Assembly: GCA_024403795.1 (NCBI GenBank)
Contig: JAKSRD010000006.1
Coordinates: 12,589-76,588, forward strand
Origin: Saccharofermentans sp.
GTDB lineage: Bacteria > Bacillota > Clostridia > Saccharofermentanales > Saccharofermentanaceae
DNA: 64,000 nucleotides
Reading direction: 5' to 3'
Each line of letters starts with the position of its first letter. The stretch's first letter is position 1. Positions 1 through 64,000 of the stretch are shown here, piece after piece. The notes under the pieces were generated by a model, which made no database searches, was not told the origin of the DNA, and saw only the letters and a program-made list of their open reading frames with translations. A program made the translations under genes and the position numbers.

Positions 1-438
1 TTTGATGTGCCTGTTGTTGAGGAAGGTATCGGAAGTTCAAATTCGGAGATAATCAATTTCCTGGTTCAGGATATCATCGAGAACAGTATCGACAAGGATT
101 GTATCATGATGAGTGACCGTGCCGGAGATGCATTGGAACATACACTGAATGAGAATGTTGCCAAGATCTATACGGCCGGAAAGGTCAAGACATATGAGAA
201 ATACTGCGAGGTTGTGATCGAGGGTATTTTCGATGCGTTCTATCAAGCAGTTTTGAATCTTGATAAGGCGGCAGATTCGCAGTCATCTGCAATCAGGAAG
301 TTTGCAGAGTTCGTAACAAGCCATCCGGAATATAAGGCCGGGATCGATACACCGCTTCCGATCTATGTATCTGACTATATTGCCGGAATGACTGATTCTT
401 ACGCTGTCAGATGCTTTAACGATATGTACAAGAGTTAA
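1..438 (+). CDS. dGTP triphosphohydrolase-like HD-domain protein, C-terminal part (5' truncated by window edge)
   Basis: Frame open from base 1; C-terminal VSDYIAGMTDSYA motif typical of dGTPases. Confidence 0.75.
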   Translation, partial: FDVPVVEEGIGSSNSEIINFLVQDIIENSIDKDCIMMSDRAGDALEHTLNENVAKIYTAGKVKTYEKYCEVVIEGIFDAFYQAVLNLDKAADSQSSAIRKFAEFVTSHPEYKAGIDTPLPIYVSDYIAGMTDSYAVRCFNDMYKS

Positions 439-1085
439 TGGAGAAGGATATGGATAATAAGGAAGAATTCGGTTTTTTTGCGATGCTGGACCGCATGCAG
501 TACATCGAGAGATGGGCTCTGATGCGCAACAGCAGAACGGAGAACATCAAGGAACACAGCTTTGACGTGGCGGTTATTGCACATTGTCTTACTGTGCTTC
601 ATAACAACTTTGAGAAGGATACGGATGGCGCGATCCTGCCCGATCCGTATAAAGTTCAGGCGTATGCTCTGTATCACGATTGTACGGAGATACTGACGGG
701 CGACCTTCCGACACCGATAAAGTATCGCAACCAAGAGATTACCAAGGCTTACAAGGAAGTCGAATCGGAGGCTGCTGCCAGCCTCATTGAGCTCTTGCCC
801 GAAGATCCCGAGATGAGAGCAAAGTATCTCGATCTGTTGGCACCGGGCAATGCTACCGAAGAAGAGAAATACATTCACAAGCTTGTTAAGGCTGCAGATA
901 AGATCTCTGCTTACATAAAGTGCCTGAGAGAAGAGAGCAGCGGAAACGCGGAATTCTCAGCGGCAAAAGAATCCACAGGCAGACTCATCCGCGAGATGAA
1001 TATGCCTGAGGCACAGTATTTTATGGACCATTTTGTTCCTTCCTACGGTTACACGTTAGATAGAATAACCGGGAGGGATTCGTAA
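438..1085 (+). CDS. yfbR: 5'-deoxynucleotidase, YfbR-like HD domain
   Basis: RW..MRN...ENIKEHS, YHD..E..TGDLPTPIK, KAADK motifs; TAATG coupling to upstream gene. Confidence 0.85.
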   Translation: MEKDMDNKEEFGFFAMLDRMQYIERWALMRNSRTENIKEHSFDVAVIAHCLTVLHNNFEKDTDGAILPDPYKVQAYALYHDCTEILTGDLPTPIKYRNQEITKAYKEVESEAAASLIELLPEDPEMRAKYLDLLAPGNATEEEKYIHKLVKAADKISAYIKCLREESSGNAEFSAAKESTGRLIREMNMPEAQYFMDHFVPSYGYTLDRITGRDS

Positions 1086-1088
1086 CCT

Positions 1089-3611
1089 ATGTTTGTCAGA
1101 CGTCCCGAGTATTTTGCCATAGCTGCTTTGAGCGGTATTTTCGCGATTGCTGCTACTGTTGCTACGGTATTCAGTCTTGATACCGGCATAACGGAGCCGG
1201 ACAGGAAGTCTCTTAAGAAGGCAGATGACATTGTCGCAAGAGCCGGTGAATTGACCTCAAGTTCAACCGAAGAGATCGACATCGCGAGAAGTCGTGTCGA
1301 AGACGGATTGGTCTCTTGCGGAGATTACGTTATCTCGGTGATGACTTCACCAGATTATCTGCTCAAGGGTGTATCCGACGAGCAGTTTGCGTCTGACCTT
1401 TGCACCGTGGTGTACGGCGAGAAGCGGCAGGATGAAGTGGACACCATCATGGAGTGCCTTAAGGATAATTCCAGGATCGTTGCGATAGACAGAACGCTTG
1501 CTTCGGAGGATAAGGAGCTGAGAGCTTCAGGTAATGCTTCAGGAAAAGGCTCGGTTATCAATAATGTCAGTTTGGCAGGAGATATGAACACCGCCGATCA
1601 GTATACTGTCGGAATAAGATCGACTTACGGTTCTTATTCGGCTAGCGGTGACGAAGTAAGGACCGATTTCTTCGTTGACGGCTCACTTTACTACGGCTAC
1701 ATGAAGTTTGATGAGAATAGTTCTTCGGATCAGCGTGAATTTGTTCTGTCTTGGGACACGGCGGATTGTGTTCCCGGAAAACATGAAGTTTATGCGCTTC
1801 TCAGAAGTTCCGACGGAAGAGGTACGGTTATATCCGGAGGCGAGATCGCCATTCCGGAGAAGGTTACATTAACGCCCGGCGGAGTTGAATACGGTGTTCT
1901 TCCGAGCGGAGAGACCGCTTCCTGGTACATGATCGATTGCGGTGATGATAACTGTTATATAGACTTTGCTGGTCTCTCGGATGATATCAGAGTGTCACTC
2001 TATGATCTGAAGGGTAATCTGATAGGCACGAATGAGAATCCGGGTATTCCTTATGCGATGTTGAGAGGCTTGAAGCAGGATACTGCGGCCGTAACACAGG
2101 AAACGGGGATCTCGAGCATATCGAACTGTTACTATGTCTGCGTAAGCAGAACGGGTTCCGGAAGTGATCTCGATAAGGATATCAGCTATGCGATGATCCA
2201 AGCCAACGAGTGTGCTTATTTTGACGGCAGTTACATGGCGGTCACGGCTGATGACGGAAACGGTAAGGTCAAGCTCACGGACAGTCTCATGAACACTTAT
2301 GAAGTCGACAGGGATAAGGCCGGGATAGTGCCGATCAACGGCTCGTTGTCGATGTTCAATATCTCGGAAGCAGGTACTGACAGCCGAGTCAGGATCTATC
2401 CGGATTTTGAATATAAGACACGTGAGTATTCTTACTATTTAGCTGATTCTAAGAACATCGCGATCAATTGCGTTGCGTTGGAGGGTTATTCGGCAACAGT
2501 AACGATAAGAGCGAACAACAACGGCAATGAGGTCATTCTCGATCAAGGTCAGAGCTTTGAGATACCTTACGGTGAGACGGAGATCACATGTACCGTAACC
2601 GGACTCGGTGACCGTTCTTACGACTATACCTTCTATTTCCTTAACGGAGATGATAACGAGGATTTCTGCGAGAACACACTCTCTAAGTTCCCTGCAAGCT
2701 ATTACAGCGGTTTGTGGCTGGTACATAAGCTCAAGCCGACGTATATCTTTACGCCTTATTACACGAATCTTTCATTCGATTCGGCTTTGGCTGCGGAAGA
2801 CAGCAAGGGAAGAAGCCTTATTCAGAATTCTTCGAATCCGGAATATGTTAAGCCGAACAGCAAAGTCTACGATAAGCCTGACTGGATGGCAGCGAAAACG
2901 GAAGTCGTAAGCTACTATCTCGATCCGCGTAATTTCTTTACTCCGCAGAGGATCTTCACGTTTGAGATGCTTGGATTCGATCCTGAAGTACATACCGTTG
3001 AAGGCGTTAAATCGATCATCAAGGGTTCCTTTATGGATACAAATGATTATGATTATGCGACTGTGATCTATGAAGCAGGTAAGGAAGCGGGAGTTTCTCC
3101 TTATTTCCTTGCGAGCAGGATCATCCAGGAGATGGGATATTCAGGCGAATCTGCATTGTGCAGAGGCGATCTGACCGGATACGAAGGTTATTACAATTAC
3201 TACAATATCGGAGCTTATGCGACTACGGAGCCCGGCGGAGCGGTGATCAACGGTGCAAAATACGCCCAGTGGGGAAGAGATTGGGAGGAACAGGAGATCT
3301 CTGATACAGAAGCCTCGTATCTTCTTCCTTGGACTTCGATCGATAAGGCGATCAAGGGCGGTGCTATCTGGATAGCTTCAGGCTATATCAACAAAGGTCA
3401 GAACACTCTTTATTTCCAGAAGTTTGACGTTCTTGATGACGGAACGGAGAAGTATAATCACCAGTATGCCCAGAATATTCAGATGGCATACTCCGAAGGA
3501 ATGAGATATCACCGTAGTTATGATGCGATCGGTATGACAGATGCAGGTTTTGAATTTATAATTCCTGTATATAACAATATGCCGGATGAGTACGGGAGTT
3601 TGCCCAGATGA
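1089..3611 (+). CDS. Membrane-anchored multidomain peptidoglycan hydrolase with C-terminal GH73 (N-acetylglucosaminidase) domain
   Basis: N-terminal hydrophobic helix; YYLDPRNF, SPYFLASRIIQE, GYYNYYNIGA, GQNTLYFQKF, HQYAQNI motifs; beta-sandwich modules upstream. Confidence 0.8.
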   Translation: MFVRRPEYFAIAALSGIFAIAATVATVFSLDTGITEPDRKSLKKADDIVARAGELTSSSTEEIDIARSRVEDGLVSCGDYVISVMTSPDYLLKGVSDEQFASDLCTVVYGEKRQDEVDTIMECLKDNSRIVAIDRTLASEDKELRASGNASGKGSVINNVSLAGDMNTADQYTVGIRSTYGSYSASGDEVRTDFFVDGSLYYGYMKFDENSSSDQREFVLSWDTADCVPGKHEVYALLRSSDGRGTVISGGEIAIPEKVTLTPGGVEYGVLPSGETASWYMIDCGDDNCYIDFAGLSDDIRVSLYDLKGNLIGTNENPGIPYAMLRGLKQDTAAVTQETGISSISNCYYVCVSRTGSGSDLDKDISYAMIQANECAYFDGSYMAVTADDGNGKVKLTDSLMNTYEVDRDKAGIVPINGSLSMFNISEAGTDSRVRIYPDFEYKTREYSYYLADSKNIAINCVALEGYSATVTIRANNNGNEVILDQGQSFEIPYGETEITCTVTGLGDRSYDYTFYFLNGDDNEDFCENTLSKFPASYYSGLWLVHKLKPTYIFTPYYTNLSFDSALAAEDSKGRSLIQNSSNPEYVKPNSKVYDKPDWMAAKTEVVSYYLDPRNFFTPQRIFTFEMLGFDPEVHTVEGVKSIIKGSFMDTNDYDYATVIYEAGKEAGVSPYFLASRIIQEMGYSGESALCRGDLTGYEGYYNYYNIGAYATTEPGGAVINGAKYAQWGRDWEEQEISDTEASYLLPWTSIDKAIKGGAIWIASGYINKGQNTLYFQKFDVLDDGTEKYNHQYAQNIQMAYSEGMRYHRSYDAIGMTDAGFEFIIPVYNNMPDEYGSLPR

Positions 3612-5089
3612 GACCGTTTTTTGACAGAAGAGCTACTGCGAAGATCGCGCGGATCGTATCAGGGATACTTGCGTGCGTTCTGATAGCCGGCATCTGTCTG
3701 ACTTATCAGGTGAGAAGTAAGGTCAATGCGGATTCGAACATTGAGATCTCCGCTGTTACAAAGCAGACGAACATAGGCCCCGGAGACGTCGTGATAATCG
3801 ATGTCATTGCCAGCAGGATGCCCGGAATCGTTGAATTCGGCCCCGTCATTTTCAATTTTGATTCCGACAAGGCTGATTACTTGTCGATCGAGCAAGGAAG
3901 TCAGTTGACAAATTATGTTTTTACGGAGACTCAGAATGACGGAACGCTTACCATAACCGGAACCGATCAGATGCTGGGAATCAGTTCTGAAGGCGGCGAA
4001 GAAGAGTATTCCGGAGCTTCCTATTATTCTGAAGAGCCGGTGGTCTTGTTTACCATAACGCTTCGCATGTTCCCTGAGAGCTACGGCGAGATCAATTGTT
4101 GGATCAGTGATACCGGTGTGTTCAAATCGTTGGATGAGGAGATCTCCACAAGTATCGGAAGCGGAGTAAAGCTTCCCGTAGGAAGATCAGGGTTGTCGAG
4201 CGATGCGACCATTGCTTCACTCAGAGTCAGCGGAACTGTCATTACACCGGAATTCAATCCTAACATCACCGATTACAGCTGTTCTGTTGAACGTTCCGTG
4301 GAGAAGGTGCAGGTCAATGTTCTGGCAAGCAATCTCTGGGCCGCGGTGATCATTGACGGCAATCAGTATCTTAATATGGGTGATAACGTGATCAGCATTG
4401 ATGTTACCGCACAAGACGGTGTCAGCCACATGCGTTATACGATACATGTCACACGTAAGGAGAGTGACGTTCCTGATAATGCTTCTTTGGTGGATCAGAA
4501 CGGTAATACCTATACCTTCCTGGATGCACCGGAGGATGCTGTCGTTCCGGACGGATTCTATCAGTCCATGAGATATGTAAACGGATATAGTGTTCCCGCA
4601 TATGTTAAGGACGGTGTTACATCTGTTCTGTTATATCTCTTTGACGGTACAAATGATCCGGGATTCTATTTCTATGACAGCGAGGCCAAAACGGTTATCA
4701 TGTATGAACCGGACATTACCATAGTTGAGTCTTCGAAGATCCTTAAGATTGCCGAAGTGCCGCAGGATTTTGACTTGCCGGACGAATTCAAACCGGCAAG
4801 TTATGATACCGGTTCCATGGTCCTCTCAGGTTATCAGAATAAAGACGGAGATTTTATCTGTTACCTTTCAGATGAACACGGCGAAGGGGATTTCTATTAC
4901 TACAACAGGAAAGACGGTTCTATCAGTTTGTACAGATTTGCAGACAAAAAGGCCGAGCTTCTCTACTCTTTCTTGTTTGATGTTTTTCTTGTAATTGCTA
5001 TCATTGAAGCAGTCATTATTATCATTACGGCTTATATAATCAGGAAAATGGTCTCAGAGAGGACCAATCCGAGGCCGAAGAGGGTGTAA
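3608..5089 (+). CDS. Surface protein with cohesin-like and cadherin-like beta-sandwich domains and C-terminal TM anchor
   Basis: Signal/TM at N-terminus; PGDVVIIDV..FNFDSDK (cohesin-like); SSDATIASLRV..ITPEFNPNITDY..VTAQDG (cadherin-like); C-terminal TM plus basic tail; ATGA overlap. Confidence 0.65.
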   Translation: MRPFFDRRATAKIARIVSGILACVLIAGICLTYQVRSKVNADSNIEISAVTKQTNIGPGDVVIIDVIASRMPGIVEFGPVIFNFDSDKADYLSIEQGSQLTNYVFTETQNDGTLTITGTDQMLGISSEGGEEEYSGASYYSEEPVVLFTITLRMFPESYGEINCWISDTGVFKSLDEEISTSIGSGVKLPVGRSGLSSDATIASLRVSGTVITPEFNPNITDYSCSVERSVEKVQVNVLASNLWAAVIIDGNQYLNMGDNVISIDVTAQDGVSHMRYTIHVTRKESDVPDNASLVDQNGNTYTFLDAPEDAVVPDGFYQSMRYVNGYSVPAYVKDGVTSVLLYLFDGTNDPGFYFYDSEAKTVIMYEPDITIVESSKILKIAEVPQDFDLPDEFKPASYDTGSMVLSGYQNKDGDFICYLSDEHGEGDFYYYNRKDGSISLYRFADKKAELLYSFLFDVFLVIAIIEAVIIIITAYIIRKMVSERTNPRPKRV

Positions 5090-5095
5090 CTGTTT

Positions 5096-5689
5096 ATGAA
5101 TATTGTTAAAGCGATCATTTTCGGTGATGAGAGCAGATTCTCTCCCAAGCAGGAAAATTACCGTAAGTTGTTTATGTATCTTGTCAGCGGCGGATTTACT
5201 ACTTTAACGAATTGGGGCGTATATATCCTTGTTGATAAGTTAATGAATACAGATCTGTCGATTACGGTTTTCGGTCTCAGCATTGCGCTCAGCGTTGCGG
5301 TCAAGACTACACTGGGATGGATCTGTTCGGTTCTTGTTGCTTATTTCCTTAACAGGATCACAGTGTTCAGATCAAAGGGAAGTGTTATTCGCGAGCTTAT
5401 TGCTTTCGCAGGTGCGAGGATCATCGTATTCTTTGTTATCGAGCTTGCCGTTTTCTACCTTATGCTTTGGGCATGCGAAGGAATGACGGGTGTTCCCGTA
5501 TCCACGGAACTGTTCTTTATCGGACCTCTGTCGATTACTTATGAGTACATTGTTAAGCTCGCAAATTCGGTCTTCGTTGTCATCGTTAACTACATTATGA
5601 GCAAACTCATGGTATTTAAGAAGAAAGATATGGCCGGATATAAAAAAGACGAAGAATCTTCTTCAAAGGAAGCGCAAGTTAATGCCTAA
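5096..5689 (+). CDS. GtrA family membrane protein (putative lipid-linked sugar flippase)
   Basis: YLVSGGFTTLTNW, AYFLNRITVF, NYIMSKLMVF; 4 TM segments. Confidence 0.8.
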   Translation: MNIVKAIIFGDESRFSPKQENYRKLFMYLVSGGFTTLTNWGVYILVDKLMNTDLSITVFGLSIALSVAVKTTLGWICSVLVAYFLNRITVFRSKGSVIRELIAFAGARIIVFFVIELAVFYLMLWACEGMTGVPVSTELFFIGPLSITYEYIVKLANSVFVVIVNYIMSKLMVFKKKDMAGYKKDEESSSKEAQVNA

Positions 5690-7073
5690 GAGCGAGATGC
5701 CGGATGTTCTGAAAGGTGCTCTTCAGTTTGGGATAAAACCCGGACTTGAGCGCATAAGCGGACTTATGAGTCTCCTTGGAGATCCGCAGGACAGGTTCAG
5801 GTCAGTTCATATCGCCGGTACAAACGGCAAAGGGTCTGTTGCAACTTTTATTTCTTCTATTATGGCAGCAAGCGGCAAAAAGGTCGGAGTATTTACATCA
5901 CCTTATCTAGAACGCTTTACAGAGAGGATCAGGATCATTGACGGTAAGCAGGGACTTATCGGATTGAGTCAGGATGACAGTTATGGCGAGATCGATCAAG
6001 CAAGTCTTGATAAGTATTCCTCACTGGTAGCCGAGGCAAAAGAGAGACTTGTTGCCGAAGGTATAAGCGATGAACCCACCGAATTCGAACTTATTACGGC
6101 CATCGGATTTCTTTACTTTGCCGATCAGAATGTTGATGTGGCAGTCCTGGAGACCGGACTCGGCGGAAGGCTGGATTCGACAAACATAGTCAAGGAGCCG
6201 TTGGTTACCGTTATTACCGCTCTTGGTCTTGATCATTGCGGTGTGCTTGGCAACACCATCTCAGAGATAGCGGGTGAGAAAGCCGGAATATTTAAAGAAG
6301 GCTCGCCTTGCGTATGTTTTGAACCTGATCTCATGATCCTTCCGGAAGAGTTGAAGAAGGATGTCAGAGATGCATTAACGTCCAAAGCACTCGAAAAGAA
6401 TATCGATATCACTTTTGCGGGAAGTCGTGAAGCATTTGACAGTGCAAGATTTACCGTGGACGGCAGAATGGAATTTATCTATGGCGGGGAAGTTTACACT
6501 ACTGCTCTGAACGGTAAGCACCAAGTAGGCAATGCGATTACGGCGATCGAAGCGGCAAGAACTTGTCAGATTCCGGAGAAAGCAATAAAGGAGGGTATCT
6601 CTCTTGCTTCTTGGAAGTGCAGAGCAGAGATACTGAGCATAGAACCGACAGTGATCATTGACGGAGGTCACAATCCGCAGGGTGCGCAGAGCCTGGGCGA
6701 GACGATCAACGTCATGCTCGGAGGAACTCTTCAGGACAGACCGATAAGACTGCTCATGGGCGTTATGGCCGATAAAGATGTAGAGGGGATCCTCAGTGCT
6801 TATAAGGCATGCGGACTTAACATCACGGGCGCAGTAACCGTAAAGCCAATAAACCCCAGAAGTGAACCGGCCGATGTTCTCGCGGAAAAAATCAAACTTG
6901 TGTATAATATCTCCGACGATTTGGAGGTGATCCCGGATGCTGAAGAAGGTACCAGGGTTGCTTATGAGAAGTCTGTCAGAGACGGGAAGGTTCTTCTGGC
7001 AACCGGATCCCTGTATCTTACAGGCCAGATCAGAGCTACGTTGAAAGGATTGATCGAATGCACGACTATCTGA
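5682..7073 (+). CDS. folC: Folylpolyglutamate/dihydrofolate synthase
   Basis: HIAGTNGKGS, FTSPYL, ETGLGGRLDSTN, DGGHNP, TGSLYL. Confidence 0.93.
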   Translation: MPKSEMPDVLKGALQFGIKPGLERISGLMSLLGDPQDRFRSVHIAGTNGKGSVATFISSIMAASGKKVGVFTSPYLERFTERIRIIDGKQGLIGLSQDDSYGEIDQASLDKYSSLVAEAKERLVAEGISDEPTEFELITAIGFLYFADQNVDVAVLETGLGGRLDSTNIVKEPLVTVITALGLDHCGVLGNTISEIAGEKAGIFKEGSPCVCFEPDLMILPEELKKDVRDALTSKALEKNIDITFAGSREAFDSARFTVDGRMEFIYGGEVYTTALNGKHQVGNAITAIEAARTCQIPEKAIKEGISLASWKCRAEILSIEPTVIIDGGHNPQGAQSLGETINVMLGGTLQDRPIRLLMGVMADKDVEGILSAYKACGLNITGAVTVKPINPRSEPADVLAEKIKLVYNISDDLEVIPDAEEGTRVAYEKSVRDGKVLLATGSLYLTGQIRATLKGLIECTTI

Positions 7074-8089
7074 GCTTTTGTATGATGATACAGCCGATAA
7101 ATGAGTCGAGTCTCATTCTTTTTGACGTGAGCAATGAAGAGAAGGCGCGTATCGTCCGTCAGTATAACAGAGCGCTTCAGAACAGCCAGGGTGAAGGAAC
7201 CGATGTCGCACAGATATTCCTTAAGCCCTTGATCTCACAGTACCAGAAATGGGGAGATCCGGCACTGATCTTCGGACTTTGTCTTGCCAGAGAAGGACAG
7301 TTCAAGCGCGCTGAAGGCAGTCTTATGTTCGCGATCCAGGGCGTGCTCGGAACAGAGCAGTATCTGACGATCGCTCAAGAGGCTCTCAGAATGGTCAGAG
7401 AGGACATAAAGAATCCTCCGGCTGACATACCGCCTGCTGATATTGCAGGAAAGCTTAAGAATGCGCAGATGGCCTCAGGTCAGTCTCCGGCATCCAGAGC
7501 TAATTTTCAGGCACCGATCCTGACCAAAGCACAGAAGACCTCTGAGGCACCTCAGATGGCATCGAGCAAGGAAAGAAGAGATATTCTGATGCGTTCCGGC
7601 GGTGTTGCAGATGAACTTCCCGATGATTCCATTGACATAGAAGACATCAAGTCGCCACGTGAGCGGATGAAGGGTCTGATCGTAGCAGGAATCGTTGTTT
7701 TGGCATTGTTGCTGATAACATTGCTTGTCATCCTCGGCATCATTCCGTTGGTAAAACAGATCGAAGCCGGTGCCGATGCTCAAGACAGACTTGAATATAT
7801 CTACGGCGAATTCTACAAGCACAGATACGATCCTGAAGTCGGTGCAATCGTAAGTGAGTATGAATCAAGTTACGGTCCGATCTATTCTTCAGATACCGCG
7901 GCTCAGACACAGGAGGCAGCCGAAGGAGAGACACAATCAAGTGATGTTCAGCCCGAAGATACGACTGTTACAGAAGGGATCGAGACACAGACGGAGACTA
8001 CTCCGGAGGTGTCACTGGTAGACGGAACACAGGCAGATAACGGAAATCCGGCTGAGACAACCTCAGCAGAGACTCAAGGAGAGACATAA
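7058..8089 (+). CDS. Hypothetical single-TM protein (helical/TPR-like N-terminus, acidic T/E/Q-rich C-terminal tail)
   Basis: 343-aa ORF filling the gap between folC and thrC; one strong TM segment near aa 205-230; exact start uncertain. Confidence 0.6.
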   Translation: MHDYLSFCMMIQPINESSLILFDVSNEEKARIVRQYNRALQNSQGEGTDVAQIFLKPLISQYQKWGDPALIFGLCLAREGQFKRAEGSLMFAIQGVLGTEQYLTIAQEALRMVREDIKNPPADIPPADIAGKLKNAQMASGQSPASRANFQAPILTKAQKTSEAPQMASSKERRDILMRSGGVADELPDDSIDIEDIKSPRERMKGLIVAGIVVLALLLITLLVILGIIPLVKQIEAGADAQDRLEYIYGEFYKHRYDPEVGAIVSEYESSYGPIYSSDTAAQTQEAAEGETQSSDVQPEDTTVTEGIETQTETTPEVSLVDGTQADNGNPAETTSAETQGET

Positions 8090-9595
8090 ATGAATTACAT
8101 AAGTACACGTGGATATGAGGGGAAGTTCTCATCAAGCGAAGCCATAAGCCGCGGTATCGCACCTGACGGAGGTCTTTTTGTACCTGAATCAATACCTCAG
8201 CTTACACAGGAAGATCTTGAAGCAATGCAGACAATGGAGTTTTATCAGTTGTCAGCTTTTGTACTTTCAAAGTTCCTTACCGATTTTACGGAAGAAGAGC
8301 TCCTTGATTATACAAGACAGGCTTACGCTGAAGAGAAGTGGGGCGAGAATCCGGTCCCGCTCGTTCAGTTAAATGAATATAATGACAGAGAATTCATGCT
8401 GGAGCTTTGGCATGGACCTACGTGTGCGTTTAAGGATGTGGCACTTCAGCTCCTGCCTCATCTCATGACTGCTGCAGCAAAGAAGACAGGCCTTACAAAG
8501 AAGATCTGCATTCTTACTGCTACTTCCGGTGATACCGGAAAGGCTGCTCTTGAAGGCTTTAAAGATCTTCCGGGAACGGAGATCATCGTATTCTATCCTA
8601 CAGGCGGTGTATCAGAAGCACAAAAGCTTCAGATGGTTACCACAGGCGGCGACAATACACATGTTATCGCAGTTAACGGATGCTTTGACGATGCTCAGAC
8701 CGGAGTTAAGAATATCTTCGGTAATAAAGAATTTGCAGAGCTCTTGGATGCTAACGGAATCACATTGTCATCCGCAAACTCCATCAACTGGGGAAGACTT
8801 GCACCGCAGATCGCATACTATGTATATTCTTATGTAGAGCTTCTGAGAAAAGGTAAGATCGAGCTTACGGAATCCTTTAATATCGTTGTTCCTACAGGAA
8901 ACTTCGGTAATATCCTTGCAGCATGGTTTGCAAAGCAGATGGGCATTCCGGTACACAGACTTATCTGTGCTTCCAACCGCAACAAGGTGTTGTGTGATTT
9001 CTTCTCCGGCGGTGTTTACGATCGTAACAGAGAGTTCTATAAGACAACTTCTCCTTCCATGGATATCCTTATCTCTTCCAATCTTGAGAGACTTCTTTTC
9101 GAGATAACCGGAAAAGATTCAGAGAAGGTCAAGGAGTGGATGAAGGAACTCAATACCGAAGGAAAATACAGCGTTGATAAGGATACGCTGAAGGCTTTGC
9201 AGAGACTGTTCGTCGGCGGATTTGCCGATGAGACCGGCGTATCAAAGACGATCCTGGAAGTATATGACAGAACGGATAACGTGATCGATCCTCATACGGC
9301 CGTAGGCTTCAATATCTACGGAAGATATCATCAGAGATCAGGCGATGAGAGCAAGACGGTATTTGCATCCACCGCAGCGCCGTTCAAGTTTGCTCCTGCA
9401 GTAATGGACTCTTTGAGAGGAATCGGTTATTCCGAAGCTTTATCTACATCCGAGCTTATTACTGAGCTTGCTGAGGAGAGCGGTCTTATGATTCCGCAGT
9501 CGATTGCAGAATTACCGACACTTGAGGTACGACATAAGGACGTAATTGAGAAGGAACAGATGCAGGATAAGGTTCGCGAGATCCTTCTCGGCTGA
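8090..9595 (+). CDS. thrC: Threonine synthase
   Basis: MNYISTRG, HGPTCAFKD (PLP Lys), ATSGDTG, SANSINWGR, VPTGNFGN; SD AGGAG. Confidence 0.95.
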   Translation: MNYISTRGYEGKFSSSEAISRGIAPDGGLFVPESIPQLTQEDLEAMQTMEFYQLSAFVLSKFLTDFTEEELLDYTRQAYAEEKWGENPVPLVQLNEYNDREFMLELWHGPTCAFKDVALQLLPHLMTAAAKKTGLTKKICILTATSGDTGKAALEGFKDLPGTEIIVFYPTGGVSEAQKLQMVTTGGDNTHVIAVNGCFDDAQTGVKNIFGNKEFAELLDANGITLSSANSINWGRLAPQIAYYVYSYVELLRKGKIELTESFNIVVPTGNFGNILAAWFAKQMGIPVHRLICASNRNKVLCDFFSGGVYDRNREFYKTTSPSMDILISSNLERLLFEITGKDSEKVKEWMKELNTEGKYSVDKDTLKALQRLFVGGFADETGVSKTILEVYDRTDNVIDPHTAVGFNIYGRYHQRSGDESKTVFASTAAPFKFAPAVMDSLRGIGYSEALSTSELITELAEESGLMIPQSIAELPTLEVRHKDVIEKEQMQDKVREILLG

Positions 9596-9607
9596 TAGGT
9601 AAATGCT

Positions 9608-9638
9608 AAGGCTTTCTCATAACTTGGGAAAGCCTTTT
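9608..9638 (+). terminator. Probable intrinsic terminator after thrC
   Basis: AAGGCTTTCTCA/TGGGAAAGCCTT stem with short T tail. Confidence 0.55.
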
Positions 9639-9658
9639 CAGACATGACGGGAGTAACA

Positions 9659-10519
9659 ATGAGTATCGAACATCAGACAATAGACTTTGTAAAAATGCAG
9701 GGTGCGGGCAACGATTATGTTTACATTAACTGCATGGAGAAGATGATACCTTCACCGGAAGCGTTTGCGATCCGCGTAAGTGACAGACATTACGGTATTG
9801 GCAGTGACGGATTGATCCTGGTAGCACCATCAAGTGTTGCTGATTGTCGTATGATCATGTTCAATCTTGACGGTTCGGAAGGAAAGATGTGCGGTAACGG
9901 GATCAGATGTGTTGCGAAGTTTATGCATGATGAGATCGGTTGCGAGAAGAATCCGCTCACGATCGAGACAAAGAGCGGGATCAAGACGGTAGAGCTTTTT
10001 ATTTCCGAAGAAGGTATTGCAACAAAAGCCAGAGTTAACATGGGAAAGGCCGAGCTTTATCCGCCCAGGATCCCCGCTAATCTTCCGGGAGAAACCGTGA
10101 TCAATACGCCTATCGAGATCGGAGGAAACATCTATAACGTTACCCTTGTATCCATGGGCAATCCTCATGCCGTTGTATTTGTTGATTCAGTTGACAGCGT
10201 CAACCTTGAAGAGATAGGACCTAAGTTTGAGCATGCAGTTGAGTTGTTTCCTGAGAGTGTAAATACCGAGTTTGTCGAGATAATCGACGGACAGAATCTC
10301 AGGATGAGAGTATGGGAGAGAGGCTCCGGCGAGACAATGGCTTGCGGAACGGGAACCTGTGCAACGGTAGTGGCTGCTTGCGAGAACGGCTTCTGCAAAA
10401 AGGGCGAGGACATAAGGGTAATCGTCAACGGCGGTGAACTTAACATTAACTATACTGATGATTGTGTTCTTATGACCGGAGATTGTGTTAAAGTCTTTGA
10501 AGGAAAATTGGAAGTCTGA
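9659..10519 (+). CDS. dapF: Diaminopimelate epimerase
   Basis: MQGAGNDY, MCGNGIRC, GNPH, ERGSGETMACGTG; ATG 9659 follows a GGGAG SD (9644 is the alternative start). Confidence 0.93.
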   Translation: MSIEHQTIDFVKMQGAGNDYVYINCMEKMIPSPEAFAIRVSDRHYGIGSDGLILVAPSSVADCRMIMFNLDGSEGKMCGNGIRCVAKFMHDEIGCEKNPLTIETKSGIKTVELFISEEGIATKARVNMGKAELYPPRIPANLPGETVINTPIEIGGNIYNVTLVSMGNPHAVVFVDSVDSVNLEEIGPKFEHAVELFPESVNTEFVEIIDGQNLRMRVWERGSGETMACGTGTCATVVAACENGFCKKGEDIRVIVNGGELNINYTDDCVLMTGDCVKVFEGKLEV

Positions 10520-11181
10520 TGATTACTTCTGACAGAAAATTTGCAGCTGCAATATTTGATATGGACGGTCTGATCCTCGATTCGGAACTGACCGTTCTTC
10601 ATTGTTGGGAGAAGGTTGCGGAAAGGCATGGCCTTCCCGATATTCTTCCTTTTGCCGTAAGTGTTATCGGTAAGAATAAGAAGGCGACTCTTGCTGAATT
10701 TACCAGAGTATATGATCTTCCCGCCGAAAGTTACGAGAGGGAAGTAAGAGCTATTTATAATGAGCTCGCTTCGAGAGGCGAAGTCCCGTTGAAGCAGCAT
10801 ACGCTTGAACTCTTAAGGGCTATGAAAGAGGCCGGAATGAAGACTGCAATCGCATCTTCTTCGCTCCGTTCGGAGGTCGAGCCTCAGATGACCAAGCTTG
10901 GTGCCGCTCCGTATTTTGATGTTATGGTATGCGGTGATCAGGTCACCAAGTCGAAGCCCGATCCCGAGATATTTCTCATGGCATGTGATGCCCTGGGTGT
11001 AATTCCGTCCGAATCGCTCGGATTAGAGGATTCATTTAACGGCGTAAGAGCCTGCAAGGCATCAGGACTTTATACCATCATGGTTCCGGATATCATTCAG
11101 CCTGATGATGAGATGAAAGGACTTGCAGATATCATCCTGCCTTCTTTGACTGAAGTTCAGGCCTTTTTGAATCTCAAGTAA
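10519..11181 (+). CDS. HAD-superfamily phosphatase
   Basis: FDMDG motif I, ASSS, KPDPEIF, EDSFNG. Confidence 0.88.
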   Translation: MITSDRKFAAAIFDMDGLILDSELTVLHCWEKVAERHGLPDILPFAVSVIGKNKKATLAEFTRVYDLPAESYEREVRAIYNELASRGEVPLKQHTLELLRAMKEAGMKTAIASSSLRSEVEPQMTKLGAAPYFDVMVCGDQVTKSKPDPEIFLMACDALGVIPSESLGLEDSFNGVRACKASGLYTIMVPDIIQPDDEMKGLADIILPSLTEVQAFLNLK

Positions 11182-12086
11182 TTATTGTTATAAAGATAAT
11201 TCAGTATTGACGCTCCGATGATTATCACATATCCGATAATGCTGAGGAGATCGGGGAGTTCTCCGAGAAATACCATTCCGAGAAGTGCGGCAAAGATTAC
11301 CGTGGAATAGTCATAGATCGATATCTCTTTGGCAGGACATGCTGAATAAGCGGATGTGATGAATACCTGACCGAAGCAAGCAGCGACGCCCGTAAGGATA
11401 CAAAAAAGAAGCTGTGTTCCGGAAATAGGTTCATATGTTGCAATGACAAAAGGGATCAGCGCTATGCAGGAGAAAAGTGAGAAGAATGCCACGACGATAA
11501 TGCTTCTCTCTCCCTTAAGCGTAACTTTGCGAAGGAATGCATAAGCGATCCCGGCGCAGATTCCGCCGATAAGACCTACGAGTGCAGGGAAGATCGATGT
11601 GGTGTCGATTCCTATGTATGAGAAGATAAAACTAGGTTTTACGACAAATATCGCGCCGACTATTGCGGTTAATATGGCGGCCCACTGAAAGCGGTCTGCA
11701 GTCTCTTTTAGAATGATTATCGAAGTAAGAACAGCAAAGAACGGTGACAGCTTATTCAAGATCATGGCATCGGAGATATTGATGTGTGAGATCGCGTAGA
11801 AGTTGCAGATGATGCCGATGGTGCCGAATGAAGCACGCATGATGAGTCCGAACCATGAACTCTTTTTGACTTTGAATTTCTCAGGTGATCTGGCGAGAAG
11901 AATGACTGACAATAACATAGCGACAAGGTTTCTGAAGAAAGCTTTCATGAATATCGGCATGTCTCCCGCAAGATTAATGAACAGTGCCATTAAAGCAAAC
12001 GAGAAAGAAGATATCAGAAGGTATACTATACCTCGTTTACGTGGTGATAATCTGTCGAGAATCTTCAGCGTCATAGTGTGTCCCAT
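11157..12086 (-). CDS. DMT/EamA family transporter
   Basis: About 10 TM segments in two repeats; FFRNL, LSPFF..ILKE, LGELPD; start could be a downstream ATG. Confidence 0.85.
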   Translation of the reverse strand: MGHTMTLKILDRLSPRKRGIVYLLISSFSFALMALFINLAGDMPIFMKAFFRNLVAMLLSVILLARSPEKFKVKKSSWFGLIMRASFGTIGIICNFYAISHINISDAMILNKLSPFFAVLTSIIILKETADRFQWAAILTAIVGAIFVVKPSFIFSYIGIDTTSIFPALVGLIGGICAGIAYAFLRKVTLKGERSIIVVAFFSLFSCIALIPFVIATYEPISGTQLLFCILTGVAACFGQVFITSAYSACPAKEISIYDYSTVIFAALLGMVFLGELPDLLSIIGYVIIIGASILNYLYNNNYLRFKKA

Positions 12087-12158
12087 TCTTTCTTTGGCAA
12101 ATAAAATATATCACGCTTGGCAATGTGTCAATTTAAATTTACTTGTACAAAACATAGA

Positions 12159-12187
12159 TTGACACAAAGAACAGCACCCAATAGAAT
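12159..12187 (+). promoter_or_regulatory. sigmaA-type promoter for the oxidoreductase operon
   Basis: TTGACA-17bp-TAGAAT; a divergent TTGACA (12131-12126, minus strand) probably serves the EamA gene. Confidence 0.65.
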
Positions 12188-12225
12188 GATTGAATTGTAT
12201 AAAAATGCAAAAAGAGGTCGAAAAT

Positions 12226-13185
12226 ATGCTCAAATTAGGCATTCTCGGTTGCGGAGTCATCGCGGCAAAAGTCGCGGAGAGCCTGAGGGATAACAAGAAA
12301 GTAGTTATTGCCGGTGTGGCATCCAGAGAAAGAAATAAAGCGAAGAAGTTTGCGCAGGAGCATTGTCCCGATGCGAAGATCTTCGGAGGCTATGAGAAGC
12401 TTGCTTCTTCAGATGAGATCGACCTTATCTATATTGCCACTCCCAATACTTACCATTACGAACACGCGATCATGTGCATTAAGGAATATAAGAGTATTCT
12501 TATCGAGAAGCCTTTTGCGATGAGCAAAGCAGAGGCGGACAGCATATTCTTCGAAGCGAAGAACAGAGGAGTGTTTGTTGCGGAAGCAATGTGGACGTCG
12601 TATCTTCCGCTCCACAAGAAGGTTCTTGAATGGATATCTGCGGGCAAGATCGGCGGTGTTAGATATGTAACTGCGAATCTCGGATATGATATCGAGAATG
12701 TCCCCAGACTCGGAAGTTTTGCATTAGGCGGAGGAAGTTATCTGGATCTTGGTGTGTATACCACCAATCTTGCACTTTCATTTATGGGCAATGACATTAA
12801 GGTGTCCATAGTTTACGGAAGAATGACTTCTGCAGGAATTGACAGGGATACGACATATATCATGGAATCTGATGACGGAAGCATACTCGGTAATTTTTAT
12901 GTCACGATGTGTGCAAATACCGACAGAGACGGAGTGATCATCGGTGAGAAGGGGCGTATCAAGCTTATTGATATCAACAACTACCGTAAGGTGATACTCT
13001 GTGCCCAGGATGGCTCAGTTGTTGAGGAAGCAGAAGCCGAGGACGACTATCTTCACGGATATACATATGAATTCGAAGCATGTGCAGATGCTATTAAAAA
13101 GGGACTTATCCAGGTTCCTGATATGCCTTGGAGCAGAACGGTCAGAATTGCTCAGATAAGCGATACTGTCCGTTCGATGATGTGA
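12226..13185 (+). CDS. Gfo/Idh/MocA family oxidoreductase
   Basis: GILGCGVIA, YIATP..H, EKPF, EAMW, LDLGVY; start placed at the ATG after the GAGG SD. Confidence 0.88.
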   Translation: MLKLGILGCGVIAAKVAESLRDNKKVVIAGVASRERNKAKKFAQEHCPDAKIFGGYEKLASSDEIDLIYIATPNTYHYEHAIMCIKEYKSILIEKPFAMSKAEADSIFFEAKNRGVFVAEAMWTSYLPLHKKVLEWISAGKIGGVRYVTANLGYDIENVPRLGSFALGGGSYLDLGVYTTNLALSFMGNDIKVSIVYGRMTSAGIDRDTTYIMESDDGSILGNFYVTMCANTDRDGVIIGEKGRIKLIDINNYRKVILCAQDGSVVEEAEAEDDYLHGYTYEFEACADAIKKGLIQVPDMPWSRTVRIAQISDTVRSMM

Positions 13186-13187
13186 AC

Positions 13188-13724
13188 ATGACTGATATTA
13201 ATTCTAATCGTACAAAAAACAGAAGACGTATAAAGCTTATAGTTTTCAACGGCATTGTTGCGGCGTTGTATGTTGTCTTCACGGCACCTTTTGCAAACAT
13301 TGCGTTCGGACCGATCCAGGTGAGGATCGCCGAAGTAATGACTTTGTTCCCGATCTATTCAGCCGGCATGATCCCCGGTGTTGTTCTGGGATGCTTTATC
13401 TCTAATCTGATCAACCCCGGTAATCTCGGGCCGATAGATATTATCGGCGGAACGCTGGCTACGCTTATAGCGGGAATATTGTCATATCTGATCGGAAAGA
13501 AAAATCGGTGGTTCGGTATTATACCTCCCGTCGTAATTAACGGTATAATTGTCGGGGGATATCTACCTTTTGTTCTGGTTGACGGCACCAGCTCGGTCAC
13601 GATCCCGTCTGTGCTTATCAGCATGCTGTCTGTTGCCGGAAGTGAAGCAACGATATTAATAGTATTAGGAATTCCGCTTATAGCGGTTATGGAGAGAACA
13701 GGATTAAAGAGCAAATTGCCATGA
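13188..13724 (+). CDS. queT: QueT family transporter
   Basis: VAALYVV.T, FGPIQVRIAE, GCFISN, DIIGGTLAT; start placed at ATG 13188. Confidence 0.8.
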   Translation: MTDINSNRTKNRRRIKLIVFNGIVAALYVVFTAPFANIAFGPIQVRIAEVMTLFPIYSAGMIPGVVLGCFISNLINPGNLGPIDIIGGTLATLIAGILSYLIGKKNRWFGIIPPVVINGIIVGGYLPFVLVDGTSSVTIPSVLISMLSVAGSEATILIVLGIPLIAVMERTGLKSKLP

Positions 13725-14332
13725 CACAGTATTTTGACCCGAATCCGTTGACACCGTCTGATCGTAAGACGATCCCTTACAGAGCCAACGGCATTAATTT
13801 TGAATTTTATACAGACACGGCAGTGTTCTCGCGTAATGAAGTCGACTTCGGTACGAACCTTCTTATCGAGACACTCATTAAGGACATTAAGTCTCGCGGC
13901 CCGAAGATGGAACGATTTGTAGATCTCGGTTGCGGCGTCGGTGTTGTCGGAATCGTGATCAAGTCGTGCTTTATGGCCTTTGATGTTACGGGCGTAGACA
14001 TTAACTCGCGAGCCGTTGCACTTGCCCGTGAGAACTCCATCAACAACGGTGTAAACTGCAGATTTATGTCGAGTGATGTCATGTTCGCATTAAGAGACGA
14101 GCATTTTGACATTATCGCCACCAATCCGCCCGTCAGAGCAGGAAAGAAAACTGTTTTCGAGTTCTACGAACAGGCATATGAACGCCTTATTCCCGACGGA
14201 TATCTATATGTTGTCCTTCAGCGCAAACAGGGCGCACCTTCAACGATGGAGAAGCTTAAGGAACTCTTCGGTAATTGTGAGACCTTGTCGATCGACGGCG
14301 GTTACAGAGTAATGAGGGCTAAGAAAGTATGA
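13721..14332 (+). CDS. Class I SAM-dependent methyltransferase (RsmC/YbxB-like)
   Basis: VFSRNEVDFGT, DLGCGVG, TNPPVRAGK, KQGAPS. Confidence 0.85.
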   Translation: MTQYFDPNPLTPSDRKTIPYRANGINFEFYTDTAVFSRNEVDFGTNLLIETLIKDIKSRGPKMERFVDLGCGVGVVGIVIKSCFMAFDVTGVDINSRAVALARENSINNGVNCRFMSSDVMFALRDEHFDIIATNPPVRAGKKTVFEFYEQAYERLIPDGYLYVVLQRKQGAPSTMEKLKELFGNCETLSIDGGYRVMRAKKV

Positions 14333-15300
14333 TCCTCCCTTATCCTTTTGCTGATTCCTATATGATGTTCTTCATATATAGCTTCATTGGCTGGATCATT
14401 GAAGTCATTTATTATGGGATCACGGAAGGAAAATTCATCAACAGAGGATTTCTGGCAGGACCGTTGTGCCCGGTATACGGCATCGGTTTTTATGCGGCGA
14501 TATGGTTTTTCGAGCCGTTCAAGGATAACTTCTTTATAATCTTTTTCGGTATGGCGGCAGCTTGTACAATAGTCGAGCTTTTTGCGGGAATGATCCTGTA
14601 TCATGCTTTCCACATGCGTTGGTGGGATTACTCGGATTACAAATTGAATTTCAAAGGCTATATCTGCCTGAGATTTTTCCTCTATTGGGGCATAGCAGCT
14701 TCACTCGGCATATATGCGCTTCATCCTTGTGTTAAGTGGTCGATCGAACACATGCCGAAGACTGTAAGAATGGTTGTGCTGATCGTCTTTACGGTCATTC
14801 TGATAGTCGATCTTATTACAACGATAATTACCATCATCGGATTCAAGAAGAAGTTCAGAGCGATGGAGAAGGTTGTTACCGGTGTTAAAGGCGTATCAGA
14901 CATGATAGGTTCCGGAATCTTCGGTGCTGTCGATACCATAGTTACGGTAAGTGAACCCACGAGAAATCACTACGAGCAATACCGTAAACTGATCGATGAC
15001 AATCGTCGCGAAGAGAGGGAACTTGCCGCGCAGCACAGAGCCGAAGAGAAAGCTTTTGCAAATCAGTTTACGGAGATAGAGAAAGCCAGTATTAAGCTTG
15101 CCAAGAATCAGGCTTCAAATGCCGTCGGTAATGTTATGAGATCTTTCAAGAAGAATGAGCAGCGATTGGTCAGTGCGGTAGTTGTCAGATCAACTGATGC
15201 CGGCGCTGCTGTAATGAGGTTCATAAAGAACAGGATCTCCGATGATGACAACGACCTCTTCGACATCGAAGAGGAAGAGTCAGTGTCAAAGTCAAATTGA
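14329..15300 (+). CDS. Putative ABC transporter permease (CmpB-like membrane protein) with C-terminal coiled region
   Basis: YSFIGWIIEV, NRGFL.GP.CPVYG, RWWDYS...NF.G.ICL. Confidence 0.75.
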   Translation: MILPYPFADSYMMFFIYSFIGWIIEVIYYGITEGKFINRGFLAGPLCPVYGIGFYAAIWFFEPFKDNFFIIFFGMAAACTIVELFAGMILYHAFHMRWWDYSDYKLNFKGYICLRFFLYWGIAASLGIYALHPCVKWSIEHMPKTVRMVVLIVFTVILIVDLITTIITIIGFKKKFRAMEKVVTGVKGVSDMIGSGIFGAVDTIVTVSEPTRNHYEQYRKLIDDNRREERELAAQHRAEEKAFANQFTEIEKASIKLAKNQASNAVGNVMRSFKKNEQRLVSAVVVRSTDAGAAVMRFIKNRISDDDNDLFDIEEEESVSKSN

Positions 15301-15357
15301 AAAAGCTTTAGGCTTTACTTATAATAAACGCGTTTGAAATTTAAGGAGGACATAATA

Positions 15358-16206
15358 ATGTCATCAGCGTGTGATACATGTCCGTCTAAGGACGGATGCA
15401 CATCCCAGGATACTTGCCCCTCTGCCAACGGACCTGCAAAGGATCCCCTCGCAGCCGGTTCTTCGGTAAAGACCGTTATCGGTGTGGCTAGCGGCAAGGG
15501 TGGTGTAGGCAAATCATTTGTAACATCGGTATTGGCTGTTCAGCTTGCTCGAAAAGGATACAAGGTCGGTATCATCGACGCCGATATCACAGGTCCCTCC
15601 ATTCCGCAAGCTTTTGGACTTGAAGATAATCTTCTGGCGAATGACGAACAGATGATAATGCCTGCCGAGACTTCCAAGGGTATAAAAGCAGTAAGCGTAA
15701 ATCTTGTTCTTGAGGATAAGGAAGCTCCGGTTATCTGGAGAGGTCCTGTTCTTAATTCTCTCGTTAAACAATTCTGGGGACAGGTCAATTGGGGCCCTCT
15801 CGATGTTTTGCTTATCGACATGCCGCCGGGAACCGGTGATGTCCCGCTTACGGTATTCCAGTCAATTCCTTTGGATGGAATCGTGCTTGTTGCAACCAGC
15901 CAGGATCTTGTATCCATGATCGTTAACAAGGCACGCAATATGGCTTCGATGATGAAGGTTCCCGTGCTCGGAATGGTCGAGAACATGAGCTTCATCAAAT
16001 GCCCTCATTGCGGTGATGAGATCAGGCTCTATGGCGACGGTTCTTCTATTGAGAAGTCAGCTGCCGAAATCGGTTCAAAAGTTACCGATAAGCTTCCTCT
16101 TGATCCGGAAGTAACAAAGATCGTCGATGCCGGAAAGGTTGAAGAAGTTCCTGAAGATCTTCTCTCAGGTACTGCCGATATGGTCATCGGGATGTTGAAC
16201 AAGTGA
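15358..16206 (+). CDS. Mrp/NBP35 (ApbC) Fe-S cluster carrier ATPase
   Basis: SGKGGVGKS, DADITGPS, WRGP, DMPPGTGD, ENMS..CPHC; Cys-rich N-terminus; SD AGGAGG. Confidence 0.92.
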   Translation: MSSACDTCPSKDGCTSQDTCPSANGPAKDPLAAGSSVKTVIGVASGKGGVGKSFVTSVLAVQLARKGYKVGIIDADITGPSIPQAFGLEDNLLANDEQMIMPAETSKGIKAVSVNLVLEDKEAPVIWRGPVLNSLVKQFWGQVNWGPLDVLLIDMPPGTGDVPLTVFQSIPLDGIVLVATSQDLVSMIVNKARNMASMMKVPVLGMVENMSFIKCPHCGDEIRLYGDGSSIEKSAAEIGSKVTDKLPLDPEVTKIVDAGKVEEVPEDLLSGTADMVIGMLNK

Positions 16207-16724
16207 TAAAGAAAATACTTTTATCGGCAATCGTTGTTGCCTTCGCCACATTGATCTTCTGTTCTTGTTCAAAGGATAAGTCCAATCCTTTGAATAAGTT
16301 TTTGGGAGACTATTCTTATACGGATCCTGCAGTGTGCATGGTCTATGAGCAGGTTGAAGGTGAGACCGATGAAGAGGGAAATCCGTGTTACGGCATTCAG
16401 TACCGTAAGATAACAGATCTTGACGGTATGCTTGCTTCCGGAAATACATTTCTGTTCTATTTCTACAGCTCGATGGATAACGGAAGCGCCGAAGTAACTG
16501 CTTCTGTTGAGGATCTGGCTCAGAAGTATAACGGAAAGCTTTATATACTGATGCTTGATGCAATGGAATATAAAGACAAGATGGAGAAGTATGATATCGA
16601 AGCCGTGCCGGATTTTGTCCTGGTAAGCCCCGGACATGCTGATCAGATCTTCGGTTCGGCTTCTTATGAATATTGGACACTCAATGATGTCATTGCGTGG
16701 CTTCAGACTAACGGCGTGGACTAA
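16203..16724 (+). CDS. Thioredoxin-fold lipoprotein lacking CxxC
   Basis: Signal peptide ending FCSC; EDLAQKYNGKL..LD...KYDIEAVP follows the Trx pattern. Confidence 0.55.
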   Translation: MIKKILLSAIVVAFATLIFCSCSKDKSNPLNKFLGDYSYTDPAVCMVYEQVEGETDEEGNPCYGIQYRKITDLDGMLASGNTFLFYFYSSMDNGSAEVTASVEDLAQKYNGKLYILMLDAMEYKDKMEKYDIEAVPDFVLVSPGHADQIFGSASYEYWTLNDVIAWLQTNGVD

Positions 16725-16729
16725 GGTGG

Positions 16730-17230
16730 TTGAATATGGGAAACATCGTATCTATCAGTACAATCGGACAGGATAGTCACAGATTAGGTGATGTTTGTGA
16801 CGGTACGACGATCAGACTCGGCGGAATCGATATTCCGTGCAACAGACCCATCGTTGCCAACAGCGACGGTGATGTTGTATTCCATGCGATTACAAATGCG
16901 ATCTCAGGCTACACCTGTGTTAACATCCTTGGCGGTGAAGCAGATAAGATCTGTCTTCAGCAGGGAATAAAAGACAGTTCGGTATATCTCAATAAAGCTC
17001 TCGAGTATCTGACGGATGCCAGGATCATTCATTGTTCGATTACCATTGAGTGCCTGAGACCTAAGCTGATGTCCCACATTCAGAGTATGAGAGAATCAAT
17101 CGGAAAGATCCTTGATATTCCTGCAGCATCTGTCGGGATCACGGCTACTACCGGCGAAGGCCTTACCGAGTTCGGACGAGGTGAAGGAATTCAGGTATTT
17201 GTTATTCTGACTCTTGCTAAGGAAATCTGA
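16730..17230 (+). CDS. ispF: 2-C-methyl-D-erythritol 2,4-cyclodiphosphate synthase (variant motifs)
   Basis: IGQDSH, LGGIDIP, SDGDVVFHA, ATTGEGL..GRGEGI. Confidence 0.8.
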   Translation: MNMGNIVSISTIGQDSHRLGDVCDGTTIRLGGIDIPCNRPIVANSDGDVVFHAITNAISGYTCVNILGGEADKICLQQGIKDSSVYLNKALEYLTDARIIHCSITIECLRPKLMSHIQSMRESIGKILDIPAASVGITATTGEGLTEFGRGEGIQVFVILTLAKEI

Positions 17231-17239
17231 TATCAGTTG

Positions 17240-17989
17240 TCAGTCGTGGAAGGGTTCACTCTCTCCACGTGATCTGACGATCTCTGATGCGATCGCGATA
17301 TCTTCCGGAGTGGTGATCTTCAGATTAGAGTAGCTTCCGGACGTAAGATAAACATCAAGACCATAGTCAGCGGCGAGCGCCGTATCATCGGTCGCAATGA
17401 CGCCTTCTGCCAAAGCTCTCTCATAACACATTTTTATATCCTTATATCTGAATCCCTGAGGGGTGAGGATCTCATAGAATCTCGATCTGTCAGGAGTAGC
17501 AGTTACCTTGACGTCACCTGACGGGAGAACTTCGACTTCCTTCAAAGTATTCTTGACTTGTACGGCTGATGCGCAGACATCATGATCTTTAAGTCCGTCA
17601 ATGCATGCCTTTACTTCTTCTGCAGTTACAAGGCAACGAGCTCCGTCGTGGACAAGAACAAGATCGTCATCACCTGCATCGGTGATCGCTTTGATCCCCA
17701 TTGCCACAGACTCTGTTCTGGATGCTCCTCCCAAAGTAAATATGAATACAATGTCGGGAAAGTATTCCGCACACATTGCTTTGAGCGTGTCTATGAGATC
17801 ACTTGTCGTAACGATAACGAATCTGTAGTCGAGTGAAGCGTATCTCATACGGCTTAATTCAGCCAGAGCGCCGAGTGTCCTCAATATGACGGGACTTCCT
17901 TCGACATTCCGCATTAACTTAGGCTGACCGGCGCCCATGCGCGTGCCGCTTCCGGCAGCCGGTATCAGGAAATAACATTTGTTGGTCAT
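17240..17989 (-). CDS. ispD: 2-C-methyl-D-erythritol 4-phosphate cytidylyltransferase
   Basis: PAAGSGTRMG, GGASRTESV, HDGARC, TPQGF, TDD, NLKITTPED; start at ATG 17989 after a GGAGGT SD. Confidence 0.88.
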   Translation of the reverse strand: MTNKCYFLIPAAGSGTRMGAGQPKLMRNVEGSPVILRTLGALAELSRMRYASLDYRFVIVTTSDLIDTLKAMCAEYFPDIVFIFTLGGASRTESVAMGIKAITDAGDDDLVLVHDGARCLVTAEEVKACIDGLKDHDVCASAVQVKNTLKEVEVLPSGDVKVTATPDRSRFYEILTPQGFRYKDIKMCYERALAEGVIATDDTALAADYGLDVYLTSGSYSNLKITTPEDIAIASEIVRSRGESEPFHD

Positions 17990-18009
17990 GGGTATACCTC
18001 CTCGGGCTG

Positions 18010-19428
18010 TTAAGAGAACAGGATGTCTACGGCTTCTTTGAGATTGTCCGCATATATGAATTCCGGTAACGACTTGGTCCCGAAAGCTTCCTGTGAGATA
18101 TTTGCAAGTTCCTTCTCCAGAGCTGCTTTGGAGCTTCCGGGAAGAACTACTGTGGTAATGCCGAGTCTTGCAGCAGACAGACATCTCTTCATGATCCTTG
18201 ATACGGGGCGTATCTCGCCGGAAAGACCGACTTCTCCCAATATCAGTGTATTAGGCTTGCAGCTTACTCCTCTGGCAGAAGAGACTGCCGCGATGCATAC
18301 GGCAAGATCAGTCGCGGGATCGCTTACCTTGAGACCTCCGATAACGTTAACGAAGCAATCCTTGGATGTGAGTCCCAAAGAAAGAAGTTTCTCACATACG
18401 GCCAAGAGCATAAGGACTCTTCCGCGTTCGGGGCCGGAAGTCATTCGCTGAGGATTTGCATAGACACTCTCGGTGCAAAGTGCCTGTACTTCTATGGTCA
18501 GGGAATCATTGCCTTCGAGGGTAGATGTGAGGACCGAACCAGGACTGTTGAGAGGCCTTCCCGCAACGAGCAGAGCTTTTGAACTGTCGACGGGAATCAG
18601 GCCTGATTCGCCCATCTCAAAGAAACAGAGTTCATTGGATCTGCCGAATCGGTTCTTGGTCGATCTGATTATCCTGTATCCGCCGGCAGTGTCACCTTCG
18701 AAGCTGAGCACCGTATCAACCATGTGCTCGATCGTCTTTGGTCCGGCAATGGAACCGTCTTTGGCGATGTGACCCACCATGATTATCGTGATGTTGTTAG
18801 TCTTGGCGATACGGATGATACCGGCGGCAACTTCGCGTATCTGAGCAACGCCGCCGGGTGTTCCGGCAACCTGTTCGGAATAAAGCGTTTGAATTGAATC
18901 GATGATGGCGAGGCAAGGCTTGTGAGTCTTGATCTGTTCGGCAATGGATTCAAATCTCGTCTCTCCGCAGATAAGGATGTCTCTCTTGATCTTAAGTCTC
19001 GATGCACGCATTCCTATCTGAGCCGGTGATTCCTCGCCGGAGATATAAAGCACTTCGCCTTCGGCTCCATATGAGTCGGCAAGCTGCATGAGAATGGTTG
19101 ACTTACCGATGCCGGGTTCGCCTGCAACCAATGTCACTGAACCTTCCGTGATCCCTCCTCCGAAGAGCTGATCGAGACTGTCGATTCCGGTAGAATGTCT
19201 TTTGTAATTCTCTCTGCCGGCATCCTTAAGCCTGACGGTAACGGCAGAGTCGGTCCATGAATACCGGTTGGCCGTAAATGCAGGCGAATCCGTCTTAGCC
19301 TTGGCAGGTTCCTTCTCGGAGGGGGCTTCGACAAATGTGTTGAACATGTTGCAAGCAGGGCATTTGCCCATCCAGCCTGAAGTCTCGTATCCGCATTCTT
19401 TACAGAAAAAAACTGTCTTTTTAGCCAT
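18010..19428 (-). CDS. radA: DNA repair protein RadA/Sms
   Basis: CKECG..W.GKCPAC zinc finger, GEPGIGKST, IDSIQT, KNRFG, GEVGLSGE. Confidence 0.95.
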   Translation of the reverse strand: MAKKTVFFCKECGYETSGWMGKCPACNMFNTFVEAPSEKEPAKAKTDSPAFTANRYSWTDSAVTVRLKDAGRENYKRHSTGIDSLDQLFGGGITEGSVTLVAGEPGIGKSTILMQLADSYGAEGEVLYISGEESPAQIGMRASRLKIKRDILICGETRFESIAEQIKTHKPCLAIIDSIQTLYSEQVAGTPGGVAQIREVAAGIIRIAKTNNITIIMVGHIAKDGSIAGPKTIEHMVDTVLSFEGDTAGGYRIIRSTKNRFGRSNELCFFEMGESGLIPVDSSKALLVAGRPLNSPGSVLTSTLEGNDSLTIEVQALCTESVYANPQRMTSGPERGRVLMLLAVCEKLLSLGLTSKDCFVNVIGGLKVSDPATDLAVCIAAVSSARGVSCKPNTLILGEVGLSGEIRPVSRIMKRCLSAARLGITTVVLPGSSKAALEKELANISQEAFGTKSLPEFIYADNLKEAVDILFS

Positions 19429-19500
19429 ATCCGTAACCATCCGAAAAAATGATAATTGAATGATAACACAGACCGAACTCGATTAATGGGACAATAAAAG

Positions 19501-19540
19501 CTCAGCTAGGCCTCAGTTAGGCCGGCCAGCTCAGCAAGGC
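19501..19540. repeat. Three 11-bp near-identical direct repeats CTCAGYWAGGC
   Basis: CTCAGCTAGGC 19501-19511, CTCAGTTAGGC 19512-19522, CTCAGCAAGGC 19530-19540. Confidence 0.6.
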
Positions 19541-19634
19541 AATATAACAAAAGTTCTTGATATCGACATTGCGGTGTATAATTAACAAATAGGTTTTATT
19601 CGGCAATTGGTTTTCGCGATATCGGAGAAGAGTC

Positions 19635-21407
19635 TTGGAAAGTCTTTGGAGCGTATATTATCCCAAAAAGTACGCACACCCTGTTACGGATACGGGTGAG
19701 ACTCTTTACATGAGGATACGAAGGATATCAGCCAGATTTCCCAACAGGATCGCAATCGAATACGGCTCAAAGAGGATCACATATTCGGCATTCATGGAGA
19801 AGATCGAAGAGGTCGCAGGAATCTGGAAGAAGCTTGGTGTCGTGAAGGGTGATACCGTTCTTCTCACCATGGGAAATAATCCGTTGAATATTGTAAGCAT
19901 TTACGCTCTGGATAAGTTGGGGGCGGTCACGGCTTTGTCGGTGCCGAATCTTGCAACGGAACACTTCGTAGAATATGCCAATTCCGTCGGTGCTGCTTAC
20001 TGTGTCATGAGCAAGAACCAGTACTGGAATTATAAAAATGTTCTGAAGGATACGAAGATCACCACTTTGGTGCTTGGCGAATACCGGTCGATGATCACGG
20101 GATTGAACAGATTGTCGATCTATTATTATGAACTTTCTGCATATGATCTTCCTGAACCTAAAGAGTTTCCTGAAGGCATCAGGGTGATCGGATGGAGAGA
20201 GTTTTTCGCGTTTGCCGGTGATGAACAAGAACCGGCAGATAATGAGTGTGATACGGATAATATGCATCCAGCAATATGTTTATTTCCCAGCGAAGCGAAG
20301 GCAGGTTTTAAAGTCTTGAAGTTAAGCTCGAAAAGCATTAACCTCTCGACGAATCTGACTGAGATGGTCTATATGGCCGATGAAGATCTGACCGGAATTC
20401 CTGCCAGGATACTCTGCCTTAATGAGTGCTGTTTTGCATTCGGATTGATATCCGGAGTCCTTTCGGTATTGTCATGTGCCCAGACAGCGCTTTTGTATAC
20501 CTGGTATGATTCGGAGAAGATCTTGTATGCGATAAGCCAGTTTAAGCCGGATGTCATCATCGGATACAACAGTACGATCGCATCGATCAATAAGGCCGGA
20601 AGCAGATCGGATGTGCTGCGTTCCGTGAACCGCATTATCGTAGGCGGCGGATTGCTTACAAGTGCGCAGAAGGCACTTCTTTTTGAGATTGCACAGAATT
20701 CACACAGAAAGATGTCGGTATGCTCGATAACCGGTTGTGATGAGCTTTTGATATATGCGTATGCTCCGTCTGATCTCGAGAGTGACAGATTGTTGGGATT
20801 CCCTGTTCCGGGCATAATTATGAGGGTCGCCGACAGTGAGACGGGACTTGATGTTCCTGAAGGTGCGGAAGGCGAGATAGCCGTATGTTCGCCGGTGGCA
20901 CTTACTCCTACACTGTCCGGAAATATGAAGAACTACAAGAAAATGCCTGACGGGAGGACCTGGTTCTTTACCGGTAAGATCGGTAAGCAGGATGCGAACA
21001 AGATGTTCTATCTTGTCGGAAGTAAAGCTCGAGAAGCGAGGATCGGCAGTTTCCCGATCTTCCTTGATATGGTTGATGAAGCCGTTCAGATGACTGAAGG
21101 TGTGGTGGAATCCAGTTCGGTAATGATCGAGAAGCCGGAAGGCCCCGTGCTTATCTCGGCTGTGGTGCCTTCGGAACGTTACTTTTACGATAATTCTTTG
21201 ATCGAAGATCTCAGGAACAGGATCAAGTCTGAATGTGAGATGATGCTTCATGAAGCCATGAGACCTTCAGAGATTACTTTCTTTGTATCGCTTCCTAAAA
21301 CTTCAATGGGAAGGATCGATTATGAGGCCGTAAAAGAAAAGGTAAATCTTATTCTGGATGAGAGTAATTCCGGTGAGAGCCCGAGTGAAAATGACGCATC
21401 TGAGTAA
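19635..21407 (+). CDS. AMP-binding (acyl-CoA ligase-like) protein with degenerate catalytic motifs
   Basis: ANL-family architecture (ITY..F, GVVKGD, G.PVPG, GEIAV, WFFTG, LPKTSMG); TTG start with GGAG SD. Confidence 0.75.
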   Translation: MESLWSVYYPKKYAHPVTDTGETLYMRIRRISARFPNRIAIEYGSKRITYSAFMEKIEEVAGIWKKLGVVKGDTVLLTMGNNPLNIVSIYALDKLGAVTALSVPNLATEHFVEYANSVGAAYCVMSKNQYWNYKNVLKDTKITTLVLGEYRSMITGLNRLSIYYYELSAYDLPEPKEFPEGIRVIGWREFFAFAGDEQEPADNECDTDNMHPAICLFPSEAKAGFKVLKLSSKSINLSTNLTEMVYMADEDLTGIPARILCLNECCFAFGLISGVLSVLSCAQTALLYTWYDSEKILYAISQFKPDVIIGYNSTIASINKAGSRSDVLRSVNRIIVGGGLLTSAQKALLFEIAQNSHRKMSVCSITGCDELLIYAYAPSDLESDRLLGFPVPGIIMRVADSETGLDVPEGAEGEIAVCSPVALTPTLSGNMKNYKKMPDGRTWFFTGKIGKQDANKMFYLVGSKAREARIGSFPIFLDMVDEAVQMTEGVVESSSVMIEKPEGPVLISAVVPSERYFYDNSLIEDLRNRIKSECEMMLHEAMRPSEITFFVSLPKTSMGRIDYEAVKEKVNLILDESNSGESPSENDASE

Positions 21408-21487
21408 GCATTGTTCCTTATTTCGTGGTATTATTCATTATCATTCGTTATGAATGAAAGTTTGAATATGGGAAAGAGGAGTAATAC

Positions 21488-23467
21488 ATGAAAAAGTTTT
21501 CAACTAAAGTAATAGCTTTGGTATGTGTGGCTGCTTTATCGTTTTCCGTTGCTGCTTGCAGCAAGGCGGGCGGCAAAACCGGCGGCGGAAGAGAGACTTC
21601 TGACGGAACTAAGAGAGTTAAGAACGGGAGCGGAGATCCGACATATACGACAGATGTTACAGATGTTACAGATGTTACAGATCCGACAGATCCGAGTGCA
21701 TTGGGTGATTTTATTCCCACGTCTGACACGCTTACTTATCCGGATCATGTAGCTGCATTCGAGGAGATCCATCCGTCGCATACTCCCGGCAACGTGAGCG
21801 GAGCTGATGCGGTCAAGCTTCTCAATGAAGTTGAGACGGACGTCCTTCATCACGAGATAAATTGCTACGCGGATATCGAGATCCTTTTCAAGGATCCCGA
21901 GAAATTGGGATATAAGGTTGACGACATAAGCTGGGGCGAAAGCACTGGCATCGATGGCTACGACGAGGAGAAACAGTATTATCAGGGATTGTTGGATAAG
22001 CTTCTGACGATCAATTTTGATTCACTTACCGGAGAAGACAGACTGTGCTACGACAGACTTGTTTATGACTTCGAAGAGAATATCTACGGTTATTCATATA
22101 CCGCATTCGAGTATTATGAGATGATATTTAACTATCTCGTAGGCCCGCAGTGTGAAGTTCTTTTCATTCTTGATGTCTATTCGTTCGATACGGTTGAGGA
22201 TGCCGATAATTACATTCTCCTGCTCAAGGATATCGACAGATATTACGACTCGATGTGTGAATATGAAGAAGAGAGAGCCGCGCTCGGTTTTGCTTCTTCT
22301 GACACAAGCTATGAGGAAGCTGCCAAATCATTTGACAGCCTGGTTGAACAAAAGGACGATTGTTTCCTTTACGATTCTTTCGAAGAGAGACTGGATAATA
22401 TCCAGGGATTGTCTTCTGCAGACAAGGACAGACTCATCAAGGATCATGAAACGGCGATGAAGGACGTTGTTTTCCCCGAGTTCCAGGAATGTGCAGATCG
22501 TATGAGAGGTCTTAAGGGTTCCGGCGGAGTTGATGCCGGTCTTTCTCAGTACAGAGGCGGTGACGCATACTATGCCATGCTTACAAGGGTTCTCTCAAAC
22601 AGCACAGCGAGCCTTGATGAGAGCGTTGCTGCAGTGGACGGCAAGCTTGATTCTGTCTTTACTGAATTCAATGCTATTCTCTCAAGCGGATACGGAGCTT
22701 GGGCTGATGAGTACTTGAATCACAAGTATTCAAAGGGAGATGTTCAGGATAACCTCGATTTCCTTCTTGAGGCCGTAAAGCGTGATTTCCCCGATATCCC
22801 TGCGCACGGATATTACCTGATGGATGTTCCTGAAGTGTTTGAAGAGAATTTCTCGCCGGCAGCTTATCTCGGTTATCATCTCGATAGCTTCGAGGATAAT
22901 GTGATCATTGTTAACAATGCCCAGGTTGATGATGATTTCGGCGTTACCGTTGCTCACGAGGGATATCCGGGACACATGTTCCAGTCCATTTATACACGTG
23001 CTCATACAACACATCCGTATATGCATCTTTCTGTTTCTACAGGATATCTCGAAGGATGGGCAACATATGTTGAGAATTATTCAATGGGATATTTTGCTGA
23101 TGATCCGAATTCTGACGGCGTAAAGATGATCACTTATGAATCACTTCTCAGCATGCTTGCGAGTACACGTGTTGAATTCGGAATACACATGGAGGGCTGG
23201 ACACTTACGGAGTGCGTTGATTATTTCAACAACTTCGGCTTCCAGGTAACAGAGGATAATTTCTCAAAGTTCTACACACTTATCATTACCGATCCGGGTT
23301 ACTACGTTAAGTACGGAATGGGTTATGTCTGGACGCAGAAGATAATGGATGACATGCACGCTAAGTATCCCGACGCTACAGACAAGGATATCCATACGGC
23401 ATATCTTGATTCGCTGACCGGAAACTTTACTTCCATTGAGAAGAACATGGACACGATCCTGGGATAA
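21488..23467 (+). CDS. DUF885 family lipoprotein (putative metallopeptidase)
   Basis: Lipobox VAAC; SPAAY, HEGYPGH, EGWATY motifs. Confidence 0.82.
   Translation: MKKFSTKVIALVCVAALSFSVAACSKAGGKTGGGRETSDGTKRVKNGSGDPTYTTDVTDVTDVTDPTDPSALGDFIPTSDTLTYPDHVAAFEEIHPSHTPGNVSGADAVKLLNEVETDVLHHEINCYADIEILFKDPEKLGYKVDDISWGESTGIDGYDEEKQYYQGLLDKLLTINFDSLTGEDRLCYDRLVYDFEENIYGYSYTAFEYYEMIFNYLVGPQCEVLFILDVYSFDTVEDADNYILLLKDIDRYYDSMCEYEEERAALGFASSDTSYEEAAKSFDSLVEQKDDCFLYDSFEERLDNIQGLSSADKDRLIKDHETAMKDVVFPEFQECADRMRGLKGSGGVDAGLSQYRGGDAYYAMLTRVLSNSTASLDESVAAVDGKLDSVFTEFNAILSSGYGAWADEYLNHKYSKGDVQDNLDFLLEAVKRDFPDIPAHGYYLMDVPEVFEENFSPAAYLGYHLDSFEDNVIIVNNAQVDDDFGVTVAHEGYPGHMFQSIYTRAHTTHPYMHLSVSTGYLEGWATYVENYSMGYFADDPNSDGVKMITYESLLSMLASTRVEFGIHMEGWTLTECVDYFNNFGFQVTEDNFSKFYTLIITDPGYYVKYGMGYVWTQKIMDDMHAKYPDATDKDIHTAYLDSLTGNFTSIEKNMDTILG
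21650..21694 (+). repeat. In-frame 9-bp tandem repeat (TDV x3, TDP x2)
   Basis: ACAGATGTT x3 then ACAGATCCG x2. Confidence 0.85.
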
Positions 23468-23493
23468 CCGAAAGTACATAACAGCTTAAAAAT

Positions 23494-23532
23494 GCCCCTC
23501 GGGAGTTATGCATAAAGATGCATCCGAGGGGC
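23494..23532 (+). terminator. Long hairpin after the DUF885 gene, probable terminator
   Basis: GCCCCTCGG/CCGAGGGGC stem with inner ATGCAT/ATGCAT, followed by TTATT. Confidence 0.5.
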
Positions 23533-23619
23533 TTATTATATGGCTGTTTTCACGTTCCCGTTTGTGAAAATTACCATTTAATTAATTTTTATTATAGAGG
23601 ATTGAGAAATAAAACGTTG

Positions 23620-23628
23620 TGTTATAAT
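23620..23628 (+). promoter_or_regulatory. Extended -10 promoter for the 1100-aa gene
   Basis: TG-T-TATAAT about 30 nt before the GGAGG SD and ATG. Confidence 0.5.
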
Positions 23629-23660
23629 TATCGTGAATATTTATACGGAGGACGGGCTTC

Positions 23661-26600
23661 ATGGCTACCTTAACACGGCTTGCAAGCACGCTTACTGCGC
23701 GCTATTTCCCTTCCAGCACACTTACCGACGCATTCTATCTTGACGGCAGACTGTGCGGCAAGAGAGAGACCAGACAGGCCGATATTACTATCGACAAAGA
23801 CGAGAGAGGTTTTTTCTTCTCGCTTTTTACTCACCCTACGATCGAAGGCTTTGAACTTGGTACGATCCCTCCTTTTGAGCCTCAGCTCCGCGGCCTTTGC
23901 AATGAAGTAAAGAACGGTCACAAAGAGATCGATGCAATGATCGAGAAGTTCCTGTCAACCGCAGTTGAGGTTGCCGGAACAACAAAGCTCATGGAGAATG
24001 AGACCAGAGATCCTTACTTTACCGGCGTTATCGTAAGAGATTCCGAGGCATTTGCCGTTACGATCGGCGGCGGTCTTGCATTCCTTTACAGAGACGATAC
24101 TCTTTTCCCTTTGACAGATGCGGGCATTCCCATGGAACCCATCGATGCATACGGTAACAGAGTAGGCGATTTCCTCTACTATTGCTCATCAAAGACAGCA
24201 AACGCTCTTTGGTCGAATTTCTTTACTCTTACTCCCGATGATTGCATCATCCTCTGCAATAAGTCGATCTACGATGCATTGGGTCAGAGAGAGATCTTGA
24301 GGATCCTCACGGATGCCGAAGATCAGTGTGATGCGGCAGGTCTTATCCTTACTCAGGCTTCTGCAAGAATGCCGAATACTCCGATGCAGATATCGATCTC
24401 ATTCGTTGAGAGTGTTACAAAAGAAGAGAAGAAAGGCTTATTCGGCAAGAAGAAAAAGAATAAGAATTACGACAGCGAGAGTCATGAGCTCTTGGAATCT
24501 ACGGTTGAAGGCGGAGAAGTCGGAGCAGCTGCAAAGGCTATTGCCGATGCCGGATTTGTTAATCTCACACCTGAAGAACCGGTAGTAGTGCCTGTTGCAG
24601 CCGCAGCGGCAATTCCTACTGACGGAAGCATCCAGTTCGGTGATATGGCCGGTCAGGCTGAAGCTCAGAAGGTACCGGAAGGTGATCTTGAATTCCCTGA
24701 TAAGAAGGTTGCTCCCGAGGAAGTATCTGCCGAAGAAGCCATGAGAAGGATCTTCGGTGAGATGAAGGAATCTTCTAAGAATGATTCTGAAGCAGTCTCC
24801 CAGGCTAAGGCTGAAGCAGAAGTTGCAGAGGATTCACCGTTCGTTGTAAATCTCGGTAATGATGATGCGCCGGTCGTTCCGATAACGGAAGAGAAGATCG
24901 AGACTCCGGCGGCTCCGGTAATGGAGACTGTATCCTCAACACAGTTTACTCCTGATATTGAGGACGATACTCCGACGAAGCCGGTTACCGATATCAATTC
25001 AGTATTGTTCACGGCAGGCGGTGCCGGAATTCTTGCACAGGCTCTTGCCGAATCCAAGGAAAAGGAACAGGAAAGCTTGAAGGAGACATCAATCTCCGAT
25101 CTGAAGGAAGAACCGGTAGTTCCTTCAGTTCCTGAAGCAATCGTAATTCCTGTTGTTCCTGCAGCAGAGGAGATTCCGGTAGTAGCTCCTGCAGCTCCGG
25201 TTGCTCCCTCAGCACCTGTTATTCCTGCTGCACCTGATATCGTTAACAAGGCGGAAGAGATCGTTTTCGCGCCCGGTGACGTAACAGCTGATTCAGGTGA
25301 TTCTGAAGTAGCTGCAAGTGTAGAAGATACATTTGATCCTTACGGAAAGATCAGCGCTCAGGAACTTATAAATACACCTCCGATCGTATTCGGCGAAGAT
25401 ACTCAGCCCGCTAAGGAGGATCCTGCATTTACCGAAGAGACAGCTTCGATTCCGGTACCTGACTTTGAGCTTGTTGACGAGAAGCCGGAATTGAAGGATG
25501 AGGATACTCTTGGTGTCGATTTCCCTGAGACAGAGAAGCAGCCTGAGATTCCCGTTCAGGAGCCCGTACCGACTGAGCACGCTGTCGTTCAGGAGATTCC
25601 GGTTGCACCCGTTCAGGATGATATTGTGCTTCCGTTCGGCAATTTCGTATTTACTTCGGGAAGCGAAGATGAGGCACAGGCAAAGGCAGATGATATCCCT
25701 CAGATGCCGCTTTATGATTCAGATAACTACAATAATCCCGTAAATGCCGTCGGTTCTGAACAGGATGTCTCACAGCCTTATGAGAATGCTACATTCTACG
25801 GTGATTATGCAGGCGAACAGGTACCTGTCGATGACAGTCAGGATATGCCGCCTTACCAGCCCTATGGTGCGGAGTCATTCTCTGAAGCAGATCAGAGCAG
25901 CTTCGGCGCATACGGCGAACAGACAGGATTCGAACAAGGAGGTGCTCCCGTGGATAACAGTGGTTATGCAGGATTCGAAGGCGCCGGTAACGGATACGTT
26001 CCCGGTTACGAGCAGGCACCTCAGGGAGGATTAGGAAACGCAGACGCTGTACCTGCAAACACAGCTACTTACTATCAGCCTGATATGTCCGGTATCGGGA
26101 ATGATGACTTCGGTTCACAGGCTCAGAGCGGTTACGGTGAGGAATTTGCACAACCGCAGGCTTCGGCTTCCTCTTCTGCTTCGCTTGACGATGAGTGGTT
26201 CAATAATATTCTCGGCGTTGATGACAATGGTCAGGCATACGGAAATGAACAGAGCTACGGTTATAATCCTGCTTCTGACAATGCACAGACAGCGATGCCG
26301 AATGCACAGCAGCAGGCGCAGTATACGAATCCCGGACAGACTTCTTACAGACCGTCAGGTTCAGGCCCCAACAACAACGGCAGAACGAGCGGAAGTGCTC
26401 CGCGCACGAATGCTGCCGGCGGCAAGGGCGGCAACGGCGGCGGAAAGAAGATGAAGCTTAACCGCAACGGTTATATGTTTATCGCTTTCCTTGCGATTCT
26501 GTTCATTTGCGTCATCATCGTGATCGCAGTGATCGCAAAGGGGTGCAGCAAAGAGCCTGTTGAGACAACTGTCGCTACGTCATCTACTGAACTTACCGTC

Positions 26601-26963
26601 CAGACTACGATGACTCAGGCAACAGAAGCAACATTGCCTGACGCCTCGGCTCCTATCGGTTACTTTGTATTCTCTGACAATATCGGATATAGAACATGGT
26701 GGGATCTTTTCCATTGCGTTTATAACATCGATCTTGAGAATGCAAATGATCCTAGGATCCTCAAGCTCATCGAATATAACAAACTTGACCCCGCAACCTA
26801 TACCGGTCCTAACAGCGGCGACAAGCTCCTCCTGCCTCCTGTAGGTGTTTTGACAGGTGAGATCCAGTCCACCTTCAATCCCGGAGGTGGAGAGACAACC
26901 GGTGAGACCACCGCTGCTGAGACGACGGCAGATGAGATCAACGGTTCGATCGCGATCACATAA
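23661..26963 (+). CDS. Single-TM protein: degenerate PP2C-like N-domain, long acidic disordered linker, TM, LysM-like C-domain
   Basis: AFAVTIGGGLAFLYRD..L.PLT and DDCIILC..IYDAL align with PPM motifs; KKMKLNR followed by TM; TWWDL...LIEYN.L...SGDKLLLP resembles LysM. Confidence 0.6.
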   Translation: MATLTRLASTLTARYFPSSTLTDAFYLDGRLCGKRETRQADITIDKDERGFFFSLFTHPTIEGFELGTIPPFEPQLRGLCNEVKNGHKEIDAMIEKFLSTAVEVAGTTKLMENETRDPYFTGVIVRDSEAFAVTIGGGLAFLYRDDTLFPLTDAGIPMEPIDAYGNRVGDFLYYCSSKTANALWSNFFTLTPDDCIILCNKSIYDALGQREILRILTDAEDQCDAAGLILTQASARMPNTPMQISISFVESVTKEEKKGLFGKKKKNKNYDSESHELLESTVEGGEVGAAAKAIADAGFVNLTPEEPVVVPVAAAAAIPTDGSIQFGDMAGQAEAQKVPEGDLEFPDKKVAPEEVSAEEAMRRIFGEMKESSKNDSEAVSQAKAEAEVAEDSPFVVNLGNDDAPVVPITEEKIETPAAPVMETVSSTQFTPDIEDDTPTKPVTDINSVLFTAGGAGILAQALAESKEKEQESLKETSISDLKEEPVVPSVPEAIVIPVVPAAEEIPVVAPAAPVAPSAPVIPAAPDIVNKAEEIVFAPGDVTADSGDSEVAASVEDTFDPYGKISAQELINTPPIVFGEDTQPAKEDPAFTEETASIPVPDFELVDEKPELKDEDTLGVDFPETEKQPEIPVQEPVPTEHAVVQEIPVAPVQDDIVLPFGNFVFTSGSEDEAQAKADDIPQMPLYDSDNYNNPVNAVGSEQDVSQPYENATFYGDYAGEQVPVDDSQDMPPYQPYGAESFSEADQSSFGAYGEQTGFEQGGAPVDNSGYAGFEGAGNGYVPGYEQAPQGGLGNADAVPANTATYYQPDMSGIGNDDFGSQAQSGYGEEFAQPQASASSSASLDDEWFNNILGVDDNGQAYGNEQSYGYNPASDNAQTAMPNAQQQAQYTNPGQTSYRPSGSGPNNNGRTSGSAPRTNAAGGKGGNGGGKKMKLNRNGYMFIAFLAILFICVIIVIAVIAKGCSKEPVETTVATSSTELTVQTTMTQATEATLPDASAPIGYFVFSDNIGYRTWWDLFHCVYNIDLENANDPRILKLIEYNKLDPATYTGPNSGDKLLLPPVGVLTGEIQSTFNPGGGETTGETTAAETTADEINGSIAIT

Positions 26964-26996
26964 TCGAAGCGAAAATCATTACTGACAAAAACACGA

Positions 26997-27035
26997 CCGC
27001 CTGCTGTATATTTTACGGCAGGCGGCTTGTTTTTT
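26997..27035 (+). terminator. Intrinsic terminator
   Basis: CCGCCTGCTGTA/TACGGCAGGCGG stem plus T-rich tail. Confidence 0.75.
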
Positions 27036-27130
27036 GGCTATTTAGTCAACTCTCATTTCTACAAAATAAACGGCTACAAGTATATAATTCTATTGCTCTA
27101 TAATTATGCGCACGGAAAGAGGTAATTATC

Positions 27131-28216
27131 ATGCATAAGAAACTGTTCATACCGGGTCCTGTAGATGTATCTCAAGATGTACTTGAGAAGATGGCAACAC
27201 CTATGATAGGACACAGAACAAAGGATGCTTCAGCTCTTCAGCAGAGCATTTCAGAGAAGCTTCAGAAGGTAATGATGACAAAGAATACGATCGTTTTGTC
27301 AACATCATCAGGCAGTGGTCTTATGGAGGGCGCAGTCAGAAGTTTTACAAAGACACGCGCTGCAGTTTTCTCTATCGGTGCATTCGGTAAGAGATGGCAC
27401 AAGATGTGTACATCTAACGGAATCGCAGCAGATCTTTTCGAATCAGAGCTTGGTCAGATCACAACACCTGAGATGCTCGAAGCAGCTCTCTCAACAGGTA
27501 AGTATGACCTCATTACGATCACACAGAACGAGACCTCAACAGGTATTCACAATCCTATGGCAAAGCTTGCCGAAGTATATAAGAAGTATCCTGACGTAAT
27601 CGTATGTGTTGACTCCGTTTCTTCAATGGCAGGTGATTACATCCCGGTAGACGAACTCGGAATCGACGTTTGCATTACATCAACTCAGAAGTGCCTCGGA
27701 CTTCCTCCGGGAATGGCCATCGCCTCTGTATCAGAGAAGGCATTGAAGAAGGCTGAGACAGTAGAGAACAGAGGTCTTTACTTCGACTATCTTGAGCTTG
27801 TTAAGTTCGTTAACGAGAAGCCTTATCAGTATCCTTCAACTCCTTCCGAGTCGCATATGTTTGCACTCGATTATCAGCTTGATAAGATCCTTGCTGAAGG
27901 TGTTGAGAACAGATATCAGAGACATTGCAGAATGGCAAAGATCGCACAGGATTGGGCCAGAGAGCATTGTGAGCTCTATTCAGATCCCGAGAATCTTTCC
28001 GTTACTGTTACATGCGTTACAAATACAACAGGCTTCGCATTCTCTGAGATCAACAAGGCCATGGGCGAGAAGGGGTATCTCATGAGCAACGGTTATGGCC
28101 CGCTCAAGGATAAGACATTCAGAATCGCTCATATGGGTGATCTTACAGAGGATGAACTCAAGACTATGCTTAAGGATCTGACTGAGACGTTGGATGAACT
28201 TAAGGCAAAGGCATAA
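27131..28216 (+). CDS. Class V PLP aminotransferase (alanine-glyoxylate/serine-pyruvate family; probable phosphoserine aminotransferase role)
   Basis: LFIPGP, HRT, NETSTG, VDSVSS, STQKCLGLPPG, FRIAHMG; directly upstream of serA. Confidence 0.85.
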   Translation: MHKKLFIPGPVDVSQDVLEKMATPMIGHRTKDASALQQSISEKLQKVMMTKNTIVLSTSSGSGLMEGAVRSFTKTRAAVFSIGAFGKRWHKMCTSNGIAADLFESELGQITTPEMLEAALSTGKYDLITITQNETSTGIHNPMAKLAEVYKKYPDVIVCVDSVSSMAGDYIPVDELGIDVCITSTQKCLGLPPGMAIASVSEKALKKAETVENRGLYFDYLELVKFVNEKPYQYPSTPSESHMFALDYQLDKILAEGVENRYQRHCRMAKIAQDWAREHCELYSDPENLSVTVTCVTNTTGFAFSEINKAMGEKGYLMSNGYGPLKDKTFRIAHMGDLTEDELKTMLKDLTETLDELKAKA

Positions 28217-28251
28217 TTAACATAGATTAATAATTTACGGGGGTATACACA

Positions 28252-29874
28252 ATGAAGATTCTTATCACTGAAAGCATTGCAGATGAAAGCGTACAGTACT
28301 TAAAGGACAGAGGATACGAAGTCGAAGAGTACTTAGGTCATTCTCAGGAAGAAATCGAGCAGTACATCAAGGGATTCGATGCGATCATCGTAAGATCTGC
28401 TACAAAGATCAACAATGCACTTCTTGATAATGCTGATTGCCTTAAGGCTGTCGGCAGAGCAGGTACGGGAATCGACAATATCGATGTAAAGGCTTGCACG
28501 GAGCATGGCGTTATCGCTCTTAATACTCCTACGGCTAACAATATGGCAGCAGGCGAGCTCGCAGTAGCACATGCATTCTCGATCTTCCGTAATATCTGCG
28601 TAGCTAATGAAGGTGTACACAACGGTGACTTCAGACGCGGTAACTGGGTAGGTGTTGAGCTCGAGGGCAAGACAGTCGGAATCATCGGTTTGGGCCGTAT
28701 CGGTTCGATCGTTGCAAGAAAGCTCAAGGGCGTAGGAATGAATGCTGTTGCTTACGATCCTTATATTCCTCAGGAGAAGTTTGACAAGGTCGGAGTTACA
28801 AGATGCCAGACTCTTGATGAGCTTCTCGTGCAGGCAGATCTCATTACTCTTCACACCCCTAAGACAAAAGAGACTATCAACATCATCGCTAAGGAGCAGC
28901 TCTATAAGTGCAAGAGAGGCGTCAGGATCGTTAACGCTGCAAGAGGCGGTCTCGTAAATGAGCAGGATCTTGCCGACGCATTGGCTGAAGGTCAGGTAGC
29001 TGCAGCTGCAATCGACGTTTTCGATAAGGAGCCTTCTTACAATAAGAAACCGGGTGAGCAGGATTACGACAATGTTCTTCTCCATGCTCCCAACTGCTAC
29101 ATCACACCTCACCTCGGTGCTTCTACAGTTGAGGCTACCGCTAAGGTTGGTCAGGGCGTAGTTGAGCTTATCGACGGCGCTTTGAAGGGGGAGATCGTTG
29201 CAGCCATCAACATGCCTCAGTTCTCCGGCAGTATCGCTGAGATCAAGCCTTACTGCTCACTTGCTGAGAAGATCGGTCTTATGTATTTCCAGGCTGAGAA
29301 TATGCCTATTACAAAGGTTGAAGTTAAGTACAGAGGCGAGCTTTCCGAGAGCACAGGAACAGGTATCATCACACTTTCACTCGTTATGGGGCTCTTGAAA
29401 GGTATGGGCAATGATCATGTTTCTTATGTTAATGCTCAGGAGTGCCTCGAAGAGAGTGGTATCGAAGTTGTTGAGACTAAGACAGAGTCGATCCAGAAGT
29501 ACAATAACCTCATCAGCGTTACATTCTTTACAGAGGACGGAAGACAGCTTAAGATCGACGGTACTGTATTTGCACCTGACACTGAAGTAATCGTTACATT
29601 CTTCGGTTATGAGATGAACTGCCCGTTGTCATCCACAGTTCTTGCTCTTAAGAACAACGATGTTCCCGGCGTTATCGGACGCATCGCTACTATTCTCGGT
29701 AAGCATGATATCAATATCGTATCAATGCACTGGGGCAGAAAGAACCAGGATGGTTCAGACAATACACACGCTCAGGCATTCGTTGCTGTTGAGCAGTCTG
29801 TATCCCAGGATATCATTGATGAGCTCAATGCAGCAGAAGGCGTTCTCCGCGTATCTTTGTTAGAGCTCGCTTAA
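28252..29874 (+). CDS. serA: D-3-phosphoglycerate dehydrogenase with ASB/ACT domains
   Basis: VRSATK, GRAGTGIDNID, GIIGLGRIG, NAARGG, TPHLGAST, C-terminal DVPGVIG ACT motif. Confidence 0.93.
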   Translation: MKILITESIADESVQYLKDRGYEVEEYLGHSQEEIEQYIKGFDAIIVRSATKINNALLDNADCLKAVGRAGTGIDNIDVKACTEHGVIALNTPTANNMAAGELAVAHAFSIFRNICVANEGVHNGDFRRGNWVGVELEGKTVGIIGLGRIGSIVARKLKGVGMNAVAYDPYIPQEKFDKVGVTRCQTLDELLVQADLITLHTPKTKETINIIAKEQLYKCKRGVRIVNAARGGLVNEQDLADALAEGQVAAAAIDVFDKEPSYNKKPGEQDYDNVLLHAPNCYITPHLGASTVEATAKVGQGVVELIDGALKGEIVAAINMPQFSGSIAEIKPYCSLAEKIGLMYFQAENMPITKVEVKYRGELSESTGTGIITLSLVMGLLKGMGNDHVSYVNAQECLEESGIEVVETKTESIQKYNNLISVTFFTEDGRQLKIDGTVFAPDTEVIVTFFGYEMNCPLSSTVLALKNNDVPGVIGRIATILGKHDINIVSMHWGRKNQDGSDNTHAQAFVAVEQSVSQDIIDELNAAEGVLRVSLLELA

Positions 29875-29920
29875 TAGATCCAGTACATCACAGAGTTTTC
29901 AGACCGCAGAGGTTATTCCC

Positions 29921-30970
29921 ATGAAGTACCATTATTCAAGACAAGAAGGTTGGTTGGGAAATCCCTGCGGTCTTGTTTTATTCAAAGGAAAGTATCATCT
30001 GTTCTTTCTGCTGAATCCTGACAGTCCGAGATGCGGTGCTCTTAGTTGGGGGCATGCCGTATCGGATGACTTGATCTCATGGGAAGAGCTTCCCATCGCA
30101 CTCAGTCCGGCTGATGAATACAGTTGTAATTCCGGTTCGGCAATCGTTCATGACGGAAGGATATGGTTGTTCTATTCGTCGGTTTCTTATGATCAAAATG
30201 CGAGATTATGTGTTGCTTTTTCAGATGACGGAACCAATTTTATCAGAGCCGAAGAAAGTGCTGTTTCCATAGCCATTCCTGAAAGTGTAACAATGTTACA
30301 CAACCCTTTTGTGTTCAGATTCGGCAATAGTTTCCGATTGATCGCAGGTTCCGGCCAAGACGGAATAGCGACTGTTCTTCAGTATGAGTCAGATGATCTG
30401 CTTAATTGGAAATTCAGCGGAAGCGTACTGTCTGACTGCAGATACGGAAGGGTGATCGAGAATCCGATAATGACAGAATCTGATGGTAAGTGGATATTTA
30501 TCATTCAGACAGAAAAACATATTCCGACCAAATTGCTTTTTGCCGTCGGTGAATACGATGGTGAGAGATTTGTTTTCGATAACGATAAAGAGCCGTTCGG
30601 AGCAGTGGAATTATGTGATGATCTGCTGTATCCGGTCACGGCAAAAGATGATGAAGGCAACACTCTCGTAATGGCCTGGATGTTTTCTCAGAAGATGAAC
30701 GAGGCCGCAATAAGCTGCCCGAGGTTACTTACGGTGAACCGGAAGGGTGAAGCATGCATGATGCCTTACGGCGACTTTAACCGAAGAGCAACTAAAGAGA
30801 GCAGTTTTGTAAGTTACGAAGACGGCCGTCTCAGAGTATTCTGTAACGGGCGTGTCGGATTAGATAAAGCATACAGAGAATGTCCCGAGATATCATGTCT
30901 CGAGGATGTGGGAATGGTCGAGGTCTTCATTAACGGCGGGACCGAGACGGTGTCATTATTTATTTGTTGA
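29921..30970 (+). CDS. GH32 (sucrose-6-P hydrolase/beta-fructofuranosidase-like) protein with substituted catalytic residues
   Basis: YHLFF, WGHAVSDDL..W, SGSA, YESDDL.NW propeller motifs; NDPNG, RDP and EC motifs altered. Confidence 0.75.
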   Translation: MKYHYSRQEGWLGNPCGLVLFKGKYHLFFLLNPDSPRCGALSWGHAVSDDLISWEELPIALSPADEYSCNSGSAIVHDGRIWLFYSSVSYDQNARLCVAFSDDGTNFIRAEESAVSIAIPESVTMLHNPFVFRFGNSFRLIAGSGQDGIATVLQYESDDLLNWKFSGSVLSDCRYGRVIENPIMTESDGKWIFIIQTEKHIPTKLLFAVGEYDGERFVFDNDKEPFGAVELCDDLLYPVTAKDDEGNTLVMAWMFSQKMNEAAISCPRLLTVNRKGEACMMPYGDFNRRATKESSFVSYEDGRLRVFCNGRVGLDKAYRECPEISCLEDVGMVEVFINGGTETVSLFIC

Positions 30971-30975
30971 TAGTC

Positions 30976-31539
30976 ATGTCTAAGATCTTAGCGTCAGGTG
31001 AAGGATATCAGATCCTATTCAAAGAAAGAGGGGAAGACAGCGAGAAGATCGCTCCTTCCGGAATGTCGGCATTATCGAGACTTGATGTACCCGTTCCCGG
31101 GATCATAGCAGTAGCCGATTCATCAAAGCGTATCAGTATCTTATCAAAGAAATATTTTCTCCTGTGTCAGGGAAGGATGGAAGAACGGGAAGGGAATATG
31201 GAAGATCTTTTGTTCCATGATTCCAGAAGCAACCGTACATTCCCTGTTAAGCGCATGCGAAAAGGCGTGAAAGAAGCACGCCTCAGTTATACGGTCTTAT
31301 CCTACGATGAAGAGAAAGACTTGTCATATGTATCAGTTGTTCTCGATACGGGACGTACGCACCAGATCAGGACGCAATTTGCATCAAGAAAACATCCGCT
31401 TGCAGGCGACGGTAAATACGGAAGCAGGATCAAGTGCCCGATCGCACTTGTCTGCGGTGAACTGACCTATTCGGAAGGCGTAGACGGAGAACCCGTTACC
31501 CTTCGGCTGGAGCCCTTAAGTCTACTCCGGGAACAATAA
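30976..31539 (+). CDS. Compact RluA-family pseudouridine synthase-like protein
   Basis: RLD catalytic motif, K.Y, LDTGRTHQIR, HPLAGDGKYG; overlaps the convergent gene by 44 bp. Confidence 0.7.
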   Translation: MSKILASGEGYQILFKERGEDSEKIAPSGMSALSRLDVPVPGIIAVADSSKRISILSKKYFLLCQGRMEEREGNMEDLLFHDSRSNRTFPVKRMRKGVKEARLSYTVLSYDEEKDLSYVSVVLDTGRTHQIRTQFASRKHPLAGDGKYGSRIKCPIALVCGELTYSEGVDGEPVTLRLEPLSLLREQ

Positions 31540-34348
31540 GATTCTCAATGCTGTCAGGCGTGACAGAAGGATCTACTTTGTAGACCGTAACACCTTCGTT
31601 GGAATATGCAACGGTTCCGAGATAAGCAAAAGCAGCGGAGTTATCATATGAATACTTATAGCGCTCCATGTCACCGATAACGATGTATTCGATGTTGTAT
31701 CTGTTTATGATCGTTTGAATGTCATGAATGTTAGAATTCAGATAGATTACATTAATATCATTGTGACGCGGGTTGATGAACTTGGAGAAGACATTCTTCT
31801 CGGGATCCGGATCAGGTACAAGGATATCGTTCTCTTCATCAACGATACCGTGGAAACGCCAGAGCCATTCATGAGTCTGCCATCCGAATACTGTCGGAAG
31901 TCCCGTATAAGCAGAAACGATACAGTTATCGGTATAGGAATCACCATACGCTTCACAGATGACGGGAGATCCTTCGACATTAGTGTTGAACCAGTCGATA
32001 CATTCCTTGTAGGGAACAAGGTTACCGGCATTCGGATTCTGAACATACTGACCGAGTTCGGAATCATAATGACCTGTGAAACTGCTCGTAAAATTATCAA
32101 GATAAGCAGTACCGTCCAAAGTCTTGTAATTTGCTCGGACAAGCTCGCCTGAACGCTGCTCAAGAGATCTCATCGTGTAATGTGCCGGGATTGCAAGAAG
32201 CAACGCAAAGACGATCGCGACAATGAAAAAAGAAGTTGAATACTCTCCTTCTTTATTAACGATCCAGAAAAGTCTTACGACTGAATAGATCATGGTTATC
32301 GAGAGGATGATGATCGCGGCAAAAGCAAACTTGAACATTGTGTTGGAACGCAGATAGCCGCCGGTATAGATATCTCTTACGTAGAAGATCTCAGGCGCGG
32401 CAATGAGCATGAGACCGACTACTGTCATTCCGCAGACAAAGATATCGATGAGATTACGTCTTGCCAGAAAGATCTGGATAGGATTTCTGGGAATCGTATC
32501 TTCGGTGTAACTGTTTGCAGAATTGTTTGACTTATTGTTTGAATCGGCCGGCAAGGGTTCGCCTATCCTTATAAAGTAATCGCGAAGCTCATCTTCGCCG
32601 AATACATTGCAGAGCATCTTGGTGTGCTTTGAAGAAGATACCGGTTTATAGTTCTTGGACGCAAAAGCGATGATGAAAAAGAACACGGAGATGATTACGT
32701 GAGTACCGTAGAGGATGAAGAGCTGATAAAAAGATGAGCGGTCCTTTACCTTACCGAGTGAATTCGAGATCATGTCGAAGTTAAGATTGAACGGTAAAGC
32801 AACGAGGGTTGCGACAGTAAAAAGGAAGCTCATGTGGAATGACGTCCTCGGAAGTGCGGACGGGAAAGCCACACAGAAGAAGAATACCGCAACCATCAGA
32901 AGTGCTTCGAGCGCGAAAAGAATGGCAGGCTTGTCACCGACGGCAAGGTAGATGAACAGGATTCCGCCGATATTAACTAAAAACACGATCGTACCGAGAA
33001 CATCGGTGAACTTAGGACTTCTGAACACATTGAATACGAGCGTGCCCATTGCACAGAAAACGAAGTAGATAAGGAAATCCCAGTAGTTTGTCATCTGTGC
33101 ACAGCCGAGAAGAACAGCACATAAAACGACCGGAAGGGTAATTCCGGACTTCAGTTCACGAAGAAGCTTGTTGCTCTTTGAAGATTCCAGATTAGTCAGT
33201 CCGCCGAAAGCACTTAGTCGCTCATTGATGGACGGGAGCTGAACAGATGCGATCATTGACAGGATAACTGCCGTGACGAGAAGTACGATGATCATGGAGA
33301 TTACGTGTGCGTGAAGATCTCCGACAAGGAACGAATAGAAAGGAAATTCCTCGATCGTATAGTCACCGCCGATACCATTCTCTACGACAGGGTTCCAACC
33401 GATATATCTTGTACTGTCAGGGTAGAAGAAACCGTCGGTCTTTCCTACTTCGGCACCCCATTTGCTGAACGTTGCAAGGAGACTGTTACCGAAGCTCTCT
33501 TCATCATAGAAGAAGGAATGTGAGTTACCCCAAAGAGATACTGCACAACCTGTAAAGAAACCGGCAATGTACTTAATGATCTTGCTTTCCCTGAAGCCTC
33601 TCATCTCTGAAGCTTCAATCAGATATTTGCCGATCACGAAGCTCATTCCGAACGGGATAGCCGTCGCAGAACACATTGCGATGTTGTATCCGATTCCCGT
33701 GGGAACGCCTGTGATCTTGATCACGACGGTCCAGATAAACTGACCGAAATAGTAGTAGTTGATAGGTTGACCGGAAAGCCACATGTCGTTGGCGGGGAGA
33801 CTGTCATTCCTCAGCATGGACATAACGAAGCCGTAGTCCATGTATTTTTCCTGTCCGTTGATGTCAGGAAGGAATCCCTTGAAATAGCACATCAGGAAGA
33901 AGATCACAAGGAACAAGGTCTCTTCTATGACAACAGATTCGATGAAGCCTCTTTTGTTCATCTTCTCGATGAGTGCCGTTCTGAAAGACTTAGGAATGTA
34001 GCAGCAGGCTGCGACGATGGCAAATGTCAGGACAATGCAGAGCACATTAAGTCTGAAGAGCTTGAGATGTGTAAGTGTCCACAAGATAAGGGAAGAAAGG
34101 ATCAAGCCCAAAGGTTGTGACAACAAAAAGCCTCCGGAGGAGAATCTGTCCCAGATCTTAGCTGCGAGCGGCAACGCGGTAAATCCGATCAGCATAAGAG
34201 CGAAAGACCACCAGAGCACATACTTGGCATCTCCCATGCCCATGGTGCAGGCACCGATTATGGTTGCGACGGCAAAAGGTATCAATATAAGCAAAAAGCG
34301 AAAAGGTGATGATTCCAAGCTTGTTTTAGCGGTTCCGTTTCCACTCAT
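31496..34348 (-). CDS. DUF2298 (YYY-motif) polytopic membrane protein, putative GT-C glycosyltransferase
   Basis: EKYMD, DMWLSG..INYYYFG, IEEFPFYSF..GDLHAH, NYWDF, RSNTMFKF, TGLPTVFGW..HE..WR. Confidence 0.8.
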   Translation of the reverse strand: MSGNGTAKTSLESSPFRFLLILIPFAVATIIGACTMGMGDAKYVLWWSFALMLIGFTALPLAAKIWDRFSSGGFLLSQPLGLILSSLILWTLTHLKLFRLNVLCIVLTFAIVAACCYIPKSFRTALIEKMNKRGFIESVVIEETLFLVIFFLMCYFKGFLPDINGQEKYMDYGFVMSMLRNDSLPANDMWLSGQPINYYYFGQFIWTVVIKITGVPTGIGYNIAMCSATAIPFGMSFVIGKYLIEASEMRGFRESKIIKYIAGFFTGCAVSLWGNSHSFFYDEESFGNSLLATFSKWGAEVGKTDGFFYPDSTRYIGWNPVVENGIGGDYTIEEFPFYSFLVGDLHAHVISMIIVLLVTAVILSMIASVQLPSINERLSAFGGLTNLESSKSNKLLRELKSGITLPVVLCAVLLGCAQMTNYWDFLIYFVFCAMGTLVFNVFRSPKFTDVLGTIVFLVNIGGILFIYLAVGDKPAILFALEALLMVAVFFFCVAFPSALPRTSFHMSFLFTVATLVALPFNLNFDMISNSLGKVKDRSSFYQLFILYGTHVIISVFFFIIAFASKNYKPVSSSKHTKMLCNVFGEDELRDYFIRIGEPLPADSNNKSNNSANSYTEDTIPRNPIQIFLARRNLIDIFVCGMTVVGLMLIAAPEIFYVRDIYTGGYLRSNTMFKFAFAAIIILSITMIYSVVRLFWIVNKEGEYSTSFFIVAIVFALLLAIPAHYTMRSLEQRSGELVRANYKTLDGTAYLDNFTSSFTGHYDSELGQYVQNPNAGNLVPYKECIDWFNTNVEGSPVICEAYGDSYTDNCIVSAYTGLPTVFGWQTHEWLWRFHGIVDEENDILVPDPDPEKNVFSKFINPRHNDINVIYLNSNIHDIQTIINRYNIEYIVIGDMERYKYSYDNSAAFAYLGTVAYSNEGVTVYKVDPSVTPDSIENLIVPGVDLRAPAEG

Positions 34349-35496
34349 GAAAAAGCTCCTCCGAGTGTATCAATGATGTTTTTATCCTGAGCATTAAGTT
34401 CGGTGATCGGGGCATGTTCGGCTGTTCTGTTAAGTGATTCTTCGTAAGATCTGATGATATCCGAACTGATCCTGCCCGCAAGGCTGACTACGGAATCCAT
34501 ACGGTTTTCCGGTATGTCAGCGGTAGCAAACTTCGTAAGTCCCGTCGAGCATACATAGAGATTCTCACAAGGATTCGAGAGATCGATCTCCGGGTACTGA
34601 GAAGTTGTTGCATATCTGGTCTTTGTAAGTCGCCAGGATTTTATGTCGGTCTTACGCAACGAAGGATAGAGCTTGCGAAGTCCGGTAAAATACTTGAGCA
34701 TGATCTCAGCATCCGAACCGATCCAGAGAGGGTCGGTTATGGAACAGGTGCCGACAAGATAGACTACCGAACCGCCGTAACCGCGTTCACCGAAAGCACC
34801 GGTGTGATTGATTATGGCATTGAAGGGTAAGCCGGAATCTTTAGGCGGAACCTGATAGAACATCTGTGACAGTTCGTGCTTAAGGACCATCATGGCTGAG
34901 ATCTTCGTGCTGTAAGTGATGTTCATGAGAATATCCCTGTCATCCATGGGAATTGGAAGTCCGTGGCTGACATTTATGAATGTTCTGCATGAACCTGTAA
35001 AAATTACATAAGTACTGTCGAATACTACTCTGGTCGAATTGGAGAGTATACAGCTGGTGCGGTACATTCCGCTTGCCAGTCTGGATATTTCCGCTACGGT
35101 TGTGGAGAAATAAATCTGACCTCCGTTATCCGTGATAGCCTGCATGAGACTTGATATAAGACATGCAAAACCACCGTCATAGTAACCGACTTTACGGTGC
35201 GAAGCCTTTCCCGACCAGGCGGAGTCGAACCAGTTGATCTTGTCGTCGACGCCCATCTCTTTGGACAGAGCAAGGAGTGCTTTATCACTTTTCCTCAGAT
35301 GGTGGGGAAGGAGTTCGAGGTATTCTCTTCCGATTCTGGTATATGCAAGAAGACCACCTGGAGAGACGAGCTCTTCAACGATGGTAACATTGAAGCCGGC
35401 TTTGACCAGCCTCATGCCGCAGACAAGACCCGACAGACCGGATCCAATGATGCAGACGGTTTTCTTCTTGTCTAATAACTCAATATCAGAATCCAT
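34345..35496 (-). CDS. FAD/NAD(P)-dependent oxidoreductase (amine oxidase/HemY-like fold), short form
   Basis: IIGSGLSGL Rossmann motif, E...PGGL, LE..PHH..KSD, GY..GGF; coupled to both neighbours. Confidence 0.75.
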   Translation of the reverse strand: MDSDIELLDKKKTVCIIGSGLSGLVCGMRLVKAGFNVTIVEELVSPGGLLAYTRIGREYLELLPHHLRKSDKALLALSKEMGVDDKINWFDSAWSGKASHRKVGYYDGGFACLISSLMQAITDNGGQIYFSTTVAEISRLASGMYRTSCILSNSTRVVFDSTYVIFTGSCRTFINVSHGLPIPMDDRDILMNITYSTKISAMMVLKHELSQMFYQVPPKDSGLPFNAIINHTGAFGERGYGGSVVYLVGTCSITDPLWIGSDAEIMLKYFTGLRKLYPSLRKTDIKSWRLTKTRYATTSQYPEIDLSNPCENLYVCSTGLTKFATADIPENRMDSVVSLAGRISSDIIRSYEESLNRTAEHAPITELNAQDKNIIDTLGGAFS

Positions 35497-36758
35497 TATT
35501 CTATGATCTTAGCCTCAAGGTAGAATCTCTTCTCAAAAGCTTCACCCATGGAGAACGTCTTACGGGGGAAGACGCCTTCTTTCTCAACAGTTGCAAAGAA
35601 AGTATCCTTGCTTATGGCAGGTACGAGGATTCCTGTATTGCCTGATACGGCAAGCTTTCTTACGGAATCTTCTCCGTGAATGTAGTCGCACTTAAGTCCC
35701 ATTGAGTCGATCATCATCTGAACGGAACCGACTGCAAGCGTGTGGGGCGGATTGGAAAGGGAGATCTTAACATCTTCGCCGTCTGCAGATACTACGACAA
35801 AGCTCTGCTTATCGTCAGAGGAAGAGTTGATCTCAATGCCGGCATCCTTGAAGAATTCTTTTGCGGAAGCTACGAATTCTTCTGCGCTTACATCGAATAC
35901 GACTCTGTGAATGGGCTCGAAATCAAGTCCCTTATCGTGAATGTTTACGATCTCGGCAAGAGCATATCTTGCAGGATGTGTAAGCTTCTCTTCGTCAGAA
36001 AGTCCTGCTCTGATGTTCTCCCAATGAGCCTTTGCCGAAGCGAGTGAGTGGTTGCCGTCACCTACGAGAAACAACAGACCGTCTTCGTTATCAGCCTTAA
36101 GCTTTGTAAGACCTGCCACAACGGACTCTGCGATGGCAGAACCGTCAGGAATGAATGTACCGGTGATGTGACCTGAACCGAGCATGAGATCGGTGTCGTA
36201 CAAAGGCCTGATGCCTTCTGCTTCAGCCATTGAGAATGCCTTCTCGATCGTGATGCCTTCGGGATCATCGATGAGGATCATGATATGAGGAAGCTCAAGG
36301 GGAGAGTTGGCTCTGATCCTGATCCTGGGAGGAATCCTGCTTAATACTGTTCCCTCCGTAGCGCGGCAGATGTTCTTGTTGCCGGGTTCAAAGCTGTAGC
36401 CCTCAAGATCGATGGCGGCCATAAGACCTCTTCTTGAAGGGTGAAGAGATGTAGATCTGTCGGTAAGGATAAAGCCTGTGCCGAGATCCTGAAGAATGTT
36501 CTCATCAAGATATCTTCTGGCCGTAGAAGCGATCGAATCAAGCTTCTGCTGTTCTTTATCGGAACCGAGATACACTTCGGGAAGAACCAGGTTCAGTGCG
36601 GAAGGAGCATCGCCCGCTTCCTTTGTGCAGTTATCCCAGTAATCGGGCTCGGATGTATATTGATCGCAGGCAATGACTGCCCACTTCTTAAGATCTGTTC
36701 CATTCTGCGGAATAAGGATGTCAGGTACCGCCATACCGATATTATTAATAACTCTCAA
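35496..36758 (-). CDS. DUF1015 family protein
   Basis: KWAVIACDQYTSEPDYW, RATEGT, LELPHI, GDGNHSLA, PRKTFSMG; TTG start 36758 after an AGGAG SD. Confidence 0.82.
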   Translation of the reverse strand: MRVINNIGMAVPDILIPQNGTDLKKWAVIACDQYTSEPDYWDNCTKEAGDAPSALNLVLPEVYLGSDKEQQKLDSIASTARRYLDENILQDLGTGFILTDRSTSLHPSRRGLMAAIDLEGYSFEPGNKNICRATEGTVLSRIPPRIRIRANSPLELPHIMILIDDPEGITIEKAFSMAEAEGIRPLYDTDLMLGSGHITGTFIPDGSAIAESVVAGLTKLKADNEDGLLFLVGDGNHSLASAKAHWENIRAGLSDEEKLTHPARYALAEIVNIHDKGLDFEPIHRVVFDVSAEEFVASAKEFFKDAGIEINSSSDDKQSFVVVSADGEDVKISLSNPPHTLAVGSVQMMIDSMGLKCDYIHGEDSVRKLAVSGNTGILVPAISKDTFFATVEKEGVFPRKTFSMGEAFEKRFYLEAKIIE

Positions 36759-36976
36759 TTTAAATACTCCTCTTCGAACATAAAAGTGCATATCATTCTA
36801 ACACGGTCGGGAATGGTTTTGGGAACAAAATCAGGTATTTTTATTATTTAGAGTGCTCGAAAATCATTAACGCAGTTGCAGCGGGTTTTTCTCGAGGTCT
36901 TAAAGCGTTGTTTTCGCTTAACTTACAGTACTGATAATGGTACTATAATCTCAATAAAAATCCTCGGAGGTGCTCC

Positions 36977-38071
36977 ATGTCCAACAGCGAACTGTCAAAA
37001 CTTAAGATCCTGTTTATGTACGATTTCTTCAGAACTCAGGTCAACGCATTCGATGACGGCAGTTCAGTCTCGGTAAATGACATCATCGGTTATCTTGAAG
37101 AGAAGACGGGATATACCTTTGAACGCAAATCCATATATGCTGATATCAGCAAACTCAATGAGTACATCAGCATAACCAACCGTGTAAAAGGTGCGGACAG
37201 CTGGATAACGTCTGAGGGCAGGAAGTATAAGAGAAATGAGCTTGAGGACGAGATAACGATCGATGAAGCCAGACTGATCGTAGATGCCATCAGTACGACG
37301 AACTTTGTAGATACGGAGTTGTGCGGCAAGATCACGACGATGTTCCCGACTTATTTCTCGGGACAAAATAACCGCAGAGCGTTGTATCCGCACTACGAGA
37401 AGATCAACACCAAGAGAATGTCCTGGCTCAATCTTATCAGAGGCAGCATAGAGGAAGAGAATGCCCTGAAGATCAGTTACGGCTACCAATTGGGAAGCGA
37501 GCTTACCGAGACATCGGATAAGTATGTCTCTCCGATGGTACTGGATTGGGATAACAACTGCTATTACCTGATCGCCATAGATAATAATGAAGCCAAGACT
37601 CTTGAAAGGGATCAATCACTTACCAAGGCTTTGAGACGCTACAGGCTGGACCGTATCGCGCAGGTCTCGATAATCGGGAAAGATGCTTTTATCGGTTACA
37701 AAAATAACAGATTGAAGGAACAGGAATTGAAGAGCTTCATTGAGAATTCACTCTCGGCCTTCTCCGGCGATAAGGTGATCAACGTTGAGCTCGTCATCAA
37801 GGGCAAGACACGCAAGGATGTCTTAAAAGCATATGGTGCTTTGGCTTCGCGTGTTCATCACAATATCAGTATCCACGACGATACGAAGCTGGATAAAGGC
37901 ATCCTGAAGATATCTCTCAAGACCGGTCATGCTCCGACTCTTTATACCGATCTGTTCGAATTGTCCACTTTTGATGGCGTTGATGTCGAGATAAATAATG
38001 ATGAAGTATGCCGGAAATACAGCGAATTCATAAAGAAAGCCGCGGCATCTGCAAAACTTCAAAGCCTTTGA
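36977..38071 (+). CDS. WYL-domain transcriptional regulator (N-terminal wHTH)
   Basis: KLKIL..S..DII.YL....ERKSIY.DI..L HTH; VSP..L.W....YYLIA and YRLDRI WYL motifs; SD GGAGG. Confidence 0.8.
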   Translation: MSNSELSKLKILFMYDFFRTQVNAFDDGSSVSVNDIIGYLEEKTGYTFERKSIYADISKLNEYISITNRVKGADSWITSEGRKYKRNELEDEITIDEARLIVDAISTTNFVDTELCGKITTMFPTYFSGQNNRRALYPHYEKINTKRMSWLNLIRGSIEEENALKISYGYQLGSELTETSDKYVSPMVLDWDNNCYYLIAIDNNEAKTLERDQSLTKALRRYRLDRIAQVSIIGKDAFIGYKNNRLKEQELKSFIENSLSAFSGDKVINVELVIKGKTRKDVLKAYGALASRVHHNISIHDDTKLDKGILKISLKTGHAPTLYTDLFELSTFDGVDVEINNDEVCRKYSEFIKKAAASAKLQSL

Positions 38072-38100
38072 TTGAAAAGACAGAATAAACGATTTATAAT
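38072..38100 (+). promoter_or_regulatory. sigmaA-type promoter of alaS
   Basis: TTGAAA-17bp-TATAAT. Confidence 0.65.
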
Positions 38101-38134
38101 TTTTGAGTTTTATTTTTATTTAGGAGTATCACCG

Positions 38135-40825
38135 ATGAGACAGTTTACTTCAAAAGAGCTTAGAAAGGCTTGGAAAGAATTTTACATAGAGAGAGGTCAC
38201 GTTGACGTAGGTGCCGTATCACTGGTATCTGACGGTTCTACAGGAGTTTTGTTCAACGTAGCCGGAATGCAGCCTTTGATGCCTTATCTTCTCGGAGAGA
38301 AGCATCCCATGGGAACAAGGCTTTGCAATGTTCAGGGATGTGTCCGTACGAATGACATCGATTCCGTAGGCGACAGAAGCCATGTTACATTCTTTGAGAT
38401 GATGGGCAGCTGGAGTCTTGGTGACTACTTCAAGAAGGAGAGATGCCAGTGGAGCTATGAACTCCTTACACAGGTATTCGGATTCGACACGGATCACCTT
38501 GCCGCTACGGTTTTCGCAGGTGACGAGAATGCGCCCAGAGATGAAGAGGGAGCCCAGTTCAGGATCGCTTCCGGATTCAAGAAAGAGAATATCTACTATC
38601 TTGGTGCTGACGATAACTGGTGGGGACTTGAGTATGGTCCCTGCGGTCCTGACAGCGAGATGTTCTATATTGCAGACATTCCCGATTGCGGCCCTGATTG
38701 CGGTCCGGGATGCAGCTGCGGCAAATATACGGAGATCGGCAACGATGTTTTCATGCAGTATGAGAAGCATCAGGACGGTCATCTCACACCTCTTAAGCAG
38801 AAGAATGTAGATACAGGTTGGGGTCTTGAAAGAATCCTTGCTTTCCTTAACGGTACCAAGGACGTATACAGAACAGACCTCTTTACTGAAGCCATTGCTT
38901 ATATCGAGAGTGCATCCGGCGTTAAGTATGATTCGGACGAGAAGCTCACAAGATCAATGCGAGTCCTTGCTGACCACATCCGTACGAGCGTCATGCTCAT
39001 CGGTGATGCCGCAAAGCTCGTTCCTTCGAATGCAGGTGCAGGTTATGTTTTGAGACGTCTCATCAGACGTGCCGTAAGACATGCAAGAACACTCGGTATC
39101 AAGACAGAGCAGATCATCGGTCTTGCCAAGATCTACATTGACAGCGTTTACGATGACAGCTATCCGCTTCTTGCAAAGAACCGTGAATTCATTCTTAACG
39201 AACTCGATAAGGAGATCGCAAGATTTGAGAGCACTCTCGAGAACGGCATCAAGGAGTTCAAGAAGATCCTCGACGACAAGAGCAAGGCCGGATCAAAGGA
39301 GATCGACGGTGAGTCTGCTTTCTACCTCTACGATACATTCGGATTCCCGATCGAGCTTACTGTCGAGATGGCTGCTGAAGAAGGCCTCAAGGTTGATGAG
39401 GACGGATTCAAGAAGGCCATGGAGAAGCAGAAGGAGACGGCACGTGCTGCCACAAAGTCTAAGGAATCACTTGCTCTCGGTGTAAATGAGATCCCCGAAG
39501 AAGTTGCCAAGGACACGGTTGCCACGGTATTTGACGGTTACGATAATCTTGAATGCGAAGCAAAGATTGTTTATATCCTGAAGTCCGATGAGGACGGTGC
39601 GCTTAAGTCTGTTGACGGTGCATCCGAAGGTGACGACATCATTGTTATCTGCGACAAAACTGTTCTTTACGCTACGATGGGTGGTCAGATCCACGACGAA
39701 GGTAAGATCTTCACATCTGATTTTGAAGCTGATGTAATCTCTGTCGATAAGGATGCTGCGGGCAAGTATCTTCATACACTCAAAGTTGTTAAGGGTGCTG
39801 TCACAAAGGGTTCGACCGTCAGCATCAGTGTTGATAAGAAGACAAGATTGTCGATCGCAAGAAATCATACTGCTACACATATTTTGCTTTCTGCTCTTCA
39901 GAAGGTTCTCGGAAGCCAGGTTGAGCAGGCAGGTTCTTATGTCGGCAGTGACCGTTTGAGATTCGACTTCAATCACTTCCAGCCCATGACTGCAGAAGAG
40001 ATCGAGACTGTAGAGAAGATAGTTAACGATGTAGTTCTGCAGGCACTTCCCGTTGAGACAAAGGTTCTCGGTATCGAAGATGCAAAAAAGCTCGGTGCTA
40101 CTGCGATCTTCGGAGAGAAGTACGGCGAGGTCGTAAGGGTAGTATCCGTAGGTGATTTCAGTGATCCGTTTGATCTCGAGTTCTGCGGCGGTACACACCT
40201 TACGAACAGCGCACAGGTCGGTCAGTTCAGGATCGTATCAGAGGCAGGCATTGCTGCAGGAACGAGAAGAATCGAGGCTGTTACGGGCTTAAGATGCTAT
40301 GAGATGAGCAAGGCTGACAGAGAACTCATCGACGAGGCTTCTTCAGCTCTTAAGACTCCCAAGGAGAAGATCGTTGAGAGGATCGAAGCTCTTCAGAGTG
40401 AAGTTAAGTCACTCGAGAAAGAGATCGCAGATATCGAGAAGGCTAAGGCCGGTTCATTCGCAGACAGTGCCATCTCAGGTGCAAAGGATATCGGAGGCGT
40501 TAAGGCTGTAATTGCTGCCTGCAACGCATCTGATGCTGCTGCCATGAGAGATACCGCTGATAAGATCAAGGACAAGCTTGATTGCGGAGTTGTATTCCTC
40601 GCTTCTGAAGGTGACGGAAAGCTCCTCTTCACAGCAATGGCTACGAAGTCAGCTGTCGAGAAGGGTGCTCATTGCGGCAATATCATCAAAGAAGCTGCAA
40701 AGGTTGCCGGCGGCGGCGGCGGCGGACGTCCCGACATGGCTCAGGCAGGCGGTAAGGATGTAACCAAGCTTAACGATGCTCTTGCTAAGGCAGAGGAAGT
40801 ATTGGCTTCACAGGTTAACGCATAA
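38135..40825 (+). CDS. alaS: Alanine--tRNA ligase
   Basis: AGMQP, TFFEM, GPCGPDSE, DTGWGLER, LYDTFGFP, NHTATH, FCGGTH, GGGGGRPDMAQAGG; ATG 38135 after an AGGAG SD. Confidence 0.96.
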   Translation: MRQFTSKELRKAWKEFYIERGHVDVGAVSLVSDGSTGVLFNVAGMQPLMPYLLGEKHPMGTRLCNVQGCVRTNDIDSVGDRSHVTFFEMMGSWSLGDYFKKERCQWSYELLTQVFGFDTDHLAATVFAGDENAPRDEEGAQFRIASGFKKENIYYLGADDNWWGLEYGPCGPDSEMFYIADIPDCGPDCGPGCSCGKYTEIGNDVFMQYEKHQDGHLTPLKQKNVDTGWGLERILAFLNGTKDVYRTDLFTEAIAYIESASGVKYDSDEKLTRSMRVLADHIRTSVMLIGDAAKLVPSNAGAGYVLRRLIRRAVRHARTLGIKTEQIIGLAKIYIDSVYDDSYPLLAKNREFILNELDKEIARFESTLENGIKEFKKILDDKSKAGSKEIDGESAFYLYDTFGFPIELTVEMAAEEGLKVDEDGFKKAMEKQKETARAATKSKESLALGVNEIPEEVAKDTVATVFDGYDNLECEAKIVYILKSDEDGALKSVDGASEGDDIIVICDKTVLYATMGGQIHDEGKIFTSDFEADVISVDKDAAGKYLHTLKVVKGAVTKGSTVSISVDKKTRLSIARNHTATHILLSALQKVLGSQVEQAGSYVGSDRLRFDFNHFQPMTAEEIETVEKIVNDVVLQALPVETKVLGIEDAKKLGATAIFGEKYGEVVRVVSVGDFSDPFDLEFCGGTHLTNSAQVGQFRIVSEAGIAAGTRRIEAVTGLRCYEMSKADRELIDEASSALKTPKEKIVERIEALQSEVKSLEKEIADIEKAKAGSFADSAISGAKDIGGVKAVIAACNASDAAAMRDTADKIKDKLDCGVVFLASEGDGKLLFTAMATKSAVEKGAHCGNIIKEAAKVAGGGGGGRPDMAQAGGKDVTKLNDALAKAEEVLASQVNA

Positions 40826-40837
40826 AGGAGAAAAGAT

Positions 40838-41179
40838 ATGTGCTTATTCTGCGACATAGTTGACGGAAAGATCCCTTCAAACAAAGTATATGAGAACGAT
40901 TATGTTCTCTGCTTCAACGATATTAATCCCGTTACGCCGGTGCATGTTCTTGTAGTTCCGAAGAAGCACTTCGACAACATAAATGAGCTTGCTTCTGATC
41001 CCGAAGGTGCGCTCTATGCAGGCGAGATTACGAAGGCAATAAGTGAGGTCGCAAAGATCAAGGGCGTCAGCGAAGGCTTCAGAACAGTAAATAACTGCGG
41101 TGAAGACGGCGGCCAGTCAGTCATGCACGTTCATTTTCATGTGCTTGGCGGCATAAAATTTACGGAGAAGATAGTCTGA
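40838..41179 (+). CDS. HIT family nucleotide-binding protein
   Basis: CLFC..I, DINP..PVHVLVVPKKH, GQSVMHVHFH. Confidence 0.9.
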   Translation: MCLFCDIVDGKIPSNKVYENDYVLCFNDINPVTPVHVLVVPKKHFDNINELASDPEGALYAGEITKAISEVAKIKGVSEGFRTVNNCGEDGGQSVMHVHFHVLGGIKFTEKIV

Positions 41180-41183
41180 TCCT

Positions 41184-41834
41184 ATGGCAAGAATGAGAAC
41201 CAAACGCAATATCCCGGCGCGCATGGACAAGTGCCATGAGCGTTGGTTTGATGCGCCTATGTTGAACCGCGGCAAGTGGCGTGAGGCTTGCGGTTTTGAC
41301 GAGAACACGCCAATTTGGCTTGAGATCGGTTGCGGCAAAGGCAAGTTCTGTTCCGAGATGGCGGCAAGGCACCCTGAAGTCTTGTATATTGCTATGGAAA
41401 GAGAGCCTTCCGTTATTCTTGCTGCAATCGAGAAAGCACATGCGATGGAGCTTCCGAATCTTTTCTTTATCAGAGGCGATGCCGGAATCATCGAGAATTA
41501 TTTTGCAGAGGATGAAGTCAACAGGATCTTCCTTAACTTCTCGGATCCCTGGACCAGACAGAATAAGCCTAAGAGACGTCTCACATACAGAGATTTCCTT
41601 ACCAAGTATAAGGTCATGATGAGGGACGGCGGAGCAATAGAGTTCAAGACTGATAATGATGATCTTTTCGATTTCTCATTGGAAGAATTCAAAGAGACGG
41701 GATTTGCTCTCGAGCAGGTCACGAGAGATCTTCATAACAGTGAGTATAACGAAGAAAATATCCGTACCGAGTTCGAGCAAAAGTTTGCAGATCAGGGGAT
41801 ACCGATCAAGCGTGTTGTTGCCGTAATGCAGTGA
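41184..41834 (+). CDS. trmB: tRNA (guanine-N7)-methyltransferase
   Basis: LEIGCGKG, LNFSDPW, RRLT, FKTD, TEFE.KF. Confidence 0.92.
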   Translation: MARMRTKRNIPARMDKCHERWFDAPMLNRGKWREACGFDENTPIWLEIGCGKGKFCSEMAARHPEVLYIAMEREPSVILAAIEKAHAMELPNLFFIRGDAGIIENYFAEDEVNRIFLNFSDPWTRQNKPKRRLTYRDFLTKYKVMMRDGGAIEFKTDNDDLFDFSLEEFKETGFALEQVTRDLHNSEYNEENIRTEFEQKFADQGIPIKRVVAVMQ

Positions 41835-41843
41835 ACGTTTTGT

Positions 41844-43349
41844 TTATTTGCGCTCGAAAAGGCAGAGACCGCTGCTCTCGTATGTAATCTCATAGTCCTT
41901 ATCATAGAGAAGTGACATATACAGGTAACGGTCACTTTCTTTACTGATGATCAGGTAATTGAATCCGTATTTATCAGTGAAGTCCTTGTAATACATGTGA
42001 GCGCTCTTCATGTTGTAATACTCTTCAAAGTAGTCAAAACTGTCATTATTTGCCAGTAAGAATAATTCTGCTCTTCCGTCAATATAAGGGTGGTATCCTT
42101 TGTATTCCAGATACTGACCATCGTTAAAATTTGTATATAAGACGACGGGATCTTCTTCGCGGTCGAGGATCTCTACGATCTCGTCAAGCTGCTCATAGTG
42201 ATATTCAAAAGAAGGCTTCGAGAGAATGGAGTCGTTCAGGCAAACCAGACAGGTCACGGCAAGGATAAGAACGGCTATTATGCCCGCCAGGAGATTGACA
42301 GTGCGGGTAATCTTTATCTTCTCCGGAAGTTTGAACTCTATGTCTCTGAGGACGTATGAGAAAGCGGAAATTGAGAAAACAAAGAAGTAGCTGATGGCTT
42401 TTACATGCATCAAAGCGAGAAGTGTCGTTCCACAGAAAAGGCAGAAGAATCTGACGGAGAAATCACTCTTCTTCTTGAAGAAAACGATCACTCCGATGAG
42501 CGCAAGGAATAAGAAGTAGTATTTACCGTACTGTATGCTCAAGCTTGTCGGCTGCATCTCAATGATCATAGCATTGAGTTTGTCCTGACCGTAGGAAGAT
42601 GTGAGATAGATTACACTATCGATTCCGTATGGGTTGAGGAGTCCCAAAACGATGCTTACCGCAAATGAACACAACAATGGTAACAGATTGCAGCAGGGCT
42701 CATACTTGAATCTTCTTCCCTTGATCGTGATGTTGACGGGAATGGCAGCAACAATGTAAGGAAGCATGAATACGAACATCATGGGCCACATGGCGGCATG
42801 AAGATTGACCAGTGCCAGTGACAGCAAGGGGAGAACTGCAAGATAGAGGTTCTTCTTTGTCAGAACGAATCTCTCGAGCAAACACAACTCTATGAGCAGG
42901 AACGTGTATGTAAAGAGCTGCGGTCTCGTTACTGCCAGATTCTTGAACAAAAGGAAATCTGTAATGCACGCAATCAAAGCGGAGAGCAACTTGTTATTGG
43001 TAATAAGATAGTTCAAGCGGTAGGAGAGCAGACAGATTCCTATGTAGAAAGAATAGAGCAGAACAAGCATGCCGACCATGCCGAACTTGGAATATACGAA
43101 GTAGAAAATAACGCTGCTTAACCATTGCTGGACAACGATCTTCATGTCAGAATGCATGGAGAGCATGTCGTAATGGGGAAAACCGTTCTTTACGATGTAA
43201 TCACCTGTTGCATAGAGAAAGTAGAAATCATTATCGAGTGTTCGTAATCTGAAGAAGGATACAATGATCGGGAATAAAAGAATGACAAGTACAAGCCAGT
43301 TTTGTGACTTGATAAAATCCGACTTCAACGATCTCTTAAGCTCCGGCAT
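41844..43349 (-). CDS. Polytopic membrane protein, putative GT-C-like transferase
   Basis: About 12 TM segments; acidic DND after TM1, QQWLS, RPQLF, NLH, LLNPYG, YIDGRAE. Confidence 0.55.
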   Translation of the reverse strand: MPELKRSLKSDFIKSQNWLVLVILLFPIIVSFFRLRTLDNDFYFLYATGDYIVKNGFPHYDMLSMHSDMKIVVQQWLSSVIFYFVYSKFGMVGMLVLLYSFYIGICLLSYRLNYLITNNKLLSALIACITDFLLFKNLAVTRPQLFTYTFLLIELCLLERFVLTKKNLYLAVLPLLSLALVNLHAAMWPMMFVFMLPYIVAAIPVNITIKGRRFKYEPCCNLLPLLCSFAVSIVLGLLNPYGIDSVIYLTSSYGQDKLNAMIIEMQPTSLSIQYGKYYFLFLALIGVIVFFKKKSDFSVRFFCLFCGTTLLALMHVKAISYFFVFSISAFSYVLRDIEFKLPEKIKITRTVNLLAGIIAVLILAVTCLVCLNDSILSKPSFEYHYEQLDEIVEILDREEDPVVLYTNFNDGQYLEYKGYHPYIDGRAELFLLANNDSFDYFEEYYNMKSAHMYYKDFTDKYGFNYLIISKESDRYLYMSLLYDKDYEITYESSGLCLFERK

Positions 43350-43508
43350 CGTGGTTACCCCTTGAGTTTAGTGTGTATAGAATTATAACACGGATATTTT
43401 ACATTACTGATGCTGTCGTGAGTTGCTTATATATTTTAATAAAAAGTTTTACAAAGTTCCGAAGTAGGTTAAAATACACTGGAAAGTTTTTATACAGGAG
43501 AACATCAA

Positions 43509-44567
43509 ATGGTTTACGTTAATGAGAAGATCAAGAACACTTATCGCGTACCTCAGCCTGAAGGCAGAGGCAAATATATCAGATTGGACCAAAATGAGAA
43601 TTCAGACGGACTTCCCAAATGGTTGGTCGATTCCGTGATGGAGAAGGTCACACCTGAATTTTTGGCGATCTATCCGGAGGAATCTATCCCTACCGAGAAA
43701 TATGCCAAGCAGCTTGGTCTGGAGAAGGAGAATGCGACACTTACCTGCGGAAGTTCCGTAGGTATGGGTTATGTAATCAAGGTTTTCGGTGAGCCCGGAA
43801 AAGACATCCTTTGCGTAACTCCTTCATTCGCCATGTATGAAGTCTATGCCAAGATGATCGGAATGAATGTCAGACAGCTCAAGTATAACGATGATTTCTC
43901 ATATGATATCGATCAGACGCTTTCCGCGATCAACGAGAATACGGGAATCGTTGTATTGGTCAATCCCAATATGCCCGTCGGCAATGTATATTCACCGGAT
44001 GACATCAGAAAGGTTATCGAGAAAGCAGGAGAATATAATGCCCTGGTGATCATCGACGAGGCTTATTACTATTTCTTCGATAAGACAAGTGTTGCTCTTG
44101 TTAAGGAATATGACAATGTCGTTGTATTGAGAACATTCTCCAAGATGCTCTCGATGCCTGCTTTAAGACTCGGTTCCATCATCTCGACGGCTGAGAATAT
44201 TCAATACATAAATAATTACAAGCCGCACTATACAGTTAACTCCATTGCGCTTCTCTTCTGTGAAGCCATTGTTGATAACCATGACCGGTTATTGGCTGAG
44301 CTTACCGAGCAGTACAACGAAGGTAAGGAATATGTTCTTGCCAAGCTCAAGGAATATGATTATGTCACCATTCCTTCAGAAGGTTGCTATGTCTGCATCA
44401 AGCCCAAGCACAAGACTTCCAGAGAGATAACCGATCTACTTCAGGAGAACGGCATCCTCATTCTTTGCGGTAAGGACGGACTCACCGGATGGCTCAGACT
44501 GACCATTGCACACAAGAAGTACATGGAAATATTCATGGATGCGCTCTTAAAGCTTGATCAGGAGTGA
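43509..44567 (+). CDS. HisC/CobD-like PLP-dependent aminotransferase or decarboxylase (class I/II)
   Basis: RLDQNEN, NPNMP.G, DEAYY, RTFSK (PLP Lys), LRLG; SD AGGAG. Confidence 0.85.
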   Translation: MVYVNEKIKNTYRVPQPEGRGKYIRLDQNENSDGLPKWLVDSVMEKVTPEFLAIYPEESIPTEKYAKQLGLEKENATLTCGSSVGMGYVIKVFGEPGKDILCVTPSFAMYEVYAKMIGMNVRQLKYNDDFSYDIDQTLSAINENTGIVVLVNPNMPVGNVYSPDDIRKVIEKAGEYNALVIIDEAYYYFFDKTSVALVKEYDNVVVLRTFSKMLSMPALRLGSIISTAENIQYINNYKPHYTVNSIALLFCEAIVDNHDRLLAELTEQYNEGKEYVLAKLKEYDYVTIPSEGCYVCIKPKHKTSREITDLLQENGILILCGKDGLTGWLRLTIAHKKYMEIFMDALLKLDQE

Positions 44568-44583
44568 TACGGTAACTTTATAT

Positions 44584-45297
44584 ATGAAGAATTATGCGAT
44601 CATTCTTGCAGGCGGAGTCGGAAAGAGAATGGGTTCCGATATCCCAAAGCAGTTCATTGAGGTAGAAGGCAAGCCGATAATCGTCTATTCGATAGAGAAT
44701 TTCCAGAGAAATCCTCAGATAGATAAGATCGTGGTTGTTTGCGTTAAGGACTGGATCGATTATACACGCGAGCTTGTTGAGAAGTATTCTCTGAACAAGG
44801 TTGAGTGGATCATAGAGGGCGGTGCCACAGGACACGATTCCATCAGGAACGGAGTGTTTTTCCTTAAGGATAAGGCAGAACCTGATGATCACATCATAGT
44901 ACATGATGCCGTCAGACCGGTCCTCCCTCAGAAAGCACTTGATGAAGTCATCAGAGTCTCACATGAGAAGGGTAATGCGTCTTCTTCGATCGCATGCCAT
45001 CCGCCGATCGTATATACGGAGGATAATGAGTCCGGTATTACCGATGTTGACCGTGAGCATGTAATGCTTACTGCATCACCGCAAGCCTTCAGATATTCTC
45101 TCGCTTATGACTGCTATCAGAAGGCGGAAGAAGAGGATTACCATACATCGACATTTACGAGTTCTTTGCTCATACATTGCGGTGAACGTGTGTATTTTGC
45201 AAAGGGAACGACCTGCAACATCAAAGTAACGACTAAGGAAGATCTGGCTTTGTTCTCGGCGCTTCTCAAAGTGCCCGAAGAACTGATGTACAGCTAA
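44584..45297 (+). CDS. IspD/TarI-family cytidylyltransferase (second paralog)
   Basis: ILAGGVGKRMG.DIPKQF, HDAVRP, SPQAF, NIKVTT.EDL. Confidence 0.85.
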   Translation: MKNYAIILAGGVGKRMGSDIPKQFIEVEGKPIIVYSIENFQRNPQIDKIVVVCVKDWIDYTRELVEKYSLNKVEWIIEGGATGHDSIRNGVFFLKDKAEPDDHIIVHDAVRPVLPQKALDEVIRVSHEKGNASSSIACHPPIVYTEDNESGITDVDREHVMLTASPQAFRYSLAYDCYQKAEEEDYHTSTFTSSLLIHCGERVYFAKGTTCNIKVTTKEDLALFSALLKVPEELMYS

Positions 45298-45307
45298 AGG
45301 GGAAGAT

Positions 45308-45841
45308 ATGAATTGTTCTGAGTATTTGGTCAATTATCTGATCGAAAACGGTGTGACTGATGTATTCGGTTATGCGGGCGGTTATATTGTTCCGTTTATG
45401 GATGCGCTTTATAAGCGTCGCGACGAGATCAAGCTTCACGTCTGCTACAACGAGCAGGGATGTGCTTTGGCAGCCGACGGTTATGCGCGAACAAGCGGCA
45501 AGTTAGGCGTGTATTTCACGACCTCCGGTCCGGGCGCGGTCAACGGTCTTGCCGGTCTTGCAGATTGCTGGTTCGACGGTTTCCCGATAATGGGAATATG
45601 CGGCAATGTGCCAACTCATGAGATGAAGGGATTCTCAGGAATCCGTCAGAACGGCTTCCAGGAGATGGATCTCGTATCCATGACCAGAAGCGTTTCAAAG
45701 TACTCGGTTACTGCTAACAGTGCTGAAGGTTTTCCCGAGATCGTAAGCAGAGCTTATAATATTGCCTTACTTGGAAGAAAAGGAGGAGTCGTCATTGATT
45801 TTCCGCTCGACATACAGCAAGCCGATATTATTGGCGGGTAA
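45308..45841 (+). CDS. ThDP-dependent enzyme, stand-alone N-terminal (PYR) domain, acetolactate synthase-like
   Basis: VFGYAGG, NEQG (catalytic Glu), ADGYAR, TSGPGAVN, FQEMD, GVVIDFPLDIQ then stop. Confidence 0.8.
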   Translation: MNCSEYLVNYLIENGVTDVFGYAGGYIVPFMDALYKRRDEIKLHVCYNEQGCALAADGYARTSGKLGVYFTTSGPGAVNGLAGLADCWFDGFPIMGICGNVPTHEMKGFSGIRQNGFQEMDLVSMTRSVSKYSVTANSAEGFPEIVSRAYNIALLGRKGGVVIDFPLDIQQADIIGG

Positions 45842-46907
45842 CGGAGTTCGCACATCCGGTGCGGTTAAGTTGCTTCATGAATTTGCAAATAAGACCAACA
45901 TCCCTGTCTTGACGACAATGAACGGTGTTGATCTCGCTCAGGATGATCTTCACATCGGTTTTATCGGCACTCACGGTAACCGTGTTGCCAACATGATCAT
46001 CAACGAGTGTGATGTGATAATCTCTGTCGGTGCCAGACTCGGCATACGCCAGGCCGGCAAGAATACCAAGTGTTTTGCTCCTCAGGCAGATCTCATCAGA
46101 TGTGACATCGATGAGTATGAGTTGAGCAGGACCATAAAGGAGAATGAACGTAAGTATCATTCGGATGCACGCGATTTCCTGATGATGCTCCTTGCAGAAG
46201 ATGTTCCCGATTATTCCGATTGGAAGAATAAGTGCATGGAAGCAAAGCGCATGCTTGAAGATTACGATAAACAGCCGGGTAATAAAGCTGTGGAGAAGAT
46301 CTCTTCATTGCTCCCTTCAGATCCGGTAATCTCCGTGGATGTCGGCATGAACCAGTGCTGGTGTGCACAGTCCCTTCATCTTAAGGGTTACAACGGAAGG
46401 ATCCACATAAGCGGAGGCTACGGTACCATGGGCTGCGGACTTCCGTTTGCGATTGGTTCATCGATAGCAAAAGACTGCGGCAAGTCGTTTTGCATCAGCG
46501 GTGACGGCGGATTCCAGATGAATATTCAGGAATTGGAGACCATACACAGAGAATCTCTTCCGGTAAAGATCTTCATCCTTAATAACCACGTTCTTGGTAA
46601 GATAAGCGAGACGCAGTATTTTGAACACGATGAGAGATATGCGGCAACGGCACGTTCCGGCGGATATACAGTTCCGTCTTTTGCGAAGATAGCGGAAGCA
46701 TACGGTATCAGAGCTGCACAGCTCGAGTCCTGTGAAGAACTCGATAACTATAAAGAGTGGATCGATGATGACATGCCGTGTCTGTTTGACATTGCATTGC
46801 CTGAGGCAAGTTTCCTCACGCCGAAGATCAAGTTCGAGACAGGCAAGATGAGACCTGAACTTGACGACAGCATAGTGGCGGGCGTAAAGAGAGTATTGAA
46901 AGGTTGA
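45795..46907 (+). CDS. ThDP-dependent enzyme, central plus PP domains, acetolactate synthase-like
   Basis: KPILLAGNG, DVGMNQ.W, SGG.GTMG.GLP, GDGGFQMN..LNN; in-frame TTG at 45795 lies 8 nt after AGGAGG. Confidence 0.78.
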   Translation: MIFRSTYSKPILLAGNGVRTSGAVKLLHEFANKTNIPVLTTMNGVDLAQDDLHIGFIGTHGNRVANMIINECDVIISVGARLGIRQAGKNTKCFAPQADLIRCDIDEYELSRTIKENERKYHSDARDFLMMLLAEDVPDYSDWKNKCMEAKRMLEDYDKQPGNKAVEKISSLLPSDPVISVDVGMNQCWCAQSLHLKGYNGRIHISGGYGTMGCGLPFAIGSSIAKDCGKSFCISGDGGFQMNIQELETIHRESLPVKIFILNNHVLGKISETQYFEHDERYAATARSGGYTVPSFAKIAEAYGIRAAQLESCEELDNYKEWIDDDMPCLFDIALPEASFLTPKIKFETGKMRPELDDSIVAGVKRVLKG

Positions 46908-46916
46908 TGATCTGCT

Positions 46917-47798
46917 TTGATAGACAGTAAGCGAATGTATTCCACATATTTTAAGGAGTATATCCTGGATGATGATATGCTTCACCGGCTTCAGGGAGAA
47001 CTGTTCAAGATACTCCTTGATATTAAGTATGTGTGCGAGAAGCATAACATCTCTTATATGCTTTGCGGCGGCACCTTGATCGGAGCTGTCAGACACAAGG
47101 GATTTATTCCGTGGGATGACGACATAGATCTCATGATGATCAGAAGCGAAGCTGAGAAGCTTGTCGTAAAAATGCGCGAGGAATTCCCTGATAAATATAT
47201 GGTCGCTGAGCCCTTGTGCGATGAGCAATATGTGGTTAAGTCAATCAAGATATATAAGCGCGGAACCAAATATGTTGAGATCCCATATGCCGGACTTAAG
47301 GGCTTTGACATGCTCTTCATTGACGTCTTCATCATTGAGAATGTCCCTGCAAATAAGCTTGCGCGTAAGATTCACAGTTCTTTTTACAACTTCATATATA
47401 AAGCGGCAAGTGTCTGCGTTGACTATAAGTATCCTTCTCCGGTCATCATGAAGAAGGCTGAAGAGAATAAGGAAGTTGCCGATTACTATAAGACGAGAAG
47501 AAGGCTGGGAAGCTTTTTCGCGCACCTGGGAGGAATGAAATTCTATCTTAAGTTATGCGAGAAGGTAGGGAACAAGAAGAAACACACGGGCTGGCTCGGC
47601 ATTCCGTCCGGCGGATGTGCCATCGAGAACTTCCCCGAGAAAATGTATCTGGAGCTTACGACTGCCGAATTCTGCGGAGAACAGTTTCCGATCCCTACAG
47701 CTTATGATGAGAATCTGACAGTGGTATTCGGTGATTATATGAAGATTCCCGAACCGTCAAAGCGCGACTGCCACGTCGCATATGAGATCAAGTTCTGA
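46917..47798 (+). CDS. LicD family phosphotransferase
   Basis: GGTLIGAVRHKGFIPWDDDID, IDVF, FGDYM..P. Confidence 0.88.
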   Translation: MIDSKRMYSTYFKEYILDDDMLHRLQGELFKILLDIKYVCEKHNISYMLCGGTLIGAVRHKGFIPWDDDIDLMMIRSEAEKLVVKMREEFPDKYMVAEPLCDEQYVVKSIKIYKRGTKYVEIPYAGLKGFDMLFIDVFIIENVPANKLARKIHSSFYNFIYKAASVCVDYKYPSPVIMKKAEENKEVADYYKTRRRLGSFFAHLGGMKFYLKLCEKVGNKKKHTGWLGIPSGGCAIENFPEKMYLELTTAEFCGEQFPIPTAYDENLTVVFGDYMKIPEPSKRDCHVAYEIKF

Positions 47799-47800
47799 TA

Positions 47801-48613
47801 TTACCTGTAACGTGAGCAGAGAGAATGCGTCATTCTGTCTTCTTCGGGAGGCAGCTGCATATAATCTCCGTACTGAAGTCTGAGATATTTATCCGCATTG
47901 CGGGGAATGAAGAATTCTGTATCTTCGAACGGAACAAGTTCAGGATTCTCAATGTCAACTCTGTCCAGAGCAGAATCAGGTGTCGTATCATCTTCGCAAA
48001 GGACGCATACGCTCTTTGCCTTATCGTATTTGCTCCACGCACAGATCGAGGAGACACGGCGTTCATATTTGTGATTCCTGTTCGGGAGACACTTCAGAAT
48101 GAATTTGCGGACAGCAGCTTTTGCTTTGCTCTCACTGTCCGGGAGATATAAGGTAGCATTAAGAAGTCTCAAAGTGAGCATTCTGAGCGGATTCTGTATC
48201 CAGATCTTGGGCTTGATGATCCCGTCCAAAGGGAACAGGTCTACCCAGACACCCATGCCGCGAATGGGTTCTCTCAAATAAGAAGGTTCAACTACCGTCT
48301 TTGTATTGCAGGCACGAACGATGGCATAATGATAATTGTCATCTGTTGTGTGATCGAAAAGCTGTACGATCGGGCTTATCGGTTCCTTTTTACTTAGTTC
48401 GACGAGCTTGGTAATGTCTTCTCTCGGCATGTAGATATCCATGTCGTTGTCCCACGGAATAAAGCCCTTATGTCTAACCGCACCAAGCAAGGTGCCGTAG
48501 CCGAGGACATATCTGAGACCGTGTTTAACGCAATAAGCATGAAGATCCTTCATTACCTCAAGCTCGGCCATTTGTTCTTCTCGCACAGTGAGAAAACCGT
48601 CGGAATTGCTCAT
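47801..48613 (-). CDS. LicD family phosphotransferase (second, convergent)
   Basis: GTLLGAVRHKGFIPWDNDMD, VDLFPLD, YGDYMQLPP. Confidence 0.88.
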   Translation of the reverse strand: MSNSDGFLTVREEQMAELEVMKDLHAYCVKHGLRYVLGYGTLLGAVRHKGFIPWDNDMDIYMPREDITKLVELSKKEPISPIVQLFDHTTDDNYHYAIVRACNTKTVVEPSYLREPIRGMGVWVDLFPLDGIIKPKIWIQNPLRMLTLRLLNATLYLPDSESKAKAAVRKFILKCLPNRNHKYERRVSSICAWSKYDKAKSVCVLCEDDTTPDSALDRVDIENPELVPFEDTEFFIPRNADKYLRLQYGDYMQLPPEEDRMTHSLCSRYR

Positions 48614-48888
48614 TTATAATGCCCCCGTCATAACTGATATGCGGTGATTATAGCATAACTTCCCGTTTATCATGATTTATTGAAGCCCCGAGAATCGGGT
48701 TTTGAGGTCAAACAAAAATCGTTTGAGTGAAAAATTGGGCAATATCCCTGATTTAGGATCAAATTTACATTCTTGTGACAAATTTACTGTGGAAAAGCCT
48801 AATTAATAAGAGTAGAATTCTTAAGGTGCAGAAAAAAGGCACTATTAATGTTAATAATCCCGATTAGGGAATTTAGGAGGAATTCAAT

Positions 48889-49923
48889 ATGGCAGTAAAA
48901 GTTGCGATTAACGGTTTCGGTCGTATCGGTCGTCTTGCTTTCAGACAGATGTTCGGTGCTGAGGGTTATGAGGTTGTTGCTATCAACGATCTTACAAAGC
49001 CTTCTATGCTCGCTCACCTTTTGAAGTATGACACAGCACAGGGTGGTTACGCTGGCGTTTTCGGCGAGAACAAGCACACTGTAACTTCTGATGACGAAGC
49101 TAACACAATCACAGTTGATGGTAAGACACTTAAGATCTACGCTGAGAAGGAAGCTGTTAATTGCCCTTGGGGTGAGCTCGGTGTTGACGTAGTCCTCGAG
49201 TGCACAGGTTTCTACACATCAAAAGAGAAGTCAATGGCTCACATTCAGGCTGGCGCTAAGAAGGTTGTTATCTCTGCTCCTGCAGGCAACGATCTTCCTA
49301 CAATCGTTTACAATGTTAACCACACAACACTCACAGCTGATGATAAGATCATCTCTGCTGCTTCTTGCACAACAAACTGCCTTGCACCTATGACAAAGGC
49401 TCTCAATGATTTCGCTGCTATCCAGAGCGGTATCATGACAACAGTTCACGCTTACACAGGCGATCAGATGATCCTTGACGGTCCTCAGAGAAAGGGTGAC
49501 CTCCAGAGAGCAAGAGCAGGTGCTGCTAACATCGTACCTAACTCTACAGGCGCTGCTAAGGCTATCGGCCTCGTAATCCCTGAGCTCAACGGCAAGCTCA
49601 TCGGTGCTGCTCAGAGAGTTCCTACAACAACAGGTTCTACAACAATTCTTCACGCTGTTGTTAAGGGCGAAGTTACAGTTGACGGTATCAACGCTGCTAT
49701 GAAGGCTGCTACAACAGAGTCTTTCGGCTACACAGAAGAGAAGCTCGTTTCTTCTGATATCGTTGGTATGAAGTTCGGTTCACTCTTCGATGCTAACCAG
49801 ACAATGGTTTCCAAGATGGATGACGGTAACTCACTCGTTCAGGTTGTTGCTTGGTACGATAACGAGAATTCTTACACATCACAGATGGTAAGAACAATCA
49901 AGTACTTCGCAGAGCTCGGCTAA
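48889..49923 (+). CDS. gap: Type I glyceraldehyde-3-phosphate dehydrogenase
   Basis: [35 protein letters not shown]; strong codon bias; SD AGGAGG. Confidence 0.97.
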
Positions 49924-49948
49924 TAGCTGAATCTAAGTACAGATCATC

Positions 49949-49980
49949 AGAGGCTGTCACGGTTGTGGCAGCCTCTTTTT
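49949..49980 (+). terminator. Intrinsic terminator of gap
   Basis: AGAGGCTGTCAC/GTGGCAGCCTCT stem plus T run. Confidence 0.85.
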
Positions 49981-50110
49981 GTGGAATTCGGATGAGTATA
50001 TCTATCCGCCGGCTTATTTTTTGAGAGTTATCTATATCGATATTTCTGATGTCCGTTTAGACAGAGACGACAATTTCCGGTTTTAATACCGATAGCTGAA
50101 AAAATACAGA

Positions 50111-51007
50111 TCAAAGATGGATATCGACGACTGTTGCTTCCGGAAGTGATAAGAACCTTACGGGAAGAACGCCGCAGCCTAATCCGCGGGACACAAAGAC
50201 TGAGGTGCCCATGATGTTATAGCAACCCTGTACAACGCCGTATCCGGGCATGCAGTCTGCTTTACGTAAAGCCGTGAATTGCAGACGGAAAGGAAGCTTC
50301 ATCTGACCGCCGTGGAGATGACCTGAGAGCATGAATGTCGGCCTGTCAGAAGGATCAATGTGGATCAGAGCTTCCGGATCGTGAGCCACAAGAATTACCG
50401 GATCATGACTGCCTTCGGGAAGAGTTTGCTGCCACACACGGTTATGTCTTCCTGAATTCGGATGACCTGCAAGAGAGATCTTTGCACCGGTCTTGTGTGA
50501 GATCAGATCAGTGACTTTGTTATCAAGGCTGATGAAGCCTGAAGCGGCAGGCGCGTTCGCGGCGATGGCGTAATCGTGGTTGCCGCAGACGCCGTAGAAG
50601 GGAATTCCGAGTTCTTTGCAACAATCACTGATCTTGCGCAGATATTTGAAGCCGCCTGCTGCATTGTTGGTCCTGGAAGCGATGTCACCGCCGAAGATTA
50701 CGGCATCAAGAGGAGCACTCTTGTGACATTTCTCTATTGCTTTGCTTATGCGTTTGGCACTGACCGGACACCATTCTGAATGAATGTCAGAGATAAAAAA
50801 GAGTCTGACATCCGGGTCGTCTTGAATGTCTTCGGGGATCAAGGGCAGGCTTTTTACGCTTATGTCGTTGAAGGAAGCTCTGTCTTCATGCGTATCCTTG
50901 AGAACTGCTCTGTCAAGATCAAGGAAGAACGGTTCAGCAAGACACCATATCCCGTATGACAGGATAAGTGCTCCCAAAGTAATTAAAACCGCATAGAAGA
51001 TCGTCAT
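50111..51007 (-). CDS. Membrane-anchored metallophosphoesterase (YkuE/YaeI-like)
   Basis: N-terminal TM; SDIH, GGD, GNHD, AH.P, SGHLHGGQ, VSRGLG. Confidence 0.85.
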   Translation of the reverse strand: MTIFYAVLITLGALILSYGIWCLAEPFFLDLDRAVLKDTHEDRASFNDISVKSLPLIPEDIQDDPDVRLFFISDIHSEWCPVSAKRISKAIEKCHKSAPLDAVIFGGDIASRTNNAAGGFKYLRKISDCCKELGIPFYGVCGNHDYAIAANAPAASGFISLDNKVTDLISHKTGAKISLAGHPNSGRHNRVWQQTLPEGSHDPVILVAHDPEALIHIDPSDRPTFMLSGHLHGGQMKLPFRLQFTALRKADCMPGYGVVQGCYNIMGTSVFVSRGLGCGVLPVRFLSLPEATVVDIHL

Positions 51008-51108
51008 TCCGAAGGCAGTTCTCCTTTTTTCTTAATTATATAATATGCAGTTGCCATTCGTGTGATATAATTCTAACAATCAAACAAGATTCTGAGGAGG
51101 AATTTAGG

Positions 51109-51351
51109 ATGCCTAAGACAGAAATCACATACGAGATCGTCCAGCAGATCGGAATTCTTAAGGAGAATAAGTCCGGTTGGCAGCGTGAGCTTAATATCGT
51201 TAAGTGGAATAACGGTAAGCCGAAGCTCGATATTCGTGATTGGGGCCCGAACCATGAGAAGGTAGGCAAGGGTATTTCTCTTGATTTTGAAGAATACAAT
51301 ACTCTCAAGGCTTATCTTGAGGATGGCGACTTTACTTCTCTCGACGAGTAA
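51109..51351 (+). CDS. YdbC/PC4-like ssDNA-binding protein
   Basis: GWQRELN.V.WN...KLDIRDW..HEKVGKGISL; SD AGGAGG; TGnTATAAT at 51063-51071. Confidence 0.85.
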   Translation: MPKTEITYEIVQQIGILKENKSGWQRELNIVKWNNGKPKLDIRDWGPNHEKVGKGISLDFEEYNTLKAYLEDGDFTSLDE

Positions 51352-51409
51352 TCTCTCGTCTGGTTTTAAGTTTAATTGACTTATTGAAAGGGCGCTTTGT
51401 TTTGCGTCA

Positions 51410-52048
51410 TTGTTCGGTATGAGAAGTGAAGAACGAGCCGGTATTATCTCGGTAGTAATGTTGTTTTTGTGGGGGACTCTGATTGCAGAGCCCTTCCATA
51501 TTTTTGCGCGGAATATCTCAACGACAGTCAGGTATGCTTTCTCTGCTTTGGGCGATGCAAGCATCGTTAGATCCCTGATCCTTTATGTTGTCGTTGTCTC
51601 GGCAGTCATTTTGCTTCAGATGCTGTCGAAGACCAGATTAGGGATCTTTATTCCCTGCGTGATCTCAACGGCACTTATCCTGATACTTGTCATAAAAAGC
51701 ATTGCGAGATCAACGGTAAACTACCACGACGCACTTTGCCTGGCGATTCCGGCTGTAATAGCGATAATCTTATACCTGATCAAATCAGAGCGTTTGTTAA
51801 AATGGCTGACCGATGTTTATGTATATTCGCTTGGCGTTGCTCTGATCAATTCCTTGCTGTTTGTTCCGATAGCAAAGCTTAACGGAACAGTCGGCATAAT
51901 CCTTTACATTACAAGATATAACGATCTTGATATTACGAGCAGCATGAGCGGGCTTGCAGGAATACCCGAGCTTGTCTGGGGAATATTCATGACTGCTTTT
52001 GCCGTATTACCGATAATCTATCTGGCTACTTCAAGCAGAAGGAAATGA
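51410..52048 (+). CDS. Hypothetical polytopic membrane protein
   Basis: About 6 hydrophobic segments; ends 1 nt before ligA; start uncertain (51410 or 51419). Confidence 0.6.
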   Translation: MFGMRSEERAGIISVVMLFLWGTLIAEPFHIFARNISTTVRYAFSALGDASIVRSLILYVVVVSAVILLQMLSKTRLGIFIPCVISTALILILVIKSIARSTVNYHDALCLAIPAVIAIILYLIKSERLLKWLTDVYVYSLGVALINSLLFVPIAKLNGTVGIILYITRYNDLDITSSMSGLAGIPELVWGIFMTAFAVLPIIYLATSSRRK

Positions 52049-52049
52049 T

Positions 52050-54089
52050 ATGGAACAAATGGATCTTTTCTCCGGCATTTTGAGTAATGATGCCGAGCGT
52101 GACGAATACCTTGAACTGGTAAAGAAGCTCAATCATTTTGCTGAATTGTACTATGCAAAAGATGAACCGGAGATATCTGATTTTGAGTATGATTCCATGA
52201 ATAATCGCTTGAAGCAGATCGAGAAGGAACATCCCGATTGGATCGTTCCCGAATCTCCTTCCGTAAGAGTAGGCTGGAAGGCTGAGAAAGGGGTGCTTGT
52301 AAAGCACAACGTGCCGATGCTCTCGCTTCAGGATGTTTTCTCGAAGGATGAAGTAGATGAATTTGTTAATTCAATGATAGAGGAATTCGGAGGAGAAGCG
52401 GAATTCCTGGTAGAGACCAAGATCGACGGTCTCTCCATGGCTTTAAGATATGAGGAAGGCGAGCTGAAGCTTGCGGTAACGCGAGGTGACGGAATTACCG
52501 AAGGTGAGGACGTCACCATGAATGCCCGTCAGATACCTGATGTTGTCCTCAAGATGAAAGACCCGGTTCCGTATATCGAGATCAGAGGGGAAGTATACAT
52601 GACCCGTAAAGCTTTTGCCGATGTTAATGCAAAAGCTGAAGAAGAGGGTAAGAAGACCTTTGCAAATCCCAGAAACTGTGCCGCCGGAACGTTACGACAG
52701 ATCGATACGAGAATTACAAAGGAGAGAGGCCTGTCACTCTTTATCTTCAATGTTCAGGAGACCAGAGGTGTTACGTTCGATACACACCTTGAAGGATACG
52801 AATATCTGAAGCGTAACAATGTTAAAGTTATCGAGAATTGCTTCAAGTGCAAGACTGCAGATGAAGTATGGGCAGCGATCACAAAGATAGGAGAGATGCG
52901 CGGCGAACTGGAATATGATATCGACGGTGCTGTAGTAAAGCTCAATAATCTTTCCGAGAGAAGCAAGCTCGGCAATACGATCAAGTTCCCGAGATGGGCG
53001 ATAGCCTATAAGTATCCGCCGGAAGTAAAAGAGACACGGCTCATTGATATTGAAGTTAATACGGGAAGAACCGGAAGAGTTACTCCCGTTGCGATCTTTG
53101 AGCCTATCAGTCTTTGCGGAACGATGGTATCCCGTGCGACACTTCACAATCAGGATTTTATCGATCAGATGGGACTCGGTATCGGAGATACGATACTGGT
53201 CTATAAATCAGGTGAGATCATTCCGAAGATAAAGGGCGTAGTGGCTGAGAAGAGACAGGCGGATTGGCATCTCTATAAGATGCCCGACAGTTGCCCCGTG
53301 TGCGGCCATAAGCTCGTACGAGATGAAGGCGGTGTCGATCTTAAGTGCGTCAATCTCATGTGCCCCGGAACGCTTGTAAATCGCATCGTAAACTTTGTGT
53401 CACGCGATTGTATGGACATTAAAGGCTTCGGTACGGAATACATCAGGAAACTTACCGAGGACGGCTATATCAAGGATATCGCGGATGTTTTCGAGCTTCG
53501 TGCAAAAAGAGAAGAACTCATCGAGAAGAAGATCCTCGGTCTTGAACGCAATACCGATAAGCTTTTTGCAGCTATTGATGACGCGAAAAGAGACACACCG
53601 GCCGACAAGGTCCTTGCCGGTCTCGGTATCCCGGGCGTCGGTAAAGCCACGGCAAAAGAACTTATTAGAACATTCAGTTCCATAGATGCGATCGAAGAAG
53701 CGGGGAAAGATGATCTATTGCTTGTTCAGGACATCGGAGAGATATCAGCGGAAGCTATCTATAATTTCTTTCATGACGAAGGAAACAAAGCGTTGCTGGC
53801 GCGTCTCAAAGAACTTGGTCTGAATTTTGTCAGAGAGGAAAGCGAAGTTCAGGGAACTGCGCTTACAGGATTGACTTTCTGCATCACCGGAACACTTGAC
53901 GGAATGTCACGCGGTGATGCCGAGAAGCTTATCGAGAGCAACGGAGGCAAGCCGGTATCTTCCGTATCCAAAAAGACATCCTATCTTCTCATGGGCGCAG
54001 ATGCCGGATCAAAGGAACGCAAGGCCAGAGAACTCGGTGTGCCGATCATCAGCCTTGAAGAGCTTAAAGACATGATTACCAAAGGTTGA
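52050..54089 (+). CDS. ligA: NAD-dependent DNA ligase
   Basis: KIDG, TRGDG..GED, EIRGE, NPRN, AYKYP, GRTG, C4 zinc finger, BRCT. Confidence 0.96.
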   Translation: MEQMDLFSGILSNDAERDEYLELVKKLNHFAELYYAKDEPEISDFEYDSMNNRLKQIEKEHPDWIVPESPSVRVGWKAEKGVLVKHNVPMLSLQDVFSKDEVDEFVNSMIEEFGGEAEFLVETKIDGLSMALRYEEGELKLAVTRGDGITEGEDVTMNARQIPDVVLKMKDPVPYIEIRGEVYMTRKAFADVNAKAEEEGKKTFANPRNCAAGTLRQIDTRITKERGLSLFIFNVQETRGVTFDTHLEGYEYLKRNNVKVIENCFKCKTADEVWAAITKIGEMRGELEYDIDGAVVKLNNLSERSKLGNTIKFPRWAIAYKYPPEVKETRLIDIEVNTGRTGRVTPVAIFEPISLCGTMVSRATLHNQDFIDQMGLGIGDTILVYKSGEIIPKIKGVVAEKRQADWHLYKMPDSCPVCGHKLVRDEGGVDLKCVNLMCPGTLVNRIVNFVSRDCMDIKGFGTEYIRKLTEDGYIKDIADVFELRAKREELIEKKILGLERNTDKLFAAIDDAKRDTPADKVLAGLGIPGVGKATAKELIRTFSSIDAIEEAGKDDLLLVQDIGEISAEAIYNFFHDEGNKALLARLKELGLNFVREESEVQGTALTGLTFCITGTLDGMSRGDAEKLIESNGGKPVSSVSKKTSYLLMGADAGSKERKARELGVPIISLEELKDMITKG

Positions 54090-54694
54090 TTCACATGGAT
54101 ATCAATGAAGAGAAATCGAGGATCAGAAAAGAAGTCAAGAAAAGAAGAGCAGAGCTTTCTTCTGCTGTTCTCGCGGAGATAGAGAACCTTCTTCCTGATT
54201 TTATCCTGGGAATAGAAGATGAAGAACTGACATCAGTTCTTGAAAAAGCAAAAAGGATCGCACTCTATCGTTCGGTCAGGGGCGAAGTGCCTGTGGACAA
54301 ACTTGCCGAGGCACTTATGGCATCCGGTAAGAAATGTTGCTTTCCGAGAGTCTGTGATGACAGGATGGTTTTCTGTGATTGCGAGAACTTGTCTGATTCG
54401 GAGTTTGAGGTCTCTTCATTAGGCATAAAAGAACCTGTCGGAACTAAGTCTCCGGTCGATCCTCACACCATTGATGTTGTCGTGCTGCCGGCGGTTGCTT
54501 ATAATGAAGAAGGAACAAGGCTTGGCATGGGTGGCGGTTATTACGACCGTTATATCGGCGCTTGCGGTAAAGACAGGCCGTATCTTCTGGGTATCTGCTA
54601 CGAGTTCCAGATATGTTCCGATGTTCCTTCAAGCGATCAGGATATAGCAGCGGATTTTGTCGCTGTAATTCCTGAAGAGATCTACGGAGAATAG
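54086..54694 (+). CDS. 5-formyltetrahydrofolate cyclo-ligase
   Basis: K..IRK, GEVP, GIKEP, RLGMGGGYYDRY. Confidence 0.88.
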   Translation: MIHMDINEEKSRIRKEVKKRRAELSSAVLAEIENLLPDFILGIEDEELTSVLEKAKRIALYRSVRGEVPVDKLAEALMASGKKCCFPRVCDDRMVFCDCENLSDSEFEVSSLGIKEPVGTKSPVDPHTIDVVVLPAVAYNEEGTRLGMGGGYYDRYIGACGKDRPYLLGICYEFQICSDVPSSDQDIAADFVAVIPEEIYGE

Positions 54695-54703
54695 AAAGAC
54701 TAT

Positions 54704-55138
54704 ATGCGTTATTTTATTGCAAATTTGGCAGCTCATTTGTTGGTAACGGCAGTTTTTGTCGTTCTGACGTCTATTTTTGCGGCGCGTAACAAAAAACGGA
54801 AAGTAAAGCATGTAGCCATGTATTTTTTGCCGATCGTTTGTGCTATTGCGGCTATAGTCTATATTGTATTGTTTACCGCTCCCAGACTTACTGACGTAAA
54901 TAACATGCTTAACAGTAATTACTATTACAACAGCGGTACAGTCGAGAAGATCGGATCTTTCAGAAATTACTTTGTGATCGACGGCAATTACTACTACATG
55001 AATCCGCTTCGTAATAAGATGAATGAGGGCGATGTCGTCAGGATCAAGCGCACGCCTAACTCCTCGTTTACCGTGGATATTACCATGATCGAGGATACCG
55101 ATATGGCAGAAGACACGGAGCCGGAAGAGACAAATTGA
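54704..55138 (+). CDS. Hypothetical membrane protein (2 TM plus small beta domain)
   Basis: 144-aa ORF co-oriented in the ligA run; two hydrophobic helices. Confidence 0.6.
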   Translation: MRYFIANLAAHLLVTAVFVVLTSIFAARNKKRKVKHVAMYFLPIVCAIAAIVYIVLFTAPRLTDVNNMLNSNYYYNSGTVEKIGSFRNYFVIDGNYYYMNPLRNKMNEGDVVRIKRTPNSSFTVDITMIEDTDMAEDTEPEETN

Positions 55139-55274
55139 CTTTCCCTCAAGAAAAAAGTCTCAATTTTTGCCGAAAAGTCTCATTTTCGGGCCTGAATTTT
55201 TCTCCTGACGCATTTTGTTGACACAGACACATTTTGACAACGTACACTCTCTGTAAGAACAGGAGGTGAACGTT

Positions 55275-55814
55275 GTGGAGAATCGTGTATTAGGAAAAAA
55301 TCCAGTTGAATTATCTGTCGTATGCAGTGATCTCAGTCTGCTCGAGAACATCAATTCGTTGCTTCGGGAGAATGGCGTAATCTCGATAGAAGATGAATCA
55401 GGTATCCTTCATTACATTGTAGACGGAAGAAGCAACCGGTCAGAAGCAGCAGGCAAGGTGACATCGATCGGCCCCGGCAATTCGGAGGATGCGATAAAAG
55501 TGGAATCCTATCTCGATACATGTATCAGGACTTCAATGAGGGAATATGGTTTTGATCCTTCTCTTATCGGGACTACCATAATCTACAGAGCCATTATGGT
55601 CTCTTACAAGACAAAGACCGCGCTTCCGCTTACTTTGAAGGGACTGTATGCAGAGTCAGCACGGGAATTCGGTCTGAGTTATGAGCAGGCCGAACGTGAC
55701 GTGCGATATGCAATCACCAGAAGCAGTCTGAAGAAGATGCGAAGCAGAGCCGCAATAAGGTGTCTTCAGGGACGGATCGAGAGAAGACTGGGCTTCAGAG
55801 ATCCGACTGAGTAA
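55275..55814 (+). CDS. Protein with Spo0A C-terminal DNA-binding-like domain and no receiver domain
   Basis: GF..SL.G...I..AI, K.LY...A..F......ERDVRYAI; GTG 55275 lies 8 nt after AGGAGG. Confidence 0.65.
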   Translation: MENRVLGKNPVELSVVCSDLSLLENINSLLRENGVISIEDESGILHYIVDGRSNRSEAAGKVTSIGPGNSEDAIKVESYLDTCIRTSMREYGFDPSLIGTTIIYRAIMVSYKTKTALPLTLKGLYAESAREFGLSYEQAERDVRYAITRSSLKKMRSRAAIRCLQGRIERRLGFRDPTE

Positions 55815-56502
55815 CAACTTTTCTGAGCTTGTGTTTCTGTACTATTGCAATCGCAATTCCAAGAATAACGGCAACAATGCACAGTAGCTGGTTCAGTGAT
55901 ATCAGAACACCGATCTGTTCTTCTCTCAGATATGCTAAAAGGAATTTACAGATACCGCACAGGATAAGTACCGGCGGAAGTATCTGTTTCTGTTCTGACT
56001 TCAGATAGATGATCAGACAGATAACGAATATCAGGAAGAATACAATGCTTTCTGTTGCCTGAACAGGGAAGAGGTTCCCGGTCCGGAAATATTCATTGGA
56101 ATAACTGATATGGAATAATCCTTCATATGGGATGCCGTGACAGCAACCTGCAAAATGACAGCCGATCTTGGCGATCGAATACATCAGTGGTGCTGTCAGA
56201 AAGTATGCATCAGTAATATCCTTTGCGATCGGAGGATATATGAACCGGTATATGATTATTCCGGAGACCAATCCAAAAGCTGCACCGAGACTCGAGAATC
56301 CTGACTTGAGAAGATCTGTTGAGGTTCCTTGTGTAAAGAGCGCGAAGATCTTCGAGAAATATGCTGCCATCAGGAAATTAATGAACGCGCAGAAAAACAC
56401 ATGCATCTTTGCGACCTTCTTATGCAAAAGGATACCGCTTGCCATGGCAAACGGTATCACAAATGACATTATAAGAAAGAAACCGTAATAGTTGAATCTC
56501 AT
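55795..56502 (-). CDS. Prolipoprotein diacylglyceryl transferase-like protein (Lgt paralog)
   Basis: About 7 TM segments; IAKIGCHFAGCCHG, FPVQ..ES, F...YLR, SLNQ; start placed at ATG 56502. Confidence 0.7.
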   Translation of the reverse strand: MRFNYYGFFLIMSFVIPFAMASGILLHKKVAKMHVFFCAFINFLMAAYFSKIFALFTQGTSTDLLKSGFSSLGAAFGLVSGIIIYRFIYPPIAKDITDAYFLTAPLMYSIAKIGCHFAGCCHGIPYEGLFHISYSNEYFRTGNLFPVQATESIVFFLIFVICLIIYLKSEQKQILPPVLILCGICKFLLAYLREEQIGVLISLNQLLCIVAVILGIAIAIVQKHKLRKVVTQSDL

Positions 56503-56503
56503 T

Positions 56504-57250
56504 TTACATATTGCAAGCAGTGCAAAGCGCTGCAAAGAACAACCAAACTAATACTACTGTGACAACTGCAAGGGCAGCTTCGCCAATATAGATCCACATA
56601 AGAACTTTTGCGAATTTGTTTTTCTTATATTTTACTCTGGCAATGATCATCAGAATGATCGAGGCAATATAAGTACCTGAAATAGCAAAAGATAAAATGT
56701 AATTAAGTGTATCCGGCATAGAATATGAGTATTCCCCAATTCCCGTGGCGGCATAAGCCTCAAGCGAAGAAATGATAGAACTAACAGCAACTCCCGCGAT
56801 CTGAAGAATGAGCGAGATCCTGCTAAGTCTGTTACCCGCTTTTTTATCTTCGGGAGTCTCGTCAGCCGGTTGTTCAGGCTGAAATTGTTGGGCAGGCTGA
56901 GGCTGTATAGGTTGATATTGCTGAATCGGCTGATATTGCTGGACAGGCTGGTAAGCGGCTTGCGCGGGCTGAGGCTGCTGAACAGGTTGCTGATAAGCGA
57001 CCTGAACGGGCGCTGTCTGCTGTACGGGCTGCATCGGCTGAACCGGCGGCATGTATGCGGACTGATTAGGCTGAATCGGCTGTGTCTGCTGAACCGGCGG
57101 CATGTATGCAGCTTGATTAGGCTGAATCGGCTGTGTCTGCTGAACCGGCGGCATGTATGCGGATTGATCAGGTTGAGCCTGCTGTGCCGGCTGATAAGGA
57201 GCCTGATTAGGCTGAGGGTTGGGATTCTGTAATCCATTCATATCACTCAT
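56504..57250 (-). CDS. Q/P-rich N-terminal membrane protein with 3 TM segments and C-terminal CxxC
   Basis: GGAGG SD; repetitive Q/P/Y N-half; TM helices; ends AALCTACNM. Confidence 0.7.
   Translation of the reverse strand: MSDMNGLQNPNPQPNQAPYQPAQQAQPDQSAYMPPVQQTQPIQPNQAAYMPPVQQTQPIQPNQSAYMPPVQPMQPVQQTAPVQVAYQQPVQQPQPAQAAYQPVQQYQPIQQYQPIQPQPAQQFQPEQPADETPEDKKAGNRLSRISLILQIAGVAVSSIISSLEAYAATGIGEYSYSMPDTLNYILSFAISGTYIASIILMIIARVKYKKNKFAKVLMWIYIGEAALAVVTVVLVWLFFAALCTACNM
57037..57168 (-). repeat. In-frame 51-bp tandem repeat (about 2.6 copies; AYMPPVQQTQPIQPNQS/A)
   Basis: Units begin at 57037, 57088 and 57139 on the + strand. Confidence 0.85.
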
Positions 57251-57287
57251 ATAATTACCTCCAAAGATAAAATATCCCCGTAGCTGA

Positions 57288-57316
57288 AGTATATACTTTG
57301 ATAATCAAAATATCAA
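57288..57316 (-). promoter_or_regulatory. sigmaA-type promoter for the Q/P-rich gene and lgt-like gene
   Basis: TTGATA-17bp-TATACT on the minus strand; spacer holds the palindrome TTTGAT-N-ATCAAA. Confidence 0.6.
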
Positions 57317-57461
57317 GTTGTCAGTTAAATGAGGTTAAGTCTGTGAAAGGCACGATATCGAATCTGCAACGGAGAGAATACCTACAAGAATTGAGATAAG
57401 TATGATCTTGTAGGTAATGCTTGGTATTTTGACTTTCAACAGCGTTCTGAAAGTCATGCAT

Positions 57462-57493
57462 AAAAAAGAGTTGCCTCAATCGAGACAACTCTT
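57462..57493 (-). terminator. Intrinsic terminator of hup
   Basis: AAGAGTTG(C/T)CTC stem with T run on the minus strand. Confidence 0.75.
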
Positions 57494-57514
57494 GATGTTA
57501 CTTTGCAGTAAGGA

Positions 57515-57808
57515 TTACTTCTTCTTGCCCTTCTTAACGTTAACCTTATCCTTAAGGGACTTTCCTGCTTTGAATGTAGGAACTGTTGAAGCGGCGATCT
57601 TGATCTTATCACCGGTAGCAGGATTACGTCCGCTTCTTGCAGCGAGCTTCTTTGTCTTGAATGTACCGAAGCCTACGAGAACAACCTTATCATTCTTTAC
57701 GAGAGCGCCTTCAATGGCACCGAGTGTAGCCTTGAGAGCTGCTTCCGCATCTTTCTTGCTAAGGCCGGAATCTGCTGCAATCTTGTCGATAAGCTGTGAC
57801 TTGTTCAT
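57515..57808 (-). CDS. hup: HU family DNA-binding protein
   Basis: MNKSQLI, GFGTF, RSGRNPATG, PTFKAGK; SD AGGAGG; TTGACA-17-AATAAT upstream. Confidence 0.95.
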   Translation of the reverse strand: MNKSQLIDKIAADSGLSKKDAEAALKATLGAIEGALVKNDKVVLVGFGTFKTKKLAARSGRNPATGDKIKIAASTVPTFKAGKSLKDKVNVKKGKKK

Positions 57809-58052
57809 ATGATTTCCTCCTGTCTGATGTTGCCGTCGAAAAGGCGTATTTAGTGTAATTTTATTATTGTTTTATAACCGTTGGTTGTCAAGCGTTTTCG
57901 GGCGCAAAGCCGTAGAAATGTTAGGTTTTGAGGTTTTTAGAGCACGATTTTAATAAGAGAACAATGCATCATAAATTCTGATCTTAAATACAAGACATAT
58001 TAAGGCTTATAGTGTATGCTTGTAGTGCAAAAAAATAATCGGAGGTAACGAA

Positions 58053-58259
58053 ATGATAGTTACAAAAGAATCGATTATCGGTGATGTTGTAAATCTTGAT
58101 GAAGGTGTTGTGCCGATCCTTATGGCTTCCGGACTTCACTGCATCGGTTGCGCTTGCGCTTCAGGCGAGACGATCGAAGAAGCTTGCATGGTTCATGGCA
58201 TTTCTGATTGTGATCTTCTCGTAGATGAGATCAATAACTATTTGCAGTCGAAGGGCTGA
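58053..58259 (+). CDS. DUF1858 domain small protein
   Basis: IL...GLHCIGC..A.GETIEEAC.VHG; SD GGAGG. Confidence 0.82.
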   Translation: MIVTKESIIGDVVNLDEGVVPILMASGLHCIGCACASGETIEEACMVHGISDCDLLVDEINNYLQSKG

Positions 58260-58281
58260 GTTGCTGATTGCGTCAATTAAC

Positions 58282-58307
58282 AAAGGGACTGGTTTCAGTC
58301 CCTTTTT
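58282..58307. terminator. Bidirectional intrinsic terminator
   Basis: AAAGGGACTG/CAGTCCCTTT stem between convergent genes. Confidence 0.75.
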
Positions 58308-58334
58308 AATTTGTACGGATATTGTTTTCGAGTG

Positions 58335-60596
58335 TTAATAAGATGCGGCCATGACTACTTCAAAGGTTGTACCTTGGCCGAGCTTGCTGACGACGCTTAT
58401 GTCTGCCTCGTGCTTGTCACAGATGAGCTTAACGATTGCGAGACCAAGCCCCGTACCTTTGATGTTAACTCCTGAATTGTGAGCTCTGTAGAAGCGGTCG
58501 AAAACCCTTGAGACTTCATCTTCCGGAATTCCTATTCCGTTATCTTCGACTGTTATGTGTATCTTCTGGTCGGCTACATGTTCCGCATCGCCGGTTCTCC
58601 AAGCTTTTATCTTTATGTCTGCGTCTTCGGTAGTATAATTGATCGCGTTTGATATCAAGTTCTCGAAAACACGTGACAACTTGGCGGGATCGGCTCTGAC
58701 TATCAGCGGATCGCGCGGCTGAAGATCAAGTGACAGATGCTTACTAGTCTCTTCAAGATCCATCGAAAACATAACAACCAATTCATCGAGCATCTCTGAG
58801 ATCGACACGGAGGTGAAGTGGAAATCGGAATCGCTGGATTCCATTCGTGTAAGCTCCATGATATCGGATACGATCCGTTCCATCTGCTCAGAACGGCGAA
58901 CGATATTGCTCAGATAGTTATTGCGTTGTTCGGGCGAGAAGTTGTCCTGAGAAGAAAGCAATAATTCTGCGTATCCTCTGATGGCTGTAATAGGTGTTCT
59001 CAGATCGTGTGATACGTTGCTTAAGACATTCTTACGCGCAACTTCACCTTCCATAAGCTTCTTGTTGGTGAGCACGAGATCGCGGTTGATCTCGGAGATG
59101 TATACGGTCTTCTCTCTGACCTGTCGCTTAAGTACTGCGGCATTTTTCTTGATCTCACGCTGTTGATTGATGTATGAAGATACAATGGCAATCTCCGCGA
59201 TGATGGAGAAAATTACGAAGACATTGCTGTATGTCGGAACCAGATAGGTGAACATACCGTTCATGAGGATCGTAAGGTCAAGTATGAAGAACATCGTGCA
59301 GAACAGAAGTGCCCACAGAAGTGATGTCTGATTCTCGTTGTAATAGAAGAACAGGTCGATAAAGATGGCCAGCGTTACCGCTGCCAATGCGTACATTATG
59401 GCGATGAATTCCGGCAGCTGAACGTTCAGTGAGGATTCGCAGATAAAGTAGGCGATTATCAAGGCTATGCCGACCGTGCATACGAAGTAATGACCATCAC
59501 GCAGTAACGCATATTTTCTTCTGGTCTTTGTTCCTGCAAAAAACTGAGAGTTCTGAATGAAGCCTGCTGCCGAAGCCACGATCAACAAGACGTATTTTAT
59601 GTCCGCTCGTACCCGGCTGTTTACTGAGAGAAAACGGCAATCAGTCAGGTAGTAGAACAGGATCGTTACGAAGCTTATGAAGAATGAGAGGAAGAGCCAT
59701 CTGTTCTTGGTGGAACCGAGAATGATGTTTGAACCTACGGCAATGGTGACGGTGAAGAGAACGGTAACGACCGCAAAGTGACCGGCAGTAAGTCCGGTGC
59801 GGATGTCGTTGGAGGTGGAGGTCTCGATGATCGGTTCCGAAAGAAGACCGGGGTTTGTAACGACAGGAGAACAAGCTACAACAATAACCAGATCAATTCG
59901 GCCGTTATCGGGAATAAGTGTTGCGTAATCTGCAAAAGCGTAGTAGTTGAATACGGGTGTTTTGTCACCGATGCAATCGACAAAATTGCCGTTGCAATAG
60001 ATCCAGGCAGTACCGTTACACTTGTGGAAAGTAAGTGACAGAGATTTGACGTCCTCGCTGCATCTGAAGTGTCCGATGTAAGCTGCAGTATGAAGTTCGT
60101 TATTCTCGATAGGGAAACGCTGATATTGGATGTTGCCGCCGGAGTTATGCCAATTGGCACTATAATGGTAGTCAAACCATCCTCTCCAGGTATCGCTTAT
60201 CCTGACATCGTCGGCATAAGGTCTGCGTTTCAACAAGGCAGAAGATGGCCAGTAATTTTCATCTTCTTCATCAGCATATAATACTGCTTGTCCCAGGGTG
60301 TACTCGGCAATGTCAGGGGAGATGTTCGGAACAAAAGTCCAGCCGTCAGTAACGTGGCTGCTCTGCGCATCGTCCAGGGCAAGGTCATCACTTAGAAAAA
60401 TCGTTCCGTCTTCAGTGATGGCAACAGGTTCTGTGTCATTGGTGAAGCTGATTCCTATACTGAGAAAACCTACTACCAAAAGCATCAGGAGCAAGACAAA
60501 AATGACAGTAAGCATGGTACGGCCGAAGCTCTTGTCATTGATACCGGAATTGAGGGTTTTCAAGCCGGTTAATCTGCGATGCTTATATTGTGCCAT
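58335..60596 (-). CDS. Sensor histidine kinase (extracellular beta domain, about 7 TM, HisKA, HATPase)
   Basis: SHDLRTP H-box, NLISNA, DNGIG, FDRFYR, GTGLGL. Confidence 0.92.
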   Translation of the reverse strand: MAQYKHRRLTGLKTLNSGINDKSFGRTMLTVIFVLLLMLLVVGFLSIGISFTNDTEPVAITEDGTIFLSDDLALDDAQSSHVTDGWTFVPNISPDIAEYTLGQAVLYADEEDENYWPSSALLKRRPYADDVRISDTWRGWFDYHYSANWHNSGGNIQYQRFPIENNELHTAAYIGHFRCSEDVKSLSLTFHKCNGTAWIYCNGNFVDCIGDKTPVFNYYAFADYATLIPDNGRIDLVIVVACSPVVTNPGLLSEPIIETSTSNDIRTGLTAGHFAVVTVLFTVTIAVGSNIILGSTKNRWLFLSFFISFVTILFYYLTDCRFLSVNSRVRADIKYVLLIVASAAGFIQNSQFFAGTKTRRKYALLRDGHYFVCTVGIALIIAYFICESSLNVQLPEFIAIMYALAAVTLAIFIDLFFYYNENQTSLLWALLFCTMFFILDLTILMNGMFTYLVPTYSNVFVIFSIIAEIAIVSSYINQQREIKKNAAVLKRQVREKTVYISEINRDLVLTNKKLMEGEVARKNVLSNVSHDLRTPITAIRGYAELLLSSQDNFSPEQRNNYLSNIVRRSEQMERIVSDIMELTRMESSDSDFHFTSVSISEMLDELVVMFSMDLEETSKHLSLDLQPRDPLIVRADPAKLSRVFENLISNAINYTTEDADIKIKAWRTGDAEHVADQKIHITVEDNGIGIPEDEVSRVFDRFYRAHNSGVNIKGTGLGLAIVKLICDKHEADISVVSKLGQGTTFEVVMAASY

Positions 60597-60671
60597 TCTG
60601 CTTTATTCCCTTAAAAGACGAAACGGGACTAGTAATTAGTCCCGCCAATTCATAATTGTGTTCGTTACAGA

Positions 60672-61382
60672 TCAGAACTGCGTGTTCATGCTGTTCTTTA
60701 CCGGCGGATAAGCGAATGAATATCCGATACCCCACTCGGTCTTTACGAAGGTGACTTCAGGTGCGATCTTTTCCATCTTCTTGCGGAGATAAGAAATGTT
60801 AACCATTACGAGGTGGTTATCGCACGGTGAATCGTCGCCCCAGACATGAGAATAAATTCTTGTGAAAGGAACGATAACGTTAGGTGTCTCAGCCAGGAGG
60901 CAGAGGATGTCGAACTCACGATTGGTGAGATGCAGAGGCTTATCCTTGAGAGTAACCTCACGTGTCTTGATATTGATACGGAGCGGAGGGAACTCAACGA
61001 GGAAACCTTCACTCTTCATATTACGCTTGATGTGAACGTTGATCCTAAGGCTCAACTCAGGCAATGAGTAGGGCTTGGTAATGTAATCGTCAGCGCCGAC
61101 CTTGAAGCCGTTAATGACATCTTCCTGCTGATCTTTTGCAGTAAGGAAGATGATGGGGCAATCAGTGATCTCTCTGATCTTGGGAGCAAGATCGAATGCA
61201 CTTCCGTCAGGAAGCATGACATCCAATACGATGCATGAGAAATTATGCAGCTTGATCTTCTCAAGCGCATCAGCACAAGAGGCGGCCGTAACAACATCAT
61301 AGCCTTCGCTCTCCAGAAAATCGCGATTGAGAACTAAGATGTCGCTGTCATCATCTACAAGAAAAACTTTTTGCTTAGCCAT
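60672..61382 (-). CDS. OmpR-family response regulator
   Basis: VDDD, LDVMLPD, FLTA, GADDYITKP, LT.REF, LRKK, WGIGY; ATG 61382 after GGAGGT. Confidence 0.92.
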   Translation of the reverse strand: MAKQKVFLVDDDSDILVLNRDFLESEGYDVVTAASCADALEKIKLHNFSCIVLDVMLPDGSAFDLAPKIREITDCPIIFLTAKDQQEDVINGFKVGADDYITKPYSLPELSLRINVHIKRNMKSEGFLVEFPPLRINIKTREVTLKDKPLHLTNREFDILCLLAETPNVIVPFTRIYSHVWGDDSPCDNHLVMVNISYLRKKMEKIAPEVTFVKTEWGIGYSFAYPPVKNSMNTQF

Positions 61383-61566
61383 TTGAATACCTCCCGATTC
61401 TGCCTGTAGTTTTCCCTTATTACCGTCACTTGGATTGATATGTGACGGAATTATTATCCTTGTGTATTTATATAACCACGAGATAAGTATACAACACGTC
61501 AAAGCCATTTTATATAGTTAAATTAACATTTAGTCATTTAATCTTACATATGTATGTAGAAATATA

Positions 61567-61578
61567 GAAAATATGTTC
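61567..61578 (+). promoter_or_regulatory. Putative LexA (SOS/Cheo) box upstream of dinB
   Basis: GAAA-ATAT-GTTC, one mismatch to GAAC-N4-GTTC, immediately before a -10-like TATGAT (61583-61588). Confidence 0.6.
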
Positions 61579-61599
61579 GTTTTATGATAGCATTTTGCT

Positions 61600-62847
61600 A
61601 TGAAACGCATTATTTTTCACGTCGATCAGAATTGTTATTTTGCTTCGGTTGAGATGATCTCAAGACCGGAATTGCGTAATGTTCCGATGGCAGTTGCCGG
61701 TGATGCGAAGGTAAGACACGGTATTATCCTTGCCAAGAACGAACCGGCGAAGAAGTATGGCGTAAGCACGGCCGAAGCGATATGGCAGGCTAAGGCTAAG
61801 TGTCCTGACCTGGTCCTGGTGGATGCGCATCACGAGAAGTATGAGTTCTATTCCAAGAAGCTTCGTGAGATGTATTCGGAATATACCGACAAGGTTGAAC
61901 CGTTTGGTCTTGATGAATGCTGGTTGGATATGACCGACATAGTTGCCGATTATGCCGAAGCAGAAGAAATTGCACTTGAGATCAGAAACAGGGTTAAGGA
62001 TGAATTCAAGCTTACCTGTTCCGTAGGGATAAGTTTCAATAAGGTTTTCGCGAAGCTCGGAAGCGACTATAAGAAGCCGGATGCAACAACGGTGTTTACC
62101 GATACGGATTGGAAGGAGAAGATCTGGCCGCTTAAGGTGTCGGATCTGTTATATGTCGGAAGGCATACCACGGAGAAGCTCCTCAAGATCAATGTCAGAA
62201 CGATAGGTGATCTTGCCGCAACAGATGTGGATTTTATCAATCGTTATCTCGGTAAGGGCGGACTCATGCTCTGGGAGTATGCGAACGGATTGGATGACGC
62301 GGAGGTGGCGGAATCGGGTTATAAGCGTATCCCGAAGTCTGTCGGTAATTCAACTACTACATCTGAGGACATGACATCTGACAGACAGATCGAGAGAACG
62401 CTTCATATGCTTTCCGAGAGTGTGGCTGAGAGACTTCGCAAGCATTCTCTTAAGGGAAGTGTGGTTCAGATAACGGTGCGCGACAGAGATCTCGGAATAT
62501 ATGAGAAGCAGAGGATCCTCTATAAGGCTACAGATGATGCAAAAGACATATATGAAGCGGCGAAGGCGTTGTTTGTCGGTTCTTACGATTGGAATAAAGG
62601 TGTAAGGAGTATAGGCGTCAGGTGCACCAAGCTGGTGAGAGCTGATGCCGGCGAACAGTTGTCGATCTTTACGGATGCGGGAAGGACGGAACGCGACAGC
62701 AGGCTCAATAAAGCGATCGATGATATTAACAGACGATACGGATCTGGAGTCATTAAGAGTGCGGCCGAAGCGGACAGTGCCTACAACAGGAACAAAGCTG
62801 CTAAGATAGTATCGGATCCATTTCATCCGGAGGACGATTTTGAATGA
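61600..62847 (+). CDS. dinB: DNA polymerase IV (Y family)
   Basis: FHVDQNCYFASVE, AKKYGV, GLDECWLD, SVGISFNK..AK, KKPD. Confidence 0.92.
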   Translation: MKRIIFHVDQNCYFASVEMISRPELRNVPMAVAGDAKVRHGIILAKNEPAKKYGVSTAEAIWQAKAKCPDLVLVDAHHEKYEFYSKKLREMYSEYTDKVEPFGLDECWLDMTDIVADYAEAEEIALEIRNRVKDEFKLTCSVGISFNKVFAKLGSDYKKPDATTVFTDTDWKEKIWPLKVSDLLYVGRHTTEKLLKINVRTIGDLAATDVDFINRYLGKGGLMLWEYANGLDDAEVAESGYKRIPKSVGNSTTTSEDMTSDRQIERTLHMLSESVAERLRKHSLKGSVVQITVRDRDLGIYEKQRILYKATDDAKDIYEAAKALFVGSYDWNKGVRSIGVRCTKLVRADAGEQLSIFTDAGRTERDSRLNKAIDDINRRYGSGVIKSAAEADSAYNRNKAAKIVSDPFHPEDDFE

Positions 62848-63716
62848 TCACTGCCAATCAGTATTTTCGAGAAAGATTCGGACATAAGATGTATAAGGCT
62901 TCGATATCGCTGAATGTTACCTGTCCCAACAGGGACGGGAGCAAAGGCGTCGGTGGCTGCGTTTTCTGTTCGGAGGGCGGTTCCGGTGAGTTTGCTTCGT
63001 GTTGCAGGGATTCGATCGGAGAGACGGTCAGGAAAGCGATCGACAAGGTGAAAGATAAGGCCGGTGATAATGCCGGATATATAGCTTATTTTCAGAGTTT
63101 TACGAGCACATATTGCGAGGCTTCTTATCTGGCTGATGCACTGAAGCAGGCATCAGCCGTTGAAGGGGTTGAAGCTGTCTCTATCGCGACCAGGCCGGAT
63201 TGTCTGGGACCTGAGATCTTGGATGTGCTCAAGGAACAGGCGGAAAGAATGCCGATCTTCGTTGAACTAGGACTTCAGACTTCAAATGACGTTACTGCAC
63301 GGAAAATCAACAGGTGCTATGAGACGAAAGAGTACGTTGAAGCAGTCGGCAATCTGAAGTTCATAGGTGCAAATGTTATTACGCATATTATCTTCGGACT
63401 TCCCGGTGAGGACTCGAAAATGATGATGGATACTGTCCGTTTTTGCAGAGACTCCGGTACTGACGGATACAAATTCACTTGCCTGTATGTTCTTCAGAAT
63501 ACCGCCTTACAAAAAATGTGGGAAGATAATGAAGTTGAGATACTTCAGATGGAAGAGTATTTTGATATTGTAGAGGAAGCGATCGGATTGCTGCCTGAGG
63601 ATGCCGTTATTCACAGGTTTACGGGTGACGGACCGAAGAAGATCCTTTTGGCTCCCGAGTGGACGAAGAATAAAAGACAAGTCATCAACTACATTAATCG
63701 GAGGTTCGGTCTATGA
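62844..63716 (+). CDS. TIGR01212 (YhcC/YtqA-like) radical SAM protein
   Basis: CPNRDG....GC.FC, YFQSFT.TY, TRPDC, ELGLQT, H.I.GLPGE, HR.TGD. Confidence 0.88.
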   Translation: MITANQYFRERFGHKMYKASISLNVTCPNRDGSKGVGGCVFCSEGGSGEFASCCRDSIGETVRKAIDKVKDKAGDNAGYIAYFQSFTSTYCEASYLADALKQASAVEGVEAVSIATRPDCLGPEILDVLKEQAERMPIFVELGLQTSNDVTARKINRCYETKEYVEAVGNLKFIGANVITHIIFGLPGEDSKMMMDTVRFCRDSGTDGYKFTCLYVLQNTALQKMWEDNEVEILQMEEYFDIVEEAIGLLPEDAVIHRFTGDGPKKILLAPEWTKNKRQVINYINRRFGL

Positions 63717-64000
63717 AGAAATACGTTTTGGCGACGATGAATGCCGTGCAGAAGTATATCGAAGGTGAGATGAAGACCGCGCCTGAGGAGAGAACGAGAG
63801 AGATGCTTTCCGAGTTCGAGACGAAGATCGCGTATTTCCAGCATGAGAGATTGATCCATCTTCTGGTCACGCTTGCTTTCGCCGCATTCCTTTTGTTCGA
63901 GATATTCTGCCTGTTTATCCTTCCGGTCGATTTCCTTGTAGCCGGTGTTTTGTTGGTGCTCATATTCTTCGGACTGACTGTCGGATATGTAATGCATTAT
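63713..64000 (+). CDS. Conserved-looking small membrane protein (3' truncated by window edge)
   Basis: Not in the ORF track because it has no stop in the window; MKKYVLAT...FQHERLIHLLVT, two TM segments, ...HY; ATGA overlap with the radical SAM gene. Confidence 0.65.
   Translation, partial: MKKYVLATMNAVQKYIEGEMKTAPEERTREMLSEFETKIAYFQHERLIHLLVTLAFAAFLLFEIFCLFILPVDFLVAGVLLVLIFFGLTVGYVMHY

Follow-up and report, generated by a model that had tools for sequence, protein, structure and literature searches.

A conserved gene island of Saccharofermentans sp. with a split ThDP enzyme and a putative role in decorating a surface glycan with an amino-polyol phosphate

The window, the whole stretch of 64,000 nucleotides that was analysed, derives from a MAG of Saccharofermentans sp. 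that is 64% complete. Gene calls made from the list of open reading frames (ORFs) together with Pfam and NCBIfam profile matches identified six genes lying between a gene for a GT-C-like membrane protein and gap (Table 1). LicD a was found to be the final gene of the forward strand operon, with LicD b convergent to it and its stop lying 2 nt from that of LicD a. Sequence inspection showed an RBS-like caGGAGa preceding the start codon (ATG, 43509) of the aminotransferase gene. The ORF of the cytidylyltransferase opens at a TTG (44554), with its 237 aa being counted from the ATG at 44584, and its homologues are 236-238 aa in length. This gene order and these positions agree with those listed in a preliminary description of the locus. 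The description had also noted the absence of TarJ, LicA/B/C, PEP mutase, dehydratase and IlvN/IlvC, and none of these was identified at the locus among ORFs and Pfam/NCBIfam matches, with the intergenic gaps being too short for a further gene.

Table 1. Features of the locus in coordinates of the window
Feature	Position	Strand	Basis or remark
trmB (flank)	41184-41834		
GT-C-fold membrane protein (moderate support), 501 aa	41844..43349	(-)	ORF, hydropathy, AF2 and Foldseek
Promoter-like site TTTACA-16-TAAAAT	43448..43475	(+)	Ahead of aminotransferase gene; consensus scan, consensus match only
HisC-like PLP aminotransferase, 352 aa	43509..44567	(+)	Aminotran_1_2, E 4.7e-46
TarI/IspD-like cytidylyltransferase, 237 aa	44584..45297	(+)	PF01128, E 7.8e-42
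ThDP enzyme, PYR (N-terminal) subunit, 177 aa	45308..45841	(+)	TPP_enzyme_N, E 3.5e-35
ThDP enzyme, middle + PP subunit, 370 aa	45795..46907	(+)	TPP_enzyme_M and TPP_enzyme_C
LicD a, LicD-family phosphotransferase, 293 aa	46917..47798	(+)	PF04991, E 1.1e-38
LicD b, LicD-family phosphotransferase, 270 aa	47801..48613	(-)	PF04991, E 9.5e-41
gap (flank)	48889-49923		
Island as a whole, ~5 kb, six genes	43509-48613		Between GT-C-like gene and gap

The ALS-like ThDP enzyme was previously described without a division into subunits. Such an enzyme is present, with matches of the carboligase type, but it was found to be encoded by two genes that overlap by 47 nt in different frames. The start of the 370-aa subunit is a TTG (45795) preceded by AAGGAGG (45780-45786), and the Protein Atlas entry for this subunit begins at residue 12. 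The best 120 homologues of the middle + PP subunit were all 329-381 aa in length and all without the N domain; therefore the split is natural and the gene is not broken, and it is conserved in close homologues, which are all approximately 370 aa. In Bacteroidales the genes of the pair do not overlap, being separated by a 17-nt spacer instead. The PYR subunit has the catalytic Glu within an NEQG motif, while the middle + PP subunit possesses the GDG...NN motif. Identity of the PYR subunit was 77-96% across 36 loci, and no other element of the cassette variants is as constant as the ThDP pair, which is found in three phyla alongside differing cytidylyltransferases.

The top single-sequence match of the ThDP enzyme was 5ahk, which we take to be the YerE homologue of P. 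protegens, and its AHAS acceptor-site motifs are shifted towards the 5ahk pattern (RQxG, no Trp). The profile of the family matched best to the YerE-like enzyme JanthE (8rph, 1.7e-52; PMC12188165), with values of 5.5e-52 for E. coli AHAS I and 9e-52 for 5ahk, and with simple decarboxylases scoring far below these carboligases. As the similarities to AHAS I and JanthE are statistically equal, with the family equidistant from AHAS and YerE-type enzymes, the sequence does not discriminate between a free aldehyde phosphate and a CDP-linked ketone as acceptor.

Comparison with housekeeping enzymes shows that those of the cassette differ from ordinary HisC, IlvB and IspD. The housekeeping ispD reported near 17 kb was found at positions 17273-17971 and passes its curated cut-off, while a separate ilvB elsewhere in the genome scored 673.6 bits, also above cut-off. 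A separate genomic hisC scored 298 bits against TIGR01141 (HisC; cut-off 276.55), whereas the cassette aminotransferase scored 228.7 bits, under this cut-off. The latter keeps the HisC-equivalent residues K214, S213, R222, D184, Y187 and R335, with its family having lost three HisC substrate-binding residues through invariant replacements (D85 to S, Y110 to F and R322 to L), all of which are retained in the housekeeping copy. As RFDDR and QW, both AHAS motifs, are also missing from the ThDP enzyme and no IlvN gene accompanies it, the possibility raised in the preliminary description that these are ordinary HisC, IlvB and TarI enzymes appears not to hold.

Among PDB matches, the aminotransferase lies nearer to HisC (1e-30) than to 6oux and 8fft (~1e-12), which may correspond to Cj1437 and Cj1436. 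These C. jejuni enzymes act in serinol-phosphate and ethanolamine-phosphate formation and are, like the cassette enzyme, PLP enzymes of the Aminotran_1_2 class that would make amino-alcohol phosphates for capsule decoration, but their pathways need neither a ThDP enzyme nor CDP activation. The cytidylyltransferase passes NF001183 ('D-ribitol-5-phosphate cytidylyltransferase') with 174.2 bits (cut-off 166), its best PDB matches being TarI proteins (4jis, 3f1c, 2vsh, 6xhp). FKRP was the single PDB match of LicD a, which shares 26% identity and the motif GTLxGAVRHKGFIPWDxDxD with LicD b.

Inclusion of the GT-C-like gene in the pathway, as previously put forward, was not upheld. Its position and divergent orientation stand, and a GT-C fold has moderate support: hydropathy indicates approximately 10-11 TM helices and a soluble C-terminal domain, and the AF2 model (pLDDT 66) gave STT3, PglB, DPY19, ALG12 and AftA as top Foldseek matches (E 2.5e-4, TM 0.42-0.46), with a sub-threshold match to DUF6541 being the sole one in Pfam. 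However, cassette-negative congeners keep this gene between trmB and gap at 50-57% identity, so it is not a cassette member but a backbone neighbour of the genus, outside the island and the mobile unit.

The island was found in 10 of 99 congeneric species, where it lies between the GT-C-like gene and gap, and in none of 43 genomes from other genera of the family, with empty sites, in which trmB, the GT-C-like gene and gap are adjacent, found in several cassette-less congeners. All six genes are syntenic in nine congeneric MAGs, with identities of 83-89% for LicD a and 66-70% for LicD b. A four-gene core of the aminotransferase, the cytidylyltransferase and both ThDP subunits occurs at 72-88% identity in Lachnospiraceae, C. 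symbiosum ATCC 14940 and one Treponema MAG. In Bacteroidales, the ThDP pair is likewise split and 67-69% identical, and it is accompanied by another type of cytidylyltransferase and of reductase. The cassette, shared by bacteria of the rumen and gut from three phyla, is therefore conserved as a unit in Clostridia and a Treponema, which the preliminary description had left in question. The core invariably lies in glycan loci that also encode CDP-alditol phosphotransferases, either LicD or TagF-like; outside the genus these are Wzy-type polysaccharide loci, its neighbours being LicD or TarF/TagF-like Glyphos_transf proteins, an EpsG polymerase, a flippase and glycosyltransferases.

In at least 11 loci, an extended SDR of 351-361 aa replaces the aminotransferase, its best solved relative being HS5.17 (8V4G/8V4H, E 2.5e-42), the CDP-6-fructose reductase of C. 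jejuni (PMC10918830). Such a swap is what would be expected of a carbonyl intermediate that can undergo either amination or reduction. A reductase akin to a CDP-ketose reductase in the place of the aminotransferase points to a carbonyl INTERMEDIATE, the intermediate shared by both cassette types therefore being a carbonyl compound. Locus L038 carries a nucleotidyltransferase fused to an aminotransferase, as in Tde1415 (PMC6697681), suggesting that cytidylyl transfer and amination are consecutive steps. With regard to their order, none of the 255 columns of the cytidylyltransferase alignment distinguishes cassettes of the aminotransferase type from those of the reductase type, and the two types are intermingled in the tree, although it is poorly resolved and each type may have a single origin. 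These data fit cytidylyl transfer preceding amination or reduction. To our knowledge, HisC-family enzymes act on phosphate esters and not on CDP-linked ketones, which argues for the opposite order.

With its approximately 5 kb, the island thus probably encodes enzymes for making a hitherto undescribed amino-polyol phosphate, which would be activated with CTP and attached to a polysaccharide at the cell surface. On balance, we favour a horizontally mobile module by which a CDP-activated amino-polyol is made and attached to a surface glycan by a phosphodiester. The two-subunit AHAS/YerE-type ThDP enzyme would decarboxylate a 2-keto acid, most simply pyruvate, and join the C2 unit to a phosphorylated carbonyl compound, for instance a triose phosphate or another aldose phosphate, giving an acyloin resembling a 1-deoxy-ketose phosphate (a keto-polyol phosphate). 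The TarI-like enzyme would couple this to CMP from CTP, following which the HisC-derived aminotransferase would turn the keto group into an amine, with the reductase of sister cassettes giving an alcohol instead. The LicD pair would then move the amino-polyol phosphate from its CDP donor onto a cell-wall or capsular polysaccharide, the two enzymes serving two acceptor positions or two successive steps. The pathway first described is supported in this form by gene content, the natural split of the ThDP enzyme, glycan-locus context, conservation, the swap of aminotransferase and reductase, and distinctness from paralogues, with the GT-C-like gene left outside the unit; we infer which donor and acceptor enter the carboligation, what the product is, whether cytidylyl transfer or amination comes first, and which glycan serves as acceptor.

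A CDP-ketose route is used by AbpA/AbpB in forming CDP-arabinitol. Such a route likewise leads to CDP-6-D-glucitol in C. jejuni (HS5.18/HS5.17) and CDP-mannitol in S. pneumoniae (Mnp1/Mnp2) (PMC10918830). Like the latter two systems, the cassette pairs an IspD/TarI-type cytidylyltransferase with a carbonyl-modifying enzyme, with the product serving phosphotransferases in capsule or teichoic-type loci. However, these systems take a central ketose phosphate as their starting point and use neither a ThDP enzyme nor an aminotransferase, whereas the core of the cassette is a predicted two-subunit ThDP carboligase and the keto group would be aminated.

Similarity also exists to YerE/YerF (yersiniose A), JanthE and PpYerE, in which an AHAS-superfamily ThDP enzyme serves a glycan pathway with CDP-linked intermediates (PMC12247030, PMC12188165), followed, as with YerE/YerF, by a reductase for the newly formed carbonyl. 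By analogy, though we regard this as unlikely, the cytidylyltransferase would first make a CDP-ketose from a common ketose phosphate (for example, xylulose-, ribulose- or fructose-phosphate), and YerE-like addition of an acetyl group from pyruvate to the ketone would give a tertiary alcohol with a branched chain. The acetyl carbonyl would then be modified by the aminotransferase or, in sister cassettes, by a YerF-like reductase, with LicD transferring the branched amino-polyol phosphate. The top matches to JanthE and 5ahk, the shifted acceptor-site motifs, the likeness of the sister reductase to an enzyme acting on a CDP-linked ketose and the cytidylyltransferase being without type-specific residues agree with this, as does the physiological acceptor of YerE, a CDP-linked 4-keto sugar (PMC12247030). 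However, the match to AHAS I is statistically as good, the L038 fusion suggests that nucleotidyl transfer and amination follow directly upon each other, leaving no place for a ThDP step in between, and the short IspD and short SDR of Bacteroidales-type loci resemble Bcs1-type CDP-ribitol synthases, which, as cited in PMC10918830, reduce the free ketose phosphate before cytidylyl transfer. YerE enzymes are, furthermore, single chains of ~580-620 aa that act on a cyclic CDP-4-keto-3,6-dideoxyhexose, unlike the cassette enzyme, which is split (177 + 370 aa), is equally similar to true AHAS and travels with a polyol-phosphate-type cytidylyltransferase and LicD/TagF rather than CDP-hexose dehydratases.

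The Pnt phosphonyl-tailoring clusters (Ppm, Ppd, AEP transaminase, PntC, LicD) also decorate surface glycans by means of a ThDP enzyme, an aminotransferase/dehydrogenase, a cytidylyltransferase and a LicD-like transferase, a logic that the cassette mirrors (Rice et al. 2019, PMC6697681). A reaction confined to decarboxylation, in which the ThDP enzyme would turn a 2-keto acid bearing a phosphate or phosphonate group (3-phosphohydroxypyruvate, KDPG or phosphonopyruvate) into an aldehyde, by analogy with aminoethylphosphonate synthesis, is nevertheless improbable; amination of this aldehyde (or, in sister cassettes, its reduction) would be followed by CMP activation and by transfer of, for example, a phosphoethanolamine or AEP-like head group. 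PEP mutase is encoded in five cassette-bearing genomes, but its loci, annotated in four of these, hold canonical phosphonopyruvate decarboxylases of 373-374 aa (TPP_N+TPP_C, no middle domain), with the decarboxylase gene directly adjoining that of PEP mutase in L047 and L048. L047 and L050 also showed an AEP transaminase or Fe-ADH, on other contigs or ~37 kb away. Where annotated, phosphonate clusters of carrier genomes are separate from the cassette and have their own Ppd; no PEP mutase lies in or near the cassette, nor was one found in the 64% complete window genome. Moreover, the split enzyme has an AHAS-type middle domain and carboligases as best matches, the aminotransferase is of the HisC class rather than class V, the cytidylyltransferase is TarI-like rather than LicC/PntC/ECT-like, and the 353-aa reductase is akin to CDP-ketose reductases rather than aldehyde reductases.

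As in TarI/TarJ, Bcs1 and ISPD/FKTN/FKRP, a TarI-like cytidylyltransferase is combined with LicD- or TagF-family polyol-phosphate transferases (PMC4873967), the two LicD paralogues occurring together like FKTN with FKRP. Unlike TarI/TarJ and Bcs1, the cassette has a ThDP enzyme and aminotransferase instead of a TarJ/Bcs1 reductase, therefore its alcohol moiety cannot come by reduction of ribulose-5-phosphate. It is very improbable that TarI and the LicD pair simply add ribitol phosphate as FKTN/FKRP do, with the aminotransferase and ThDP genes as fellow-travelling metabolic genes: the cytidylyltransferase does exceed the NCBIfam ribitol-5-phosphate cut-off and LicD-family enzymes, including the matched FKRP, do transfer ribitol phosphate (PMC4873967), but no TarJ or other ribulose-5-phosphate reductase is present at the locus, the ThDP pair is the element most constant across phyla and cytidylyltransferases, hisC and ilvB have housekeeping copies elsewhere, and the HisC substrate residues are lost.

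A literature search identified no paper on the cassette or its route. We know of no glycan with such an amino-polyol phosphate substituent. The favoured reading would thus add to the surface chemistry of these bacteria a route absent from the literature found, with a dedicated, predicted two-subunit ThDP carboligase as its invariant core.

The region between trmB and gap was found to hold seven genes (see the table of features below), with the aminotransferase gene being preceded by a promoter-like site and an RBS. As the + strand genes of the cassette are spaced 9-16 nt apart or overlap, they constitute one operon. The preliminary description had listed TarJ, LicA/B/C, PEP mutase, a dehydratase and IlvN/IlvC as absent from the locus, and this was borne out, the intergenic gaps being too small to accommodate extra genes.

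Genes of the trmB-gap region, in window positions
Feature	Length (aa)	Position	Strand	Remark
trmB		41184-41834		
Polytopic membrane protein (GT-C-like)	501	41844-43349	-	
HisC-like class I/II aminotransferase	352	43509-44567	+	
IspD/TarI-like cytidylyltransferase		44584-45297	+	ORF opens at 44554; homologues 236-238 aa
TPP_enzyme_N protein (ThDP-N)	177	45308-45841	+	
TPP_enzyme_M+C protein (ThDP-MC)	370	45795-46907	+	TTG start behind AAGGAGG
LicD a		46917-47798	+	
LicD b		47801-48613	-	Convergent to LicD a
gap		48889-49923		

Both LicD proteins exceeded the PF04991 cut-off of 22.6 bits (134 and 140.8 bits) and possess an N-terminal DxD motif (WDDDIDL and WDNDMDI). The stop codons of these convergent genes lie 2 nt apart (47798-47801) and no terminator-like hairpin was found between them, so that transcripts from both sides would collide or overlap. 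Contigs of RNA libraries (159-311 nt, depth 2-7) from three metatranscriptomes of two studies were identified to match the aminotransferase, the cytidylyltransferase, both ThDP genes and LicD a, being 93-100% alike to these genes, with the depth for gap in comparison ranging from hundreds to 1800. For the GT-C-like gene and for LicD b, the same three libraries yielded no contig. These matches are compatible with low expression of the + strand operon, and the RNA contigs may derive from relatives.

When one genome was scanned per species, 35 loci were returned, and these were annotated by BLAST against the proteins of the window. The cassette was found to be conserved as a unit, a condition that the preliminary description had set: gene content and gene order are shared by nine MAGs (labelled Saccharofermentans, Oscillospiraceae, Ruminococcaceae, Clostridiales or Clostridia), and a four-gene core recurs more widely. 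In eight of the nine the full gene set is situated between trmB and gap, the ninth (L007) being a 3.3-kb contig that ends within the island. The core, consisting of the aminotransferase, the cytidylyltransferase, ThDP-N and ThDP-MC, recurs at 72-88% identity in [Clostridium] symbiosum ATCC 14940, Lachnospiraceae bacterium XPB1003, several Clostridia of rabbit gut or rumen and a Treponema MAG. For the three loci with annotated neighbours (C. symbiosum, Treponema and one Clostridia MAG), the core was found within a Wzy-type polysaccharide locus together with a TarF/TagF-like Glyphos_transf protein, an EpsG polymerase and GT2 enzymes.

Within the genus of the window the ThDP gene was identified in 10 of 99 species genomes, and it was found in none of 43 genomes from the other genera of the family. 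Five cassette-negative congeners possess trmB, the GT-C-like gene and gap in a row, and homology to these empty sites picks up approximately 180 nt upstream of gap (near 48710), thus delimiting the mobile unit to 43509-48613. The trmB-gap interval (41835-48888; compared across congeneric loci L089-L096) is a variable spot in the genus. Some species have the GT-C-like gene alone at this position, L091 has neither this gene nor the island, L095 carries a GT-C protein of 17% identity with a weak Alg9-like match plus an Rce1-like protease, and in L096 an insert of 8 kb encodes a methionine ABC transporter, an Fe-ADH and Cys/Met PLP enzymes.

The GT-C-like gene had been counted as part of the pathway, but its presence in the cassette-negative congeners removes it from the cassette, while the fold proposed for it gained moderate support. 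Its product is 47-57% identical between species, compared to 85-91% for TrmB and 93-96% for Gap, and it is a fast-evolving backbone neighbour outside the mobile unit. GT-C glycosyltransferases are polytopic membrane proteins that carry acidic residues in the first extracytoplasmic loop and resemble STT3, PglB or ArnT-type enzymes in structure. The protein of the window has approximately 10-11 TM segments with a nearly invariant LDNDF after TM1, and the top 24 Foldseek matches were all GT-C enzymes (probability 1.00 for the first 19), including STT3, PglB, DPY19, ALG12 and AftA. The model used had a pLDDT of 66 with the first-loop region poorly modelled, and no Pfam family scored above its cut-off for this protein; a GT-C fold is thus predicted with moderate confidence. 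Two congeneric islands contain a second GT-C-like paralogue after LicD b (L005:12923-14407 and L009:12919-14583; 50-52% identical to that of the window), indicating that the gene was duplicated beside the cassette in some species.

A reading of the two ThDP ORFs as a pseudogene that was frameshifted or suffered an internal deletion, and that is devoid of the AHAS alpha-beta linker, was rejected. The best 120 database relatives of ThDP-MC are 329-381 aa in length with M and C domains only, and a gene for an N-domain of 176-188 aa precedes ThDP-MC in 36 fetched loci. The overlap of the pair is kept in Clostridia and is replaced by a 17-nt spacer in Bacteroidales (loci L024 and L025). Furthermore, full-length members of the split family formed one cluster in a search of 1.8 billion representatives at 50% identity. 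Together, the homologues of about 370 aa, the recurring N gene, the Bacteroidales spacer and the single cluster show the split to be natural. In the window, 47 nt (45795-45841) are read in two frames, with the upstream frame ending in ...VIDFPLDIQQADIIGG before its stop and the downstream frame starting with M-IFRSTYSKPILLAGNGV; as one end of this overlap holds the AHAS-like conserved piece DxPxDxQ and the other end KPxLLxGxG, little of the sequence is doubly constrained.

The nearest relative outside the split family is an unsplit protein of 536 aa (48% identity) encoded beside an SDR gene in a polysaccharide locus, the neighbours of which also include a PEP-utilising enzyme and a PfkB kinase. 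A second unsplit relative, of 794 aa, has an acetyltransferase fused to it, and three aminotransferases of the Aminotran_1_2 and DegT types come after it. Both of these more distant relatives are located in glycan loci (L063:4668-9611 and L064:734-6747). Sugar pathways may thus employ ThDP carboligases more often than would be expected from the literature on YerE. Protein Atlas names for the ThDP protein were generic only, such as 'thiamine pyrophosphate-binding protein'.

Membership of the decarboxylase/AHAS superfamily of ThDP-dependent enzymes was judged by a PYR domain with a catalytic Glu and a PP domain with GDG-X(24-27)-NN. The 177-aa subunit contains the catalytic Glu (NEQG) and the 370-aa subunit contains GDGGFQMN...LNNHVLG, with this Glu and the GDG...NN motif being invariant across the split family. 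An AHAS large subunit (IlvB/IlvI/IlvG) is a single chain of approximately 550-590 aa, and the two ThDP genes scored 156.3 and 229.4 bits against a TIGR00118 cut-off of 538. The MAG, which is 64% complete, possesses its own ilvB (673.6 bits), hisC (298 bits) and ispD (17273-17971). In AHAS, the Arg of RFDDR and the Trp of QW position the second keto acid; these acceptor motifs are gone from the split enzyme, with RFDDR becoming RLGIR (last Arg kept) and MVxQW becoming ISETQ, in which the Trp is lost. No IlvN or IlvC gene was found in the window locus or in any annotated cassette locus.

The best solved matches to the single sequence were 5ahk (4.6e-45), JanthE (8rph, 3e-43) and E. coli AHAS I (1.5e-40). 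A family profile gave E-values that tie statistically (JanthE 1.7e-52, AHAS I 5.5e-52, 5ahk 9e-52), with far lower scores for pyruvate oxidase, glyoxylate carboligase and simple decarboxylases. Of these matches, 5ahk is presumably the Pseudomonas protegens YerE homologue PpYerE. JanthE is a YerE-like carboligase that accepts ketones (PMC12188165), and in yersiniose synthesis YerE places a pyruvate-derived acetyl unit on a CDP-linked 4-keto sugar (PMC12247030). On the basis of these solved relatives the split ThDP enzyme is assigned as an AHAS/YerE-type carboligase, the predicted acceptor being either a free aldehyde phosphate or a CDP-linked ketone.

The aminotransferase of the cassette scored 228.7 bits, below the TIGR01141 cut-off of 276.55 that the housekeeping HisC exceeds. 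Alignment with E. coli HisC shows the cassette enzyme to have conserved Y55, D184, Y187, S213, K214 and R222, which are PLP residues, together with R335, while the changes D85 to S, Y110 to F and R322 to L are invariant in 19 members of its family; the housekeeping HisC of the same genome retains Asp, Tyr and Arg at these positions. We take D85 and Y110 of E. coli HisC to hold the imidazole of histidinol phosphate, and R322 and R335 to hold its phosphate. The replacement of D85, Y110 and R322 thus indicates that the substrate pocket was rebuilt. Position N157 of HisC (Met in the cassette enzyme) was dropped as a diagnostic residue, due to the housekeeping HisC having Ala there.

The most informative result of the comparison of loci is that this aminotransferase is, judging from gene content, interchangeable with a reductase. 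An extended SDR of 351-361 aa was found in at least 11 loci, including that of Eubacterium uniforme ATCC 35992, with its gene on either side of the cytidylyltransferase-ThDP genes. Its best solved relative is HS5.17 of C. jejuni (8V4G/8V4H, E 2.5e-42), which reduces CDP-6-D-fructose to CDP-6-D-glucitol (PMC10918830). In Bacteroidales and some Clostridia the split ThDP pair is preceded by genes for a short IspD (200 aa) and a short SDR (205 aa), an arrangement reminiscent of Bcs1-type CDP-ribitol synthases. In locus L038 of another genome, the split ThDP pair and a LicD-like gene have as their neighbour a nucleotidyltransferase fused to Aminotran_1_2. The ThDP enzyme is therefore the constant element, to which every variant adds a cytidylyltransferase and a carbonyl-acting enzyme, pointing to a phosphate-bearing carbonyl compound bound for CDP activation as the shared intermediate. 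A CobD-like role for the PLP enzyme, decarboxylating threonine- or serine-phosphate to an amino-alcohol phosphate, was considered unlikely, as it scored 131 bits against a TIGR01140 cut-off of 290, the reductase swap implies a carbonyl substrate, and the ThDP enzyme would be left without a role.

Regarding the order of steps, aminotransferase-type and reductase-type cassettes cannot be told apart by any column of the cytidylyltransferase alignment, and they interleave on a poorly resolved tree, which hints that the substrate of this enzyme is probably the same for both types. The lack of type-specific columns, the likeness of the SDR to CDP-ketose reductases and the loss of a phosphate-binding Arg in the aminotransferase suggest that cytidylyl transfer may precede amination or reduction. 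Precedent against this order exists, as enzymes of the HisC family act on phosphate esters. Bcs1-type enzymes also reduce first and then transfer the cytidylyl group (cited in PMC10918830). An alternative placing of the ThDP step, with YerE-like branching on a CDP-ketose, agrees with the matches to 5ahk and JanthE, but the fusion in L038 implies that nucleotidyl transfer and amination are adjacent, favouring the ThDP step first over one between them, and this alternative is considered unlikely. The somewhat favoured reading is that AHAS/YerE-type carboligation comes first. The carbon skeleton built by the carboligase would be a non-standard one, such as a 1-deoxy-ketopentose phosphate formed from pyruvate and triose phosphate; this skeleton would then be CDP-activated and either aminated or reduced, with LicD transferring the product to a surface glycan.

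A phosphonate-like route, with the ThDP enzyme acting as a decarboxylase in the manner of phosphonopyruvate decarboxylase (Ppd), appears improbable and was rejected as the main reading due to carriers having separate PEP mutase loci with their own Ppd. In a phosphonate (Pnt/AEP) cluster, PEP mutase would be expected alongside the decarboxylase gene. PEP mutase (PF13714) gave no match in the 64% complete genome of the window, and a strong match in a separate locus in all five other cassette-bearing genomes checked (L047-L051). A canonical Ppd (373-374 aa, without the middle domain) was present in all four annotated PEP mutase loci, accompanied by an AEP transaminase or an Fe-ADH in two of them; the phosphonate pathway of these carriers can therefore do without the split AHAS-like enzyme. 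Two annotated PEP mutases are fused to a CTP_transf_like domain, one also to NTP_transf_3, and the PEP mutase locus L047 continues with a GT2 and then a Polysacc_synt flippase. Carriers of the cassette seem to stack several phospho-head-group decorations. Plain CDP-ribitol decoration is highly improbable: the cytidylyltransferase scored 174.2 bits against the NF001183 cut-off of 166 (D-ribitol-5-phosphate cytidylyltransferase) with TarI as its best PDB matches, but the partner reductase (TarJ or the Bcs1 C-domain, ribulose-5-phosphate reductase) is absent from the locus, and such a reading leaves both this absence and the ThDP pair as the constant core of all variants unexplained.

Full-text literature searches returned no published description of the cassette. 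The closest known systems are CDP-ketose reductase pathways (PMC10918830), YerE-type branching (PMC12247030), TarIJ/LicD ribitol-phosphate transfer (PMC4873967) and Pnt phosphonate tailoring (PMC6697681). From its predicted functions, the cassette is a combination of the known CDP-alcohol head-group logic with a dedicated carboligase and a HisC-derived aminotransferase. Tentatively, a mobile two-subunit ThDP carboligase module, found in gut and rumen bacteria from at least three phyla, could give rise to new amino-deoxy-alditol and deoxy-alditol phosphate substituents of surface polysaccharides.

Phage adsorption, recognition by lectins and antibodies, autolysin docking and surface charge are all controlled by phosphodiester-linked head groups, for example choline, ethanolamine, glycerol, ribitol and AEP. 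New to enzymology would be an AHAS/YerE-type carboligase that is split by nature, a HisC paralogue adapted to a polyol substrate and a natural switch between amination and reduction, and such enzymes could serve the synthesis of chiral amino-polyols. The cassette is widely distributed, and cultured carriers exist (C. symbiosum ATCC 14940 and Eubacterium uniforme ATCC 35992), making the proposal directly testable. If true, this would be the first ThDP carboligation, and the first HisC-derived aminotransferase, involved in making a head group of the teichoic-acid type, and the cationic amino-polyol phosphate would constitute a new zwitterionic decoration common in Clostridia of the rumen and gut.
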